Part shown: positions 1-64,000 of the stretch, in pieces
How positions within the stretch are numbered: the first letter of the stretch is position 1
Layout: each line of letters opens with the position of its first letter
Assembly (NCBI RefSeq): GCF_006345805.1
Contig: NC_043005.1
Coordinates: 75,578,001-75,642,000, forward strand
Origin: Octopus sinensis
Taxonomy: Eukaryota
Length of the DNA stretch: 64,000 bases
Direction: 5' to 3'
Made by a program: the position numbers and the translations under genes
The notes under the pieces: model-generated
The model's database searches: none
What the model was told of the DNA's origin: nothing
Seen by the model: the letters and a program-made list of their open reading frames with translations, nothing else

Positions 1-659
1 CTAGTGGCGTACACTGGCTGGTAATATGCCACATGGTTTCACCGTTTTGTCCACAGGTTATTATTATTATATAATCATCATCATCATCATCAGCATTATT
101 TTATTATCATTTTTTTATTGTTTATTTTATTTTTTTAATATTTTTGAGTTTCAGTATCAGCTTGGGAAATTCACCAGGTTCTTAAAGTATTTAGTTTCAA
201 CATAATCTGTTTTAAACTGTTAAAAGTATCTCATACTCTTTTGTGACCTGGCACATTTCTCTTATTTGTGTTAGAGGAAGCATAAGATAGATTTCATGCT
301 GATTCTTACTAGGGCTATCAGGCTATCTGTATGTTGATGCTTTAATGTAGGAGCTGGCGGGGAGGGCAAAGAACCGCAGCTTTAACATCTGTATCTCTAA
401 TTAACTGACAAGGCTGTGTGACAGACCAGTAGTTCGCTGGAGGATGCTAATTCTTCGGTGTATAGTTATATATAACGTGGTCCCATCTCTGGGTGTTTCC
501 CATGTAAATCCCCCCTATCACCACCACAACACTGTTCTGCTTCTGCTAACTAAATCTTGCAAATACACATGCACATACATATATTAACTGCATATATGCA
601 GCATCAACATACATTCACATGCATATAGACTCCTACCCTACATCTGTGTGTGTGTGTTG

Positions 660-2930
<2,271 letters not shown>

Positions 2931-3397
2931 TATTTAGGGTGTTCCAGTTTAAGACTTCCCACTCTCTGTTTATTTTCTCCTTCACTTTCTACCTTCTTAT
3001 GAATCAAATTTGTTTTGATATGCTCCGACTATCTTAAATCTTTGTAAACTTTTAAATAGGTTTCATTTCCTTTTGGTCTGACACATTAGCACCACAAATA
3101 TACTAAAGGTTCATTCAACTACGGTTTCAATGAATAAATTAAAGGTGAAAGGTGGATGAGAAGTAGGGAAGAAGAGGAAGCTTGCAGCGAGACTGTGGGA
3201 GTCAGTGCTACAAACTTTTGCTTGATTCAATAACCTATTTTTCTATGCGCTTGACTAAATTATTAATTTTGTACTTCCTTTATACAAACTTTATCTTTTC
3301 CAGTGATTGTCGAGAGGTTAGGACACAAACTCATAGATTCATCTCTGTTATTATTTTCAGCAGTTTAACTGATGTCTACTTTTATACTTGTGTGAAA

Positions 3398-3536
3398 TGC
3401 AGGTGTGACTGTCTGGTTAAGGAGCTTGCTTCAGAACCTTGTGGTCTGGAGAGTTCAGTCCCACTGTTTGACACCCTGGGCAAGTGTCTTCTATTCAGCT
3501 CTGGGTCAACCAATGTATTGTGAGTGGATTTGGTAG
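3398..3536 (+). mobile_element. SINE family A, 5' part (degenerate)
   Basis: tRNA-like head with B box (gagttcagtccc) followed by ctgggcaagtgtcttcta...tgtgagtggatttggtag, shared with the full copy at 56560. Confidence 0.8.
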
Positions 3537-3668
3537 TTATATGTACATTAGATTTATAATGTAGTGGTGGTGGGGGACAAGGATGGATGGGGTAAGATTA
3601 CTGCCTTTGTCCAAAGCAGAGCAAAATGACAGGGACTGGAATTGAAACTGAATCAGGTCTGTAGGTGA

Positions 3669-4523
3669 TTCCATGCTGGCATGGGTTAGATGATTTGACT
3701 GGAACTGGTTAGCTAAAGAGCTGTACCTGGTGCCAGTCTGAGTTTGACTTGGTTTCGATGGCTGGGTGCCCTTTCTAACACCAAACACTCCAAAGAGTAT
3801 AGAGGGTGCTTTTCACATGTCACTGGCACAAGTAACTTTTACATGTCATCAGCATGGGTGGCCTCCATGTGTCACTGGCACGGGTGCCTTTTACATGATG
3901 CTGGCACTGGCCTCAACTACAATTTCACTTGGTTTGATGTGTCTTCTCAAGCACAGCAAACTACCAAGGCTTCAATCACTTATCATTGTTTCCATGAGAC
4001 CCAACATCTGAAGATCATGCTTCACCATCTTGTCCCACATCTTCCTGGAACTACCTCTTCCATAGATTCCCTCCACAGGTAAAGATTGGCACTTCTTCAT
4101 GCACCTGTCCTTGTCCATACACATCATGTAACCATACCAGCTCTCTTGCACACCACATCTAATGCCACTTATGCCCAATTTTTCTCTCAAGATGCTTACA
4201 TTCTGTTGTACATGTACATTGACATTACACATCTGACGAAGTATACTAGCTTCATTTTTTCCAAGCCTTCACATGTCCAGTGCAGTCACAGCCCATGTGT
4301 TGCTGCCGTGTATATCATGGCTGTCCACACATAGGTATCATGCAATCTGCCTTTCATTGTGCAGGGCAGACCCTTTGTTGCCAACAAAAGTAGAAGCTCA
4401 CTGAACTTTGCCCAACCTCTTCTTATTCTGCTAACTAAACTCTCAGAGGATCCACCTCCACTGTTGACCTGGTCACTTAGGTAACAGAAATATCTACTAC
4501 TTCTAAGTGTCTCTACCACTGGG
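3669..4523 (-). pseudogene. RTE-clade LINE 3' fragment: decayed RT C-terminal region plus 3' UTR
   Basis: Minus-strand peptides YFCYLSDQVNSGGGSSESLVSRIRRGWAKFSELL..KGRLHDTYVWTAMIY and WYGYMMCMDKDRCMKKC..VEGIYGRGSSRKMWDKMVKHDL match RTE motifs (F.YLG, KGRLY...R..MLHGSETW, LRWYGHV, GRGRPRKTW). Downstream 3669-3950 is the family-D UTR. Confidence 0.85.
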
Positions 4524-4913
4524 TATTTATTTGATGGAGTCCATTTTCTGTACATTCCTAGTGTTTTATTGTACCTATACACCTGCCATACACAAAAACT
4601 ACTTTCACTCCCCCCCTCTCTCTCTCTATACACACACACACATACAAACACAATATACACTAGCATACACAAATCTTGTGTGTACAGGTAGATGTACAAC
4701 TGCTAGTTCTCTGTAGTTTTAGGCAATACAGTGTTTCTTGATGATCCATTCTGGTTAAGCATCCAAATATACTTGGAAACATCCAATGCAGGTTCCTAAG
4801 CAACCATAATGGTGAAAAATATGTAAGAACTTATAATATAGACTTGTGTTTATCATAATTTCTCCTGCACATGCATGCACGCACACACATACATATCTAT
4901 ATATATACATACT

Positions 4914-4949
<36 letters not shown>

Positions 4950-5224
4950 TACACACATTATATATATATATATATATATAAAACCAAGAAAGAGAGAACA
5001 AAGTTTGAAGGTCAGTGTTCATATTCACTCAATATATTTCAAAACATCAGAATACTCCATAACATACATAGGTGCATTCATATACACAAGATATAATATA
5101 GAAATTTATAGATATATAAATATATAAATACATAAATGTACTTGCGAGGTTGTATGTCCTTATTAAAATCAATGAGGATATTAAAATATGAGGATGATGA
5201 ATGTGTGTGTGTGTTATATATATA

Positions 5225-5264
<40 letters not shown>

Positions 5265-5886
5265 AATATATATATATATTATATATACACACAACACACA
5301 CACAACATGTATACACAGAGAAAGTTAATATAAGTCCTTATGTAATTCCAAGTTTAAAATCTCTCTTTCTGTATATGTTAGAAAATTCATCTGTTGAGAA
5401 CATTTAGAAACGCCGTGCATCAATTTCTATCACCATCAAATCAAAACCGTATATCATCTGTCCTTATTAATTAAAAAAAAAAATTAAATAATTGCTTCAA
5501 CTTTATTATATGAGGAGGTGTACCTACTGCTGTTTATTGAACTAAAATGTGTTCTATAGATGACTTGCAGGCTAAAATAATTAATTTGATCCAGGGTGTA
5601 ACTGGAACTCAGCTGCAAAATATATTTCTAGAATTATGAAATTGCATCATAGTTTCTATACATAATGATAGAAGAGTTGTTGAAATCTTAAGAATAAATC
5701 TCTTTAAAATATAATAAAAGTTTTTTCAGTTATCCTTGTCAAAAATTAATTCTACCATATATGGAACTAAAGTTATATAAATTTAAACTTGCACAAACAC
5801 TTTATAATAACCTTCTGTATGCATATTTTATTACGAGTGGATCTAAGAATAAATTGTTTACTCACTCATGTTAATAGATTTTTTAG

Positions 5887-6050
5887 GGTGCAGATATGTT
5901 TGTGTGGTTAAGAAGCTTATTTTGCTATCACATAGTTTCAGGTTCAGTCCCACAGTGCAGCACCTTGGGCAAATGTCTTCTTTAATAGCCCCAGGTCGAC
6001 CAATGTCTTGTGAGTGAATTTGGCAGATGGAAAATGTGTGGGAGCCCATC
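5887..6050 (+). mobile_element. SINE family A, 5' half
   Basis: gtgtggttaagaagctt...ggttcagtcccac...ccttgggcaaatgtcttc...gtgagtgaatttggcagatgg. Confidence 0.85.
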
Positions 6051-6070
6051 ACATATATATATATATATAT

Positions 6071-6228
6071 AGGGAGAGTTTACGAAAAAAACACATGACG
6101 AAGACAGGTGGTGTACAAAACAAACAGATGTATTAGTATAATGCTCAGGAATAGAAAAAGTCTTTTACGTTTCGAGCCTACGCTCTTCTACAGAAAGGGA
6201 CACAAAAAAAAAATAAGGAGAGAAAATA
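6071..6228 (-). mobile_element. Penelope-like terminal-repeat fragment containing a minimal hammerhead-like motif (6162-6197)
   Basis: Minus strand reads cttt CTGTAGA a gagc gtag gctc GAAA cg TA aaag: helix I cttt/aaag, helix II gagc/gctc, palindromic ACGT helix III; A6 is replaced by U. Confidence 0.6.
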
Positions 6229-6242
6229 TATATATATATATA

Positions 6243-6410
6243 TCATCATCATTGTTTAACATCCACTTTCCATGCTGGCATGTGTTGGACAGTTTGAGTA
6301 TGGACTGGCAAGCTAGGAGGCTGCACCAGGCTCCAATCTGATCTGGCAAGGTTTTTACAGCTGGATGCTCTTCCTAATACCAACCACTCCAAGATTGTAG
6401 TGTGTGCTTC
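6243..6410 (-). mobile_element. Family D (RTE 3'-UTR/tail) fragment
   Basis: (cat)n tail, ttccatgctggcatg, ctggatgctcttcctaataccaaccactcc. Confidence 0.8.
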
Positions 6411-6495
6411 TTATACATATATATATACTAGCTGAAGGTGACCCGCTCTACGTGCGGGTAAGAGTGTGGTTGTTACTTTCTGTTGCTTCCTTTCA

Positions 6496-6822
6496 GCACG
6501 TAAAAAGCACCATCCGAACGTGGCGGATTGCAGCGCCGCCTTGACTGGCTTCTGTGCTGGTGGCACGTAAAAAGCACCAACCGATCGTGGCCGCTGCCAG
6601 CCCCCCTGGCACCTGTGCAGGCGGCACGAAAAAAGCATCCACTACGCTCACAGAGTGGTTGGCGTTAGGAAGGGCATCCACCTGTCGAAACACTGCCAGA
6701 TCAGACTGGAGCCTGGTGCAGCCTCCTGGCTTCCAGACCCCTGTCAAACTGTGGCAACCCGTGCTAGCACGGAAAACGGACGTTAAACGATGATGATGAT
6801 GATGATGATGAGATGATGATGA
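6496..6822 (+). mobile_element. Family D (RTE 3' UTR) copy nested in the Helitron
   Basis: gcacgtaaaaagcacc units, ggttggcgttaggaagggcatcca, ctagcacggaaaacggacgttaaacg(atg)n tail. Confidence 0.85.
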
Positions 6823-7508
6823 TCTCCCTCTTTGTTCTTTTCTCCTTTCTCTCTCACTTTCCCACTCTCTTACTCTTCCTTTCTCTCGGACTCTCCCTCG
6901 CTTTCTCTTACTCTCTATCTTTATGTATCTCTCTCCATTTATAACAAGAAAAGATCTGAGTAAGTTGAGAAATAAAATATTTAGAAAGATCAATCATAAT
7001 ATCAGGCAGTTACAAAGGAAAGGTCTGCTTCAAGACAGACAGCAAAACACTAACATTTAAAAGGGACAGACGAACTTGCGAGCTGAATAAAAATAATAAA
7101 ATATTGGAAACCAAAGTTTGAAGGGATAGAATTTGAGCATAGTAGAGTCACCATGGCTGGCATTTCTTAACGACGGACAGCAACGTATTGACAGTTCAAC
7201 GGCTGGCGTAAAAGTTTGAACTTGATGTAAAAGAAAAATCCCTAAAAAACCAAGTTTTGACTTGATTCTTTCTCACGACAGTAGACTCACGATGGCAAGC
7301 ATTAAAAACTTCTTCATCATGGACGGCAACACATTGACGATTAAAAGGCTGGAGCAAATTTTTTAGCTTGATGTAACAGAGAATTGCTAAACACCCGCTC
7401 CTTTAAATTTTAATCCCCTTCCAGCCCATTTATACCCCTTTTCACCTTTTGGTTAATATAACCCGATTTAATTTGGGTCTACTGGGGCCACATTTTATAA
7501 GATGAGGA

Positions 7509-7703
7509 CTCAACCAAGTTTCCCAAGTTCTGGTCATAGACCATAGAACACTCAACAAGTTTCCCGATTTCTGGTCATAGACCATAGAACAGTTCAAGCA
7601 AGTTTCCCGATTCTGGTCATAGACCATAGAACACTCAACCAAGTTTCCCGAGTTCTGGTCATAGACCATAGAACACTAAACTAAGTTTCCCGAGTTCTGG
7701 TCA
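7509..7703. repeat. ~42-bp minisatellite, ~4.7 copies, inside the Helitron
   Basis: Head-to-tail unit ctcaaccaagtttcccgagttctggtcatagaccatagaaca. Confidence 0.95.
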
Positions 7704-8564
7704 TTTGCAGAATAAATAGAGACGGCGGAGGTGGCAGACGTCGTTGCAATGTAAACATGATTGTTATAAGAGAAAGATTGTCCAGATTGTGTGTTGGTGG
7801 TGTTGGTGGTGGCGATGATAATTATCATTAGGAAAAAGAGTGAGTGAGTGAGGAAGACATACATAAGTTGTGGCGATGATAATTGTAGACCCCTTTTCAC
7901 ATTTTGATGAAGAGAACCCGATTTCATTCGGGTGTACTGGGGCTACATATAGGTGTGTGTGTGTGTGCACACGGTGTAGAAATTAATTTAGAGATAAAAC
8001 CACTAATAGGGAAATGAAACAGTAAAAAACCAAAAACAAAAACATAAAAATAAAAATATAATATAGATATATGTATATGTGTGTGTGTGTGTGGTGTGGT
8101 GTGTTGACAGGTAGACAATAGAATGCGATGGCGAGGGGATGGCGATGTAATATTTGTTACTGTCCATGAACGCTGATAGATACATGAGTAAAATGTATAG
8201 GAAGGTAAGAGATAGAGTGAGTGAAAATGTTCTTGAAGAGAGTAAATAGCTACAGAGTGATTTGAGGAAGACTTTACATTAAATAACGGTAGTTGCATTG
8301 TCAAATGAAGAGGAAGTGACAGAGTACTGGAGGAAATAGGGTGAGGTAGGAAGATGGCCCCTAGCAACCACACCTTTTAAGATAGGGATTTCTAAGGTAG
8401 CCCACGCGCATCGTCACCTCATTCTACATGTCCTTGTAAATTTTGGAGCGAATCGGACAGGATGTAGTGGCATTGAAAGCGAACCAAGCGGTAAAAACGC
8501 ATTTCAGTTTTATATATAGAGAAGAGATATGCACACACACATGCATACATATATATATATTTTT

Positions 8565-8673
8565 TTATTCTTTTAGTTGTTTCAGTCATTTGACTGTGGC
8601 CACGCTGGAGTACTGCCTTAAAGGGTTTTTCGTCGAAGAACTTGACTCCCAGGACTTATTTTTGCAAGCCTAG
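8565..8673 (-). mobile_element. SINE family A, 3' fragment
   Basis: ttgtttcagtcatttgactgtggccacgctggag...ccccaggacttatt. Confidence 0.8.
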
Positions 8674-8884
8674 TGTGTATATATATGTATATTATTATTA
8701 TGGCTTCCCCCTCGTTATCGAGTATGGCCATTGCACGAAGCTTAACTGTTACTGGTGCTGTGATCGAATGTGACTTTTTAGCCCAGCCAAAGTTCTACAA
8801 TGTCTTGTACAGAATTGGCAACTAAAACCTTTACCTATATATATATATATGTATACATACCTTTTAGGAAGTTAAAAATTATGG

Positions 8885-8985
8885 CTGGTCATAGGGTGAC
8901 CATTGATTTCACACCTATAAGCATTTAGTACCTATACTGTTAAGCACTTTATAGGTGTGAAACTAATGGTCATTCTTATGACTGG
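8885..8985. repeat. ~100-nt fold-back inverted repeat
   Basis: gtcatagggtgaccattgatttcacacctataa pairs with ttataggtgtgaaactaatggtcattcttatgac. Confidence 0.85.
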
Positions 8986-9094
8986 TGATGAAGATATTAC
9001 TGCACTAACGCTTTAGAGTGTGTTTATTTTTCAGATATATGAACTTCTGTCAATATATACAAATAATGGACATTAAATGATGATGATGATGATA

Positions 9095-9125
<31 letters not shown>

Positions 9126-9259
9126 GTGTGCATATATATATATATTTGTTTATAATGGTGAAACTTGAAGTATATATAGCTATAAATAATAGCTTGTAAA
9201 TACTGGGTTAAAAAAAAACTCTTGTATAGAGAAAGTGACTGGGTGTGTGTATGTATGTG

Positions 9260-9634
9260 TATAACTCGACTCCGTCCGTCACAAATGACCATGAGTGCAC
9301 TAAGAGGTTCCCCTGCTGGGTACAAGTCTGGGCGGAAAGTTGCCTCATTGGTGAATGCACAACCTAGGGTTGTTTTTATCATGGAAGACCAGAAGTCACC
9401 CATGCATACCAGCCTCCCCGCTCCATGCTACCGATGTTATCCAAGGGAACGGCAAAAGCTGGTACAGCTTGGCACCTGTGACATCGCAACTCATTTCTAC
9501 AGCTGAGTGAACTGGAGCAACATGAAATAAAGTATCTTGCTCAAAAATACAACACACAGCCTGGTGTGGTAATCGAACTCACAACCTCATGATCGTAAGC
9601 TCAATGCTCTAACCACTAAGCCATGTGCCTTCAC
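9260..9634 (-). mobile_element. SINE family C (tRNA head, CORE-like body, RTE-like tail)
   Basis: Reverse complement of the 15571 copy: A box tggcttagtgg, B box gagttcgattacc, ttgagcaagatactttatttc. Confidence 0.85.
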
Positions 9635-9654
9635 TGTATACATGCATGCATAAA

Positions 9655-10214
<560 letters not shown>

Positions 10215-10279
10215 TACACATGCTAATTTTGCAAACAGTCTCTTGGACATTTTTTGTGTGATTATAATATAATATTAGA

Positions 10280-10502
10280 ATAATGGTTTTAAATGTTGGC
10301 CCAACATTAGCAAGTTTGACGTGGGTGGGTAAGTTAATTACATCGCCCCCAGTGTTCAACTGGTACTATTTTATCGACCCCGCAAAGATGAAAGACTATG
10401 TCGACATCAGCAAAATTTAAACCAAGAAAATAAAAATGATGGACCAAATGCTGTTAAGCATTTTGCTCAACATGCTAATGGCTCTGTCAACTTGCTGCCT
10501 TT
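10280..10502 (-). mobile_element. SINE family B (degenerate)
   Basis: ccccagtgttcaactggtactattttatcgacccc...gatgaaag..gtcgac. Confidence 0.75.
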
Positions 10503-11099
10503 GATACCACTGTTTAATATTGGCTGGGAATTAAAGTACATCATATATTACTCTCTGTAGGAATAGTGTCTGGTCGGTTACATTTTCTACACCATTGAGC
10601 CAGCTAGAATCAAAACAATGACTTCCATATTCATTCTTAATATGTTTTGACAGACTCAAACAGAAATATGCTCGTAGCTGTTTACTGTGCACCAGGCAGT
10701 TTATTATTGGTTGGTAGATATCAGCACACATCATCAAATAATTTATTTGCGGAAGTTATGAACAAGAACCAAGAAAGTCTAGAGTGCCTTTGGCTGAGAA
10801 GACACAATGATGTCAAAACACTAGGTGTCTCAAAGTTGTTTTATGTGAATGAATTGAGTATGTTTTATAAACACATTTGTCTGGAAGAAGTTGTTCTCCT
10901 ATGGTGAAACACAACAGTATTAATAAAGATTATGCAAGTCTCCATTTTGATTTTCACTGTTTGTATATGTATATGTGTATGTATATGTATATATGTATAT
11001 GTTTGTATATATATATATGTATGTGTAAATTTATACATATATGCATATATATATTTATATAAATATGTGTATATATATGTGTGTGTGTGTGTATGTTAC

Positions 11100-11380
11100 T
11101 TGTGCCGCCTGACTGGCTCTTGTGCTGGTAGCATGTAAAAAGTACTATTAGAGCGTAGTCGATGCCAGTGCTGCCCGACTAGCCCCTGTGCCGGTGGCAC
11201 ATAAAAAGCATGCAGTACATTCTTGGAGTGGTTGGCATTACGAAGGGCATCCAGCTGTAGAAACTTTGCCAGATCAGATTGAAGCCCGGTGCAGCCTCCT
11301 GATTTGCCAGTCCCCGGTCAAACTGTCCAACCCATGCTAGCATGGAAAGCAGACGTTAAACGATAATGATGATGATGATG
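11100..11380 (+). mobile_element. Family D (RTE 3' UTR) copy
   Basis: gaagggcatccagctgtagaaac...aacccatgctagcatggaaagcagacgttaaacg(atg)n. Confidence 0.85.
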
Positions 11381-11576
11381 TATATGTATATGTGTATGTA
11401 TACATATGTATATATATATGTATGCATTTATGCAGGTGTATATGTATTTATATATATATATATATATATATGGCGGTGCCCCAGCAAAATGGCGGTGCCC
11501 CAGCATGGCCACAGCTCAAGAGCTGAAACTGGAAAACATAAACATGTGTATATATGTATGCATGTGTGTGTGTGTA

Positions 11577-11641
<65 letters not shown>

Positions 11642-12037
11642 GTATGTGTATGTTTATGTAGATATATGTATATGTGTGTGTGTGTATATATATATATATA
11701 CATGTCTGTATTTGTAGGAGGTCATGTACTAAATAATCCGTGCAAATATTTCCTAAATGAATTGATTGAAATTTGTGAAATCTTAGTTGCAATTTTTGTG
11801 ACTCTTAAAGAGAAAGCAAGACAAATTTCTAGAAATTAAAAATTAATTTCACTGAAAATTGAATTTTCATGCTTAAGGATAAAAACAAACATTAAATCTG
11901 TATTTTGTAAGACAGCAAAGTGACAGCTGCAGACATGTTTTGCTTTTATTTGATCTCTTCAGGAAAGAATAGTCTTGTCAGCCTCCTTTAATCATCACTG
12001 GGCAGAGATTTTTAGCTGTAAGAAAAGAGACAGAAAG

Positions 12038-12425
12038 CATCATCATCATCATCACTATTGTCATCATCATCATTGTCATCATCATATTGCCATCATCATC
12101 ATTGCCATCATCATCTTCATCATCATTATCATCATCATTTCACTATCGTCATCATCACTATTCTCTTCTTCATCATCATCATTATCGTCATTGTCGTCAC
12201 TATTGTCATCATCACTATCATCATTATCATCATCATCTCATCACTGTTGTCATCTTCATTGTCTGCATCATAATCATCATCATCATCGTCATCATCATTA
12301 TCATCATCACTATCATCTTCTTCATTGTCCTCATCATCATTGTCATCACTATCATCATCATCTCCATTATTATTATCGTCATCATCATCATCTTCATTGT
12401 CACTATCATTATCATCATCATCATT
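12038..12425. repeat. Expanded degenerate (CAT)n tract, tail of a minus-strand RTE-tailed element (12425-12600)
   Basis: Trinucleotide repeat abutting acacttttccatgcttgtatg; gives spurious His/Ser/Ile ORFs. Confidence 0.9.
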
Positions 12426-13024
12426 GTTTCAATGTACACTTTTCCATGCTTGTATGAAGTCAGACAGAATTCAGTAAGACATATTTTACTTGGATGGGTG
12501 CCTATCCTGTCACCAACCCTCACCTCTGCACAAGAGCAGTAATACATGCTCATGCGTGGACAAGTCTATTTTACAGAACATTGGAAATGGATAGTACCAT
12601 GCATGTACATGTGCACCCCCACCACACACATACATGCATGTATGCAAGCATACATACATAAATACATGCATGCTTCACTGGAACTGTAAAAATCTGTGAA
12701 ACTTTTCAGAAGTTTATCATTCAAATATATATGAGTGTGTCTCGATATGCAAGTATACACATGAGAATACATGCATAAAACAAAACATACAAATCTGCAC
12801 ATACATACATACAAACAAAATTACCCTGTGATTGATGTTGAAATTCCAATGAAAAAGCCTTGGATCTAGGTTGGAAACCAGCTCTTTCTTTATTGGCAAG
12901 AAATCTTGAAATAAAACTGAATAATGACATACATCTATTATGAAACTAGAGATTAAAATCATTTTAGAGTTTGGATAAAGTTACATATTTTCTACACACA
13001 AACACAAATGTATATGTGTGTGTT

Positions 13025-13360
13025 ACCAGCGTTACCAGCATCGCCTTACTGGCACGTGAAAAAACATATGAGCATGGTTGTTGCCAATGCCGCTGGACTG
13101 GCTCCTGTGCAGGTGGCATATAAAAAACACCATTTGAGTGTGGCCGTTGCCATTACTGCCTGACTGGCCCTCGTGTCGGTGGCATGTAAAAACACCCACT
13201 ATACTCTTGGAGTGGTTGGTGTAAGGAAGGGCATCCAACTGTAGAAACTCTGCCAGATCAGATTGGAGCATGGTGCAGCCATCTGGTTCGCCAGACCTCA
13301 GTCAAATCATCCAACCCATGCTAGCATGGAAATTGGACGTTAAACAATGATGATGATGAT
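13025..13360 (+). mobile_element. Family D (RTE 3' UTR) copy
   Basis: Tandem ggcacgtgaaaaaac units and the conserved tail ending (atg)n. Confidence 0.85.
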
Positions 13361-13937
13361 ATATTGTGTATATATATTTTGGTCAGTATTATTGGTATAT
13401 TTACTGAAAGTAAGTGAAGGGAAGTAGCACACACAGGTCAGTGATTATTGAGTTAGTTAGGGATGTACTGAATAATAAAGGCAGGATATTCTTAATGAAT
13501 TGAAATTTGCCTCTTCATGAGAGAAAGGAAAGAAAATAACCTATGGGCAAATGTTAGAGACTTTCAAGGTAAACGAAAGTTACATTCAAGAAATTTAGAA
13601 TTAAATTTAACAGTAAATTGAATTATCTAAATTCATGTCATTACTTTGCTTGAGTAATTTTCTTTAGCTTACTTCAGACACACACACACACTCACACACA
13701 CACACACACACATGCACACACATGCATGCATGTATGAATGTATATACATGTACTTTATGTATGAATTTATATGTGTGTGTGTGTATATATATTTATGTAT
13801 TTATATATTTATTTATGCACACAGACATATACATACATACACATGCATTTGATCTATCAGTTAGTTTATATCAATATCTGTATACACATATAATTATGCT
13901 CACATGTAACACACACCACATATACATTTGTGTTTGT

Positions 13938-13974
<37 letters not shown>

Positions 13975-15570
13975 AAATATGTAACTTTATCCAAAGCTCT
14001 AAAAGGATTTTAATCTCCAGTTTCATAATATTAAAGAGGTGATAACTAATCTTTCTGTTGATAAGAATCCAGTCTGCCTCAGATAACCTTTCCAAATGAA
14101 CTAATACCTACCGATTCCTGACTCTTAACTAAACTCTGACCACTTTGAATCGAGAGCAGTACTCAAATAAACACAATAAATGCCTGCAACCATTCTGACC
14201 TGGAATCATTTGTGATGGCAAGTCCTGTACCACATTTACACAGCCTTTTAATATCTTCTTTATAGTTATTGCTTAGCACTCTGGAAGACAAAGTAGATAG
14301 TTTGTAGAATAGTAGACCGAGAAAGATAATGGCTGGAAGTTGTTAGGTCAGGCTTTAAGATATTAGTCCTCACAGATAAGATGATATAAGGTGAGAAAGC
14401 CAACAGAGAATTACTTTATTTATTGACTTTTCTTGAAATTGCCAGCATGTAAAAAATGGATGTTAAAATGGTAAAAGTTATGAGGGGTTTCAGTGAAGGA
14501 TTTTTAGCTGTTGTATTCAGCGTATTTAGCAAGAATGTTGGAACTCACTCATTGTTAATGACGATAATGATAGTAAAAGTAATGCATGAGATGGTTTCAG
14601 TGATTAAGATTCCTTTCTTCTCTTTTGTGTTGCCAACAGTTATTCCAGGTGATGCTTTTCAAGTGACTCGCTTCTGTTGTTTTATTTTTGGTGTTTTACT
14701 TCCGTTTAAAGTTCAATGATGATGGAAAGATTCTGATCCGTCAGTAATCTAAGATTTTGTGTATATGCGACAAAAAAAAAAAGAAAAAAAAAGGAGGAAT
14801 ATTTAATAACATTTGCATTTTCATAGAAAGTAGTGAGAAAAATATATGAATGTGTTGCTTAAACAATCCATGATAGGCGTAAATACTCACTTGGAGACTT
14901 GAGTCACCGACACAACAGGATGAATGCTTTTACAACTTAGCATCTGCTTCTCATAAATTCACTTTAATGAATTCAAATGTCAACGGCAAACTAAAATTGA
15001 ATCTGGTTCCTCAGTTTTCCCAAACCATTATATTTGTAATTTTCGTTTTTTTAGATTTTAACATTTGTAGGTTTATTAAAAAAAAAAAAAAAAAAAAAGA
15101 ACAAGATGAACAAATTATAGGTGAGGGGAGTGTTCACCTATCATCTCAATTGGTGTAATCTTTAGTTGTCACTATAACCTCTGAGAGAGAGAGAGAGAGA
15201 GTGAGAGACAATAGTTTAAATGATGGACTAACCACCAGACAGTCAAGAGTTCAAACCAGAAATGATTATTTTTGATTGGAGCATCTGCTTGCTTATTTCT
15301 CTTTATTCAAACTTGTTGAAGGTTATTTTGAAAAACAGGATCCATCAAAATCTATAGACTATGTTCTGGTGAGGTGGGATGTGGCTATGACATGATTAAA
15401 CTGTAGACTGGCCTTCCTCTACGAAACCAGCCAATAGTACACAGTCTCTAATAACCACTAACCTTCTATAATGCTCAGGTGATATCTACTATGGAGTACT
15501 GCCCCTACATCTAGGACAGAGTTGATGCTACATGTACAGATATATTTGCTAGGTTTAGCTAAACCTAAGT

Positions 15571-15771
15571 GAAGGTGCATGGCTCAGTGGTTAGAGCATC
15601 GAGCTTACGTTTGTGAGGTTGTGAGTTCGAATCCCGGACCGGGCTGCGTGTTGTGTTCTTGAGCAAGACACTTTATTTCACGTTGCTCCAGTTCACTCAG
15701 CTGTAGAAATGAGTTGTGACGTCACAGGTGCCAAGCTGTATCGGCCCCTTTGTCTTTCCCTTGGATAACAC
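15571..15771 (+). mobile_element. SINE family C, 3'-truncated
   Basis: A box tggctcagtgg, B box gagttcgaatccc, gttgtgttcttgagcaagacactttatttc. Confidence 0.9.
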
Positions 15772-16099
15772 TATAAAAATAATAACAGGACATAACAACA
15801 GGTGTCTTTCAACTAAGAACGAATTTTCACTGTGTCCCTGTCATTTTTTCTCGCCCATCCTTAATTCTGCTGTCCCTCTATTTCTACTTCTCTCTCTTCT
15901 CTTCCCACATGACCGCCTCAGCCAAGCCTGTTCTTTCTTTCTTGGTCTGACCATTGTCTGTGGAACATCGATATTCTTCCCTGTGTTCATGAAATCCTTG
16001 TATCTCTGCCGTAAGGCTTCATTTCCACACGCGCCAGCTTAAATCAATTAGTCCTTAGTCGAAAGGCACCTGTTATTATGTCCTGTTATTATTTTTTTA
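15772..16099. mobile_element. ~330-bp element with ~46-bp terminal inverted repeats (MITE-like)
   Basis: aaaaataataacaggacataacaacaggtgtctttcaactaagaac vs gtccttagtcgaaaggcacctgttattatgtcctgttattattttt; TA at both ends. Confidence 0.7.
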
Positions 16100-16105
16100 T
16101 GTGTA

Positions 16106-16145
<40 letters not shown>

Positions 16146-16148
<3 letters not shown>

Positions 16149-17094
16149 TCATCATCATCATCATCATCATTTAACGTCCGCTTTCCATGCTAGCATGGGT
16201 TGGACGGTTCAACTGGGGTCTGGGGAGCCCGAAAGCTGCACCAGTCCAGTCAGATCTGGCAGTGTTTCTACAGCTGGATGCCCTTCCTAACGCCAACCAC
16301 TCCGAGAGTGTAGTGGGTGATTTTATGTGCCACCGACACAGGTGCCAGACGAGGCTGGCAAACGGCCACGCTCGGATGGTTTTTTTATGTGCCACCGACA
16401 CAGGTGCCAGACGAGGCTGGCAGACGGCCACGCTCGATGGTGTTTTTATGTGCCACCGACACAGGTGCCAGATGAGGCTGGCAAACGGCCACGATCGGAT
16501 GGTGCTTGCTACGTGCCCACAGCACGGAGGCCAGTCGATGCGGCACTGGCTACGACCACGTTTGGACAGCCCCCTTGTGTGCCACGTGCCACCGGCACTG
16601 GCACCACAAAGATACAATTCCATTGATGTTCATCTATTTTGATTGTTTTGATTTTCACTTGCCTCAACAGGTCTTCACAAGTGTCACAAGAAGGAAGGTA
16701 TGTACAGGTGGACTGACTACGTCCAGGTAGGGGCCATGGGTTATGGCCTGACTAGTCTTGCCGGGTCTTCGGATGGTGTTTTTATGTGCCACCAACACAG
16801 GTGCTAGATGAGGCTGGCGAACGGCCACGATCGGATGGTGTTGTCATGTGCCCACCGCACTGACTACAGACTGATGGATTCTGTGTGCCACAGGCACTGG
16901 TACCACAAGATACAAATTCCATTGATGTTCATCTATTTTGTCTATTTTGATTTGATTTGATTTAATTTTCACTTGCCTCAACCGGTCTTCACAGTGTCAC
17001 AAGAGGAAGGTATGCACAGGTGGACTGACTAGTCTTGCCGGGTCTTCGGAGGTGTTTTTATGTGCCCCGACACAGGTGCCAGATGAGGCTGGCA
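16146..17094 (-). mobile_element. Young, long family D element with ~62-bp tandem array
   Basis: Repeated gtgccaccgacacaggtgccagacgaggctggcaaacggccacgctcggatggtgtttttat; close inverted homolog at 48565-49563. Confidence 0.9.
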
Positions 17095-17309
17095 TATATA
17101 TGTTATATATATGTGTATATATATATGTGTTGCGTGGTGTATATGTGTGTGTGTATATATGTGTTTGTGTATATATATGTGTCTATATATATGTGTATGT
17201 TTGTATATATTTATATATATATATATTTATATATATATATTTATATATATGTGTGCATGTATATATGTGTATGTATATATATATATATTTGTATTTTTAT
17301 ATATGGTAC

Positions 17310-17465
17310 TCTGTAAGGTGGTTGGTGTCAGGAAAGGGCATCCAGTTGTAAAATCCCTGCCAAAACAGACAATCTTCTGCCTGACCAGCTCCATTCAATC
17401 TATCCAACCCATCCCAACATGGAAAACGGGCATTAAATGATGATGACGATGATGATGATGATGAT
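17310..17465 (+). mobile_element. Family D tail fragment
   Basis: ggttggtgtcaggaaagggcatccag...catggaaaacgggcattaaatga(tga)n. Confidence 0.75.
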
Positions 17466-17489
17466 ATATATATATATATATATATATAT

Positions 17490-17650
17490 GATAGGCTTCC
17501 ACAAGTTTCCATTTATGAAGTTCATTCACAAGGTGTTGGATGACCTGGGGTTATATTAGAAAATATTTGCCCAAGCCACCATGCAATGGGTCTGAACCCA
17601 AAACTACACAGTTACTCAATGAATTTCCTAACTACATGGCAATGTCTGCA
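17490..17650 (-). mobile_element. SINE family A, 5' half (degenerate)
   Basis: cattcacaaggtgttgg...tttgcccaag...gggtctgaacccaaaac. Confidence 0.65.
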
Positions 17651-18051
17651 TGAATTTTCATTCTTTTTTTTTTTTTTGCCCCGTTTGTTTCATTTAGATT
17701 TGATGTTAGAAATACACTGAGTTTTATTATTTTGTTTTATTCTGTCATTTTCCATTTTCTGTTTTTGTCTTACCCCCTCTTTCTCTCTTTCTTTCTTTCT
17801 TTCTTTCTTTCTTTTTTCCATCGTTCTGTCTTTCTTTCTTTCTTTCCCTCACACATTAATTAAGTTGAAGAAGCAGGGGGATTTCAGTTCGCAAATAAAA
17901 GTGAATTGCTATCATCTGCTCTACATTTTGACATGCTGACATTTTTATCAATAAAAACAAGTGATATTTATTACTTTATGCATAAAATGTAAATAATATT
18001 TCGAAGAGAGTCCAATTTATGTAAGGGAAGCAATGCAGTTAATTAAATTGA

Positions 18052-18056
<5 letters not shown>

Positions 18057-18109
<53 letters not shown>

Positions 18110-18340
18110 AAGTATGACTTGAATCATCATCATCACATCATCATTATCATCAACTAGCACCACAGCCACTGCTGCCACTACCACCTCTACCACTACCTTT
18201 GCTGCTGCTGCCGCCACTGCTACCGCCACTGCTACCGCCACTGCTACTGCCACTGCTACCACTGCTAATTCTGCTGTCACCACCACAACCACTGCTACCA
18301 TCCCTCCACCCCCCACACCACTACCACTACCAGCATCATT
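18057..18340. repeat. (GA)n followed by a mixed (CAT)/(CTG)/(CCA) low-complexity tract
   Basis: Directly visible simple repeats. Confidence 0.9.
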
Positions 18341-18584
18341 ACGTCCACTTTTTATGCAGGCATTTGTTATATGGATTGTCAGGTCCTGGATCAAGTCCTG
18401 TTGGGTGTTACTGTCCTCCTAAACAGGTCAGAGGACTGTTTTGCTTGTGTTTCAATTTTGACTTGATTTCAAACAGCAAGATGCTCTTTATATCACCAAT
18501 CACTTTACACAGTATACTCTATGCATTTCATCATATTGTCAACACTATAGAGGCTGCAATCTCCTTAACAAGACAAAAGATATC

Positions 18585-18925
18585 CTCTTGACCCCTATGT
18601 TGTCTCCACTCATTTGTCAGCCACTTCACAGGGTGTACAGAGTGCATTTTATCAAGGTACCAGTACTAGGGGTGTTGTCACCTCCTTCACTGGACAATAA
18701 CGATTCTCTTGACCCTCTACATAGTCTCCACACATTTGTCAATCACTTAACACTTCACAGAGTGTACAGTGTGTATATTATCAAGGTACCATCACTAGGA
18801 GGTGTTTGTCACCTCTTTACAGGATAATAAGGATTCTCTTGACCCCACATTTGCCAGCCACTTTACACTTTACTGTGTGCACTGGGTGCATTTTCTCATG
18901 GTAACAACACTAGAAGAGTTGTCTT
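18585..18925. repeat. Three diverged ~110-125-bp tandem units
   Basis: Each begins tcttgaccc and contains catttg...ca..cactt...ggtacca..actag. Confidence 0.75.
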
Positions 18926-21104
18926 GTCTCATAAAAGCTGAAGAATTTTTAGTACTATAAAGCATTTCAACTAGCTCTAATGCTTCTGCTAACTGTCATT
19001 ATCTATGAAATATAAAACAATAAAATTCTTTAGTATGAAAGAAAAATATTGGTTTATTCTCTTCACATAGAGTCTAGATAAATTGTGAATTAGGAATGGA
19101 AATAAAGCGGTGCTACTGTAAAATGTCATTAGCTTTCAGCTCTGTTTCCTGAGAAGTTACAAAGTTAATTTGGCTAGACACATAATTAGTTTTTGTGTGA
19201 GAGAAACAACTTCTATTACTCACACAGTTGACTTTCTCTAATCCATCTCTGTTGGGATCTGTGGATTGTCATGTTTGTGAATTTTCTGGATCATCAATGA
19301 TTAGGTAGGTATATTCAGTTTACACATGCAGCTAATAACCTTATCTAACCTTTAAAACACCTCGTAAATCAGTACAGGATATTTAATAAAGAGAAAAGAA
19401 GTATTAACTGAAAAGTGATTGAAATTTAAATAAAGAACAAGTAAAATAATGGATACAGGTATAAAAAAAAATACAGGTAAAATAAAGAGTACAAGTATAG
19501 AAATTCTGTTGATTTATGTAAGATATGTAAGATAGTTCACCACTGATAACACTTGCAAAATGAAGAGCTGGAATTTAACACTAAGCAGAGATACATATGA
19601 GGAAGTAAAAACTCAGAATGCTCATTTTCATCCTGAAAGATGGCCAAAACACTAGTAACTGGTAATGAAATTGGTACAATATCTTTTTCAGGAATTATTG
19701 ATGACAGTAGCATCATATCTGGGTGAGAAGGAGATGATGTATTGGATTTTCAAGTGACAACTCTTCACAGATATCACAAATGTTACCTAATTTTTTTTAA
19801 ACATATCTTTCAAGCTAGGCTGTTTCATATATCTCAGTCGTTCTTTGATTAGTTTGTCCTGCAGCATGTAAACATTCATTATTTCTTGTTCAGTTACAAA
19901 ATTGTATTGCTCAAGACCTTTTAGCACTTCACCTGTCAATTGAATTAACTTGGCAATAGAAATTCTTCTTGCTACATCTTTCTCATTTTCATCATAGCTT
20001 TCTTCATCATTTTGTTCTTTACAACCATCTGCACAATTCTTAAGACTATATTGAGTAATGATGAACATTAACTACAGCTGCAGATATATTCATTCCATGA
20101 CATTATCTTCATTCAATCTTGATGCAAAATCTTTAGCTCTAGGATTATATGAGCAAAAGATAGCAGTATATGTACAATCTCCCTTCCCTTTGATACCCTA
20201 AATTCTATAAAGTCATATGCAGTATCTTCACCAGGTGCAGACGCAAACATTAAACTCAGCCACAATTTACGCCATCCAATTTTTTTTATTTATTGATGCT
20301 TCTACAAACTTCTAAGCATCGGCAACACAGTAAATCATAAACCTCGTATTAAAACCCTTAATAAACTCCTTCACTGGTCTACCAGAGTTAGCTGCACTCA
20401 GTAGGTACCTCATAAACAAAGAGTGCTGTCATCATCATCATCATTGTCATTTTCATCATCACCACCACCACCATCATCATCCCCATCATCATCATCATCT
20501 TCATCATCATCATTGTCGTCATTGTTTTAAAGTCCATTTTTCAATGCTTGCATGAGGAGTCAGACAGTTGTACTGAGACAGATTTTCTACAGCCAGATGC
20601 CCTTCCTCTTATTATTCAGGAGCCAAATTAATGATGTACAACATGAGTTAAGAGGTAAATTGTTACCATTATCTATGATCAGAAGTTCTGCTTTTAGATG
20701 TGTAGTGCAGCCATTTAAAATTAGCATTAACTTAGAGTTGTGGTCTGTTCCAAGGAAATCATAGTGATCTCTTGCTTCAAGAATAAAATGTCTTTCAAAC
20801 CATTCCAATGTCATGTTATCTGCATCTCAACCTTCTTGTTGGCACAATAAATCACTAGAAACTGTGCCACACCTTTGAAGGTCATAGCTTGTGATCATTT
20901 GCCAATGATCAGCAGCTTAAATTTATGGGTTCCCCACTATATAGAGCAACCTAACACAGTAACATGATTTTGCAGTACTTTATAAGTTGTTGGTGGTTGC
21001 ACCTCCTCAGTTGTTATGGTTCTTCTTGAAGAACATTCCAATACAAGACACTATGATGAACATTGTAAATTTGCTCTAGATTTAATATTTCATAAGAAAC
21101 TAAG

Positions 21105-21361
21105 GTGGTGAACTAGAAGAATCATTAGCATGCTGGGCAAAATGCTTAGTGGTATTTCGTCTGTCTTTGTAATCTGGGTTCACATGCTGCTGGGGTTGAC
21201 TTTGCCTTTCATTCTTTCGGGGGTCAATGAAAAAGTACTAGTTGAGCACTGGGGCCGATTTAATTGACTTAGCCTTTCCCCCAATTTAATTGACTTAGCC
21301 TTTCCTAGCCTTTCCCCTGATTTAAGTGACTTATCCTTTCCTAGTGCCAAAATTTGAAACC
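21105..21361 (+). mobile_element. SINE family B with 21-bp TSD, inserted in the Tigger ORF
   Basis: TSD aatatttcat(a/g)agaaactaag at 21084-21104 and 21362-21382; body gactttgcctttcattctttcggggg. Confidence 0.9.
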
Positions 21362-21933
21362 AATATTTCATGAGAAACTAAGTAGATGAACTTGTCAAAA
21401 ATTGCAATAGCTGCTTCTTTGTTCTTAGAGAGTTTTTCACCAGAAACTGCATGATTCTTAAAGCCATGTCTCTGAAACAATGAAATCATCTTTCACTACC
21501 ATCATATTCACAATCTAGTTCTGAGTTCATCACAAAAAATTTCAGTCTTTTCTATTACCAGACATCTCAGCAGGATAATGGGTTGCCATTGGTTGGCTTT
21601 TATATCTAACCAATGACTATTATACTCAGAAACTGGGATGTGTCCTGTTACTTGTATCATTCAGGAACATCAGCTCAAACTGTTTGGCCATTTTGCTCAG
21701 TTTTCTGAATAGGATCCAGGACATCATGTTTGTTTCTCTGAGGATCTGGCTGGGGTGATGGCCTGTGTTGGTCAGTCATTAGCTACATGGTCTGTGTGGA
21801 TGAAGAAGTATCTTGTAGAGACGGGGTCTCAGATAGGGACCCTGGTTGGAGAGTTGCCTGGGATGACCCTAGCAAATACTGACAAATGGTGGATAGCTCC
21901 CCAGATAACCCAGCACTTTCATTTACATGGAGT

Positions 21934-22147
21934 TTATTCCTTTTGTTACCAAATTTCAGTTGAAGTAGACAATTTTTACTTCAATTAATTTTGAAAATAA
22001 TGAATTTTGTAAAATAACTTGTCACCAATTAAGCTGGTGTTTGGTCATATAATTTTGGTAGAAAGTTTTAATTTAAACACTTTAAAGCAAGTATTTGTAT
22101 CATAGAGCCAAGTGCTGTCTCAGGCAGATTTATATCAAAAGGATTAA
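21934..22147. mobile_element. piggyBac-type MITE (degenerate)
   Basis: ccttttgttacc ... tatcaaaaggattaa TIRs; same family as 62950-63385. Confidence 0.6.
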
Positions 22148-22624
22148 ACTACACGTGTTGTCCAGTTCTAAACCTTTCTTGGTTTGAATTGTTTCCTTAA
22201 ACACATCTTTTTCTTTGAATCACTGTCAGCAAAGAACTGGTGAATTTTTTCTGTCTTTTTTCCTTTTTGTGACATACTGCCAAAGAACTAATATTGTATC
22301 ATTCAAACAAGATTCTCACAGACACACTGCTGTTGAGATTTTTCTGAAGTTCAGCTTTATCTGCTTTGAATAATACAATGTACAGAGTTAACACTTTACA
22401 CCATGAGAAATTCTTTCTTTATATAGTAGAATCACAACTTATATACGAAAGCAGACAATAATAATAAATACAGAAAACAGAACAAGGGTGTGGTGCCAGT
22501 GTTCTCAAGTTCATACCAAAAGTTTGAGCCACAGTTAAAAGCACTGAAACTGTAGTGATATGTTTGTGCTGAGCTGGAAATTATGTCCACCATTAATGAC
22601 GGAACTGGGTTAATAGTAGTAGCA

Positions 22625-22738
22625 TGGACATGGCTGTGTGGTAAGAAGTTTGTTTCCGAATTACATGGTTCTGAGTTCAGTTCTCATGCATAGAACAATG
22701 TTTTATAAGTGGATTTGGTAGACAGAAAGAAGCCTGTT

Positions 22739-22740
<2 letters not shown>
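22625..22740 (+). mobile_element. SINE family A, 5' half (3' half resumes at 23610-23810)
   Basis: tggctgtgtggtaagaagttt...gagttcag...gtggatttggtagacagaaagaagcc. Confidence 0.75.
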
Positions 22741-22781
<41 letters not shown>

Positions 22782-22857
22782 CATACATATGTATTTGCTG
22801 CAGTTTCAGCTCATAGCTGCAGCCATGCTGATGCACTACCGTTTTGCTACACTGATA

Positions 22858-23363
22858 TTATTGAGAGCCTCTTCCAATATGTGGCACTTGGTGAAGAATG
22901 GAGTTTGATGTAACTACCCTCATTTGCACCTCTTGCTGTGAAGTAGGTTCATCTGGGACTCTTGACAGAAAGACGTCCAGCTTCGATTTAAAAACGCCTG
23001 CATCTACTTTGTGCAGGTTCCTCAAACTCTTTGGGAAAATATTAAAAAGGTGTGGGCCCCTGAAACCCAGGCTGTTGCAGTAGCTGGTCCTGAAGCATGA
23101 TGGCATTGCTGGGATCATTGGCACTATGCAGTGTTGTCCTGTTCTGGCATTGGTGTAACTTTCAATGCCAAAATTTGGCACAGTTCCTTCCAGGATCTTC
23201 CAGATGTATATTACTGCATACCTCTCCCATTTTCTTTCCAGGAAGTAGTCTTAGCAGTTTCAGCCTTTCCCAGTAGCTGAGCAGTTGCAAAGAGATGATC
23301 TTCTTTGTGAATCTTCTCTGGATTGCTTCAAGGTCTGCTGTTAATTTCACACTGGTGGGGGAC
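22858..23363 (-). pseudogene. CR1-group LINE ORF2 C-terminal fragment
   Basis: WSPTSVKLTADLEAIQRRFTKKIISLQLLSYWERLKLL, a frameshift, then ...VPNFG...GPHLFNIFPKSLRN..FKSKLDVFLSRVPDEP. Confidence 0.8.
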
Positions 23364-23379
23364 CATATATACATATATT

Positions 23380-23605
23380 TCAAAATGTAACCACCTGTGA
23401 ATCGTTGGTGATTTTTTTTTTTTCCTCCATCTTCCTTTTCTATTGGACTCTCCTCTGTCTCCTCTTTCTGAAGAAGAGCTTTACTCGAAAAATAAAACAA
23501 ACTTTCCTTCCTTCCCTGAGGATCTGCTAAAACTTTACTTGTACCATGTCCCCTCGTTGTTGTTTTTTTGTGTTTGCTCTTCATTTTTTTTTATGGGGAT
23601 TTACT
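23380..23605 (+). mobile_element. Penelope-like terminal-repeat fragment with a degenerate hammerhead motif (23465-23497)
   Basis: ttt CTGAAGA a gag cttta ctc GAAA aa TA aaa; similar context to the 6071-6228 fragment (downstream cctgag, T-rich tail). Confidence 0.5.
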
Positions 23606-23609
23606 ATAT

Positions 23610-23810
23610 ATGTCTGTGTGTGTCTGTGTTTGTCCCCTACCACTACTTGACAACCAGTGTTGGTGTATTTATGCCCCCGTAACTCAGCAGTTTAGCAAAA
23701 GACACCAATAAAATAAGTACAAGGCTTAAAATAAGTACTGGGGTTGATACATTTGGCTAAAATTCTTCAAGGTGATGACCCAGCATGGCCACAGTCTAAT
23801 GAATAAAAAA
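23610..23810 (+). mobile_element. SINE family A, 3' half
   Basis: tgtgtttgtcccc..cttgacaaccagtgttggtgt..ccagcatggccacagtc. Confidence 0.8.
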
Positions 23811-24239
23811 TAAATTCTAAAAAATAAAAAGTACTATACAAATAGGAATCTTTTTTTTATTTGTATTGCTTTAAATATTATAAACAGATCTCATGATGTA
23901 TAATAACTGTCTTAAGTTATAGTTCTAGCAGAGACTGTTTACAGGGAGCAAGATATTCTACGATAGCAGAATATAACAAAATTCCATATTGTGGATTGTA
24001 ATTTAGTAAATGAATAAGCTAAACAATTTTGTAAGTGATGACATGTAAGGAAAGTTATACTTTCCATCACACTGCAATAAGTCGCAGTTTTTTTTATTTA
24101 TATAAACATAGTCTGTGTGAGTGTGTGTATATATATATATATGTATAGTAGTAACAGAAAAGAGGAATTTCGGTTGTCCCCAAGTGGTGGATTGTAATGA
24201 ATATAAGAAATTAAAAAATTATATAAGAAATTAAAAAAT

Positions 24240-24258
24240 ATATGCATATATATATATG

Positions 24259-24301
<43 letters not shown>

Positions 24302-24550
24302 AACATATATATATATATGTATATACATATATATATAATGTATATACATATTATATGTATATATATATATGTATATACATATATATATGTATATATATAT
24401 ATGTATGTACATATATATGTGTATAATATATATATATATGTGTATGTATGTGTGTGTGTATATATATATACGTATATATATATATGTATTATATATATAT
24501 ATGTATGTGTGTGTGTATATATATATGCACGTATATATATATATATATAT
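24240..24550. repeat. (TA/TG)n microsatellite
   Basis: Directly visible. Confidence 0.95.
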
Positions 24551-24654
24551 GAAGTATAAGGAAAGGAAAAAAATTGTAGGTGTAGATGTACTTTAATTCA
24601 TAATCCAAGCTGGGTACCAACTTGGATTATGAATTAACATATGTATATATGTTC

Positions 24655-25015
24655 CTTTCTTTTATTTGTTTCAATTATTTGACTGTGGCCATGCTGGAGC
24701 ACTGCCTTTAGTTGAACAAATCTACCCCAGGACTAGTACTTATTCCATTGGTCTCTTTTGCCGAACAACTAAATTACGGGGATGTAAGCACACAGACATC
24801 TTTTGCAAAGCGATGGTGTTGGGAACAAACAGACACACACACACACATACAGTGAACTTCTTTCAGTTTCCATCTATCAATCCACTCTCATAGCTTTGGT
24901 TGGCCTGAGGCTATAGTAGAAGACACTTGCCCAAAGTGCCACGCAGTGGGACTGATGCTTCTTACCGCATAGCTATGCTTGCACCTATCTTACCCCACAG
25001 CCACGCCTGTGCCTA
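24655..25015 (-). mobile_element. SINE family A, near full length
   Basis: Reverse complement of the 56560 copy. Confidence 0.85.
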
Positions 25016-25266
25016 TATATAAATATTTTATATCCTGGTGTTGGATAAATAATTTAACGAAGCAAGGGGTAAAAAGTATTTACACGATGCACTACTGTTA
25101 CTGTTACATGATATTAAATGGTCTCTGCCAACGGCTCACAGTGAACTGTTTACCCTGAACTACTGATAGTTCTTTATTTTATAACAATGTGTCAGTTGAC
25201 TTTAATCATATGAGGGTGGTCAGAATCCCTTGACAACAATATATATATATGTACATACAAAACATA

Positions 25267-25335
<69 letters not shown>

Positions 25336-25948
25336 TTACATACATATATATATATATATATATGTTATATGTATACATACATATATATATATATATATGT
25401 ATGTATATATGTATACATACATACATATATATATATATTCAGGATAGCAAAATCCTATGAAAGTACTGGTTAGTTATCTATACAAAGAATATTGAAAATT
25501 ACAGTTAATACTCAACTGCAAATTAACTATATAAACCGTGGTTCATATATATTTATTTATTATAATAAGATAAGAAAATTGAGAGGTAATTAATAAATTC
25601 TTATTTATTAATTACCTCTGTATTTTCTTGTCATCTAGTGTTTTAAACCTGGGTTTTGTCCCTGTTAACGAGGGTGGCTGGATTTACCTCAATGCCATAG
25701 CAACTGAAGCAGGCAGGTGCACCTTTGCTCTGGCTGGTGCCCATTTTCCCTTGCAATCATGAGGCTTTTTGGAGCTTGATTTTCTATGGAGAGAATGCCC
25801 TTGCTTACCCCAACCTCAGTTTCTAGATATGAGTGGTCCTGCGACCAGGGTCTCTACCACGATTTTTAAGAAATGTGGTGGAAAACTAGCTCAGGGACCT
25901 GAGGTCTCCCTGAGACCCCTTTCAGAGCCCCCTACCTAAATACCTATA

Positions 25949-25983
<35 letters not shown>

Positions 25984-26244
25984 GTGTGTGTGTGTAATAT
26001 ATATGTATGTGTGTGTGTGTATCTATATATATTTATATGTACATTTATATAAACTACTACTACTACTACTACTACTGTAAAAATGTTTACATAATGGTTT
26101 TACTTATAAGTTCATACAATAAGTAGCCACTACTTCCTCAACTATAGAAATTTAAATAAACATGAAGGATGGAAGAAAAATATACAATTATGATTACTTG
26201 TTTGTACTTTATAGAACATCTTGATATGTATTTTTACTGAAACT

Positions 26245-26622
26245 GTGTGGCTGTGTGGTAAGAAAATTGCTTCCCAATCACATGGTTCCTGATCCATTTC
26301 CACTGCATGGCATCTTGGGCAAGCGTCTTCTACTGAAGCCTCAGGCTAACCAAAGCCTTGTGAATGGACTTGGAGGACGGAAGCTGAAACAAGCCCGTCA
26401 TATATATGTATATGTATATGTGTGTGTATTTGTCCCCCCCCCCCAACATCGCTTGACAACCGATGCTGGTGTGTTTACATCCCTGTACCTTAGCGGTTTG
26501 GCGAAAGAGACTGATAGAATAAGTACTAGGCTTATAAAGAATAAGTTCTGGGGGCGATTTGCTCGACTAAAGACAGTGCTCCAGCATGGCCGCAATCAAA
26601 TGACTGAAACAAGTAAAAGAGT
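26245..26622 (+). mobile_element. SINE family A, full length
   Basis: Head, internal TA/TG tract, 3' half ending gaaacaagtaaaagag. Confidence 0.9.
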
Positions 26623-26974
26623 TATCTTCATAAAAAGTTCATATACTTCGCGAATATTCTTTCCTTCCTTCCTTTCTTCCTTCCTTCCTTTCTTCCTTCC
26701 TTCCTTTCTTTCTGTCTTTCCCTTCCTGCAAATGCGAACATATGTATGTATGTATGTTTAAATATCATATTTGTTATTTTTCTCACTGTCACTGATGCTA
26801 TTCCTGTTGACAAAGTTTCAACATCTGTTTTTCTGTGCTAGAATAAATTGAGACTTGTTAGAGACTCGACCAGCTTAGTCCCACACCATTTCTTCTGTGA
26901 GTCATAACATCCTGAGAACTGATACCCTCGTTTCCTTCCCGGTTTTATTGAGTGATTCATCATCTTCATCAGCA

Positions 26975-27120
26975 TGATTGCCACAACATCCACCATTGCA
27001 GGGCAATGTGAGATGAAGTGTTTTGCTTAAGAATGCAACACACCATTTGGGCTAGGAATTGAAACCATGATCTTACCGTTGTTATTACAACTCCATAACC
27101 ACTAGGCCATATACCCTCAC
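26975..27120 (-). mobile_element. SINE family C head (degenerate)
   Basis: gaagtgttttgcttaagaatgcaacac...ggaattgaaacc...taaccactaggcca. Confidence 0.6.
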
Positions 27121-27134
27121 ATACAAATACATAT

Positions 27135-27485
27135 AGGCACAGGAGTGGCTGTGTGGTAAGTAGCTTGGTTACCAACCACATGGTACCTTGGGTAAGTGTC
27201 TTCTGATGTAACCTCAGGCCAACCAAAGCCCTGTAAGCGGATTTGGTAGATGGAAACTCTTTTCATATATGTATATATTTGTGTGTCTGTGTTTCATCTC
27301 ACCAACACTTGACAACCAATGTTGGTTTGTCTATGTCCCTGTAACTTAGCAGTTTGGCGAAAGAGACCAATACAATAAGTACTAGGCTTACAAAGAATAA
27401 GTTCTGGGGTCGATTTGTTCGACTAAAGGCGATGCTACAGCATGGCCACAATCAAATGACTGAAACAAATAAAAGAGTAAAGAGT
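27135..27485 (+). mobile_element. SINE family A
   Basis: ggcacaggagtggctgtgtggtaag...gaaacaaataaaagagtaaagag. Confidence 0.9.
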
Positions 27486-27679
27486 ATACATACATCATGG
27501 ACATTTTTCAATCTGTCCCCCAAATTCATTCTGAAGACTTTGGTCAGCCCAGGGCTACAGTAGACAACACATGCCCAAGGTGCCATATTGTGAGATTGAA
27601 GCTGCTTCTACTGATAATAACCATCAATCTTTGTTCAGTCGTATCACATACCCATAACTGTGCAGTATCTATTCTACAT

Positions 27680-28010
27680 TCTTAAAGCTAATGCTTTTAA
27701 TTCCCAGATGCTTTATTAATTCACTTCTTATGCAGATTAGTAGATCATACCATACCATATCTGACTCACTCCTCTCCAGTCTCTGCAGATGTTTTGCTAT
27801 TAATGCTCCTGTCTCTCTGCTATGCAGAATTATACTTCTTACATATGCTACATACAGTCTGTTTTTTGCATCAGAAAAAAGAAACGTTTTGCTGTCAATA
27901 TAGGTAATGGCTTCATGATCTTCTTCCAAACTTTCTTAAGCCAGCTACTCTACTTTCACTACTGCATCACCCGGCTTTAATGAGATTACCTGTACCACAA
28001 AAACCCGTCA
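27680..28010 (-). pseudogene. RTE LINE coding fragment
   Basis: KNRLYVAYVRSIILHSRETGALIAKHLQRLERSESDMVW resembles the RTE KGRLY.ACVR..MLHGSETW..RRLER motif. Confidence 0.7.
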
Positions 28011-28547
28011 ACTATGTCAGTTTTATCAGTTTGAAATTTCAAACTGAAACATGTAAAAGCTATAGAAATTTTTTAATATATATGGAAAAAAAAAATAAAA
28101 GGAAACTGATATTTTAATTTCTTTACATATTTACAGTTTAAGCGAGGCCCCTAATAGACTTTTTCCCTGCTAACTCTTACTAACTCTTAGGAAGTAATGA
28201 GTGTACATTAAGAAATGAAACATTTTTTTAAGAGAAACAAATATACTTATACATTTATGTACGTACATAGAGGTGAAGGTATGCATGCACACCCAGGCAT
28301 ACATACACATGTAAGCGTAAATATATGCATATATACACACATACACATGTGTATACACACACACACACTTGTTTATTTTCTTGAGACAGTTCATGCTCTC
28401 ATTTGGGATTTTTTCCCCATGTTCTAAGAGAACTTGCCATTAAAAGGAAGCATGGAGAGACTTAACAGATGTTCTTGACAAGAAAGTCATACAAACAAAT
28501 CTAAAGAACTATTTTTGGTGACATAACAGTGCTACTGCTGGTGATGG

Positions 28548-28591
28548 TAATAATAGTAATAATAATAATAATAATAATAATGATAATAATA

Positions 28592-28622
<31 letters not shown>

Positions 28623-28624
28623 TG

Positions 28625-28662
<38 letters not shown>
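28548..28662. repeat. (AAT)n microsatellite
   Basis: Directly visible. Confidence 0.97.
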
Positions 28663-28663
<1 letters not shown>

Positions 28664-28845
28664 TTTTTCTACATTTAAACAAAGCTACAAATTTGTTATG
28701 GAAAAGCAAATTCAACTGAAATGACTCCGGTACATGTCTTGTACTGATTCCTTCTGTGGCAGAGTGATTGGAAGACAAAATTAATGGAAATGAGATTTTA
28801 ACTCAAATTTATAGGAGTTAAAATAACCACAATAACAGCCAGTAA

Positions 28846-28853
28846 GATGATGA

Positions 28854-28938
<85 letters not shown>

Positions 28939-29080
28939 GCTGCTACTGCTGCTGCTGCTACCATCACCACCACTACTACTACTAATACTGCTACTGCTGT
29001 TGCTGCTACTGCCATTGTCACCACCACAACCACCACCTCCACAACCACCACCACCACTACCGCCACCATCCTCATCATTC
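28846..29080. repeat. (CTA)n/(CTG)n/(CCA)n compound trinucleotide tract
   Basis: Directly visible; abuts the tail of a minus-strand RTE-tailed element at 29090-29330. Confidence 0.95.
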
Positions 29081-29379
29081 AACATCAATATCATTGTTTT
29101 GACATCTACTTTTCCATGCTGGCATCAGCCAGACAGAGTTTATTGAGGCAGATTTTCTATGGCTGGATGCCCTTCCTGCTGCCAAATTTCACCTGTTTCT
29201 ATGCAAAATAATAATATTTATCCATGGCCAGACATGTTTTTGCAGAACATTGGAAATGAATGACAGGACATGTATAATAGTGACACTCATTTATGACACA
29301 TCATGTAATGTCAACACTTGGAGACAGAAGCATATATGCACTAACACACACACACAAACAAACATATATACATATATAT

Positions 29380-29780
29380 GTCTGTGTGGTAAGAAGGTTG
29401 TTTTCTAACCACATGGTTCTCGGTTCAGTCCCACTTTGTGACACCTTGGGTAAGTGTCTTCTACTAAAGCCTTGGCCAGACCAAAGCCTTGTGAATAGAT
29501 TTGGTAGACAGAAACTGAAAGAAGCCTATTGTATATATGTCTATATATATGTGTGTGCATGTCTGTGTCTGTGTTTGTCCTCCACTGTTGCTTGTCAACC
29601 AGTGTTGGTGTGTTTACATCTCCATAACTTAGTAGTTCGGTAGAAGAAATTGATAGAATATGCACCAGGCTTAAAAAATACAAGTCTTGGGGTCAGTTTG
29701 TTCGACAAAAAAGCCTTTCAAGGTGGTGCCCCAGCATGGCCACAGTCAGATAACTGAAACAAGTAAAACATAAAAGATAT
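29380..29780 (+). mobile_element. SINE family A
   Basis: Head through gaaacaagtaaaac tail. Confidence 0.85.
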
Positions 29781-30609
29781 ATATCATCACTGTTACCATT
29801 GTATGGGAAAATGGATATTAAAATGATGATAGAAATTATAGATCAGCTAGAAGACCCACAACATACTGAGTCAGAACAGGGCCTCTGTCCCACTGTACTG
29901 TGTGTCCAGACGCTGAAAATCTCTTGTACTTTAATAACATTAGTTTCTAACATCATTGCCATCATCATCATCATCACCGCCGCCGCCACCATCACCGCCG
30001 CCACCACCATTTAATGTCCATTTTCCATGCTGAACGGTTTGACCAGAGCTGGTTCTAATGCCAACCACCCTACAGACTGTATTGAGTGCACCTTATGTGG
30101 CACCAACATGAGTGCTTTTAACATGGCACCAGCCCGAGCACTTTTTATGTGGCACTACCACCAGTATCAATTCTGCTTTGGCAGACAGGTCTTTGTGAAT
30201 AATTTTGCTGTGGCAGATGGGTCTCTTCTTTCTAACATGGGCAATAAAGAAATACCTTTTTAGAAAGCAGCACAGACAGCTCATACTTATTTATTTGACT
30301 TAGGATAATTGAAACATGAATTCAACAGTTCTTGAAACTCAGTTTGGAAGGCATTGTGCCCAAGCTTGAGCACATGCAAGAAAAGTAAGCGAAGGTCCTT
30401 TTTTGTCATATTCATAATTAAGGGAGCCGATGCTTCAAGAATGTTTACTGTCTGAAATAAGTGGAAAATTATTAAAGAGCATACATCAATTATTAAATAT
30501 GTTGAAACTCACCTAAAATATAATTAAAATACTATGATAAAATTGCTTTTCAAAACACAACACTTAAAGCGGCCATTATTTTAGGAACAACCTAATATTT
30601 AGCAGTAAT

Positions 30610-31385
30610 CAAGGTCGACTTTGCCTTTCATCCTTTTGGTTGCAGGGGGGGGGGGTCGATAAATTAAGTACCAGTGAAACACTGAAGTTGATGTAATCGA
30701 CTCATCCCCCTCCCCCAAAATGGCTGCCCATGTGGTAAAATTTGAAACCATTATTTAGCAGTAAGAATTACAGCTTTGGGAGTTGAATACAATTAATTAG
30801 TTTGGCCTTTGTACATGGGAATAAAAAGCAAAGTTTGCTCCTGATCTCAGTTCTTCAGATTGAACAGCAACCCCTGGCCCCTAATGAATGATAATGTTGG
30901 TTCCTAACTGGATTAGAACTCAAAGCCTTGAGATATACCGTTAAATATTGGTTTCAAATTTTGGCTCATGGCCAGCAAGTTTAGGGGAAGGGTAAGTTGA
31001 TTACATCAACAGCCAGTTCTCAACTGGTACTTATTTTATTGACCTTGAATGGATGAAAGGCAAAGTTGGCTTCAGTGAGATTTGAACTCAGAACGTAAAA
31101 GCAGATGAAATGCCACTAAGCATTTTGTCCCGTGTGCCAATGATTCTGCCTGATCACCACCTTAATACTGATTTGAAATTTTGGCACAAGGCCAGCATTT
31201 TTGGGAGACGCGGTAGGTCGATTACTTCGTCCACATTGTTCAACTGGTTCTTATTTTGTCGACTCTGAAAGGATGAAAGGCAAAGTTGACCTTGGCGGAC
31301 TTTGAACTCAGGACATAAAGACAGACAAAATGCTGCTAAGCACTTTTCTCACTGCACTAACGATTCTGTCAGATCACCGCCTTAA
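30610..31385. mobile_element. Cluster of three SINE family B copies (30610-30750 plus; 30945-31163 minus; 31165-31384 minus)
   Basis: gtcgactttgcctttcatcc / ggatgaaaggcaaagttg and tttgaactcag B-box motifs; tail aaatttgaaacca. Confidence 0.85.
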
Positions 31386-31424
31386 TATGTCATTAAATAT
31401 TGCAAGACATGGATATGTGGTTGT

Positions 31425-31895
31425 GGTGAATGCATGGATATGTGGTTGAGAAGTTTGCTTCCCAACTGCTGGGTTTTAGGTTCAATCCCTCCGTGTGGAA
31501 CCTTAGGCAAGTGTCTTCTATAACTCTGGGCAGGTAAGAACCTTGTGAATGGATTTGGTAGATAGAAACTGTGTGGAAGCTTGTGTGTGTATGTGTGTAT
31601 TTGAGAGTGTGTGTGTGTTCATGTTTGTGTTTCCTTGTCTTGACATCACAATTGCTGTAAATGGATATCATTCCTCTCCAGTATTCTGTAAAAACATACC
31701 TGGCCATCGGGAAATATTATTTATTTGGAAACAAGTAGAGACTCACAACAGGAAGGGCATCCTATTGTAGAAATTCTATCTCAATAAACTTCGTCCAACC
31801 CATGCAGGCATGGACAAGAAGTGGATGTTAAAACAATGATGAGGACAATAATGATGATAATGGTGATGTGACGATGACAATGATGATGATGATGT
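31425..31895 (+). mobile_element. Chimeric SINE: family A head with RTE-type tail (family E)
   Basis: A-type head to ggatttggtagatagaaac, then cttgacatc...caggaagggcatcc...aacccatgcaggcatgg...(atg)n. Confidence 0.75.
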
Positions 31896-32389
31896 TGCTC
31901 TCCCTAAGCCTGCCATCTACAATAATTGTAGGCATGTTTCAAACCTTTAAATTAACATGCAATGCGTGTTATGTTTGTTTCATTAACATATTTGAAAAAA
32001 AAAAAAATGAATAAATAAATTTCTACTTCATGCTTCAGTGATTCTCATCCTTGAGGAAAGAACAGGGCATTCAGCTGTAAATGATCTTTTCTATTAATTC
32101 ATAGATATGTTTTATGGAAAACTGTTACAGAGATGTTTTAAAAGCTTAAATTTATCTTCTTAAAGAATTCCCATATTTTGTGATATCAATCTCATTCTTT
32201 CACATATTCTTATTATCTCTTCTTATATTCATAGAAATGCATGTATGCGTAAGTGTGTGCTAGATATATATGTGTGTGTGGAGTGTGTGTGTCTGTGGAG
32301 TGTGTTTGTGTGTGTGCATATATATAGTATATATAGTAATGTGTTAATATTTATATACATTTTATTATTATACATACACACATACACAC

Positions 32390-32439
<50 letters not shown>

Positions 32440-32515
32440 GCGAAGGAGTGGCTGTGTGGTAAGTAGCTTGCAAATAATCTAAATTCAACTTTTTACACTT
32501 ATGCATATATATATA

Positions 32516-32546
<31 letters not shown>

Positions 32547-32838
32547 TTGTGTGTGTGTTTGTGTATTTGTGTGTGTGTGTGTCTGTGTGTGTGCGTGTGT
32601 TTCAATGTTCCCTGTCTTGACATCTTGGGATGGTTGGAAGGACCATAATTTTTTCTACAAGCAATGCTCCCTGTTTCCTGTCTTCCACGAAAATATGCCC
32701 AGACATGAGGAAATGTTACTTTTGTTGGAAACAAGTGAGGGTTAGTGACAGCGAAGGAACCCAGCCATACAAAAATTCTACCTCAACAAATTCTGTCTGA
32801 ACTATGCATGCACGGAAAATGGATGCTAAACGATGATT
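32440..32838 (+). mobile_element. Family E SINE remnant
   Basis: ggagtggctgtgtggtaag stub, (TG)n, gtcttgacatc...ttggaaacaagtgaggg...ggaaaatggatgctaaacgatg. Confidence 0.6.
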
Positions 32839-33124
32839 AATATAGTCCATATAATTCATATGTTGTTCTGTGTTGGTGCAAGTGTTTGAGCTATCAATAT
32901 TATGGTGATGTTACTGTTTCAGTACCTATATTCTTTTGTATGTTGGGACTGAGTGAGTGTTACAATAATGGTGATCTCTTGTAGCATGAAGAAGTTGGTT
33001 CTGCAATTTCTTGCTCAATGACCAACACAAATAATTTGTTTATAGTTATCAGATGTATATGCTGTACTTTAGGTCCCTCCCTCCTTCCCTCAAATCAATA
33101 TTGTCTTTACTGGTGTCAAAGTGA

Positions 33125-33245
33125 ATGCAGAGCAATGTGAGATGTTTTTTGCTCAAAAACACAAGGCAGCACCTGGTCTAGGAATTGAAACCACAATCTT
33201 GTGATTGCGCATGCTACATCCTAACCACTAGACCATGCATCCTCA
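33125..33245 (-). mobile_element. SINE family C head (degenerate)
   Basis: ttgctcaaaaacacaa...ggaattgaaaccac...ctaaccactag. Confidence 0.6.
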
Positions 33246-33395
33246 TGAGTGTTACATTAGAGAAAAGAGAAACCCATTTTTGGAAATTATGTCGTAGTTC
33301 TAAGAAAGTGCTGTAGATAGAATAATTTATACATTATTTACATTATTTACATTATTTACATTTGACGGATATTTGTCCTCATCTTGTTTGTTGTT

Positions 33396-33441
33396 AGCAC
33401 AATGTTTCGGCTGATATACCCTCCAGCTTTCATCAGGTGTC
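33396..33441 (-). ncRNA. Minimal type I hammerhead-ribozyme-like motif (left arm)
   Basis: gacac CTGATGA aa gctg gagggtatat cagc c GAAA ca TT gtgct. Confidence 0.6.
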
Positions 33442-33738
33442 TTGGGGAAATTTGAACCTGGGTTCTCATTCCTAAGGTATTTTTCAATGTTATTATTCTT
33501 CTTCTTATTATTATTATTATCATTATTACTAATACTATTATTATTATTATTATTATTCAGGTCACTGCCTGGAATTGAACTCAGAATCTTGGGGTTAGTA
33601 TGCTCTTAACCACTATGCCATATGCCCAAGATTCCGAGTTTGATTCCAGTCAGTGACCTGAATAATAATAATAATAATAATAACAACAACATCAAAAAAT
33701 ACCTTAGGAATGAGAACCCAGGTTCAAAATTTCCCCAA

Positions 33739-33781
33739 GACACCCGATGAAAGCTGGAGGGTATATCAGCCGAAACGTGTT
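33739..33781 (+). ncRNA. Minimal type I hammerhead-ribozyme-like motif (right arm, U4C variant)
   Basis: gacac CCGATGA aa gctg gagggtatat cagc c GAAA cgtgtt. Confidence 0.5.
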
Positions 33782-34686
33782 AACAACTAACAAGATGAGG
33801 ACAAATATCTGTCAAATGTAAATAATGTACATAATTCCTTATCTCTTAAATGTAGAACAGGATAATTTATGACTAAAAGTTTTTTTTTAGATAATTTAGT
33901 CAAATTAAGACTGATAGTGTCCATGGCCTTTGCAAGCCTTCCCAGATTAATGAAATGGAAATGGATGATGTTTGCCCTAAATGCTTGATCTAAATGTTAT
34001 AGGTAAACTATCAGATGGAAGGAACTGAATGATCTCAAGACTGTCAATAGAATGATTCTCATCTTAGGGCTCTCAGTAACCAGGTAGTAATTAGACATAG
34101 TAGCAGTAGTGTAAAATCTCTATAAATAATAATAGCTGATATAATTCTTGGTTTCTTCAGTCATGTTTTACACTGTATATAGAGAAAGGAAGAGGAAAAA
34201 AGAGAGAGAGAGTTGATGGAAAAAGTGCAGGATATATGCCCATGGTAGGCTTGGTGGTGGGCAATGAGTAAAGACTGGTCACTGCCACACATATATTCTA
34301 TTAGAGATAAAGAATCATAGAGGCAGGAGGAGGAGGAGTTATTGACAGTAATAAATATATTTTTGTTTTGAAAATTAGTATTTGTTTCATCATTTTGAAT
34401 AAAGCACCCAAGCATTTGGTAAAAGTCAAATTATAATCAGTGTATGTATGTCATATTTCCTGATATTAACCATGGTGGTAAAAAGCACACTTTCAAAGTC
34501 AGCTGTCGTATAACAAACAACAGACAACAACCCAGTGTATACATATTTTACTGACACATTGTGCAGAACTTCAACTCTTCCAATAGAAATTTTTTTCCTG
34601 CTTTTATAGAAGTTTAATTCTTCCAGCAGAACCTGTTTGGAAAGGGGAAAAATCGTTAAACTTTACCCGCTTCTTTGTACTCTGTC

Positions 34687-34805
34687 AAAAAAAACAAAAA
34701 AAACAACAACAACAACAACAACAGCAACAGCAACAACAACAACAACAACAACAATAATAATGATAATGATGATAATAATAATAATAATAATAATGATAAT
34801 AATAG
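34687..34805. repeat. (AAC)n/(AAT)n microsatellite
   Basis: Directly visible. Confidence 0.95.
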
Positions 34806-37085
34806 TAAAAATAAAGATAAAATAAACAACAAAGAACTGCATTTTTATAAATGTCTTTATTTGATAAACGAATGTAAAAAGAAAATGTGGTTTTCAGTGT
34901 TGAATTGGAATCTGAGTTAAATGAATCAAAAATGAAATCAAAAGTTAGTTTGTAACCATGCATCATCACATTCAACTGGATGTAGATTGTGAGAAAAGTT
35001 GGAGTGACATTTAGTTTGAGAGGTGATATGGAAGGAAACCAGCTTAAATAATGCTAATGAAAAAATGTAGTTATGTAGCTCTTTATGTTATTAGTGTTCT
35101 TCATGTCTCCAGTTAAATTTTTCTCAATGTATTAAGTTCTCTTTAATACGTTACTGAATAAAAATCTGATTCATTTAATTATATCTGAGTTATATGACCA
35201 TCGTGCATCCTTATCAGCCAACATTAGCATTATTTTATTGTGTGTATTTTTAAATGTTTAATGAGCCTAAAAGGAATTAGAGGGCTCTTTGGGAAATTTT
35301 GCCTAGTTCTCAATGGATAGTATTTTAAACTAAGAAAAATACAATGGAAAACCCATGTTTTGCGATATCAAGATAAAAGTTTGTTAACGATTGAATACAT
35401 TAATTTACTGTTATTCTACCGATTGTTTATTTGGAATTATAAATTGGTCAAAGCAAGGGTCCATCATATCAGCTTCAGCAATCATGCGGTGCTAATTGGA
35501 TCAATAAATTTGGTTAGTCAAAAGGCTTTTAGGGCTAAACTTTTTTTTTTAGTAGTTTAATAGAGAAAATATATCATAATTATGTCATATTAGAAAACAC
35601 ACAAACACACAAAGAGAAATATTAATAATGAGGCCCATTTAATTATAGATGATTTAGCTTTGAACAGGTGGTTAATTGATTAAAAAATAATATCTGAGAG
35701 AGTATCTATCAACTTTCAAAATCATACATGACAGTATTAATTTCTTTTAGTATTAATCTCTCTCTCTCTCTCTCTCTCTCTCTTACTTTTTACTTCTATT
35801 ACCTTTACTTTCTCTTACATTATTTCTCTTTCTTCTATAAGCCACTACTTTCCCACTCTAATACTGAGTACCTCTGATTCTTTTTACCAACTATCTGTCT
35901 TTAGCTCTCATACATTCACATATATATTCACAACCAATTTAATAATATATGTCTGTGTTTTGTTTTCATGTTCTTTATATATTTCAACTTGAAGTTAATT
36001 TGATTTCAATAACTTCTGCATGTTTAATTGAAAAATTCTTCTATTTAAGAAATATAAATAATTTTCTGTATAATATTTTTTATCTTCATATTTTACTTCT
36101 AACACTTTCTCTCTCATTTTTGTTTGATTAAATATCTATTTTATAATTTTTGGTATAGATTCAAAACATTTTACGTATCTATCTCACAGCATTAGAAGCA
36201 GTATATCTTTATATGCTTCTTTATGGCTTATTAAATATTTTCCTTTGGATAAATCAAAATCTCAGTGTTCTTCATAATGTTTCAGTCCTATTGAATGCTA
36301 TATATCATCTAATTTATCATTTATTTGTTTCAGTTTGAGTTTTAATGTATGGTTAATGCCTCACTGAGTTGGTTAGTTGTTAGATAACCGTCTGCAAAGG
36401 GCAGCTGTGATGTTAACTTAAACTATGCTCCAGTAATTTTATCTTCACTGGAAAATGAACATTAAAGGAGGGGTAAAAATGAAACTAAAATAGACCAATG
36501 AATTATCTCTTGTGAAAGATTAGAAATGATTGGAGTTTAGTATATTATATTTTCAATTCTTATTGAAGTGTGGTCCTGCTCTGTTTGAATTGTATATCAA
36601 AAGAATGTGCAATTTCATTATCATTATTAGTTTCTCTAGAGCAGGCTGGAAGCCAATTGTTTTAAAAGAGATGTGTAGACAATTGAATTGATTCCACTGT
36701 ATAACAGCTACTTAATTTTTTTGACTATGGAGGGATGAAAAATAAAGTTGCTTCTTGTTGTATCTGAACTCACAACCATGAGGTATGAAACTTAATATAC
36801 AAGGCAGTTTACCAGTTTCCTTCTTGTAATTTCATAATGATCATGGACAGTTTGGATGTATAAACCATGTTCTGTGTTCATGAAAATAAGTGAGGTATGG
36901 AAGAACTATTATTTCTTTGGCAATAAATAATTAAGGGTAATATCAATTAAGGGAATTGCCATATTTGTTACATAATTTATACAAATGATAGCCACAGGCA
37001 TGGCTGTGTAGTTAAGAAGACTGATTCCCAGCCAGAAGGCTTTGGGGTCACACTTACACGCACACACACACACACACACACACAC

Positions 37086-37129
<44 letters not shown>

Positions 37130-37131
<2 letters not shown>

Positions 37132-37282
37132 GGTGCAGGAGTAGTTGTATGGTGAGAAGCTTACTTCCCAACCACATGGTTCTGGGTTCAGTCCCTCTGC
37201 GTGAAACCCTACTATAGCCTTGGGCTGACCAAAGTTTTGTGAGTGGATTTGGTAGACGGTAACTGAAAGAAGCCTGCCGTAT
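37130..37282 (+). mobile_element. SINE family A, 5' half
   Basis: ggtgcaggagtagttgtatggtgag...gggttcagtccc...gtgagtggatttggtagacgg. Confidence 0.85.
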
Positions 37283-37739
37283 ATATATGTGTATGTATAT
37301 ATATATATATATATATATAAATTAGTGTACATTTTTATATGCTAAAGAGATGACCCTGACAGGACACCTTACATGCTGAAAATAGCAGTTAAAGCCCAAA
37401 TCACCAATAAGAGTAATTTCAAAGAGAATGAAAAATAAAAACATTTCAATAGTTACCACTGATACTTGAGTTTCGACATCAATGAACAAATAAAATAATT
37501 TGCCATCCGTGTCTCTTCAGTAAGGGCACTGAAATTAATGTATATTTGTGGAACACTGAAGACACCTAAGTATCATCTATATACATTATAATCTTTCAAA
37601 TCCACCGTGCACTAATTTATATGAAAAATATGTTGTCTATTGACTTTATTATGCATGCTGGCCACTGGTAGAATTTTTCTCTAAATTTTCTACCTCTATG
37701 GGAGGCAATTTAAATCTAATCTTCCTTTACAGTTTCAGG

Positions 37740-38376
37740 AAGCTATTATTAGGAGTTATCCAAAGAATTCTAGGTATTACTCTATTATCAACTTGCACAT
37801 GGTTAGGATTGTTTTTTTTTCAACACAAAAAAATCTCTTGCAAATTATCTCCTCACATAATATTAGTCTGTTAGATGAGAATCTATTTATTAATACTGAC
37901 ATTAATTTAGCTAATACCATCCATCCCCCTAGAAATATTAATGACATGGTTATTGTCTCTGAAGCCAATTCCAACAGGATTAAGTTTATTTGAAGTAATT
38001 CTAAGATTAAAAGCTCTATATACCAGTGTAAAATTACTTCAGGTACTGATGTCTTTTTTTATAGAGGTAGTTCTTCTTCTCAGTTATCTAAAAGAAATTC
38101 TAATCATTACTCTACATTTAGGGATAGGAATAAATGTAACAGTACAGGGCTTAGTAAATTAATTTGGTATCTAAAAGACCATAATAAACAATTTAATTTA
38201 GATTGGTTGATTCTCTCCATTTCGTTCTCTTATGATAAAGGCAAGGAATTCTGTCTTCTCTGTAATTGTGAACTATTTTTTATTCTTTTTTCTAAAAATC
38301 CCCTTGTAAACACAGTTATAGAGCATGCTTACTGATGTAAACATTGGCAGAAACACACCTTTAGTTCATATAAGTG
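37740..38376 (+). pseudogene. Penelope-like element ORF C-terminus (linker plus GIY-YIG endonuclease), decayed
   Basis: One frame reads ...STQKNLLQIISSHN...*...SIYQCKITSGTDVFFYRGSSSSQLSKRNSNHYSTFRDRNKCNSTGLSKLIWYLKDHNKQFNLDWLIL...FCLLCNCELFFIL...N...*CKHWQKH. This fits the PLE GIY-YIG pattern (VIY..YIG, R..NH..F, T.LS..IW, CxLC..E, C.H); stops at 37991 and 38333. Confidence 0.85.
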
Positions 38377-38673
38377 ATATCTACCATTTTATATAATTTA
38401 AACATTAATTTTCTTCTTACATTTCACTTCTACTTGATATATCTTTTTCCAAGACTTTAGGGTTTTATTTAATTTACATATAGTTCTATATTTCTCATTT
38501 ATTTGGTTTCTGATTTTTTTCTTTCCGTTACCCCTCCTCTTTCTATAGGCTACCTTTGACGTTATATCCGCTAACATTTTTTTTTTAAAAAACACTTACA
38601 AGCATTCAGTTCATCATGATACATATCCATTATATTCTGTAAAAATGTCTTATTGACGAGGTTATTTTTTCAT

Positions 38674-38758
38674 TTCCCCGAAGAAAAGATTACATTGTTT
38701 TACACCATTTTATTCCTTTGGAACAATACCAATGATATCTTCGAAACATGTGTCGGAA
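38674..38758 (+). ncRNA. Type I hammerhead-like motif in the Penelope terminal repeat (U4C variant, long helix II)
   Basis: ttcc CCGAAGA aaagattacattg [32 nt] caatgatatcttc GAAAC atgt GTC ggaa; ~300 bp downstream of the GIY-YIG ORF end. Confidence 0.65.
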
Positions 38759-38808
38759 GTAAAAGAATTTGAATATCACCTGCGTTTAACTCTATTTATA
38801 TACATATA

Positions 38809-38867
<59 letters not shown>

Positions 38868-39029
38868 ATATATATGTATATATGTGTGTGTGTATATATA
38901 TATATATTATATATATATATATGTGTGTATGTATATATATATGTATATATATGTGTGTGTGTGTATATATATATGTATATGTATATATATATATAGACAT
39001 ATAAATGTATAAATGTATATATATATATA

Positions 39030-39570
39030 TCCATGTGTGTGTATATGTTTGTGTGTCTGTGTTTGTCCTCCCACCATTGCTTGACAACCAATGTTGGTGT
39101 GTTTATGTCTCGATAACTTAGCACTTTGGCAAAAGAGACTGATAGAATAAGTACTAGGCTTACAAAGAATAAGTCCTTGGGTCAATTTGTTCGACTAAAG
39201 GTGGTGCTCCACTATGACCACACTCAAATGACTGAAACAAGTAAAAGAATAAAAGAATACATACATGTGTGTGTGTGTGTGCATGTGTCTCCTTGTATTG
39301 ACATTGTGTAATAATTGTAAATGGGTGTCATTGTCATACAAGCAGTGTCATCCATTTCCACTATTCTGTGGAAGCTTATCTGGCCGTGGGGAAATATTAC
39401 TCTGTTTGGAATCATGTGACAGTTTGACAACAGGAAGGGTATCGAACTGTAGAAAATCTATCCCAGTAAACTTCGTCTTTCCCATGCATACATGGAGAAG
39501 TGGACTTTGAAATTATGATGCTGCTGCTGCTTCTGATGATGATGATGATGATGATGATGCTGATGATGAC
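39030..39570 (+). mobile_element. SINE family A 3' half followed by a family E tail
   Basis: cttgacaaccaatgttgg...gaaacaagtaaaag, then caggaagggtatc...cccatgcatacatgg...(gat)n. Confidence 0.8.
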
Positions 39571-39769
39571 ATAGGAGGTTTACTGTGTGTGAAATTTGAT
39601 AAATGCAGTGAGTTTAGGTGGAAGCCTAATGTAATTCTGTACAAATTTCTCTTTTAACCTTGTCAACTCTGGATGGTTGATGAGTTGAAGTTGTTGCAAT
39701 AAATGACAAACTTGTAAAGTTTCTGCCTTTTGTGGGCATACAAAGACTGCAAAACAAAATCCAAGTGGG

Positions 39770-40178
39770 ATCACTGCCAGAGCAGCTGTCTGGCTTCCGT
39801 GCCGGTGACACGTAAATAGCACCATTTGAGCGGGATCGTTACCAGCATCGCCTTACTGGCACTTGTGCTGGTGGAATGTGAACAAAACATTCGAGCGAGG
39901 TTGCTGCCTGTGCTGCTGGACTGACTCCTGTGCAGGTGGCACGTAAAAAACACCATTTGAGCTTGGCCGTTGCCAGTACTGCCAGACTGGCCCTCATGCC
40001 AGTGTTACATAAAAGCACCCACTACACTCTTGGAGTGGTTAGTGTTAGGAAGAGCATCCAGCTGTAGAAACTTTGCTGGATCAGATTGGAGCCTGGTGCA
40101 GCCATCTGGTTCGCCAGTCCTCAGTCAAATCGTCCAACCCATGCTAGTATGGAAAGCGGACGTTAAATGATGATGATA
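39770..40178 (+). mobile_element. Family D (RTE 3' UTR) copy with 4-5 tandem units
   Basis: cacgtaaatagcaccatttgagc units and the conserved tail. Confidence 0.85.
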
Positions 40179-40288
40179 ATTTTTTAGAATGAATCAACAT
40201 CTATAACAGTGGTTCCAAACCATTTTTGTCTATGGACCCCTTAGATTCCTATTTTCATCAGTTGGGCCCTCAGACATTCAATGTTCAA

Positions 40289-40847
40289 CCCTTTAATGTT
40301 TAAACCATATCTGGCCCAAATATTATACCTGTTTTACATTCAAACTGGCCATATTCAGCCTCTCACACCTTCTCTATGATGTCATACTAAAATTAAACAA
40401 GCATAGGTGCAGGCTCAGGCGTGGCTGTTGGTAAGAAGCTTGTTTTCCAATTACATGGTTCTGGGTTCAGTCTCATTGCATGACACTTTGGTTAAGTGTT
40501 TTCTACTATAGCTGCAGGCCAACCAAAGCCTTGTGAGTGGATTTGGTAGAGAGAAACTGAAAGAAGCCTGTTGGTGTGCTTATGTCCCCGTAACTTACCA
40601 GTTTGGCAAAAGGCACCAATACTAAGCTTTAAAAATAATAAGTGTCCTGGTGGGGTATCGACTTGTTTCACTAAAAGTCCTTCAAGGCAGTGCCCCAGTA
40701 TGGCCACAGTCAGATGACTAAAACAAGTGAAAGAATAAAAGAATTCATCATTGAAGTCTCAGTGCGAAAAGATCATGAACAAATAATTCAAAACAATGTG
40801 AACAAATTAATATAACAGCCGACAGATTTATCTGAAATTCTAAAGGG
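40289..40847. mobile_element. piggyBac-type MITE containing a SINE A (40403-40742)
   Basis: tcaa|cccttta ... taaaggg|ttaa; homologous to 58690-59223. Confidence 0.7.
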
Positions 40848-40859
40848 TTAAAACATATA

Positions 40860-41265
40860 CTCTTTTACTTGTTTCAGTCATGTGACTGTGGCCATGCTCG
40901 AGCACCGCCTTTAGTTAAGCAAATCGGCCCCAGTACTTATTCTTTGTAAGCCTAGTACTTATTCTATCATTCTCTTTTGCTGAACCACTAAGTTACGGGG
41001 ATGTAAATACACCAGCATCGGTTGTCAAGCAATGTTGGGGGGACAAACACACACACACACAAACATATACACACACATACATATATATGTACATATATGC
41101 GACGGGCTTCTTTCAGTTTCTGTCTACCAAATCCACTCATAAGGCTTTGGTCGGCCCGAGGCTATAGTAGAAGACACTTGCCCAAGGTGCTACACAGTGG
41201 GACTGAACCCGGAACCATGTGGTTCGTAAGCAAGCTACTTGCCACATAGCCACTCCTATGCCTAT
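40860..41265 (-). mobile_element. SINE family A, full length
   Basis: Reverse complement of the 56560 copy. Confidence 0.9.
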
Positions 41266-41517
41266 GTTCATAATGAAATATTATTAGGAATTGTATTAAA
41301 AAAAAATTGTTAAAATATTTTGTGTATAACCAATTTAATGGACCCTAGTTGAGAACCCCTGGTCTATAGGATCACTCAACCTGCTAGAAGTAGCACCAAA
41401 TCTCCCTCAAGTAACTTTATACTTTCCTTAGAAACGGGACACATTGGTTAGTGTAGATCTGGGTTCTTTGGTGAAAAGATGGGATGGTTATGGGATTTCT
41501 CTATAATTTGGTAGGTA

Positions 41518-41732
41518 TATTGGTTTCAAATTTTGGCACAAGGCCAGCAATTTTAGGGGTGGGGTAAGTCAATTACATTGACCCCAGTGTTCAGCTGATA
41601 TTTAGTTTATTGACCCCAAAAGGATGAAAAGCAAAGTCTACCCTGATGGAATTTGAACTCAGAATGTAAAGACATGAAATGCCATTAAGCATTTCACCTG
41701 GTGTGCTAATAATTCTGTGAGCTTACCGCCTA
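41518..41732 (-). mobile_element. SINE family B
   Basis: tggtttcaaattttggcacaagg...ggatgaaaagcaaagtc...atttgaactcag...cttaccgcc. Confidence 0.85.
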
Positions 41733-41799
41733 ATTTGGAAGGTATATTAAATGCCGTTAATGGTAGTGTTTTACTGCCATTTTCTTTCATTCATTCATT

Positions 41800-42730
41800 T
41801 CACATACCCGGGAAGCATTGTCAATAAGGGAGTGGACAATAAGAGATCAGGACATTAAAAAAAAGCATAGGAAAAGTTACAGCTGCCTCCTGGATGTTCA
41901 GGACCATCAGGGGATCATGAACTTTGTCAATACATACAAAACTCAAGGTCTTAAATATGAACATGAAAATAGTTTTGTTGTACTGGCATGGAACATGGTG
42001 AGTCACAAAGTTCTTCATTGACAAACTCCAAACAATTGAAAATAGTTGTTCCTGGAACATCGTTTAGGTGAGATTACAAGACAGACTCAAAAATAAGGCC
42101 TTTATGGAAATAGATGAACAAGTAACCTATTAAGGCCCAGATCAGGAGGAGGAAGTGGGGTTGACTGGGACCCCCTCCCACCAGCAGGATCACCATCTCC
42201 AGTAGGACAAAGCAAGGCCTTCATGGACACCCCAAATTCCACCAAGGTTGACTTTGCCTTTCATCCTTCTAGGGTTGATAAATTAAGTGCCAGTTGTGTA
42301 CTGGGGTTGATCTAATCGACTGGCCCCCTCCCCCAAAATTTCGGACCTTGTGCTTTGAGTAGAAAAGAATATAGAGAAGGAAACACAGAAAATGAAACAC
42401 TGGCAGGCAGTTACACCTGAGGACAACTGCTGTTCATTGCTAAAGATTGAGACAAATGGAAATGTCTATTTGGTGCTCTGTGTTCCATATGGAGTCAAAG
42501 GAATTAAGAAGAACAATGGTATTGGTGAACAATATTTACCCAAAACAATGTGGAGAAGGTCCACAGAAACTGAAGCACTGGCATGTAGCTACCTCTGAGG
42601 ACAACTGCAGTTCATTACTGAAGAACTCAGACAAATGGAGATCTCCTGTTGGTGCCCTATGTTCCATGTGGAGTCAAAGGAATGAAGTAGAAGAACAATG
42701 GTAGTGGTGAACAATATTTACTAAAAATGA
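41800..42730 (+). pseudogene. Second RTE-clade LINE 3' fragment, interrupted by a SINE B (42232-42370), with a duplicated 3' end
   Basis: IDKLQTIENSC, PIKAQIRRRKWG and DKWRSPVGALCSMWSQRN resemble RTE C-terminal motifs. Confidence 0.6.
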
Positions 42731-43189
42731 GGAAAGATCTGTGAAGAATAAGAGAATTTAAAGTTTGAATTTAACTTCACATGATAACTGTAGACAGCAT
42801 CATATAAATTTTTATTTCAATCTTATCTATAAGCCAGATGCTACATCTTCCAATGACCTCCTATCTTAAATCATAACCTCACAGTCAATTTATTCATCTT
42901 CAAAGGAGCCAAGTCTTGTTGACTGTTTGTCAGATTAAATAATTCCCAGATGGCTATTCAGTATCTTTCCACTGTCCCCCAACCTCCAATAAAATCTCTC
43001 TGCCATTGGATGTTAATAATCTAAAACTATCTCATGGTCTGCTGTATATGAGAGGAAGTATATATTCCTAACATTATGTGAACAAATGTTTTCTCTCTTC
43101 TGAAAGCTGTACCCTACAACATTTTTAATACCCTTAAGGATACAAATATCACGGGTGAACTTTGTTTTATTTATACAACATGAAACTCA

Positions 43190-43715
43190 AATACACATAT
43201 ATATGTATCTGTGTGTGTGTGTGTGTGTGTGTATCTGTATGTGTGTGTTTACATATGTATGTGTGTATGTTCATATATATATGCACATACATACACACAT
43301 GTGTATACATGTATACATATGTGTATATGGATACATACAAACACACACACATATATATACATATGCATATATATGGATGTACATATATATCTATGTGTGT
43401 GTGTGTGTGTATATATATATATCTATATGTGTGTGTGTATCTATATGTGTGTGTGCGTATATATATGTCTATATACACTTACACACATGTATATACATGT
43501 ATTCACATGTGTATATGGATATGTACAAACGCACACGTATATATATATATATGCATATATGGATGTACATATGTATCTGTATGTGTGTGTGTATAACTAT
43601 ATATATATAAATATATATGCAGATGTTTGTATACATACATACATGTGTATATTTGTATGCATATGTATGTGACATGTGTGTGTGTCTATATATGCATCTA
43701 TGTCTATATATGTAT
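43190..43715. repeat. Compound (TA/TG/CA)n low-complexity tract
   Basis: Directly visible. Confidence 0.9.
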
Positions 43716-43717
43716 CT

Positions 43718-44040
43718 GAGGGCACGTGGCTTAGTGGTTAGGGCATTCGGCTCATGATCGTAAGGTTGTGAGTTCGATTCCCGGCGACGCGTTGTGTCCC
43801 TGAGCAAGACACTTTATTTCACGTTGCTCCAGTCCACTCAGCTGGCAAAAATGAGTTGTACTTGTATTTCAAAGGGTCAGCCTTGTCACTCTCTGTGTCA
43901 CACTGATTTTCCCCGAGAACTACGTTAAGGGTACACGTGTCTGTGGAATGCTCAGCCATTTGCACGTTAATTTCACGAGCAAGCTGTTCCGTTGATCGTA
44001 TCAGCTGGGACCCTCGTCGTCGTAACCGGCGGAGTCTTTG
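43718..44040 (+). mobile_element. SINE family C with alternative tail; young copy
   Basis: A box tggcttagtgg, B box gagttcgattccc, gttgtgtccctgagcaagacactttatttc; CpGs retained. Confidence 0.9.
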
Positions 44041-44384
44041 AATATATGTATCTATATATATATCTACGTGTATATATATATAAACATGTATGTGTACACA
44101 CATACACCCACACACACACACCCACACACATACACTCACACACACCCACCCACACACATACACCCACACACACACACCCACACACATACACCCACACACA
44201 CACACATGGCAGGTGCAATGGTTTAAGTATAAATGCAGACAAGTTAAGCAAATAGTTTAGCAGTGAATTAGTGCTCAGACAGGTGAGGTTCTTAAATTCC
44301 ATCTTCTTAATCAAGGTAAAGTAGTCCAGCTAAACAAGAGTTCTTTAGCTTTCATCTTTTACTTGTTTCAATCATTTGACTGTA

Positions 44385-44622
44385 TGGCACCTTGGGCAAG
44401 TGTCTTCTACTATAACCTTGGGCCAACCAAGGCCTTGTGAGTGAATTTGGTAGACAGAAACTGGAAGAAGCCCGTTGTGTATGTATGTATGTATGTATGT
44501 ATGTATGTATGTATGTATGTATGTATGTATGTATGTATGTATGTATGTATGTATGTATGATGTATGTATGTATGTGTGTGTGTGTGTGGTGTGTGGTGTG
44601 TGTGTGTGGTGTGTGTGTGTGT

Positions 44623-44654
<32 letters not shown>

Positions 44655-44928
44655 GTGTGTGTGTGTGTGTATTTATGTATTTATTTATTTATTTATTTAT
44701 CTATTTATGTGTGAGTGTGTCTTTGTATCTGTGTTGTCGCCTCACCATTGCTTGGCAACCAATGATAGTGTGCTTATGTCTCCATAACTTAGTGGTTCGG
44801 CAAAGAGACCAATAAAATAAGTACTAGGCTGACGAAGAATAAGTCCTGAGGTCGGTATGTTTAACTAAAACCCTTTAAGGCAGTGCTCCCGCATGGTCGT
44901 AGTCAGATAACTGAAAAAGGTGAAGGAA
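44385..44928 (+). mobile_element. SINE family A with expanded internal (TATG)n/(TG)n
   Basis: ccttgggcaagtgtcttc...aagaagcccg, ~230 bp of microsatellite, then the 3' half. Confidence 0.8.
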
Positions 44929-45139
44929 TATTTTCGTGCTCTTTTTTTCCATTATTTTAAAAACTTTTTACTTGTTTCAATCATTTCCGCATAGTGATCA
45001 TCCCTCTCACATGTATGTAATACAACTTACTCAACCTTCAGATTTTAATATGCTAGACCACTGGTTTTAAATTGATGTTAATCAAATTAATATCCAATTT
45101 TTCACCCACATTTTAAATTTACACACACATATATATATA

Positions 45140-45487
45140 TCAAATGGAAATTGTAGCTATGATACCTGTGCCGGTGGCACGTAAAAAGCACCATCCGAAT
45201 GTCGCCGATGCCAGCGCTGCCTTGACTGGCTTCTGTGCCAGTGGCATGTAAAAAGCACTAACCGATCGTGACCACTGCCAGCCTCCCCTGCACCTGCGCT
45301 GGTGGCATGTTAAAAGCACCCATTACACTCACGGAGTGATTGGCGTTAGGAAGGGCATCCAGCTGTAGAAACACTGCCAGAGCAGACTGGAGCCTGGTGC
45401 AGCCTCGTGGCTTCCCAGAACCTGGTCGAACCGTCCAACCTGTGCTTGCACAGAAAATGAACGTTAAATGATGATGATGATGATGAT
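45140..45487 (+). mobile_element. Family D (RTE 3' UTR) copy
   Basis: ggcacgtaaaaagcaccatccg units, ggcgttaggaagggcatccagctg, (atg)n tail. Confidence 0.85.
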
Positions 45488-46139
45488 ATATATATACACA
45501 CACACATGTGTATGTATGTATATATATATATGTGTGCGTGTGCATCAGTGTATGTGCACACATGTGTATCTGTGCATCCCCGTATATGTGTCTCGGTTTA
45601 CTAAATAAGATATAACACTGTTTCCCCTCTGCCTGGATCTGATATACAAGCCATATGTTACTTGACTTATAAGGTTTCCAAAATGTCAGAGATGCTTCCT
45701 TGGGTCCTTTCTACCTTTAACCATTCGTATCTAGTGTAAATATTTACTGCTTAATCTAAGATAAGACCAGGAAATTCTAAAAGAAACACTTCACAACATT
45801 GGTTTGCTATTCTGCTGACCAAATTGGGTATAAAATTGTTCAGTATTTTTCACAAAAATTTTTCTTTGTTTTTTCTTTTTCATATTTGTTTTCATTTGAA
45901 CATCAACTTAAACATATAGATAGTTTATTTCATGTACATGTGAATATGTGTCAACACGCACACATTCACACACACATACAGACTCACAAATGTACTGTAA
46001 CACACTCTGCTGTACATGTACTGTAACACACACTAACAAACACACGTATTAGCACACACACACACACACTGGTACACACACTCACTGACATACAGACACC
46101 TATTTGTCTGTCTGTCCTCTGTATGTCTCTAGCTAGCTG

Positions 46140-46212
<73 letters not shown>
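46140..46212. repeat. (TATC)n microsatellite
   Basis: Directly visible. Confidence 0.95.
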
Positions 46213-47517
46213 GTTTTTCTGAATGTCTGTTTATCTATTTGTCTGTCTGTCTATCAATCAATCAGTTAATCTATCTACCTTTCTATCTATCTATTTGTCT
46301 CTTTTTCTCTCTCTCTGTCTATCAATTCATCCAACAATCCATTCATATAAATAGTTGAGAAATTTTGATTTTCTATTCAAACTTTTATCAACTTGGAACA
46401 ATATTGTGATTTTTTCTGTTTTAGTTTGCTAGGCAGTGTATATTAGAACAGAAATTTCAGTTTGTATATGGATTTGTGAAACTCTAGTTTATTTTAAAAG
46501 TGATAGATCTTGTTTACAATAAGAATCAGATACACTTGTCATATCTGTTTTCTTTAAGTCTTCTTAAAGGTAAGCATATGTTGATAATATCATATTTTAA
46601 AAGAATTTTTAGTGAGTCCAACATAAGAATAGGTAGCACTGTTATTTATTATGACTATTTCACTAGTAAGCAAATGAAGATGAATCACGTCTTTTAAAAG
46701 CAAACCCAACTGAGACTCTGTTACCCTCAGAACAAAAAGCTATTTTTCTTCTATAAAGTATAATAATACTTCCATAATGGAGTTGTTCAATGATATGAGC
46801 AGTCAACATTGCAAATTTACACAATTTCGTGTAACAGAATTTTACCCCTCCACAAAAATCTTTAATTTTTTTTCTTAGTAATTTTGTACCAATTAGTGAC
46901 TCCAGTATTAATATTATTTATGCAGCAGATATATTCCTTCTATCATTTGATAACTTATTCTGGGTTAATCGTTTTGCTTTGTAGCGTGGTATAAATAAGA
47001 GCTTTATCATTTCCTGGGGTTCCTTCGAAAGATCTCTGGTGTAATGGTACTTGACAAAACATTTAAGTCAGAGATCAGGAAGTCTCTTCCAGGACAAGCT
47101 AGCACTTCTCCACATTGAGAGATCATGGTTCTAGTACTAAGGACATATGATTAGAATGCTGCAGGAAAAGATCACAGGACAAATTCTTGAAACTGAGCCC
47201 CGATTGGTAGGGAATCTAGGAGAAGACTGAAAATGAGATGATGGGAAATTTCCATGGGAATCCAGCTGGATAGTGTAATGATGAATGCTTCTGATAGGAC
47301 CCTAAGGAGGAGGTATTCAAGGACTCTACATCCCACAAGCTTCCCAGAAAAAGTTGATGGCTGGCTGGCTGGATGGATGAATGGGTGGAAGGGTAGGAGA
47401 CAGGTCCATTTTTACAGGTAATGTTCTCATACACACATATATATATACATACATATTACACACTTATATATACATATATATTACATGCATATATATATAT
47501 ATATATATACATACATA

Positions 47518-47690
47518 GGCGTAGGAGTGGCTGTGTGGTAAGTAGCTTGCTTATCAACAATATGGTTCTGGGTTCAGTCCCACTGCATGGCACCTTGGGC
47601 AAGTGTCTTCTACTATAGCCTGGGGCCAACCAAAGCCTTGTGAGTGGATTTGGTAGACAGAAACTGAAAGAAGCCTGTCGTATATATGTA
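47518..47690 (+). mobile_element. SINE family A, 5' half (3' half at 49565-49816)
   Basis: ggcgtaggagtggctgtgtggtaag...aagaagcctgtcgtatatatg. Confidence 0.9.
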
Positions 47691-47696
47691 TGTATA

Positions 47697-48095
47697 TGTA
47701 GGTCCCGGGTTGATTCGGGGTTAACCACAGTAAATAAGGTACTCAATACATAGCAGAGTAAAATTAATTTATTATATAGAAGGAGCTTCTACAGGACTAG
47801 AACTGTTTCATTAAGAGAAATCTTCAGGAAGCTAGTTAACAAGAATTGTATTGGCATTTATACATTAGGCAGGTTTAACGGGGTGTTGGTGGGGGACTTT
47901 TTTGGGGTAGGCATAGCACAAAATATCATACTTGGGGGAGTGGTCAGGAGTCATTGTTAAATTAGATAGAAGAATAAATAAAAAAATAAAAAGATAAAAA
48001 TAAAAAAATAAAATAAAAAAACCTATAAAAATAAAAAAAAAAAAAAACCTATATATAAAAAAAGGGGGGATAGAGTTTAGGTAAAAAGGAGATTC
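47697..48095 (-). mobile_element. Penelope-like terminal-repeat fragment
   Basis: Contains the hammerhead at 47784-47833; inserted in a TA tract. Family assignment is inferred from the ribozyme. Confidence 0.5.
47784..47833 (-). ncRNA. Type I hammerhead ribozyme with intact core
   Basis: agcttc CTGAAGA tttctcttaat GAAA cag ttctagtc ctg TA gaagct: 6-bp helix I, 4-bp helix III, GUA cleavage triplet; helix II weak. Confidence 0.75.
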
Positions 48096-48099
48096 TCAC

Positions 48100-48545
48100 T
48101 TATACCTATGCACACATGTATACATACATACACACACATGCAAACATATATACACATACGACACACATACATACACACACATATATATACATATATATAC
48201 ACTTACACATACACATGCATATACATATCTACACATACACAATATGTATACACACACACCACTCACATGCATACACGTAACACACATGTATATACACACA
48301 CTACCTCACATACATATACGCACAGAAAAATCATATACACATACACACACATACTCACATACACGCATACACACACATATCCACACACACACATGCACAC
48401 ACAGCACACTAGTCCCTATATACACATATATACACATACACCACACATAACACACACATACATACATATACATACATGTATAATATACATATGTGTACCT
48501 ATGCAACCTACACATACACACATAATATTACACATACTAATACAG
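48100..48545. repeat. Degenerate (CA/TA)n tract
   Basis: Directly visible; N-terminal part of the spurious 317-aa ORF. Confidence 0.9.
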
Positions 48546-48564
48546 ACCCATTCCCTAATTTTAA

Positions 48565-49563
48565 TTGAGGCAAGTGCTAATCTAATCAAATCAAATGACA
48601 CTTGTGAAGACCTGTTGAGGCAAGTGATAATAATAATAATAATAATAGTAATAATAATAATAATAATCATAATCATAATCATAATCCAATCAAAACAAAT
48701 CAAAATAGATGAACATCAATGGAATTTGTATCTTTGTGGTACCAATGCGGTGGCACACAAGAAAACCATCGAACGTGGCGGTAGCCAGTACCACATCGTG
48801 CTGTGGGCACGTAACCAACACCATCCGATCGTGGCCGTTCGCCAGCCTCATCTGGCACCTGTGTTGGTGGCACATAAAAACACCATCCAAAGACCCGGCA
48901 AGACTAGTCAGGCCATAACCCGTGGCCCCTACCTGGACGTAGTCAGTCTACTGTGCATACCTTCCTCTTATGACACTTGTGAAGACCTGTTGAGGCAAGT
49001 ATGTGACACTTGTGAAGACCTGTTGAAGCAAGTGAAAGTCAAACCAAATCAAAATAGATGAACATCAATGGAATTTGTATCTTTGTGGTACCAGTGCTGG
49101 TGGCACACAAGAAAACCATCCGAACGTGGCCGTAGCCAGTACCGCATCGACTGGCCTCCGTGCTGTGGCACGTAACAAACACCATCGGGCACGTAACAAA
49201 CACCATCCGATCGTGGCCGTTCGCCAGCCTCATCTGGCACTTGTGTCGGTGGCACATAAAAACACCATCCGAGCGTGGCCGTCTGCCAGCCTCGTCTGGC
49301 ACCTGTGTCGGTGGCACATAAAAAAAAAAAAAAAAAACACCATCCGAGCGTGGCCGTTCGCCAGCCTCGTCTGGCACCTGTGTCGGTGGCACATAAAATC
49401 ACCCACTACACTCTCGGAGTGGTTGGCGTTAGGAAGGGCATCCAGCTGTAGAAACACTGCCAGATCTGACTGGCCTGGTGCAGCCTTCGGGCTCCCCAGA
49501 CTCCAGTTGAACCGTCCAACCCATGCTAGCATGGAAAGCGGACGTTAAATGAGGATGATGATG
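48565..49563 (+). mobile_element. Young, long family D element with ~62-bp tandem array
   Basis: Inverted homolog of 16146-17094; ends aacccatgctagcatggaaagcggacgttaaatgag(gat)n. Confidence 0.9.
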
Positions 49564-49564
49564 T

Positions 49565-49816
49565 GTGTATGTGTGTGTGTGTGTGTGTGTATATGTTTGT
49601 GTATCTGTGTTTGTCCCCCCAGCATCGCTTGACAACCGATGCTGGTGTGTTTTTGTCCCCGTAACTTAGCAGTTCGGCAAAAAAGAGACCTCTAGAATAA
49701 GTACTAGGCTTACAAAGAATAAGTCCTGGGGGCGATTTGCTCGACTAAAAGGCGGTGCTCCAGCATGGCCACAGTCAAATGACTGAAACAAGTAAAAGAG
49801 TAAAAGAGTAAAGAGT
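49565..49816 (+). mobile_element. SINE family A, 3' half
   Basis: tgtttgtccccc..cgcttgacaaccgatgctgg...(gtaaaaga)n tail. Confidence 0.9.
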
Positions 49817-50669
49817 ATTTGATGAAGCACCAATATGGGAACAAATGTTCACAGATGTAAGAGTAGTGGTCAACTACTCAATGAATGAACTGCACTGAAA
49901 TTGAACTCACTTTCTTCATGTTGATGGTATAATAAATACTACTACAACCACTTGGTGAAATTTGATACTTATCCTCTTCAGTATGGAAAATGATTGTAGC
50001 TTGTTTCTTGCAACTTAATTTATTCATTGGTGTATGTGAAGAATGATGGTATTGATCCAGGACTGATTACATGCAACACAATCAACGAACTAAGAATTCA
50101 ACCTGAGGCTGTCTGCAAATCATTAAAGGTATCAGCAGGCTTCCTTATTATATGAAAACAGAGTGAGAGTAGATAAAGAAGAGGGGAATCTGAGAAGCTG
50201 GTACTATTAGACTGTACTGTGAGTAATATAGATGAAGAAGACTAGGTGAAAGAGCCAGGATTGTAAATGGATCCTAAGCCGTGTTATCTTATTGTACTGA
50301 CAATCTTAATGTAGGAATCGCTAAAGCACTTTTTATCATGTTGTTTTAAGAATGAATCCTGTAAACATAGCTGAAAGTTAAGAATGCACATATCCTATAG
50401 CATTCTGATGTAGTATACTTGATATGTTTTGATAACATGGAATTAACCAGCACTTCGACTAAACTCGTTGAAAACTTAATTCTTACTTACTTGTTACAGT
50501 TTAATCGTCAGTTTGCAGTGAGTGTTTATTTGAAACAGTTTGTATGAGGTGTTAGTTATTGGTTTAGCGATTGCATATGGTTTAAATCCACACACTTACT
50601 GTTTCAGATGCTTGAATTTCTGCTTTTTTATTTTGTATATATTATCATCACAAAGTCTAGTGCTTGTTG

Positions 50670-51505
50670 TGGTGTGATGGTTCAAAGACCCCAAGAGTTA
50701 TACCAGTGGAGTGTAAGTTCGTGGTGGGGTCTCCCATGCTGGATAGGTCAAAGGAGAGATAGGCCAGACTCATATGGACCATCATTTCTTTCTGGGAAGG
50801 ATTGACACATATGGGTTTGCTTTGGGCCCAACACCTAAATCTAGAAAAATGAAAAGCAACGTTACAGAAATCATCATCATCATCATTTAACGTCTGCTTT
50901 CCATGCTAGCATGGGCTGGATGATTTGACTGAGGTCTGGTGAACCAGATGGCTGCACCAGACTCCAATCTGATCTGGCAGAGTTTCTACAGCTGGATGCC
51001 CTTCCTAATGCTAACCACTCCGAGAGTGTAGTGGGTGCTTTTACGTGCCACCGGCACAAGGGCCAGTCAGGCTGTACTAGCAACAGCCATGCTCAAATGG
51101 TGCTTTTTATGTGCCACCTGCACAGGAGCCAGTCCAGTGGCACTGGCAACGACCTCGCTTGAATGTTTTTTCACGTGCCACCAGCACAAGTTTTAGTAAG
51201 GTGACGCAGGTAATGATCACACTTGAATGGTGTTTTTAATGTGCCATTGGCACGGAGGCCACCTTGTTGTTCTGGCAACGAACTCACTCGTATGGTACTC
51301 AAAACCTACAAGACCTGAGAGAGGAAGGCTCTCTCTCATGTTAGGACATCCTAAAAGTAGCTGGAGGTGGGGATACTGAGACTGAGCTGAAAAAGCAAGA
51401 ATCTGATTGGAAAGAAGCAAAAAAAAAAAAAACAGCTTCGAGTTGAGAATTGTGGAGAAAAGTCTTTGATGGCCTATGCTCCATAAGGGTTTATAAGGAA
51501 AAAAA
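50670..51505 (+). mobile_element. Probable internally deleted RTE derivative interrupted by a minus-strand family D copy (50872-51270)
   Basis: 5'-UTR-like ggataggtcaaaggagag...gttacagaaa, and a 3' piece encoding GHPKSSWR...WRKVFDGLCS. Confidence 0.45.
50872..51270 (-). mobile_element. Family D (RTE 3' UTR) copy
   Basis: (cat)n ttaacgtctgctttccatgctagcatggg...ctggatgcccttcctaatgc. Confidence 0.88.
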
Positions 51506-51589
51506 AACAAGAATTGTGTATCTGAAGTATACTCTGGTCAGGGATCTCATGACAAACTGGTGAAACTGGCTACTAAATTAAGTAAAGTT

Positions 51590-51835
51590 ACCTTCTTCAG
51601 TCATGCTGACTCATAAGGGCTGTTTTCCAGGTTTCTTGCATAAAAAAAATTTCTTGCCTAGACAGGACGCCGGTCAATTGTAGGATTACTACTTTTTGCC
51701 AGCTGAGTGGACTGGAGCAATGTGAAATGAAGTGTTTTGCTCAAGAACACAATGCATTGCCTGGTTTAGAAATTGAAACCACACTCTTATGATCATGAGT
51801 CCAACACCCAAACCACTAAGCCATGCATCTCCACC
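51590..51835 (-). mobile_element. SINE family C with a third tail type
   Basis: ccagctgagtggactggagcaa...ttgctcaagaacacaa...aaccactaagccatg; tail includes gacaggacgccggtc. Confidence 0.75.
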
Positions 51836-52230
51836 GAAACCTGCTACTGGTATCATGTAATCAATGATTGAATGATCGGTGGCTAAACTGGATCCCCCAC
51901 TTGAGTGGCTCATTACTCTTGTGAGGAGGACATCTGGACACCAAGCAGGACTATAAACAACACCTGTCAAAGGATGGATAAGTTCCTTGTTGACCAGTGG
52001 TCTTGCAAATGGTGAAGGCAATGGCAATTCACCCAAGTACCCTTATCAAGAAAACTCTATGAGGAAGTTATAATGAAGTAATGTTATAGCTTCATCTGAT
52101 GGGAGAACTCATGCTTAATTGAGAAGGCTTTTATTGTGGTGTCATCAACACACTGCAACACACTTTTATTGTGGTGTCATCAACTCATGATACATGACGT
52201 TGATGGTATCTAAAGTAATAAGGTATCTAA

Positions 52231-52460
52231 GGCGGCAAGCTGGCAGAATCGTTAGCACACTGGGTGAAATGCTCAGCGGTATTTTGTCTGCTGCTATGTT
52301 CTGAGTTCAAATTCCGCTGAGGTTGACTTTGCCTTTCATCCTTTCGGGGTTGATTAAATAAGTACCAGTTATGCACTGGGGTCGATATAATCGACTTAAT
52401 CTGTTTGTCTGTTCCTGTTTGTCGCCTCTATGTTTAGCCCCTTGTGGGTAGTAAAGAAAT
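52231..52460 (+). mobile_element. SINE family B, full length with TSD
   Basis: ggcggcaagctggcagaatcgttagc...gagttcaaattcc...gcctttcatcctttcgggg; flanked by aggtatctaa on both sides. Confidence 0.92.
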
Positions 52461-53234
52461 AGGTATCTAAAGTAATTCAGCTTGACTCAGTCCATCTCTC
52501 TTGAAAGTAAACTCAGTGAAGCATTTGGTTGAAGCATTGCAAATATTCAATGAACTTGCACTCGTCAGTTATTGAGTGCTACTCTTACCTAAAACGAACA
52601 GCAGTATCACTACATGATAGTTATTTACAATTGGGTTAATGATCCAATTGAAAGCTAAGTGTCTTGGCCATATAGTCAGTGATATCAGACATCTGTTGAG
52701 TTGATTGTGTTATGTACTCAGCGTCAAACAGTTAGAAGCAGCAAGCAGTAAATTTGAATTATGGAGTAAATTAAATAGAATAAAAATTATGATCATATCA
52801 GATATTCTGCTACTGAATAAATGACTAGATATTAGATTTTAAAACTTGCCAACCTGTCTAATGTTACTCAGAGATTATAGCTCATGGCTCTCATCTGTCT
52901 CATCTATTATACTGTAATGATTCTGAAGTGATTAAGAAGACTAATGTGAAGACTTTCCAACACAAAACTTTCTAGAAATCAAATATTAACTTTAGACCAG
53001 ATCACATTGAAAGATTACCTTAACTTAGTCAATATCATATTAAGAAAAATAATTATGAAGCAAAAGTTATTTTTCTATTTTTGCTGATGAAAACAGACAA
53101 AGCAAGCACTACCAAAACAAATCTAACCCAATGACTTCTTGAATTACTTCCAAAATCTCAATGTACTTGAATTTTTTTATGAAAACGGAACTAATAAGAA
53201 AGACAGGCAGGGTGAGGGGAGAGAATTAGTTAGT

Positions 53235-53305
<71 letters not shown>

Positions 53306-53779
53306 CAGCATTATATCTTGGTTTCACTTTAAGATGTAATCGTATTTAAGCAAAATAATACAATAAAATGGAAAACAAAAGAAAAATAATAGTAATGAAA
53401 AAATTAAAACAAATAAACTTTGGAATGTTCTGTTTAGTCAGTGAAGTATGAAATCAGATGAGTTCATGGATAGAAAACAGTCTACTTGTCATACAATATA
53501 CATTATATATATATGTGTGTATATATATATATATATATGATATATGCTTGCATATGTGCTCACTCTCTCACATGTATGTGTATGATTTTACCAATATTAA
53601 TTTTTCTTCTTTTTATTTCTATATACACTTTTATATTTTAAGATTTCAAATAAAAATATATTTGGTTTTCCATTTTCATTTATTTTTAAAAGTCATTTAT
53701 TTAACATTGTTTGACTTAAAAGGATATAAATTCAAAGAATGGACAAAGCAAAACAATTTGTACATCAATAACAATGTCA

Positions 53780-53813
<34 letters not shown>

Positions 53814-53845
53814 CGATGATGATGATGATGATGATGACGATGATA
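53780..53845. repeat. (GAT)n microsatellite
   Basis: Directly visible; gives spurious poly-Asp and poly-His ORFs. Confidence 0.95.
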
Positions 53846-54424
53846 AGGATAATAATATAATAACATGTTCAAACATTCAGAATATTGAAGTAAAAGATGG
53901 TTAACAATACTTTTATATGTGTTAATCCTTTGATGGTAATGTTTGAGAGAAAATGTGTACAAATAGGTTTTAATTCATTGTAGAGTTGATTTCAACACAA
54001 GAGTAAATGTTCTCTTCAAAGTTGAAATTTTGATCAAACTAAACCAAGAAGATAAACAAAGAAGCCCTTTATGACTTGTGAGTGAAAGAATGGAGCAGAT
54101 TTCAAAATTGGTAGGGTGTTTAGAGTATTTTTGAAGTCCTCATTTACATGCAATTTATTTTGGGTACAATACCCAGGCAAGTTTATCCCTCTTCTGGCCA
54201 TACCCATTATATTTTCCTACACAAACAAATATAGTTTTATTCCTTATAATTTGTATGGCTTAGTCAAAGCAAGAAGAACTGAACCAAATAACCTTTTACA
54301 GGACTTTTGAGAATGGAAGGGGAAAAGCAGAAACCATGAGATATAGGTTATCCTCAGAATGGACATGACATTTGTTTTCAAATGTTTGTGATAAAGTGGT
54401 TTCTACTGAAGTAACCCAAAGACC

Positions 54425-54838
54425 AGGTGATGGTTTTCAAACTCCACCTGTGTAACACCCCTGGACATGTTTGCAAAGTCACCTTTTCAAACTCCACCTG
54501 TCTGACACCCGTGGACATGTTTACAAAGTCAGAAAATAGCACAGCTCCCATGACTTTGGGAAACATTTTTTCATGCAAAGAGTTCCTGAAGCATGGAACA
54601 AACTGCCGGCATCACTTGTTAGTTGTCGGAGCACTGCATCCTTCAAAACTTCCATGCTTCCTGAGATTCACCAACACTACACCTGACTTTCTCCCCTCCA
54701 TACACACGCAAGCATGTATCTGACTCATACATTGTTCACTTCCCAGACATTTGTACATTAAGGCACATGCTTTATATGCACTTTTGACAAGTTGTGGTGC
54801 ACCTGAACACTGTATGCAATAATTTCATTATTATTATT
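54425..54838 (+). pseudogene. CR1-type LINE 3' end with UTR and (att)n tail
   Basis: TRGHVYKVRK*HSSHDFGKHFFMQRVPEAWNKLPASLVSCRSTASFK matches the CR1 TRGH..K....R..FF..RV...WN.LP motif; local ~50-bp duplication at 54433-54531. Confidence 0.8.
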
Positions 54839-55059
54839 TTTTAAATTGCATGGTTAAGTCTACCACTGAAGAACAGGTGTGGTTCATCTGATGAACAACC
54901 TGCTCAGTTTCTGTCTACCCACTTTCTGCCAAGGTTGGTATTGAACTGTGAAGAACTGAACTGAGCCAGACACTTGCTGGAGGTGCTGTGCATTGAGACT
55001 GGATTTGGAACCATGTGATTGCCAAGTCTGTTCTTGTAATCATGTCTTTTATTTTTTGT

Positions 55060-55420
55060 CTTTTACTTGTTTCAGTCATTGGCTGGTGACCATGCTAGGG
55101 TACTGCATTGAAGGGTATTAGTCAAGCAAATTGCCCCCATCTCCAATTTTTTCTTAAGCTTGATACTTATTCTATTGGCCTCTTAAGCTGATCCACTAAG
55201 TTACAATGATGTAAACACACCAACTCTGGTTGTCAATGCAAAGACATACATATATAGGTACACATACACACGTGTGTGTGATGGGCTTCTTTCAGTTTCT
55301 GTCTTCCAAATTTGCTCACAAGGTGTTGGTTGACCCAAGGATAAATTAGAAGACACTTACCCAAGGTGCTATGTGGTGGGATTGAACCCAGAACTATGTG
55401 GTTGGTAAGGAAGCTTCTTA
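55060..55420 (-). mobile_element. SINE family A
   Basis: cttttacttgtttcagtcatt...gaagacacttacccaagg...gggattgaaccc. Confidence 0.8.
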
Positions 55421-55424
55421 ATTC

Positions 55425-55650
55425 TTTATTGCTCACAAGGGGCTAAACACAGAGGGGACAAACAAGGACAGACAAAGGGACTAAGTTGATTACATTGACC
55501 CCAGTGTGTAACTGGTACTTATTTAATCGACCCCGAAAGGATGAAAGGCAAAGTCGACCTTGGCGGAATTTGAACTCAGAATGTAATGGCAGATGAAATA
55601 GCGCTAAGCATTTAGCCTGGCATGCTAATGTTTCTGCCAGCCCGCCACCT
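55425..55650 (-). mobile_element. SINE family B
   Basis: Reverse complement of the 52231 copy. Confidence 0.88.
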
Positions 55651-55669
55651 TCTTATCACACAGCAATAC

Positions 55670-56009
55670 CTGCCCCTAATTCCCCTGGTAGTAATCCTTT
55701 TGGATTACTATGTGTGGGGCACAGTTGAGAAAAACATCAACCACACTGCCTGCAATTTGCAGGTCGAGTTGGTGGCCAAGATCAAGCAGGTGTTTGAAGA
55801 TCTTCTTAGCGACACAATGAGAAATGCATATGCCTGGCTTTGGAGCCATCTTGGGGCTGTGACAGAAGCAGAGGGTGGCTACTTTGAATAAGCTGCCAGC
55901 CATAATCTAGTTGATTATTTTGATTTTTTAAAATGCTTTTATTTCTGGACAGGATGTTGTGGTTTCCTTTTCTTTAATGCAAACTGTCAAATTTAGCTCA
56001 GACACCTTG
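55670..56009 (+). pseudogene. Tc1/mariner-superfamily (DD37D/maT-like) transposase 3' remnant with right TIR
   Basis: PNSPGSNP/LDYYVWGTVEK...LVAKIKQVF...LGAVTEAEGGYFE* (SPDLNPLDY..W motif); ends gacaccttg|TA. Confidence 0.75.
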
Positions 56010-56559
56010 TATATTTCAAGTTGTTTGAACAAATAAGATTTTGTTAGTTTTTAAAATCTTTTATTGGTTTTTCAGTCTCTGTCAATTTCTTATTGTCTTA
56101 AGCTTGTAATCAGTGTCCCATCGTATATCATTTAATCAATTTCTTCATCTAAACTTGCAATGGTGTCTGCAGTATCATCATCTCCTTGCAGATTATTTCT
56201 TTTCAGTCCAATTTATTATCAATGCTAGTCTTCAAAACGCTCTTGGAAACTATAAGTTCATGTAAAACATTCTAAACTATTTTAACCCAGGTGGGAACAA
56301 TAGTGAGGTCAGGCCTTTTGAGATTGCCTCCAGCTGTTATTTCCCCTTCATTTGCTGCTCTTCCCTTAGAGATTGTTTATTTTATTTACTTGGCATTTCC
56401 TGCAGCTAGGTTCTGTTCTTTCTCCACAAATTAATATTCTCAACAACACCAAACTTCCAGCTGTTCTTTTTAGCAAGTTATTTGATATTTAAGTTGAAAA
56501 TTATTTTATTGTAAGTACTATGTCTTTCTCTACATCCATTCTCTTATTATAAGAGTATA

Positions 56560-56939
56560 GGCGCAGGAGTGGCTGTGTGGTAAGTAGCTTGCTTACCAAC
56601 CACATGGTTCCGGGTTCATTCCCACTGCATGGTGCCTTGGGCAAGTGTCTTCTACTGTAGCCTCAGGCCGACCAAAGCCTTGTGAGTGGATTTGGTAGAT
56701 GGAAACTGAAAGAAGCCCGTCGTATATATGTGTGTGTGCTTGTGTCCAACATCGCTTGACAACCGATGCTGGTGTGTTTACGTGTCCATAACTTAGCAGT
56801 TTGGCTAAAGAGACCGATAGAATAAGTACTAGGCTTACAAAAAATAAGTCGCAGGGTAGATTTGCTCGACTAAAGGCGGTGCTGTAGCATGGCCGTAGTC
56901 AAATGACTGAAACAAGTAAAAGAGTAAAAGAGAAAAGAG
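56560..56939 (+). mobile_element. SINE family A, full-length reference copy
   Basis: tRNA-like A box (tggctgtgtgg) and B box (gggttcattccc), body, internal TA/TG tract, 3' half and (gtaaaaga)n tail. Confidence 0.93.
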
Positions 56940-56944
56940 AATAT

Positions 56945-57153
56945 ATTGGTTTCTAACTTTGGCACAAGGTTAGCAATTTCAGAGGGGTGGGTTACATTTA
57001 TTCTTGTATTCAACTGATGCTTATTTTATCAGCCCTGGAAAGATGAAAGGCAAAGTTGACCTCAGCAGAATTTGAACTGAGAAATAAGGATGGATGAAAT
57101 GCCACTAAGCATTTTACCTGGTTTTCTAATGATTCTGCTTGCTTGCCACCTTA
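56945..57153 (-). mobile_element. SINE family B
   Basis: ggtttctaactttggcacaagg...gatgaaaggcaaagttgacc...cttgccacctt. Confidence 0.85.
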
Positions 57154-57228
57154 ATAAGAGTATATATATTAAAATAGAAATAATACATTTCTAAATATCT
57201 CAGAGAGATTTATGCAGTAGTAGTACAA

Positions 57229-57344
57229 TAAAGTAGTTGTATACTGTCAACTTAAATGTGACAGTCCCATGAAGGGCTAAATAACAGTAGTATTATTCCT
57301 TTCATGGGTCTGACACATTAAGTTGACAGTATACAACTACTTTA
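57229..57344. repeat. ~116-nt fold-back inverted repeat
   Basis: taaagtagttgtatactgtcaacttaaatgtgacagtcccatgaagg pairs with cctttcatgggtctgacacattaagttgacagtatacaactacttta. Confidence 0.9.
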
Positions 57345-57486
57345 GTATATATATTGAACTGGCAAAAAGGTAGCCATCTTGTAGAATATATCAGCCTGTC
57401 AGACAAAATGCTCAGCAGCATTTCCTCTGGCTCTTTAGGTTCTGAGTTCAAATCCTGCTGAGGTCAATTTTCCTTTCATCTCTTCA

Positions 57487-57733
57487 AGTGAAGGTAACTC
57501 ATAAATGCTCCTTCACCCTCAACAGCAATCTATAGCGCCCTCCACTCCGCTGTCCCCCATCCCAATGTCAGAGCAACAGGGCTCTATCTTGTCTTACTTT
57601 AACAGCTTATCTTCTTATAAAACCCATTGACCTATTAAAACCTTCTCTAACCCTTTTGACACCAACCTGCAAAATGGGATTACCTCTGGTTCCCTAATAG
57701 AAATTTCCTGTTTTGAAGTGAGCTAAATTAAAA
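57487..57733 (+). repeat. 247-bp direct duplicate of 62786-63032, lying inside a SINE B (57355-57805)
   Basis: Both start agtgaaggtaactcataaatgctcc and end gaagtgagctaaattaaaa, with fewer than about 10 differences. Confidence 0.93.
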
Positions 57734-57894
57734 TAAGTACCAGTCATGTACTGGGGTTGATGTGATTGACTTGTCCTATCCCCTCAAAACTGTGTGCTTT
57801 GAACCCTGCATCGGACTAGTGTCTGTTTCAGAAGGAATGTTGTGATTGCAGTCACTTATACGCTGTGGAAAGTGGGTAACTGACTTTATGAGTC

Positions 57895-58615
57895 CTACTG
57901 CTTGATTGTGTGGTAGGAAGTATACTTCTAAACTGCATGGTTCTGGGTTCAGTCCTACTGTATGGCACCCCGTGCAAGTGTCTTCTATTATAGCCTTGGG
58001 CCAATCAAAGCCTTGTGAGTGGATTTTATAGATGGGAACGAAAAGAAGACCAAGAGTGGCTGTGTAGTAAATAGCTTGCTTACCAACCACATGGTTCTGG
58101 GTTCAGTCCCACTGCATGGCACCTTGGGCAAGTGTCTTCTACTATAGCCTTGGGCCAACCAAAGCCTTGTGAGTGAATTTGGTACACGGAAACTGAAAGA
58201 AGCCTGTCGTATGTATGTATGTGTGTATATGTTTGTGTGTCTGTGTTTGTCCACCCAACATCACTTGACAACCAATGCTGGAGTGTTTACGTCACTGTAA
58301 CATAGCGGTTCAGCAAAAGAGACCAATAGAATAAGTACTAAGATTACGAAAATTAAGTCCTGGGGTCGATTTGCTCGACTAAAGGTGGTGCTCTAGCATG
58401 GCTGCAGTCAAATGACTGAAGCAAGTAAAAGAGTGTGTGTGTGTGTGTGTCTTTGAGTTTGTCCCTCACCACTGCTTGATCCTGTAACTTAGCAGTTTGG
58501 AAAAAGAGATGAATAAAATAAGTACTGGGCTTAAAAAATCACTTCTAGGTTCAATCCATTTGACAGTACCACAGTATGGCCACAGTCTAATGAGCAATAC
58601 AAGTAAAAGAATAAA
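57895..58615 (+). mobile_element. Tandem SINE family A cluster (head 57895-58048, full copy 58052-58433, 3' half 58440-58615)
   Basis: Repeated A-family diagnostic blocks. Confidence 0.85.
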
Positions 58616-58839
58616 TGTACATTTTAAAAATATTTTTTCATGACTAGCATGCATCAGTGATGTAATTTTCTCATTTTAGACTGGAATCAATTAAACTGGC
58701 CATATCTGGCCTAAATATTTTACCTGATTTGTGTTGAAAACGGCTAGATTTGGCTTTGCACACCTACTCTGTAATATCATTCTAAAAATAAATATTCATA
58801 TCATGAAAATCTTAAAGCATTGAGATAATACATGATTAA

Positions 58840-59159
58840 CACATAAAGTGTGACAGGCCACAATTGTGGCTGTCAGGCACAGGTTGACAGGCCACGATTG
58901 TGGCCCAGATAGATGCATTTAATTCATGGGCGTTTGTTGGGGTCTAATGTCACTCAAATGCTGCGATACCCCCCAGAATGCAAGAGGACTAATAGTTCAA
59001 CTAATGACTTTTCAGATGATGTAAAACTTGTCACCGTTATTTACTAAGAAGATATTTTAACTATTTTTTTTGTTTTTTATGTGTGCATGGTAGTCTCATT
59101 TTCATAAAATGTGCTCAGCAGTCCATGCTATGTAAATGCAAATCCCAGTGCTTTATGGG
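58840..59159. mobile_element. piggyBac-type MITE nested in another TTAA MITE (~58690-59223)
   Basis: ttaa|cacataaagtg ... tgctttatggg|ttaa. Confidence 0.7.
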
Positions 59160-59274
59160 TTAATTAAAAACAATTTGAATAAATAAGCATTACATTTGAC
59201 AGAGTAATCTGAAGGCTAAAGGGTTAAGTAATAACTTTTAAACAATTGAGTTAGAACATCACTCCACCAGCATA

Positions 59275-59472
59275 CTCTCTTTTACTCTTTTACTTCTTCC
59301 AGTCATTTGACTGTGGCCATGCTGGAGCACTGCCTTTAGTCAAGAAAATCGACCCCAGGACTTATTCTTTGAAAGCCTAGTACTTATTCTATCGGTCTCT
59401 TTTGCTGAACCGCTAAATTACGGGGACGTAAACACACCAGCATCGGTTGTCATGCAATGTTGGGGGGGACAA

Positions 59473-59516
<44 letters not shown>

Positions 59517-59688
59517 TATATATACAATGGGCTTCTTTCAGTTTCCATCTACCAAATCCACTCACAAGGCTTTGGTCAGCCCAAGGCTATAGTAGAAGAT
59601 ACTTACCCAAGGTGCCATGCAGTGGGAATGAACCCGGAACCATGTGGTTGGTAAGCAAGCTACTTACCACACAGCCACTCCTGCGCAT
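59275..59688 (-). mobile_element. SINE family A, full length
   Basis: Reverse complement of the 56560 copy, ending acacagccactcctgcgc. Confidence 0.92.
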
Positions 59689-60127
59689 GTTAACGGAAAT
59701 TACAATAATCACTGGAGGTATTCACAATACACAAAGTGTTTTATCAACTGGGGCAACGAAGTGACTTGGAGACTACTGCCTTTGGCATCTTCGTTTTCAT
59801 AGATTTGTTGACATGCTTATCTTAGTTTTACATTAGAATTTATTGCGAACCCATGAATATTTTACCCTGATTGTTTGTATGAAATTTTCACAGTTTACAC
59901 AAGTAAATATAGTAACCTTTTCATTGAAATTAGATGTGTTTATATATTGTTTATTTATTCTTCTATCCTTTTACGTGTTTCAGTCGTTGGACTGTGGCCA
60001 TGCTGGGGTAATTTGAACCTCAGCATTTACGACTTTTTGTTTTTTGTGTGTAGTGCTTTTCCAATGGAGACACAAGCAAGCTAGCATCGATTGTCAAGTG
60101 GTGGGCGACAAACACAAAAACATAACT

Positions 60128-60505
60128 CTCTTGTACTTGTTGCAGTCATTTGACTGTGGCCATACTGGAGCACTGCCTTTAGTCGAGCAAATTGACCTTA
60201 GTCTTTGTAAGCCTAGTACTTATTCTATTGGTCTCTTTTGCTGAACCGCTAGGTTATGGGGACATAAACACACCAGCTTCGGTTGTCAAGCGATGTTGGG
60301 AGGACAAACATAAACACACATATATATACATATACATATATACGACAGGCTTCTTTCAGTTTCCGTCTACCAAATCTACTCACAAGGCTTTGTTTGGCCC
60401 GAAGCTATAGTAGAAGACACTTGCCCAAGGTGCCATGCAGTGGGACTGAACCCGGAACCATGTGGTTGGTAAGCAAGCTACTTATCACACAGCCACTCCT
60501 GCGCC
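60128..60505 (-). mobile_element. SINE family A, full length
   Basis: Reverse complement of the 56560 copy. Confidence 0.92.
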
Positions 60506-60829
60506 ACACATACATATGTATCTGTGTGTATGTTTACGTATGTGTGTACACACACACACACACACACAAGTTTCCACACAGTTTCTGGCTATGTAAAGCA
60601 ATTTTTATCATACAAGCCACTGACAGAGCCTCTGCATAGTTGTCCAACAAGTTAGAAACAGTACCCATATCTTCCTCAAATCATTCAGTACCAGCTTAAA
60701 AAATCATGTACTCACTGGATAGTGCAGTCTTAAACATATGCTTAAAAAACACCACCAAAAGATAGAAGAATAACATAGCTGGAACAATGTTAATCACAGA
60801 TCTACCCATTCAGTGCTAACTGAATTGGT

Positions 60830-61874
60830 TGAATAACAATTCAGATGGTTATGTCAAACTGCGTAAGACTGTGGTCAATCCCTGGCTGGAGGGGGCTGCT
60901 GCTGGAAGGCCATGTATAGCAGGAGCATTCAGCTCCTTTACTATACCTCTGGAAAGAGTCAGAAGCAGTTGTCAGAGAATTTCTACGACTTCACCAACCC
61001 CAGTCTCTGGTCTGGTGACTGGCGTCCGTGCTAGCAGGGTGCAAAGAGCACCTTACAAGCATGATCATTGACAGAGCGGCTAACCGGCTTCCATGCCAGT
61101 GGCACTTAAAAGGCACCATCCGAGCGTGATCATTACCAGCATTGCCTTCCTAGCACTTGTGCCTGTGGTAGTAGGGTGCCAAGAGCACCATCCAAGCGTG
61201 ATCATTGCCAGAGCAACCAACTGGCTTCAGTGCCTGTGGAACGTAAAAGGGCACCATTCGAGCATGATCGTTACCAATGTCGCCTTACTGGCACCTCTGC
61301 TGGTGGCATGTGTAAAAAGATTCAAGCAAGGTCGTTGCCAGTACCGCCTGACTGGCCCCCGTGCCGGTGGCATGTAAAAAGCACCCACTACACTCTCGGA
61401 ATGGTTGGCGTTAGGAAGGGTATCCAGCTGTAGAAACTCTGCCAAATCAAGATTGGAGCCTGGTGCAGCCAACTGGTTCGCCAGCCCTCAGTCAAAATCG
61501 TCCAACCCATGCTAGCATGGAAAGCGGACGTTAAACGATGATGATGATGATGAAGATGTAATTCCATGGATTACAGTATGTGAGCACAGCTGAGAAAGAC
61601 ACCAACTGCTCTGCCTGAAACACCAAGGTTGAGCTAGAGGCCAAGATCAAGGAGGTATTAGAATATCTTCCCAAGGTCAAAATAAAGAATACATACACCA
61701 GGTTCTGGAGCTGTCTTTGGGGCTTGGTGGAAGCTGGAGGTGGCTATTTTGAGTAAACTGTTATCTCTTAGCCACAATCCAGTTGACATTTTTTAATTTT
61801 TAAAAATTTTTGGATGGGGCATTGTATTTTCTTTTCTGTATATGGAAACTGTCAAATTTAGTTTGAACACCCTG
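60830..61874 (+). pseudogene. Second DD37D/maT-like Tc1/mariner remnant, split by a family D insertion (61010-61555)
   Basis: NSDGYVKLRKTVVNPWL..GRP..HSAP..SGKSQKQLSENFYDFTNPSLW, then ..MDY..LEAKIKEV..LVEAGGGYFE*; right end aaactgtcaaatttagtttgaacaccctg shared with the 56009 end. Confidence 0.75.
61010..61555 (+). mobile_element. Family D (RTE 3' UTR) copy with ~6 tandem units
   Basis: gcaccatccgagcgtgatcatt-type units and the conserved tail. Confidence 0.88.
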
Positions 61875-61913
61875 TGTGTATGTGTGTGTATGTGTGTGTG
61901 TGTGTGTGTGTTG

Positions 61914-61953
<40 letters not shown>

Positions 61954-62949
61954 GATGGATGGATGGGTAGATGAATGCATGGACAGATGGTGCTATGCAT
62001 GTGTGTGTATTCTGAGATTTTTCGATAAATTTTGACAGTAATAATTCTTTTTTGGAACGGTGGATCTCAAAGGAAATAAAGTTATATATATATATATAAA
62101 ACATTGCATATGTAATAGCATCTAAATATTGGGTTAAAAGTCTCTTTGGATAAAAAAGCCTGTCACTTTTTATAGGAGATGAGAGTTTGTGTCCCACAAG
62201 AGCCTTTAACTTTTTCTGTCGAAAGAATTTTTTAACTCAACATTGACACCATATTATTTGCAACTTTATTTACTTTGAGATCCACCATTTCAAATAAGAA
62301 TTATGTATATATATATATATCATAATCTGTGTGAATAAATGATATAATTATCATTTTTGTTTATTTTTTTATTAAAAAAATTGTTTTTGTTTCCATTTGT
62401 AGATTTATTTATGGCTGGTGGCTTGTAAATAATTGTGAAAAGATTGAGTTAATTAAGTGTTGTACTAGTAGTTCATGAGTCATTAGTTAAATTTAGTGCA
62501 AGTAATTTGTGGTAGACTTTGTAAAGGATGCTAAACTCTAAAGTATCTTTGAGTTCATCTAAGTTTTGGAAATTAATACCAGATCAGGAAATGTCACTTG
62601 CAATTGAGAAGAAGATTTATCTCTTAGCAGAGAGATAAGTACTTAAATTTTAAGTACTACTCTTTATCATCCTTCAGAGTTTTAAGATTTAAAAAAACGA
62701 CAAACAAACAAAAAAATGAAGTGTAGAATTGGAAACAGTTGTTAAAAAGATTTTTATTAGGTTGACCTAAATTGTAACTTTTCTCAGTGAAGGTAACTCA
62801 TAAATGCTCCTTCATCCTCAACAGCAATCTATAGCACCCTCCACTCCGCTGGCCCCCCATCCCACTGTCAGAGCAACCAGCTCTATCTTGTCTTACTTTA
62901 ACAGCTTATCTTCTTATAAAACCCATTGACCTATTAAAACCTTCTCCAA

Positions 62950-63385
62950 CCCTTTTGACACCAACCTGCAAAATGAGATTACCTCTGGTTCCCTAATAGA
63001 AATTTCCTGTTTTGAAGTGAGCTAAATTAAAACCTTCCATCAAGATTCCATTTTAATTTATGTCCCATATAAGGCTTTGAGCTGGCAAAATCATTAGCAT
63101 GTTGGACAAAATGCTTAGCAATATTTCTTCTGTCTTTACATTCTGAGTTCAAATTCTGCCAAGGTCGACTTTGCTTTTTATTTTTTGGGGTGGTCAATAA
63201 AACAAGTACCAGTTGAATACTGGGGTCGATGTAATCGACTTACCCTCCTCTAGAATTGTTGGCCTCATGCCAGAATTTGAAACCAGTTTATGTCTCATAT
63301 ACATATTTGACTAAATTCTTCATTATTTTTTAAATTAGTTGAAATAAAGTCAGTGTATTTCAACAGGAATATGGCAATAAAAGAG
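62950..63385. mobile_element. piggyBac-type MITE containing a SINE B (63078-63285); a second MITE copy starts at 63390
   Basis: cccttttgacacc ... ggcaataaaagag|ttaa; duplicated ttatgtc.catat around the SINE. Confidence 0.65.
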
Positions 63386-63944
63386 TTAACCTTTTGGTCA
63401 CCAACCTACCTGAAACTGCACTTGGTTCCATGATAGAGTCTTTCTGTTTTGAAGTGATCTATATTTAAACCTTCCCTCAAGATTCCATTTTTATTTATGT
63501 TCCATATACCTATTTGATTAAATTCTTTATTATTTCTAATATCAGAATCATTAACACACCAGTGAAAATGCATATTGGCTTTTTGTCCATCTTTACATTC
63601 TGAATTCAAATTCTGCTGAGGTTAACTTTGCCTTTCATCCTTCCAAGGTCAATAAAACATTACTGACTTCCCCGCTCCCTTGAAATTGCTGGTCTTGTGC
63701 CAAAATTTGAAACTATTATGATTTAAAACAGTTACCCTTATAGTAGGAACTTTATATTACTATGATTCTTTGTCAGAAAATAAACCCAGAAAACACATTA
63801 CATGAATTTCTTCCAGGCTGCAATTAATTTCCAGCAATTAAAATGTTTGATAAATATATCTTAGGTTTTGTCATGCTGATGGTTTCTAAAAAGAATGAAA
63901 TAGTGCTATACAGGATTACTACAGACTAGAAATTCAAAGAACTT

Positions 63945-64000
63945 CATGATAAAGAAGTTTGCTTTCTAATTACATGGTTTCAGGTTCAGTCCCACTGTGT
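63945..64000 (+). mobile_element. SINE family A head (runs off the window)
   Basis: aagaagtttgctttctaattacatggtttcaggttcagtcccactg. Confidence 0.75.

Follow-up and report, generated by a model that had tools for sequence, protein, structure and literature searches.

The window analysed here, a stretch of 64,000 nucleotides of Octopus sinensis DNA (contig NC_043005.1, positions 75,578,001 to 75,642,000), contains a palindrome in which two copies of one repeat unit lie head to head between the two copies of a 9-bp direct repeat. The features are listed below in window coordinates, under names that anticipate the assignment of the unit to the pseudo-LTR (pLTR) of a Penelope-like element (PLE). 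The left copy of the target-site duplication and the left-arm boxes were called from the sequence, all A and B boxes against the usual consensus, and the start codons by homology to P0001, the closest homologue, which also supports the frame of the left arm.

33322..33330, + strand: 9-bp target-site duplication, left copy
33331..33627, − strand: left arm, a pLTR copy from +1 of the tRNA-like head to the 'short' 3' site, with no tail
33557..33627, − strand: tRNA-derived head of the left arm, with a 5-nt deletion relative to the family majority
33610..33620, − strand: A box, left arm
33572..33580, − strand: B box, left arm
33491..33556, − strand: (AAT)n microsatellite inside the pLTR, left arm
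33467..33469, − strand: predicted start codon of the PLE ORF, left arm
33396..33441, − strand: minimal type I hammerhead, left arm, damaged, within the ORF N-terminus
33625..33627, no strand: head-to-head junction, a 3-nt overlap of the arms
33625..33861, + strand: right arm, a 5'-truncated pLTR copy lacking the A box and extending to the 'long' 3' site
33638..33646, + strand: B box, right arm, with one change
33662..33688, + strand: (AAT)n/(AAC)n tract, right arm
33710..33712, + strand: predicted start codon of the PLE ORF, right arm
33739..33781, + strand: hammerhead, right arm, with a changed core and, at the predicted cut site, the 3-nt in-frame deletion that is common in the family
33831..33858, + strand: PLE 'tail', 28 nt that code for part of the ORF N-terminus and separate the two preferred 3' ends
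33862..33870, + strand: 9-bp target-site duplication, right copy

The original prediction had described a hammerhead-carrying element with a tRNA-type promoter, arranged as a palindrome with a truncated, inverted right arm, and all parts of that description are present in the places it gave. Identity between the arms is 91% across 178 nt of body and 93% across 58 nt of head; the right-arm head is cut back to its 3' half, and the 28-nt tail of that arm had gone unnamed. The left arm holds three copies of a 9-nt in-frame repeat, and its ORF frame is shifted by the loss of 1 nt just 3' of the predicted start codon. On balance, the locus is probably a single insertion of two 5'-truncated, head-to-head pLTR copies of an autonomous Penelope/Poseidon-type retrotransposon whose pLTR head likely acts as a Pol III promoter for the whole element, a judgement that applies to both parts together. 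No joint across the insertion, such as an empty-site allele would give, is among those listed in four contig sets. Other tRNA-type SINE heads flank the locus, at 33165-33250 (− strand) and at about 32444-32470 (+ strand), and another lies upstream in the locus L055; the one at 33165-33250 aligns loosely with the head of this pLTR.

The repeat unit and its protein-coding element

The element is multi-copy, as the original prediction requires. Over the 2.72-Gb source genome, the intact 46-nt hammerhead has 761 exact matches and a 31-nt stretch of the body 3,224, against 0 for the reversed control of the former and 0 for the control of the latter. Since 20 of 181 spanning arms match the 31-nt stretch exactly, we arrive at a rough estimate of ~29,000 arms, anchored on well-kept copies. 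Near-duplicate loci were removed from the counts only when identical; L177/L178 and L188/L189/L191/L193 are near-identical loci with the same flanks, either by segmental duplication or by redundant assembly. The head and the hammerhead body, expected by the original prediction to occur together, are joined in 26 of 30 head-anchored copies, and 8 of the same 30 are joined to the end of an ORF. The family is decayed, with 3-4% non-CpG divergence, and no intact full-length copy of it was found.

The connection with a coding element comes from the DNA on either side of the unit. Two loci had a common stretch upstream of the head, and a search with that stretch gave 2,119 first-look candidates, in which the DNA upstream of the head encodes endonuclease-like and reverse transcriptase (RT) sequence. 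The ORF stop lies 31 nt upstream of the head, and ORF end and head are in line in 17 of 30 RT-anchored loci, as judged by eye. On the other side, the body continues directly into the ORF N-terminus in most of the 30 loci anchored there, the hammerhead falling within the first ~25 codons. Because the unit adjoins an ORF stop upstream and runs into the N-terminus of the next ORF, the tRNA-like head, the (AAT)n tract, the hammerhead and the optional tail are almost certainly, by their sequence context, the pLTR of an autonomous Penelope/Poseidon-type element rather than a stand-alone SINE.

The protein encoded is consistent with this assignment. Read with P0001 as guide (847 aa; 52% identical over the query), the family majority gives 832 codons without a stop, an RT and endonuclease ORF of ~830 codons that is 57% identical to P0001. 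The N-terminus alone, through the hammerhead, matches P0001 with 48% identity over 100 aa (E 5e-26), and neither the variable 9-nt repeat nor the common 3-nt deletion breaks the frame. Pfam gives RVT_1 at E 1e-6 and 29.1 bits, just under the cut-off of 29.6, and makes no GIY-YIG call, so that this domain was read by eye from the translation; 35 homologues have both PF00078 and PF26215. The arrangement is therefore that of PLEs, with a single ORF in which a telomerase-like RT, just below the Pfam cut-off, is followed by a C-terminal GIY-YIG domain recognised by eye, and with pLTRs that arise from partial tandems, direct or inverted, and overlap the ORF start. In the translations, again by eye, the linker between RT and endonuclease has no Zn-finger motif, in contrast with the control PLE family described below. 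Such a motif is given for Neptune and Nematis in the accessible part of PMC8557442, and its absence here points to the Penelope/Poseidon clade, a placement made by linker motif and not by an RT tree. Scans with P0001 alone and a scan of viral contigs found nothing.

The original prediction had the element using Penelope machinery, and the unit is indeed tied to it, as the pLTR of a PLE with RT and GIY-YIG. What mostly fails is the reading as a short non-autonomous SINE: the whole unit, head included, belongs to an autonomous element. It has the tRNA-related head with A and B boxes of a SINE. A SINE, however, would be a non-autonomous unit with only its 3' end in common with its partner; this unit is shared in full, and its 3' end is N-terminal coding sequence of the ORF, not an A-rich or simple-repeat tail. 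Three other descriptions were discarded. A non-LTR retrozyme, made of ORF-less, head-to-tail, hammerhead-bounded repeats that give circular RNA, does not match a unit that belongs to a coding element and whose pairs are mostly head to head. A 38-nt intron over the tail and a start codon inside the hammerhead core do not agree with P0001, in which the unspliced frame is conserved, and were both dropped; no joint for such an intron is among the RNA-seq joints listed.

Two observations stand apart from these questions. The (AAT)n tract built into the pLTR (window 33491-33556 and 33662-33688) appears to seed microsatellites genome-wide, and 21 of 94 arms end or break there. Beside a truncated copy in L116 (oriented 2615-3367) lies an open frame of 251 codons that has no relation to the PLE and is possibly the start of another retroelement.

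Insertion signature and hammerhead

The 3' ends of 376 arms fall mainly at two places ~27 nt apart, 205 at the short site and 148 at the long site. Among 129 head-to-head pairs, 106 combine one long and one short 3' end, where ~43% would be expected from the class frequencies, and 63 have flank duplications of at least 8 nt, against 2.3% (at most 6.3%) after shuffling partners; the target duplications of the pairs measure 7-13 bp. The window locus is such a mixed pair, and the 9-bp repeat around it, at 33322-33330 and 33862-33870, which had been put forward as a candidate target-site duplication, agrees with this enrichment. All of this is textbook for PLEs: the head-to-head pairing, the duplicated target sites, a tail (30-40 bp in the Penelope/Poseidon clade) confined to one arm, and two adjacent sites for the 3' end; the accessible parts of PMC3846280 and PMC8557442 describe the inverted pLTR, 9-10 bp duplications and one-sided tail for PLEs.

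How the two arms come together can be approached through their differences. As in Poseidon_Ac, the PLE of the green anole, the protein would nick both target strands; reverse transcription would then start from two internal priming sites within the ORF N-terminus, one per strand, and the two cDNAs would be joined at microhomologies to give the palindrome, hammerhead cleavage being unnecessary for insertion. For the palindrome alone, the alternative is self-priming, in which fold-back copying of one strand makes the pair. This has been proposed for head-to-head pLTRs (PMC3846280, in the part available), a small palindrome lies at the junction hot spot, and two variants are common to both arms above chance: 131T is in both arms of 6 pairs and in a single arm of 6, with 0.7 expected, and 60A in both arms of 4 and a single arm of 8. 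Yet in at least half of the informative pairs the two arms carry different family-level variants, most pairs use different 3' sites, and Poseidon_Ac extends both strands in vitro (PMC11167929). Since discordance between arms is so frequent, two-strand priming from two templates or two pLTRs fits better than simple fold-back, which we regard as unlikely.

The claim of a hammerhead holds for the family and not for the window. In the family majority, the minimal type I motif is restored, with its core, helices I and II, palindromic helix III and a cleavable triplet, and with pair probabilities of 0.88-1.0 in helices I and II; the full set of features is kept in 33 of 171 scorable unanchored arms. 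Neither window arm is intact: the left hammerhead is changed in the palindrome and helix I, the right one has a changed core and has lost 3 nt at the cut site, and both are changed at the first pair of helix II. A hammerhead within the pLTR is itself usual for PLEs, and related PLEs have the same architecture with a changed helix II. Copies starting at the cut site were also considered, and their ends do not pile up there (7 ends in 9 nt, against about 0.5 per nt elsewhere).

The 3-nt deletion at the cut site is the commonest deletion of the body, seen in 24 of 222 arms where no other exceeds 5, and has 286 exact matches. In the window it is the in-frame loss at 33773-33778, at the predicted cut site, and it mostly differs between the arms of one insertion; across 80 scorable pairs, 22 are discordant, 9 have it in both arms and 49 in neither. 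It might be the footprint of an RT jump, by a 2-nt microhomology, across RNA cleaved in vivo, which we offer as a lead only and think doubtful; an old polymorphism among master elements fits as well.

The tRNA-derived head and transcription of the element

The original prediction of a tRNA-derived head is well supported. The majority head is identical at 50 of 74 positions to a tRNA-Arg(TCT) gene of the source genome (z 7.3), in a comparison set of 34 distinct tRNAs from only 9 anticodon classes that therefore does not fix the parent isotype, and both its A and B boxes are perfect. Rfam, where the original prediction had proposed to look for a hammerhead match, returned neither hammerhead nor tRNA for the window and L089, only hairpin-driven miRNA matches below the cut-off, and ARAGORN called no tRNA at any of 21 loci; the head is thus derived from a tRNA but is not one.

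The 5' ends of the copies suggest what this head does. Among 94 arms anchored at their 3' end (90 loci), the 5' end lies in the body in 21 and in the microsatellite in another 21; 15 begin within the head and 27 at −8..+9, and 10 extend beyond that in the 5' direction. Put differently, 37 arms reach head +9 and 27 of these stop within the 17-nt boundary just upstream of the A box, a per-base rate 15-fold that inside the head; two 5' ends scored at −17, which look like chance matches to the inverted partner, are left out of the 27. Genome counts of 22-nt matches, going 3' across the boundary, are 519, 759, 3,032 and 4,467, so that the count rises 4-fold from 759 to 3,032 and about 1.5-fold at the steps before and after. 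An ORF and an inverted partner are both missing from 11 of 30 head-anchored copies, and the ORF-bearing copies L190 and L201 also begin at the boundary. The pile-up, the step in counts and the partner-less copies together indicate that the template RNA had a defined 5' end, ~16 nt before the A box. Such a spacing between start and A box is the usual geometry of Pol III. A 12-bp palindrome spanning −7..+5 overlaps the pile-up and could itself favour junctions.

Pol III would thus begin ~16 nt before the A box and, for want of a terminator, would transcribe the ORF and continue into the next tandem pLTR. On the sense strand of the family majority there are 0 runs of four T's (T4) in 2,496 coding nt and none in the pLTR. 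Under synonymous shuffling the mean is 2.8 and the probability of none 0.038; under a second null they are 4.3 and 0.003, so that the depletion is modest and concerns one family. T4 is a plausible terminator in the source genome because T runs are in excess downstream of its tRNA genes: T4 or longer occurs within 30 nt downstream of 29 of 38 (exactly four in 15) and upstream of 12 of 38. A second PLE family of the same genome, with the same T content, lacks an A/B box and has 8-9 T4 runs at most of the 20 loci compared, although it belongs to another clade and has twice the Phe count. This control family (L402-L421, e.g. G000:C6:12731307-12733070) is young, with intact ORFs of ~781 codons, a Cys-rich, Neptune-like linker between RT and endonuclease, and a 3' region in which CCAAT- and CRE-like motifs recur.

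Related PLEs temper the argument. Among 60 loci from metagenomes (those of 79 fetched with at least 1,200 matched coding nt), T4 is not generally depleted (341 seen, 335 expected), and 5 of the 60 have no T4 in the matched coding part. These include L452 and L504, one family with 22% T whose ORF is T4-free and which has no A/B box, which makes a T4-free ORF on its own a weak result. Every one of 20 complete related units, those in which both the ORF end and the hammerhead could be seen, contains T4, although many of them repeat the same families, and none of 32 related PLEs has A/B boxes behind the ORF. L452, L504, L466 and L461 are PLEs of other animals with few or no T4 in the ORF and no A/B boxes found; L461 holds two stop-free tandem copies.

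Under a rival reading, the absence of T4 is chance. The T4-free relative with no boxes shows how such an ORF can occur, several 5' ends lie exactly at +1 where the palindrome could produce them, and the promoters tested or predicted for PLEs in print, to the extent that PMC2377424 and PMC3846280 were accessible, are both Pol II-like. Three RNA-seq runs of a related organism gave no Pol III-type RNA: both strands are equal, there are no shared ends, discrete ends at the hammerhead cut site, which the original prediction had proposed to look for, are absent, and the ORF has a depth near 1% of that of the pLTR. This pattern is as expected for passenger transcription, and such libraries would miss short or uncapped RNA. 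Against this rival stand the A and B boxes, perfect in the majority though the cloverleaf no longer folds, which argues against RNase P; a pile-up that extends to −8 and occurs in copies with no inverted partner; the lack of any T4-free complete unit among the relatives; and a short pLTR with no CCAAT/CRE array of the control family's kind, as judged by eye. We find the rival doubtful, though of appreciable weight. The pLTR head is likely a Pol III promoter, and transcription of the whole element by Pol III is slightly favoured on these sequence features. Pol III normally makes only short non-coding RNAs, and its transcripts are uncapped, a problem for an ORF whose route of translation the proposal leaves unexplained.

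Such a transcript might also account for the short copies. Priming in the first pLTR of the RNA would run off at its 5' end after ~280 nt and yield SINE-sized copies, and priming in the downstream tandem copy would yield copies containing the ORF. Alternatively, short copies with intact A and B boxes could themselves be transcribed by Pol III and re-mobilised in trans, as a PLE-dependent SINE lineage born from the pLTR. The promoter lies inside the copied unit, which makes re-mobilisation possible, and PLE pLTRs can mobilise other sequence in trans (PMC3846280, accessible part). About three quarters of the heads are not linked to an ORF (22 of 30; 3,032 against 759 matches), but run-off from the element's own RNA yields the same sizes. 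At positions 72 and 145, ORF-linked arms and the remaining arms have different variant frequencies (P 0.001 and 0.006, with no correction for the 25 sites); these variants are, however, not private to short copies, the other 23 of 25 show no difference from ORF-linked arms, and the 3-nt deletion is also in 8 of 41 scorable ORF-linked arms. The RNA of Poseidon_Ac must extend ~55 nt past the priming sites, the template needing the first 172 nt of the ORF with priming at 111-118 (PMC11167929), and the short copies lack that sequence; if the same rule holds here, copies that end at the priming sites cannot be re-copied. Given this template requirement and the variants common to ORF-linked arms, we prefer to see the short copies as run-off cDNAs from the 5' end of the RNA and think a SINE lineage quite improbable. 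The complete proposal, in which a captured tRNA-derived promoter drives end-to-end Pol III transcription of a 2.8-kb unit purged of T4 and the SINE-sized copies are run-off products, stands in our view at even chances.

If correct, it would touch on a general distinction. Pol III promoters mark non-autonomous SINEs. Autonomous eukaryotic retrotransposons are taken to be Pol II transcripts, or Pol I co-transcripts in the case of R2 (general knowledge; PMC2377424, as far as accessible). A coding PLE under a tRNA-type promoter would break this split and require cap-independent translation; it would also offer a compact system for testing the role of PLE hammerheads and a one-step route from a PLE to a SINE-like repeat. 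In the literature searched, with subscription journals, Repbase and Dfam outside its scope, we found no PLE with a tRNA-derived or Pol III promoter; the family may already be deposited in Repbase or Dfam or be listed in the supplements of PMC8557442 or PMC4209133. What sets this family apart is the probable tRNA-type promoter and the T4-free unit, the insertion anatomy itself being that of an ordinary PLE. The pair statistics, with one long and one short end and arms that often carry different variants, bear on how PLEs build inverted repeats, which the cited PLE papers leave open. The SINE fraction is given as 11.6% in O. vulgaris (PMC13282606, part available). Part of the annotated octopus 'SINE' fraction may be solo PLE ends.

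Comparison with known systems

Octopus tRNA-derived SINEs were reportedly described by Ohshima and Okada in 1994, under the family names OK, OR1 and OR2. The likeness lies in the tRNA-derived heads, and the head of this PLE may derive from such a SINE.

The closest parallel among coding elements is Poseidon_Ac (PAc), which also has a single RT and GIY-YIG ORF, a pLTR, a hammerhead that overlaps the start of the ORF, a pair of neighbouring 3' ends separated by the tail, and use of both target strands (PMC11167929). It differs in its start codon, which lies inside the hammerhead core and here is predicted 11 codons upstream of it, and the accessible text of PMC11167929 reports no tRNA-derived promoter. 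According to the available part of PMC3846280, Pen2a of Adineta vaga and its relatives likewise have a pLTR that includes the first ORF codons, inverted 5' pLTRs, solo pLTRs, duplications of 9-10 bp and a tail of ~31 bp on one end, but their promoter is a predicted TATA/Inr (Pol II) one, their copies are few and head-to-head pLTRs are ascribed to self-priming. In Penelope of Drosophila virilis, the pLTR promoter drives the downstream tandem copy, as proposed here, and the tail measures 34-37 bp; that promoter is an internal TATA-less Inr/DPE type like that of LINEs, and the element has an intron and no A/B boxes (PMC2377424, part accessible).

The ribozyme agrees with the minimal PLE hammerheads in its extra nucleotide between 9 and 10.1, its G10.1-C11.1 pair and its palindromic 15.2-16.2, and, as there, most motifs are solo, from truncated PLEs, with some close pairs on opposite strands (PMC4209133, in part). 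By the same source, helix II has 7-8 bp in Schistosoma, against 5 bp in the motif predicted here. The Sm-alpha and Sj-alpha SINE-like repeats of Schistosoma also place a type I hammerhead after a Pol III-type promoter (PMC6765202, accessible part). They are, however, non-coding and tandem, whereas here promoter and ribozyme lie within a coding PLE, and the octopus copies, unlike theirs, keep head and 3' end together across an uncut hammerhead.
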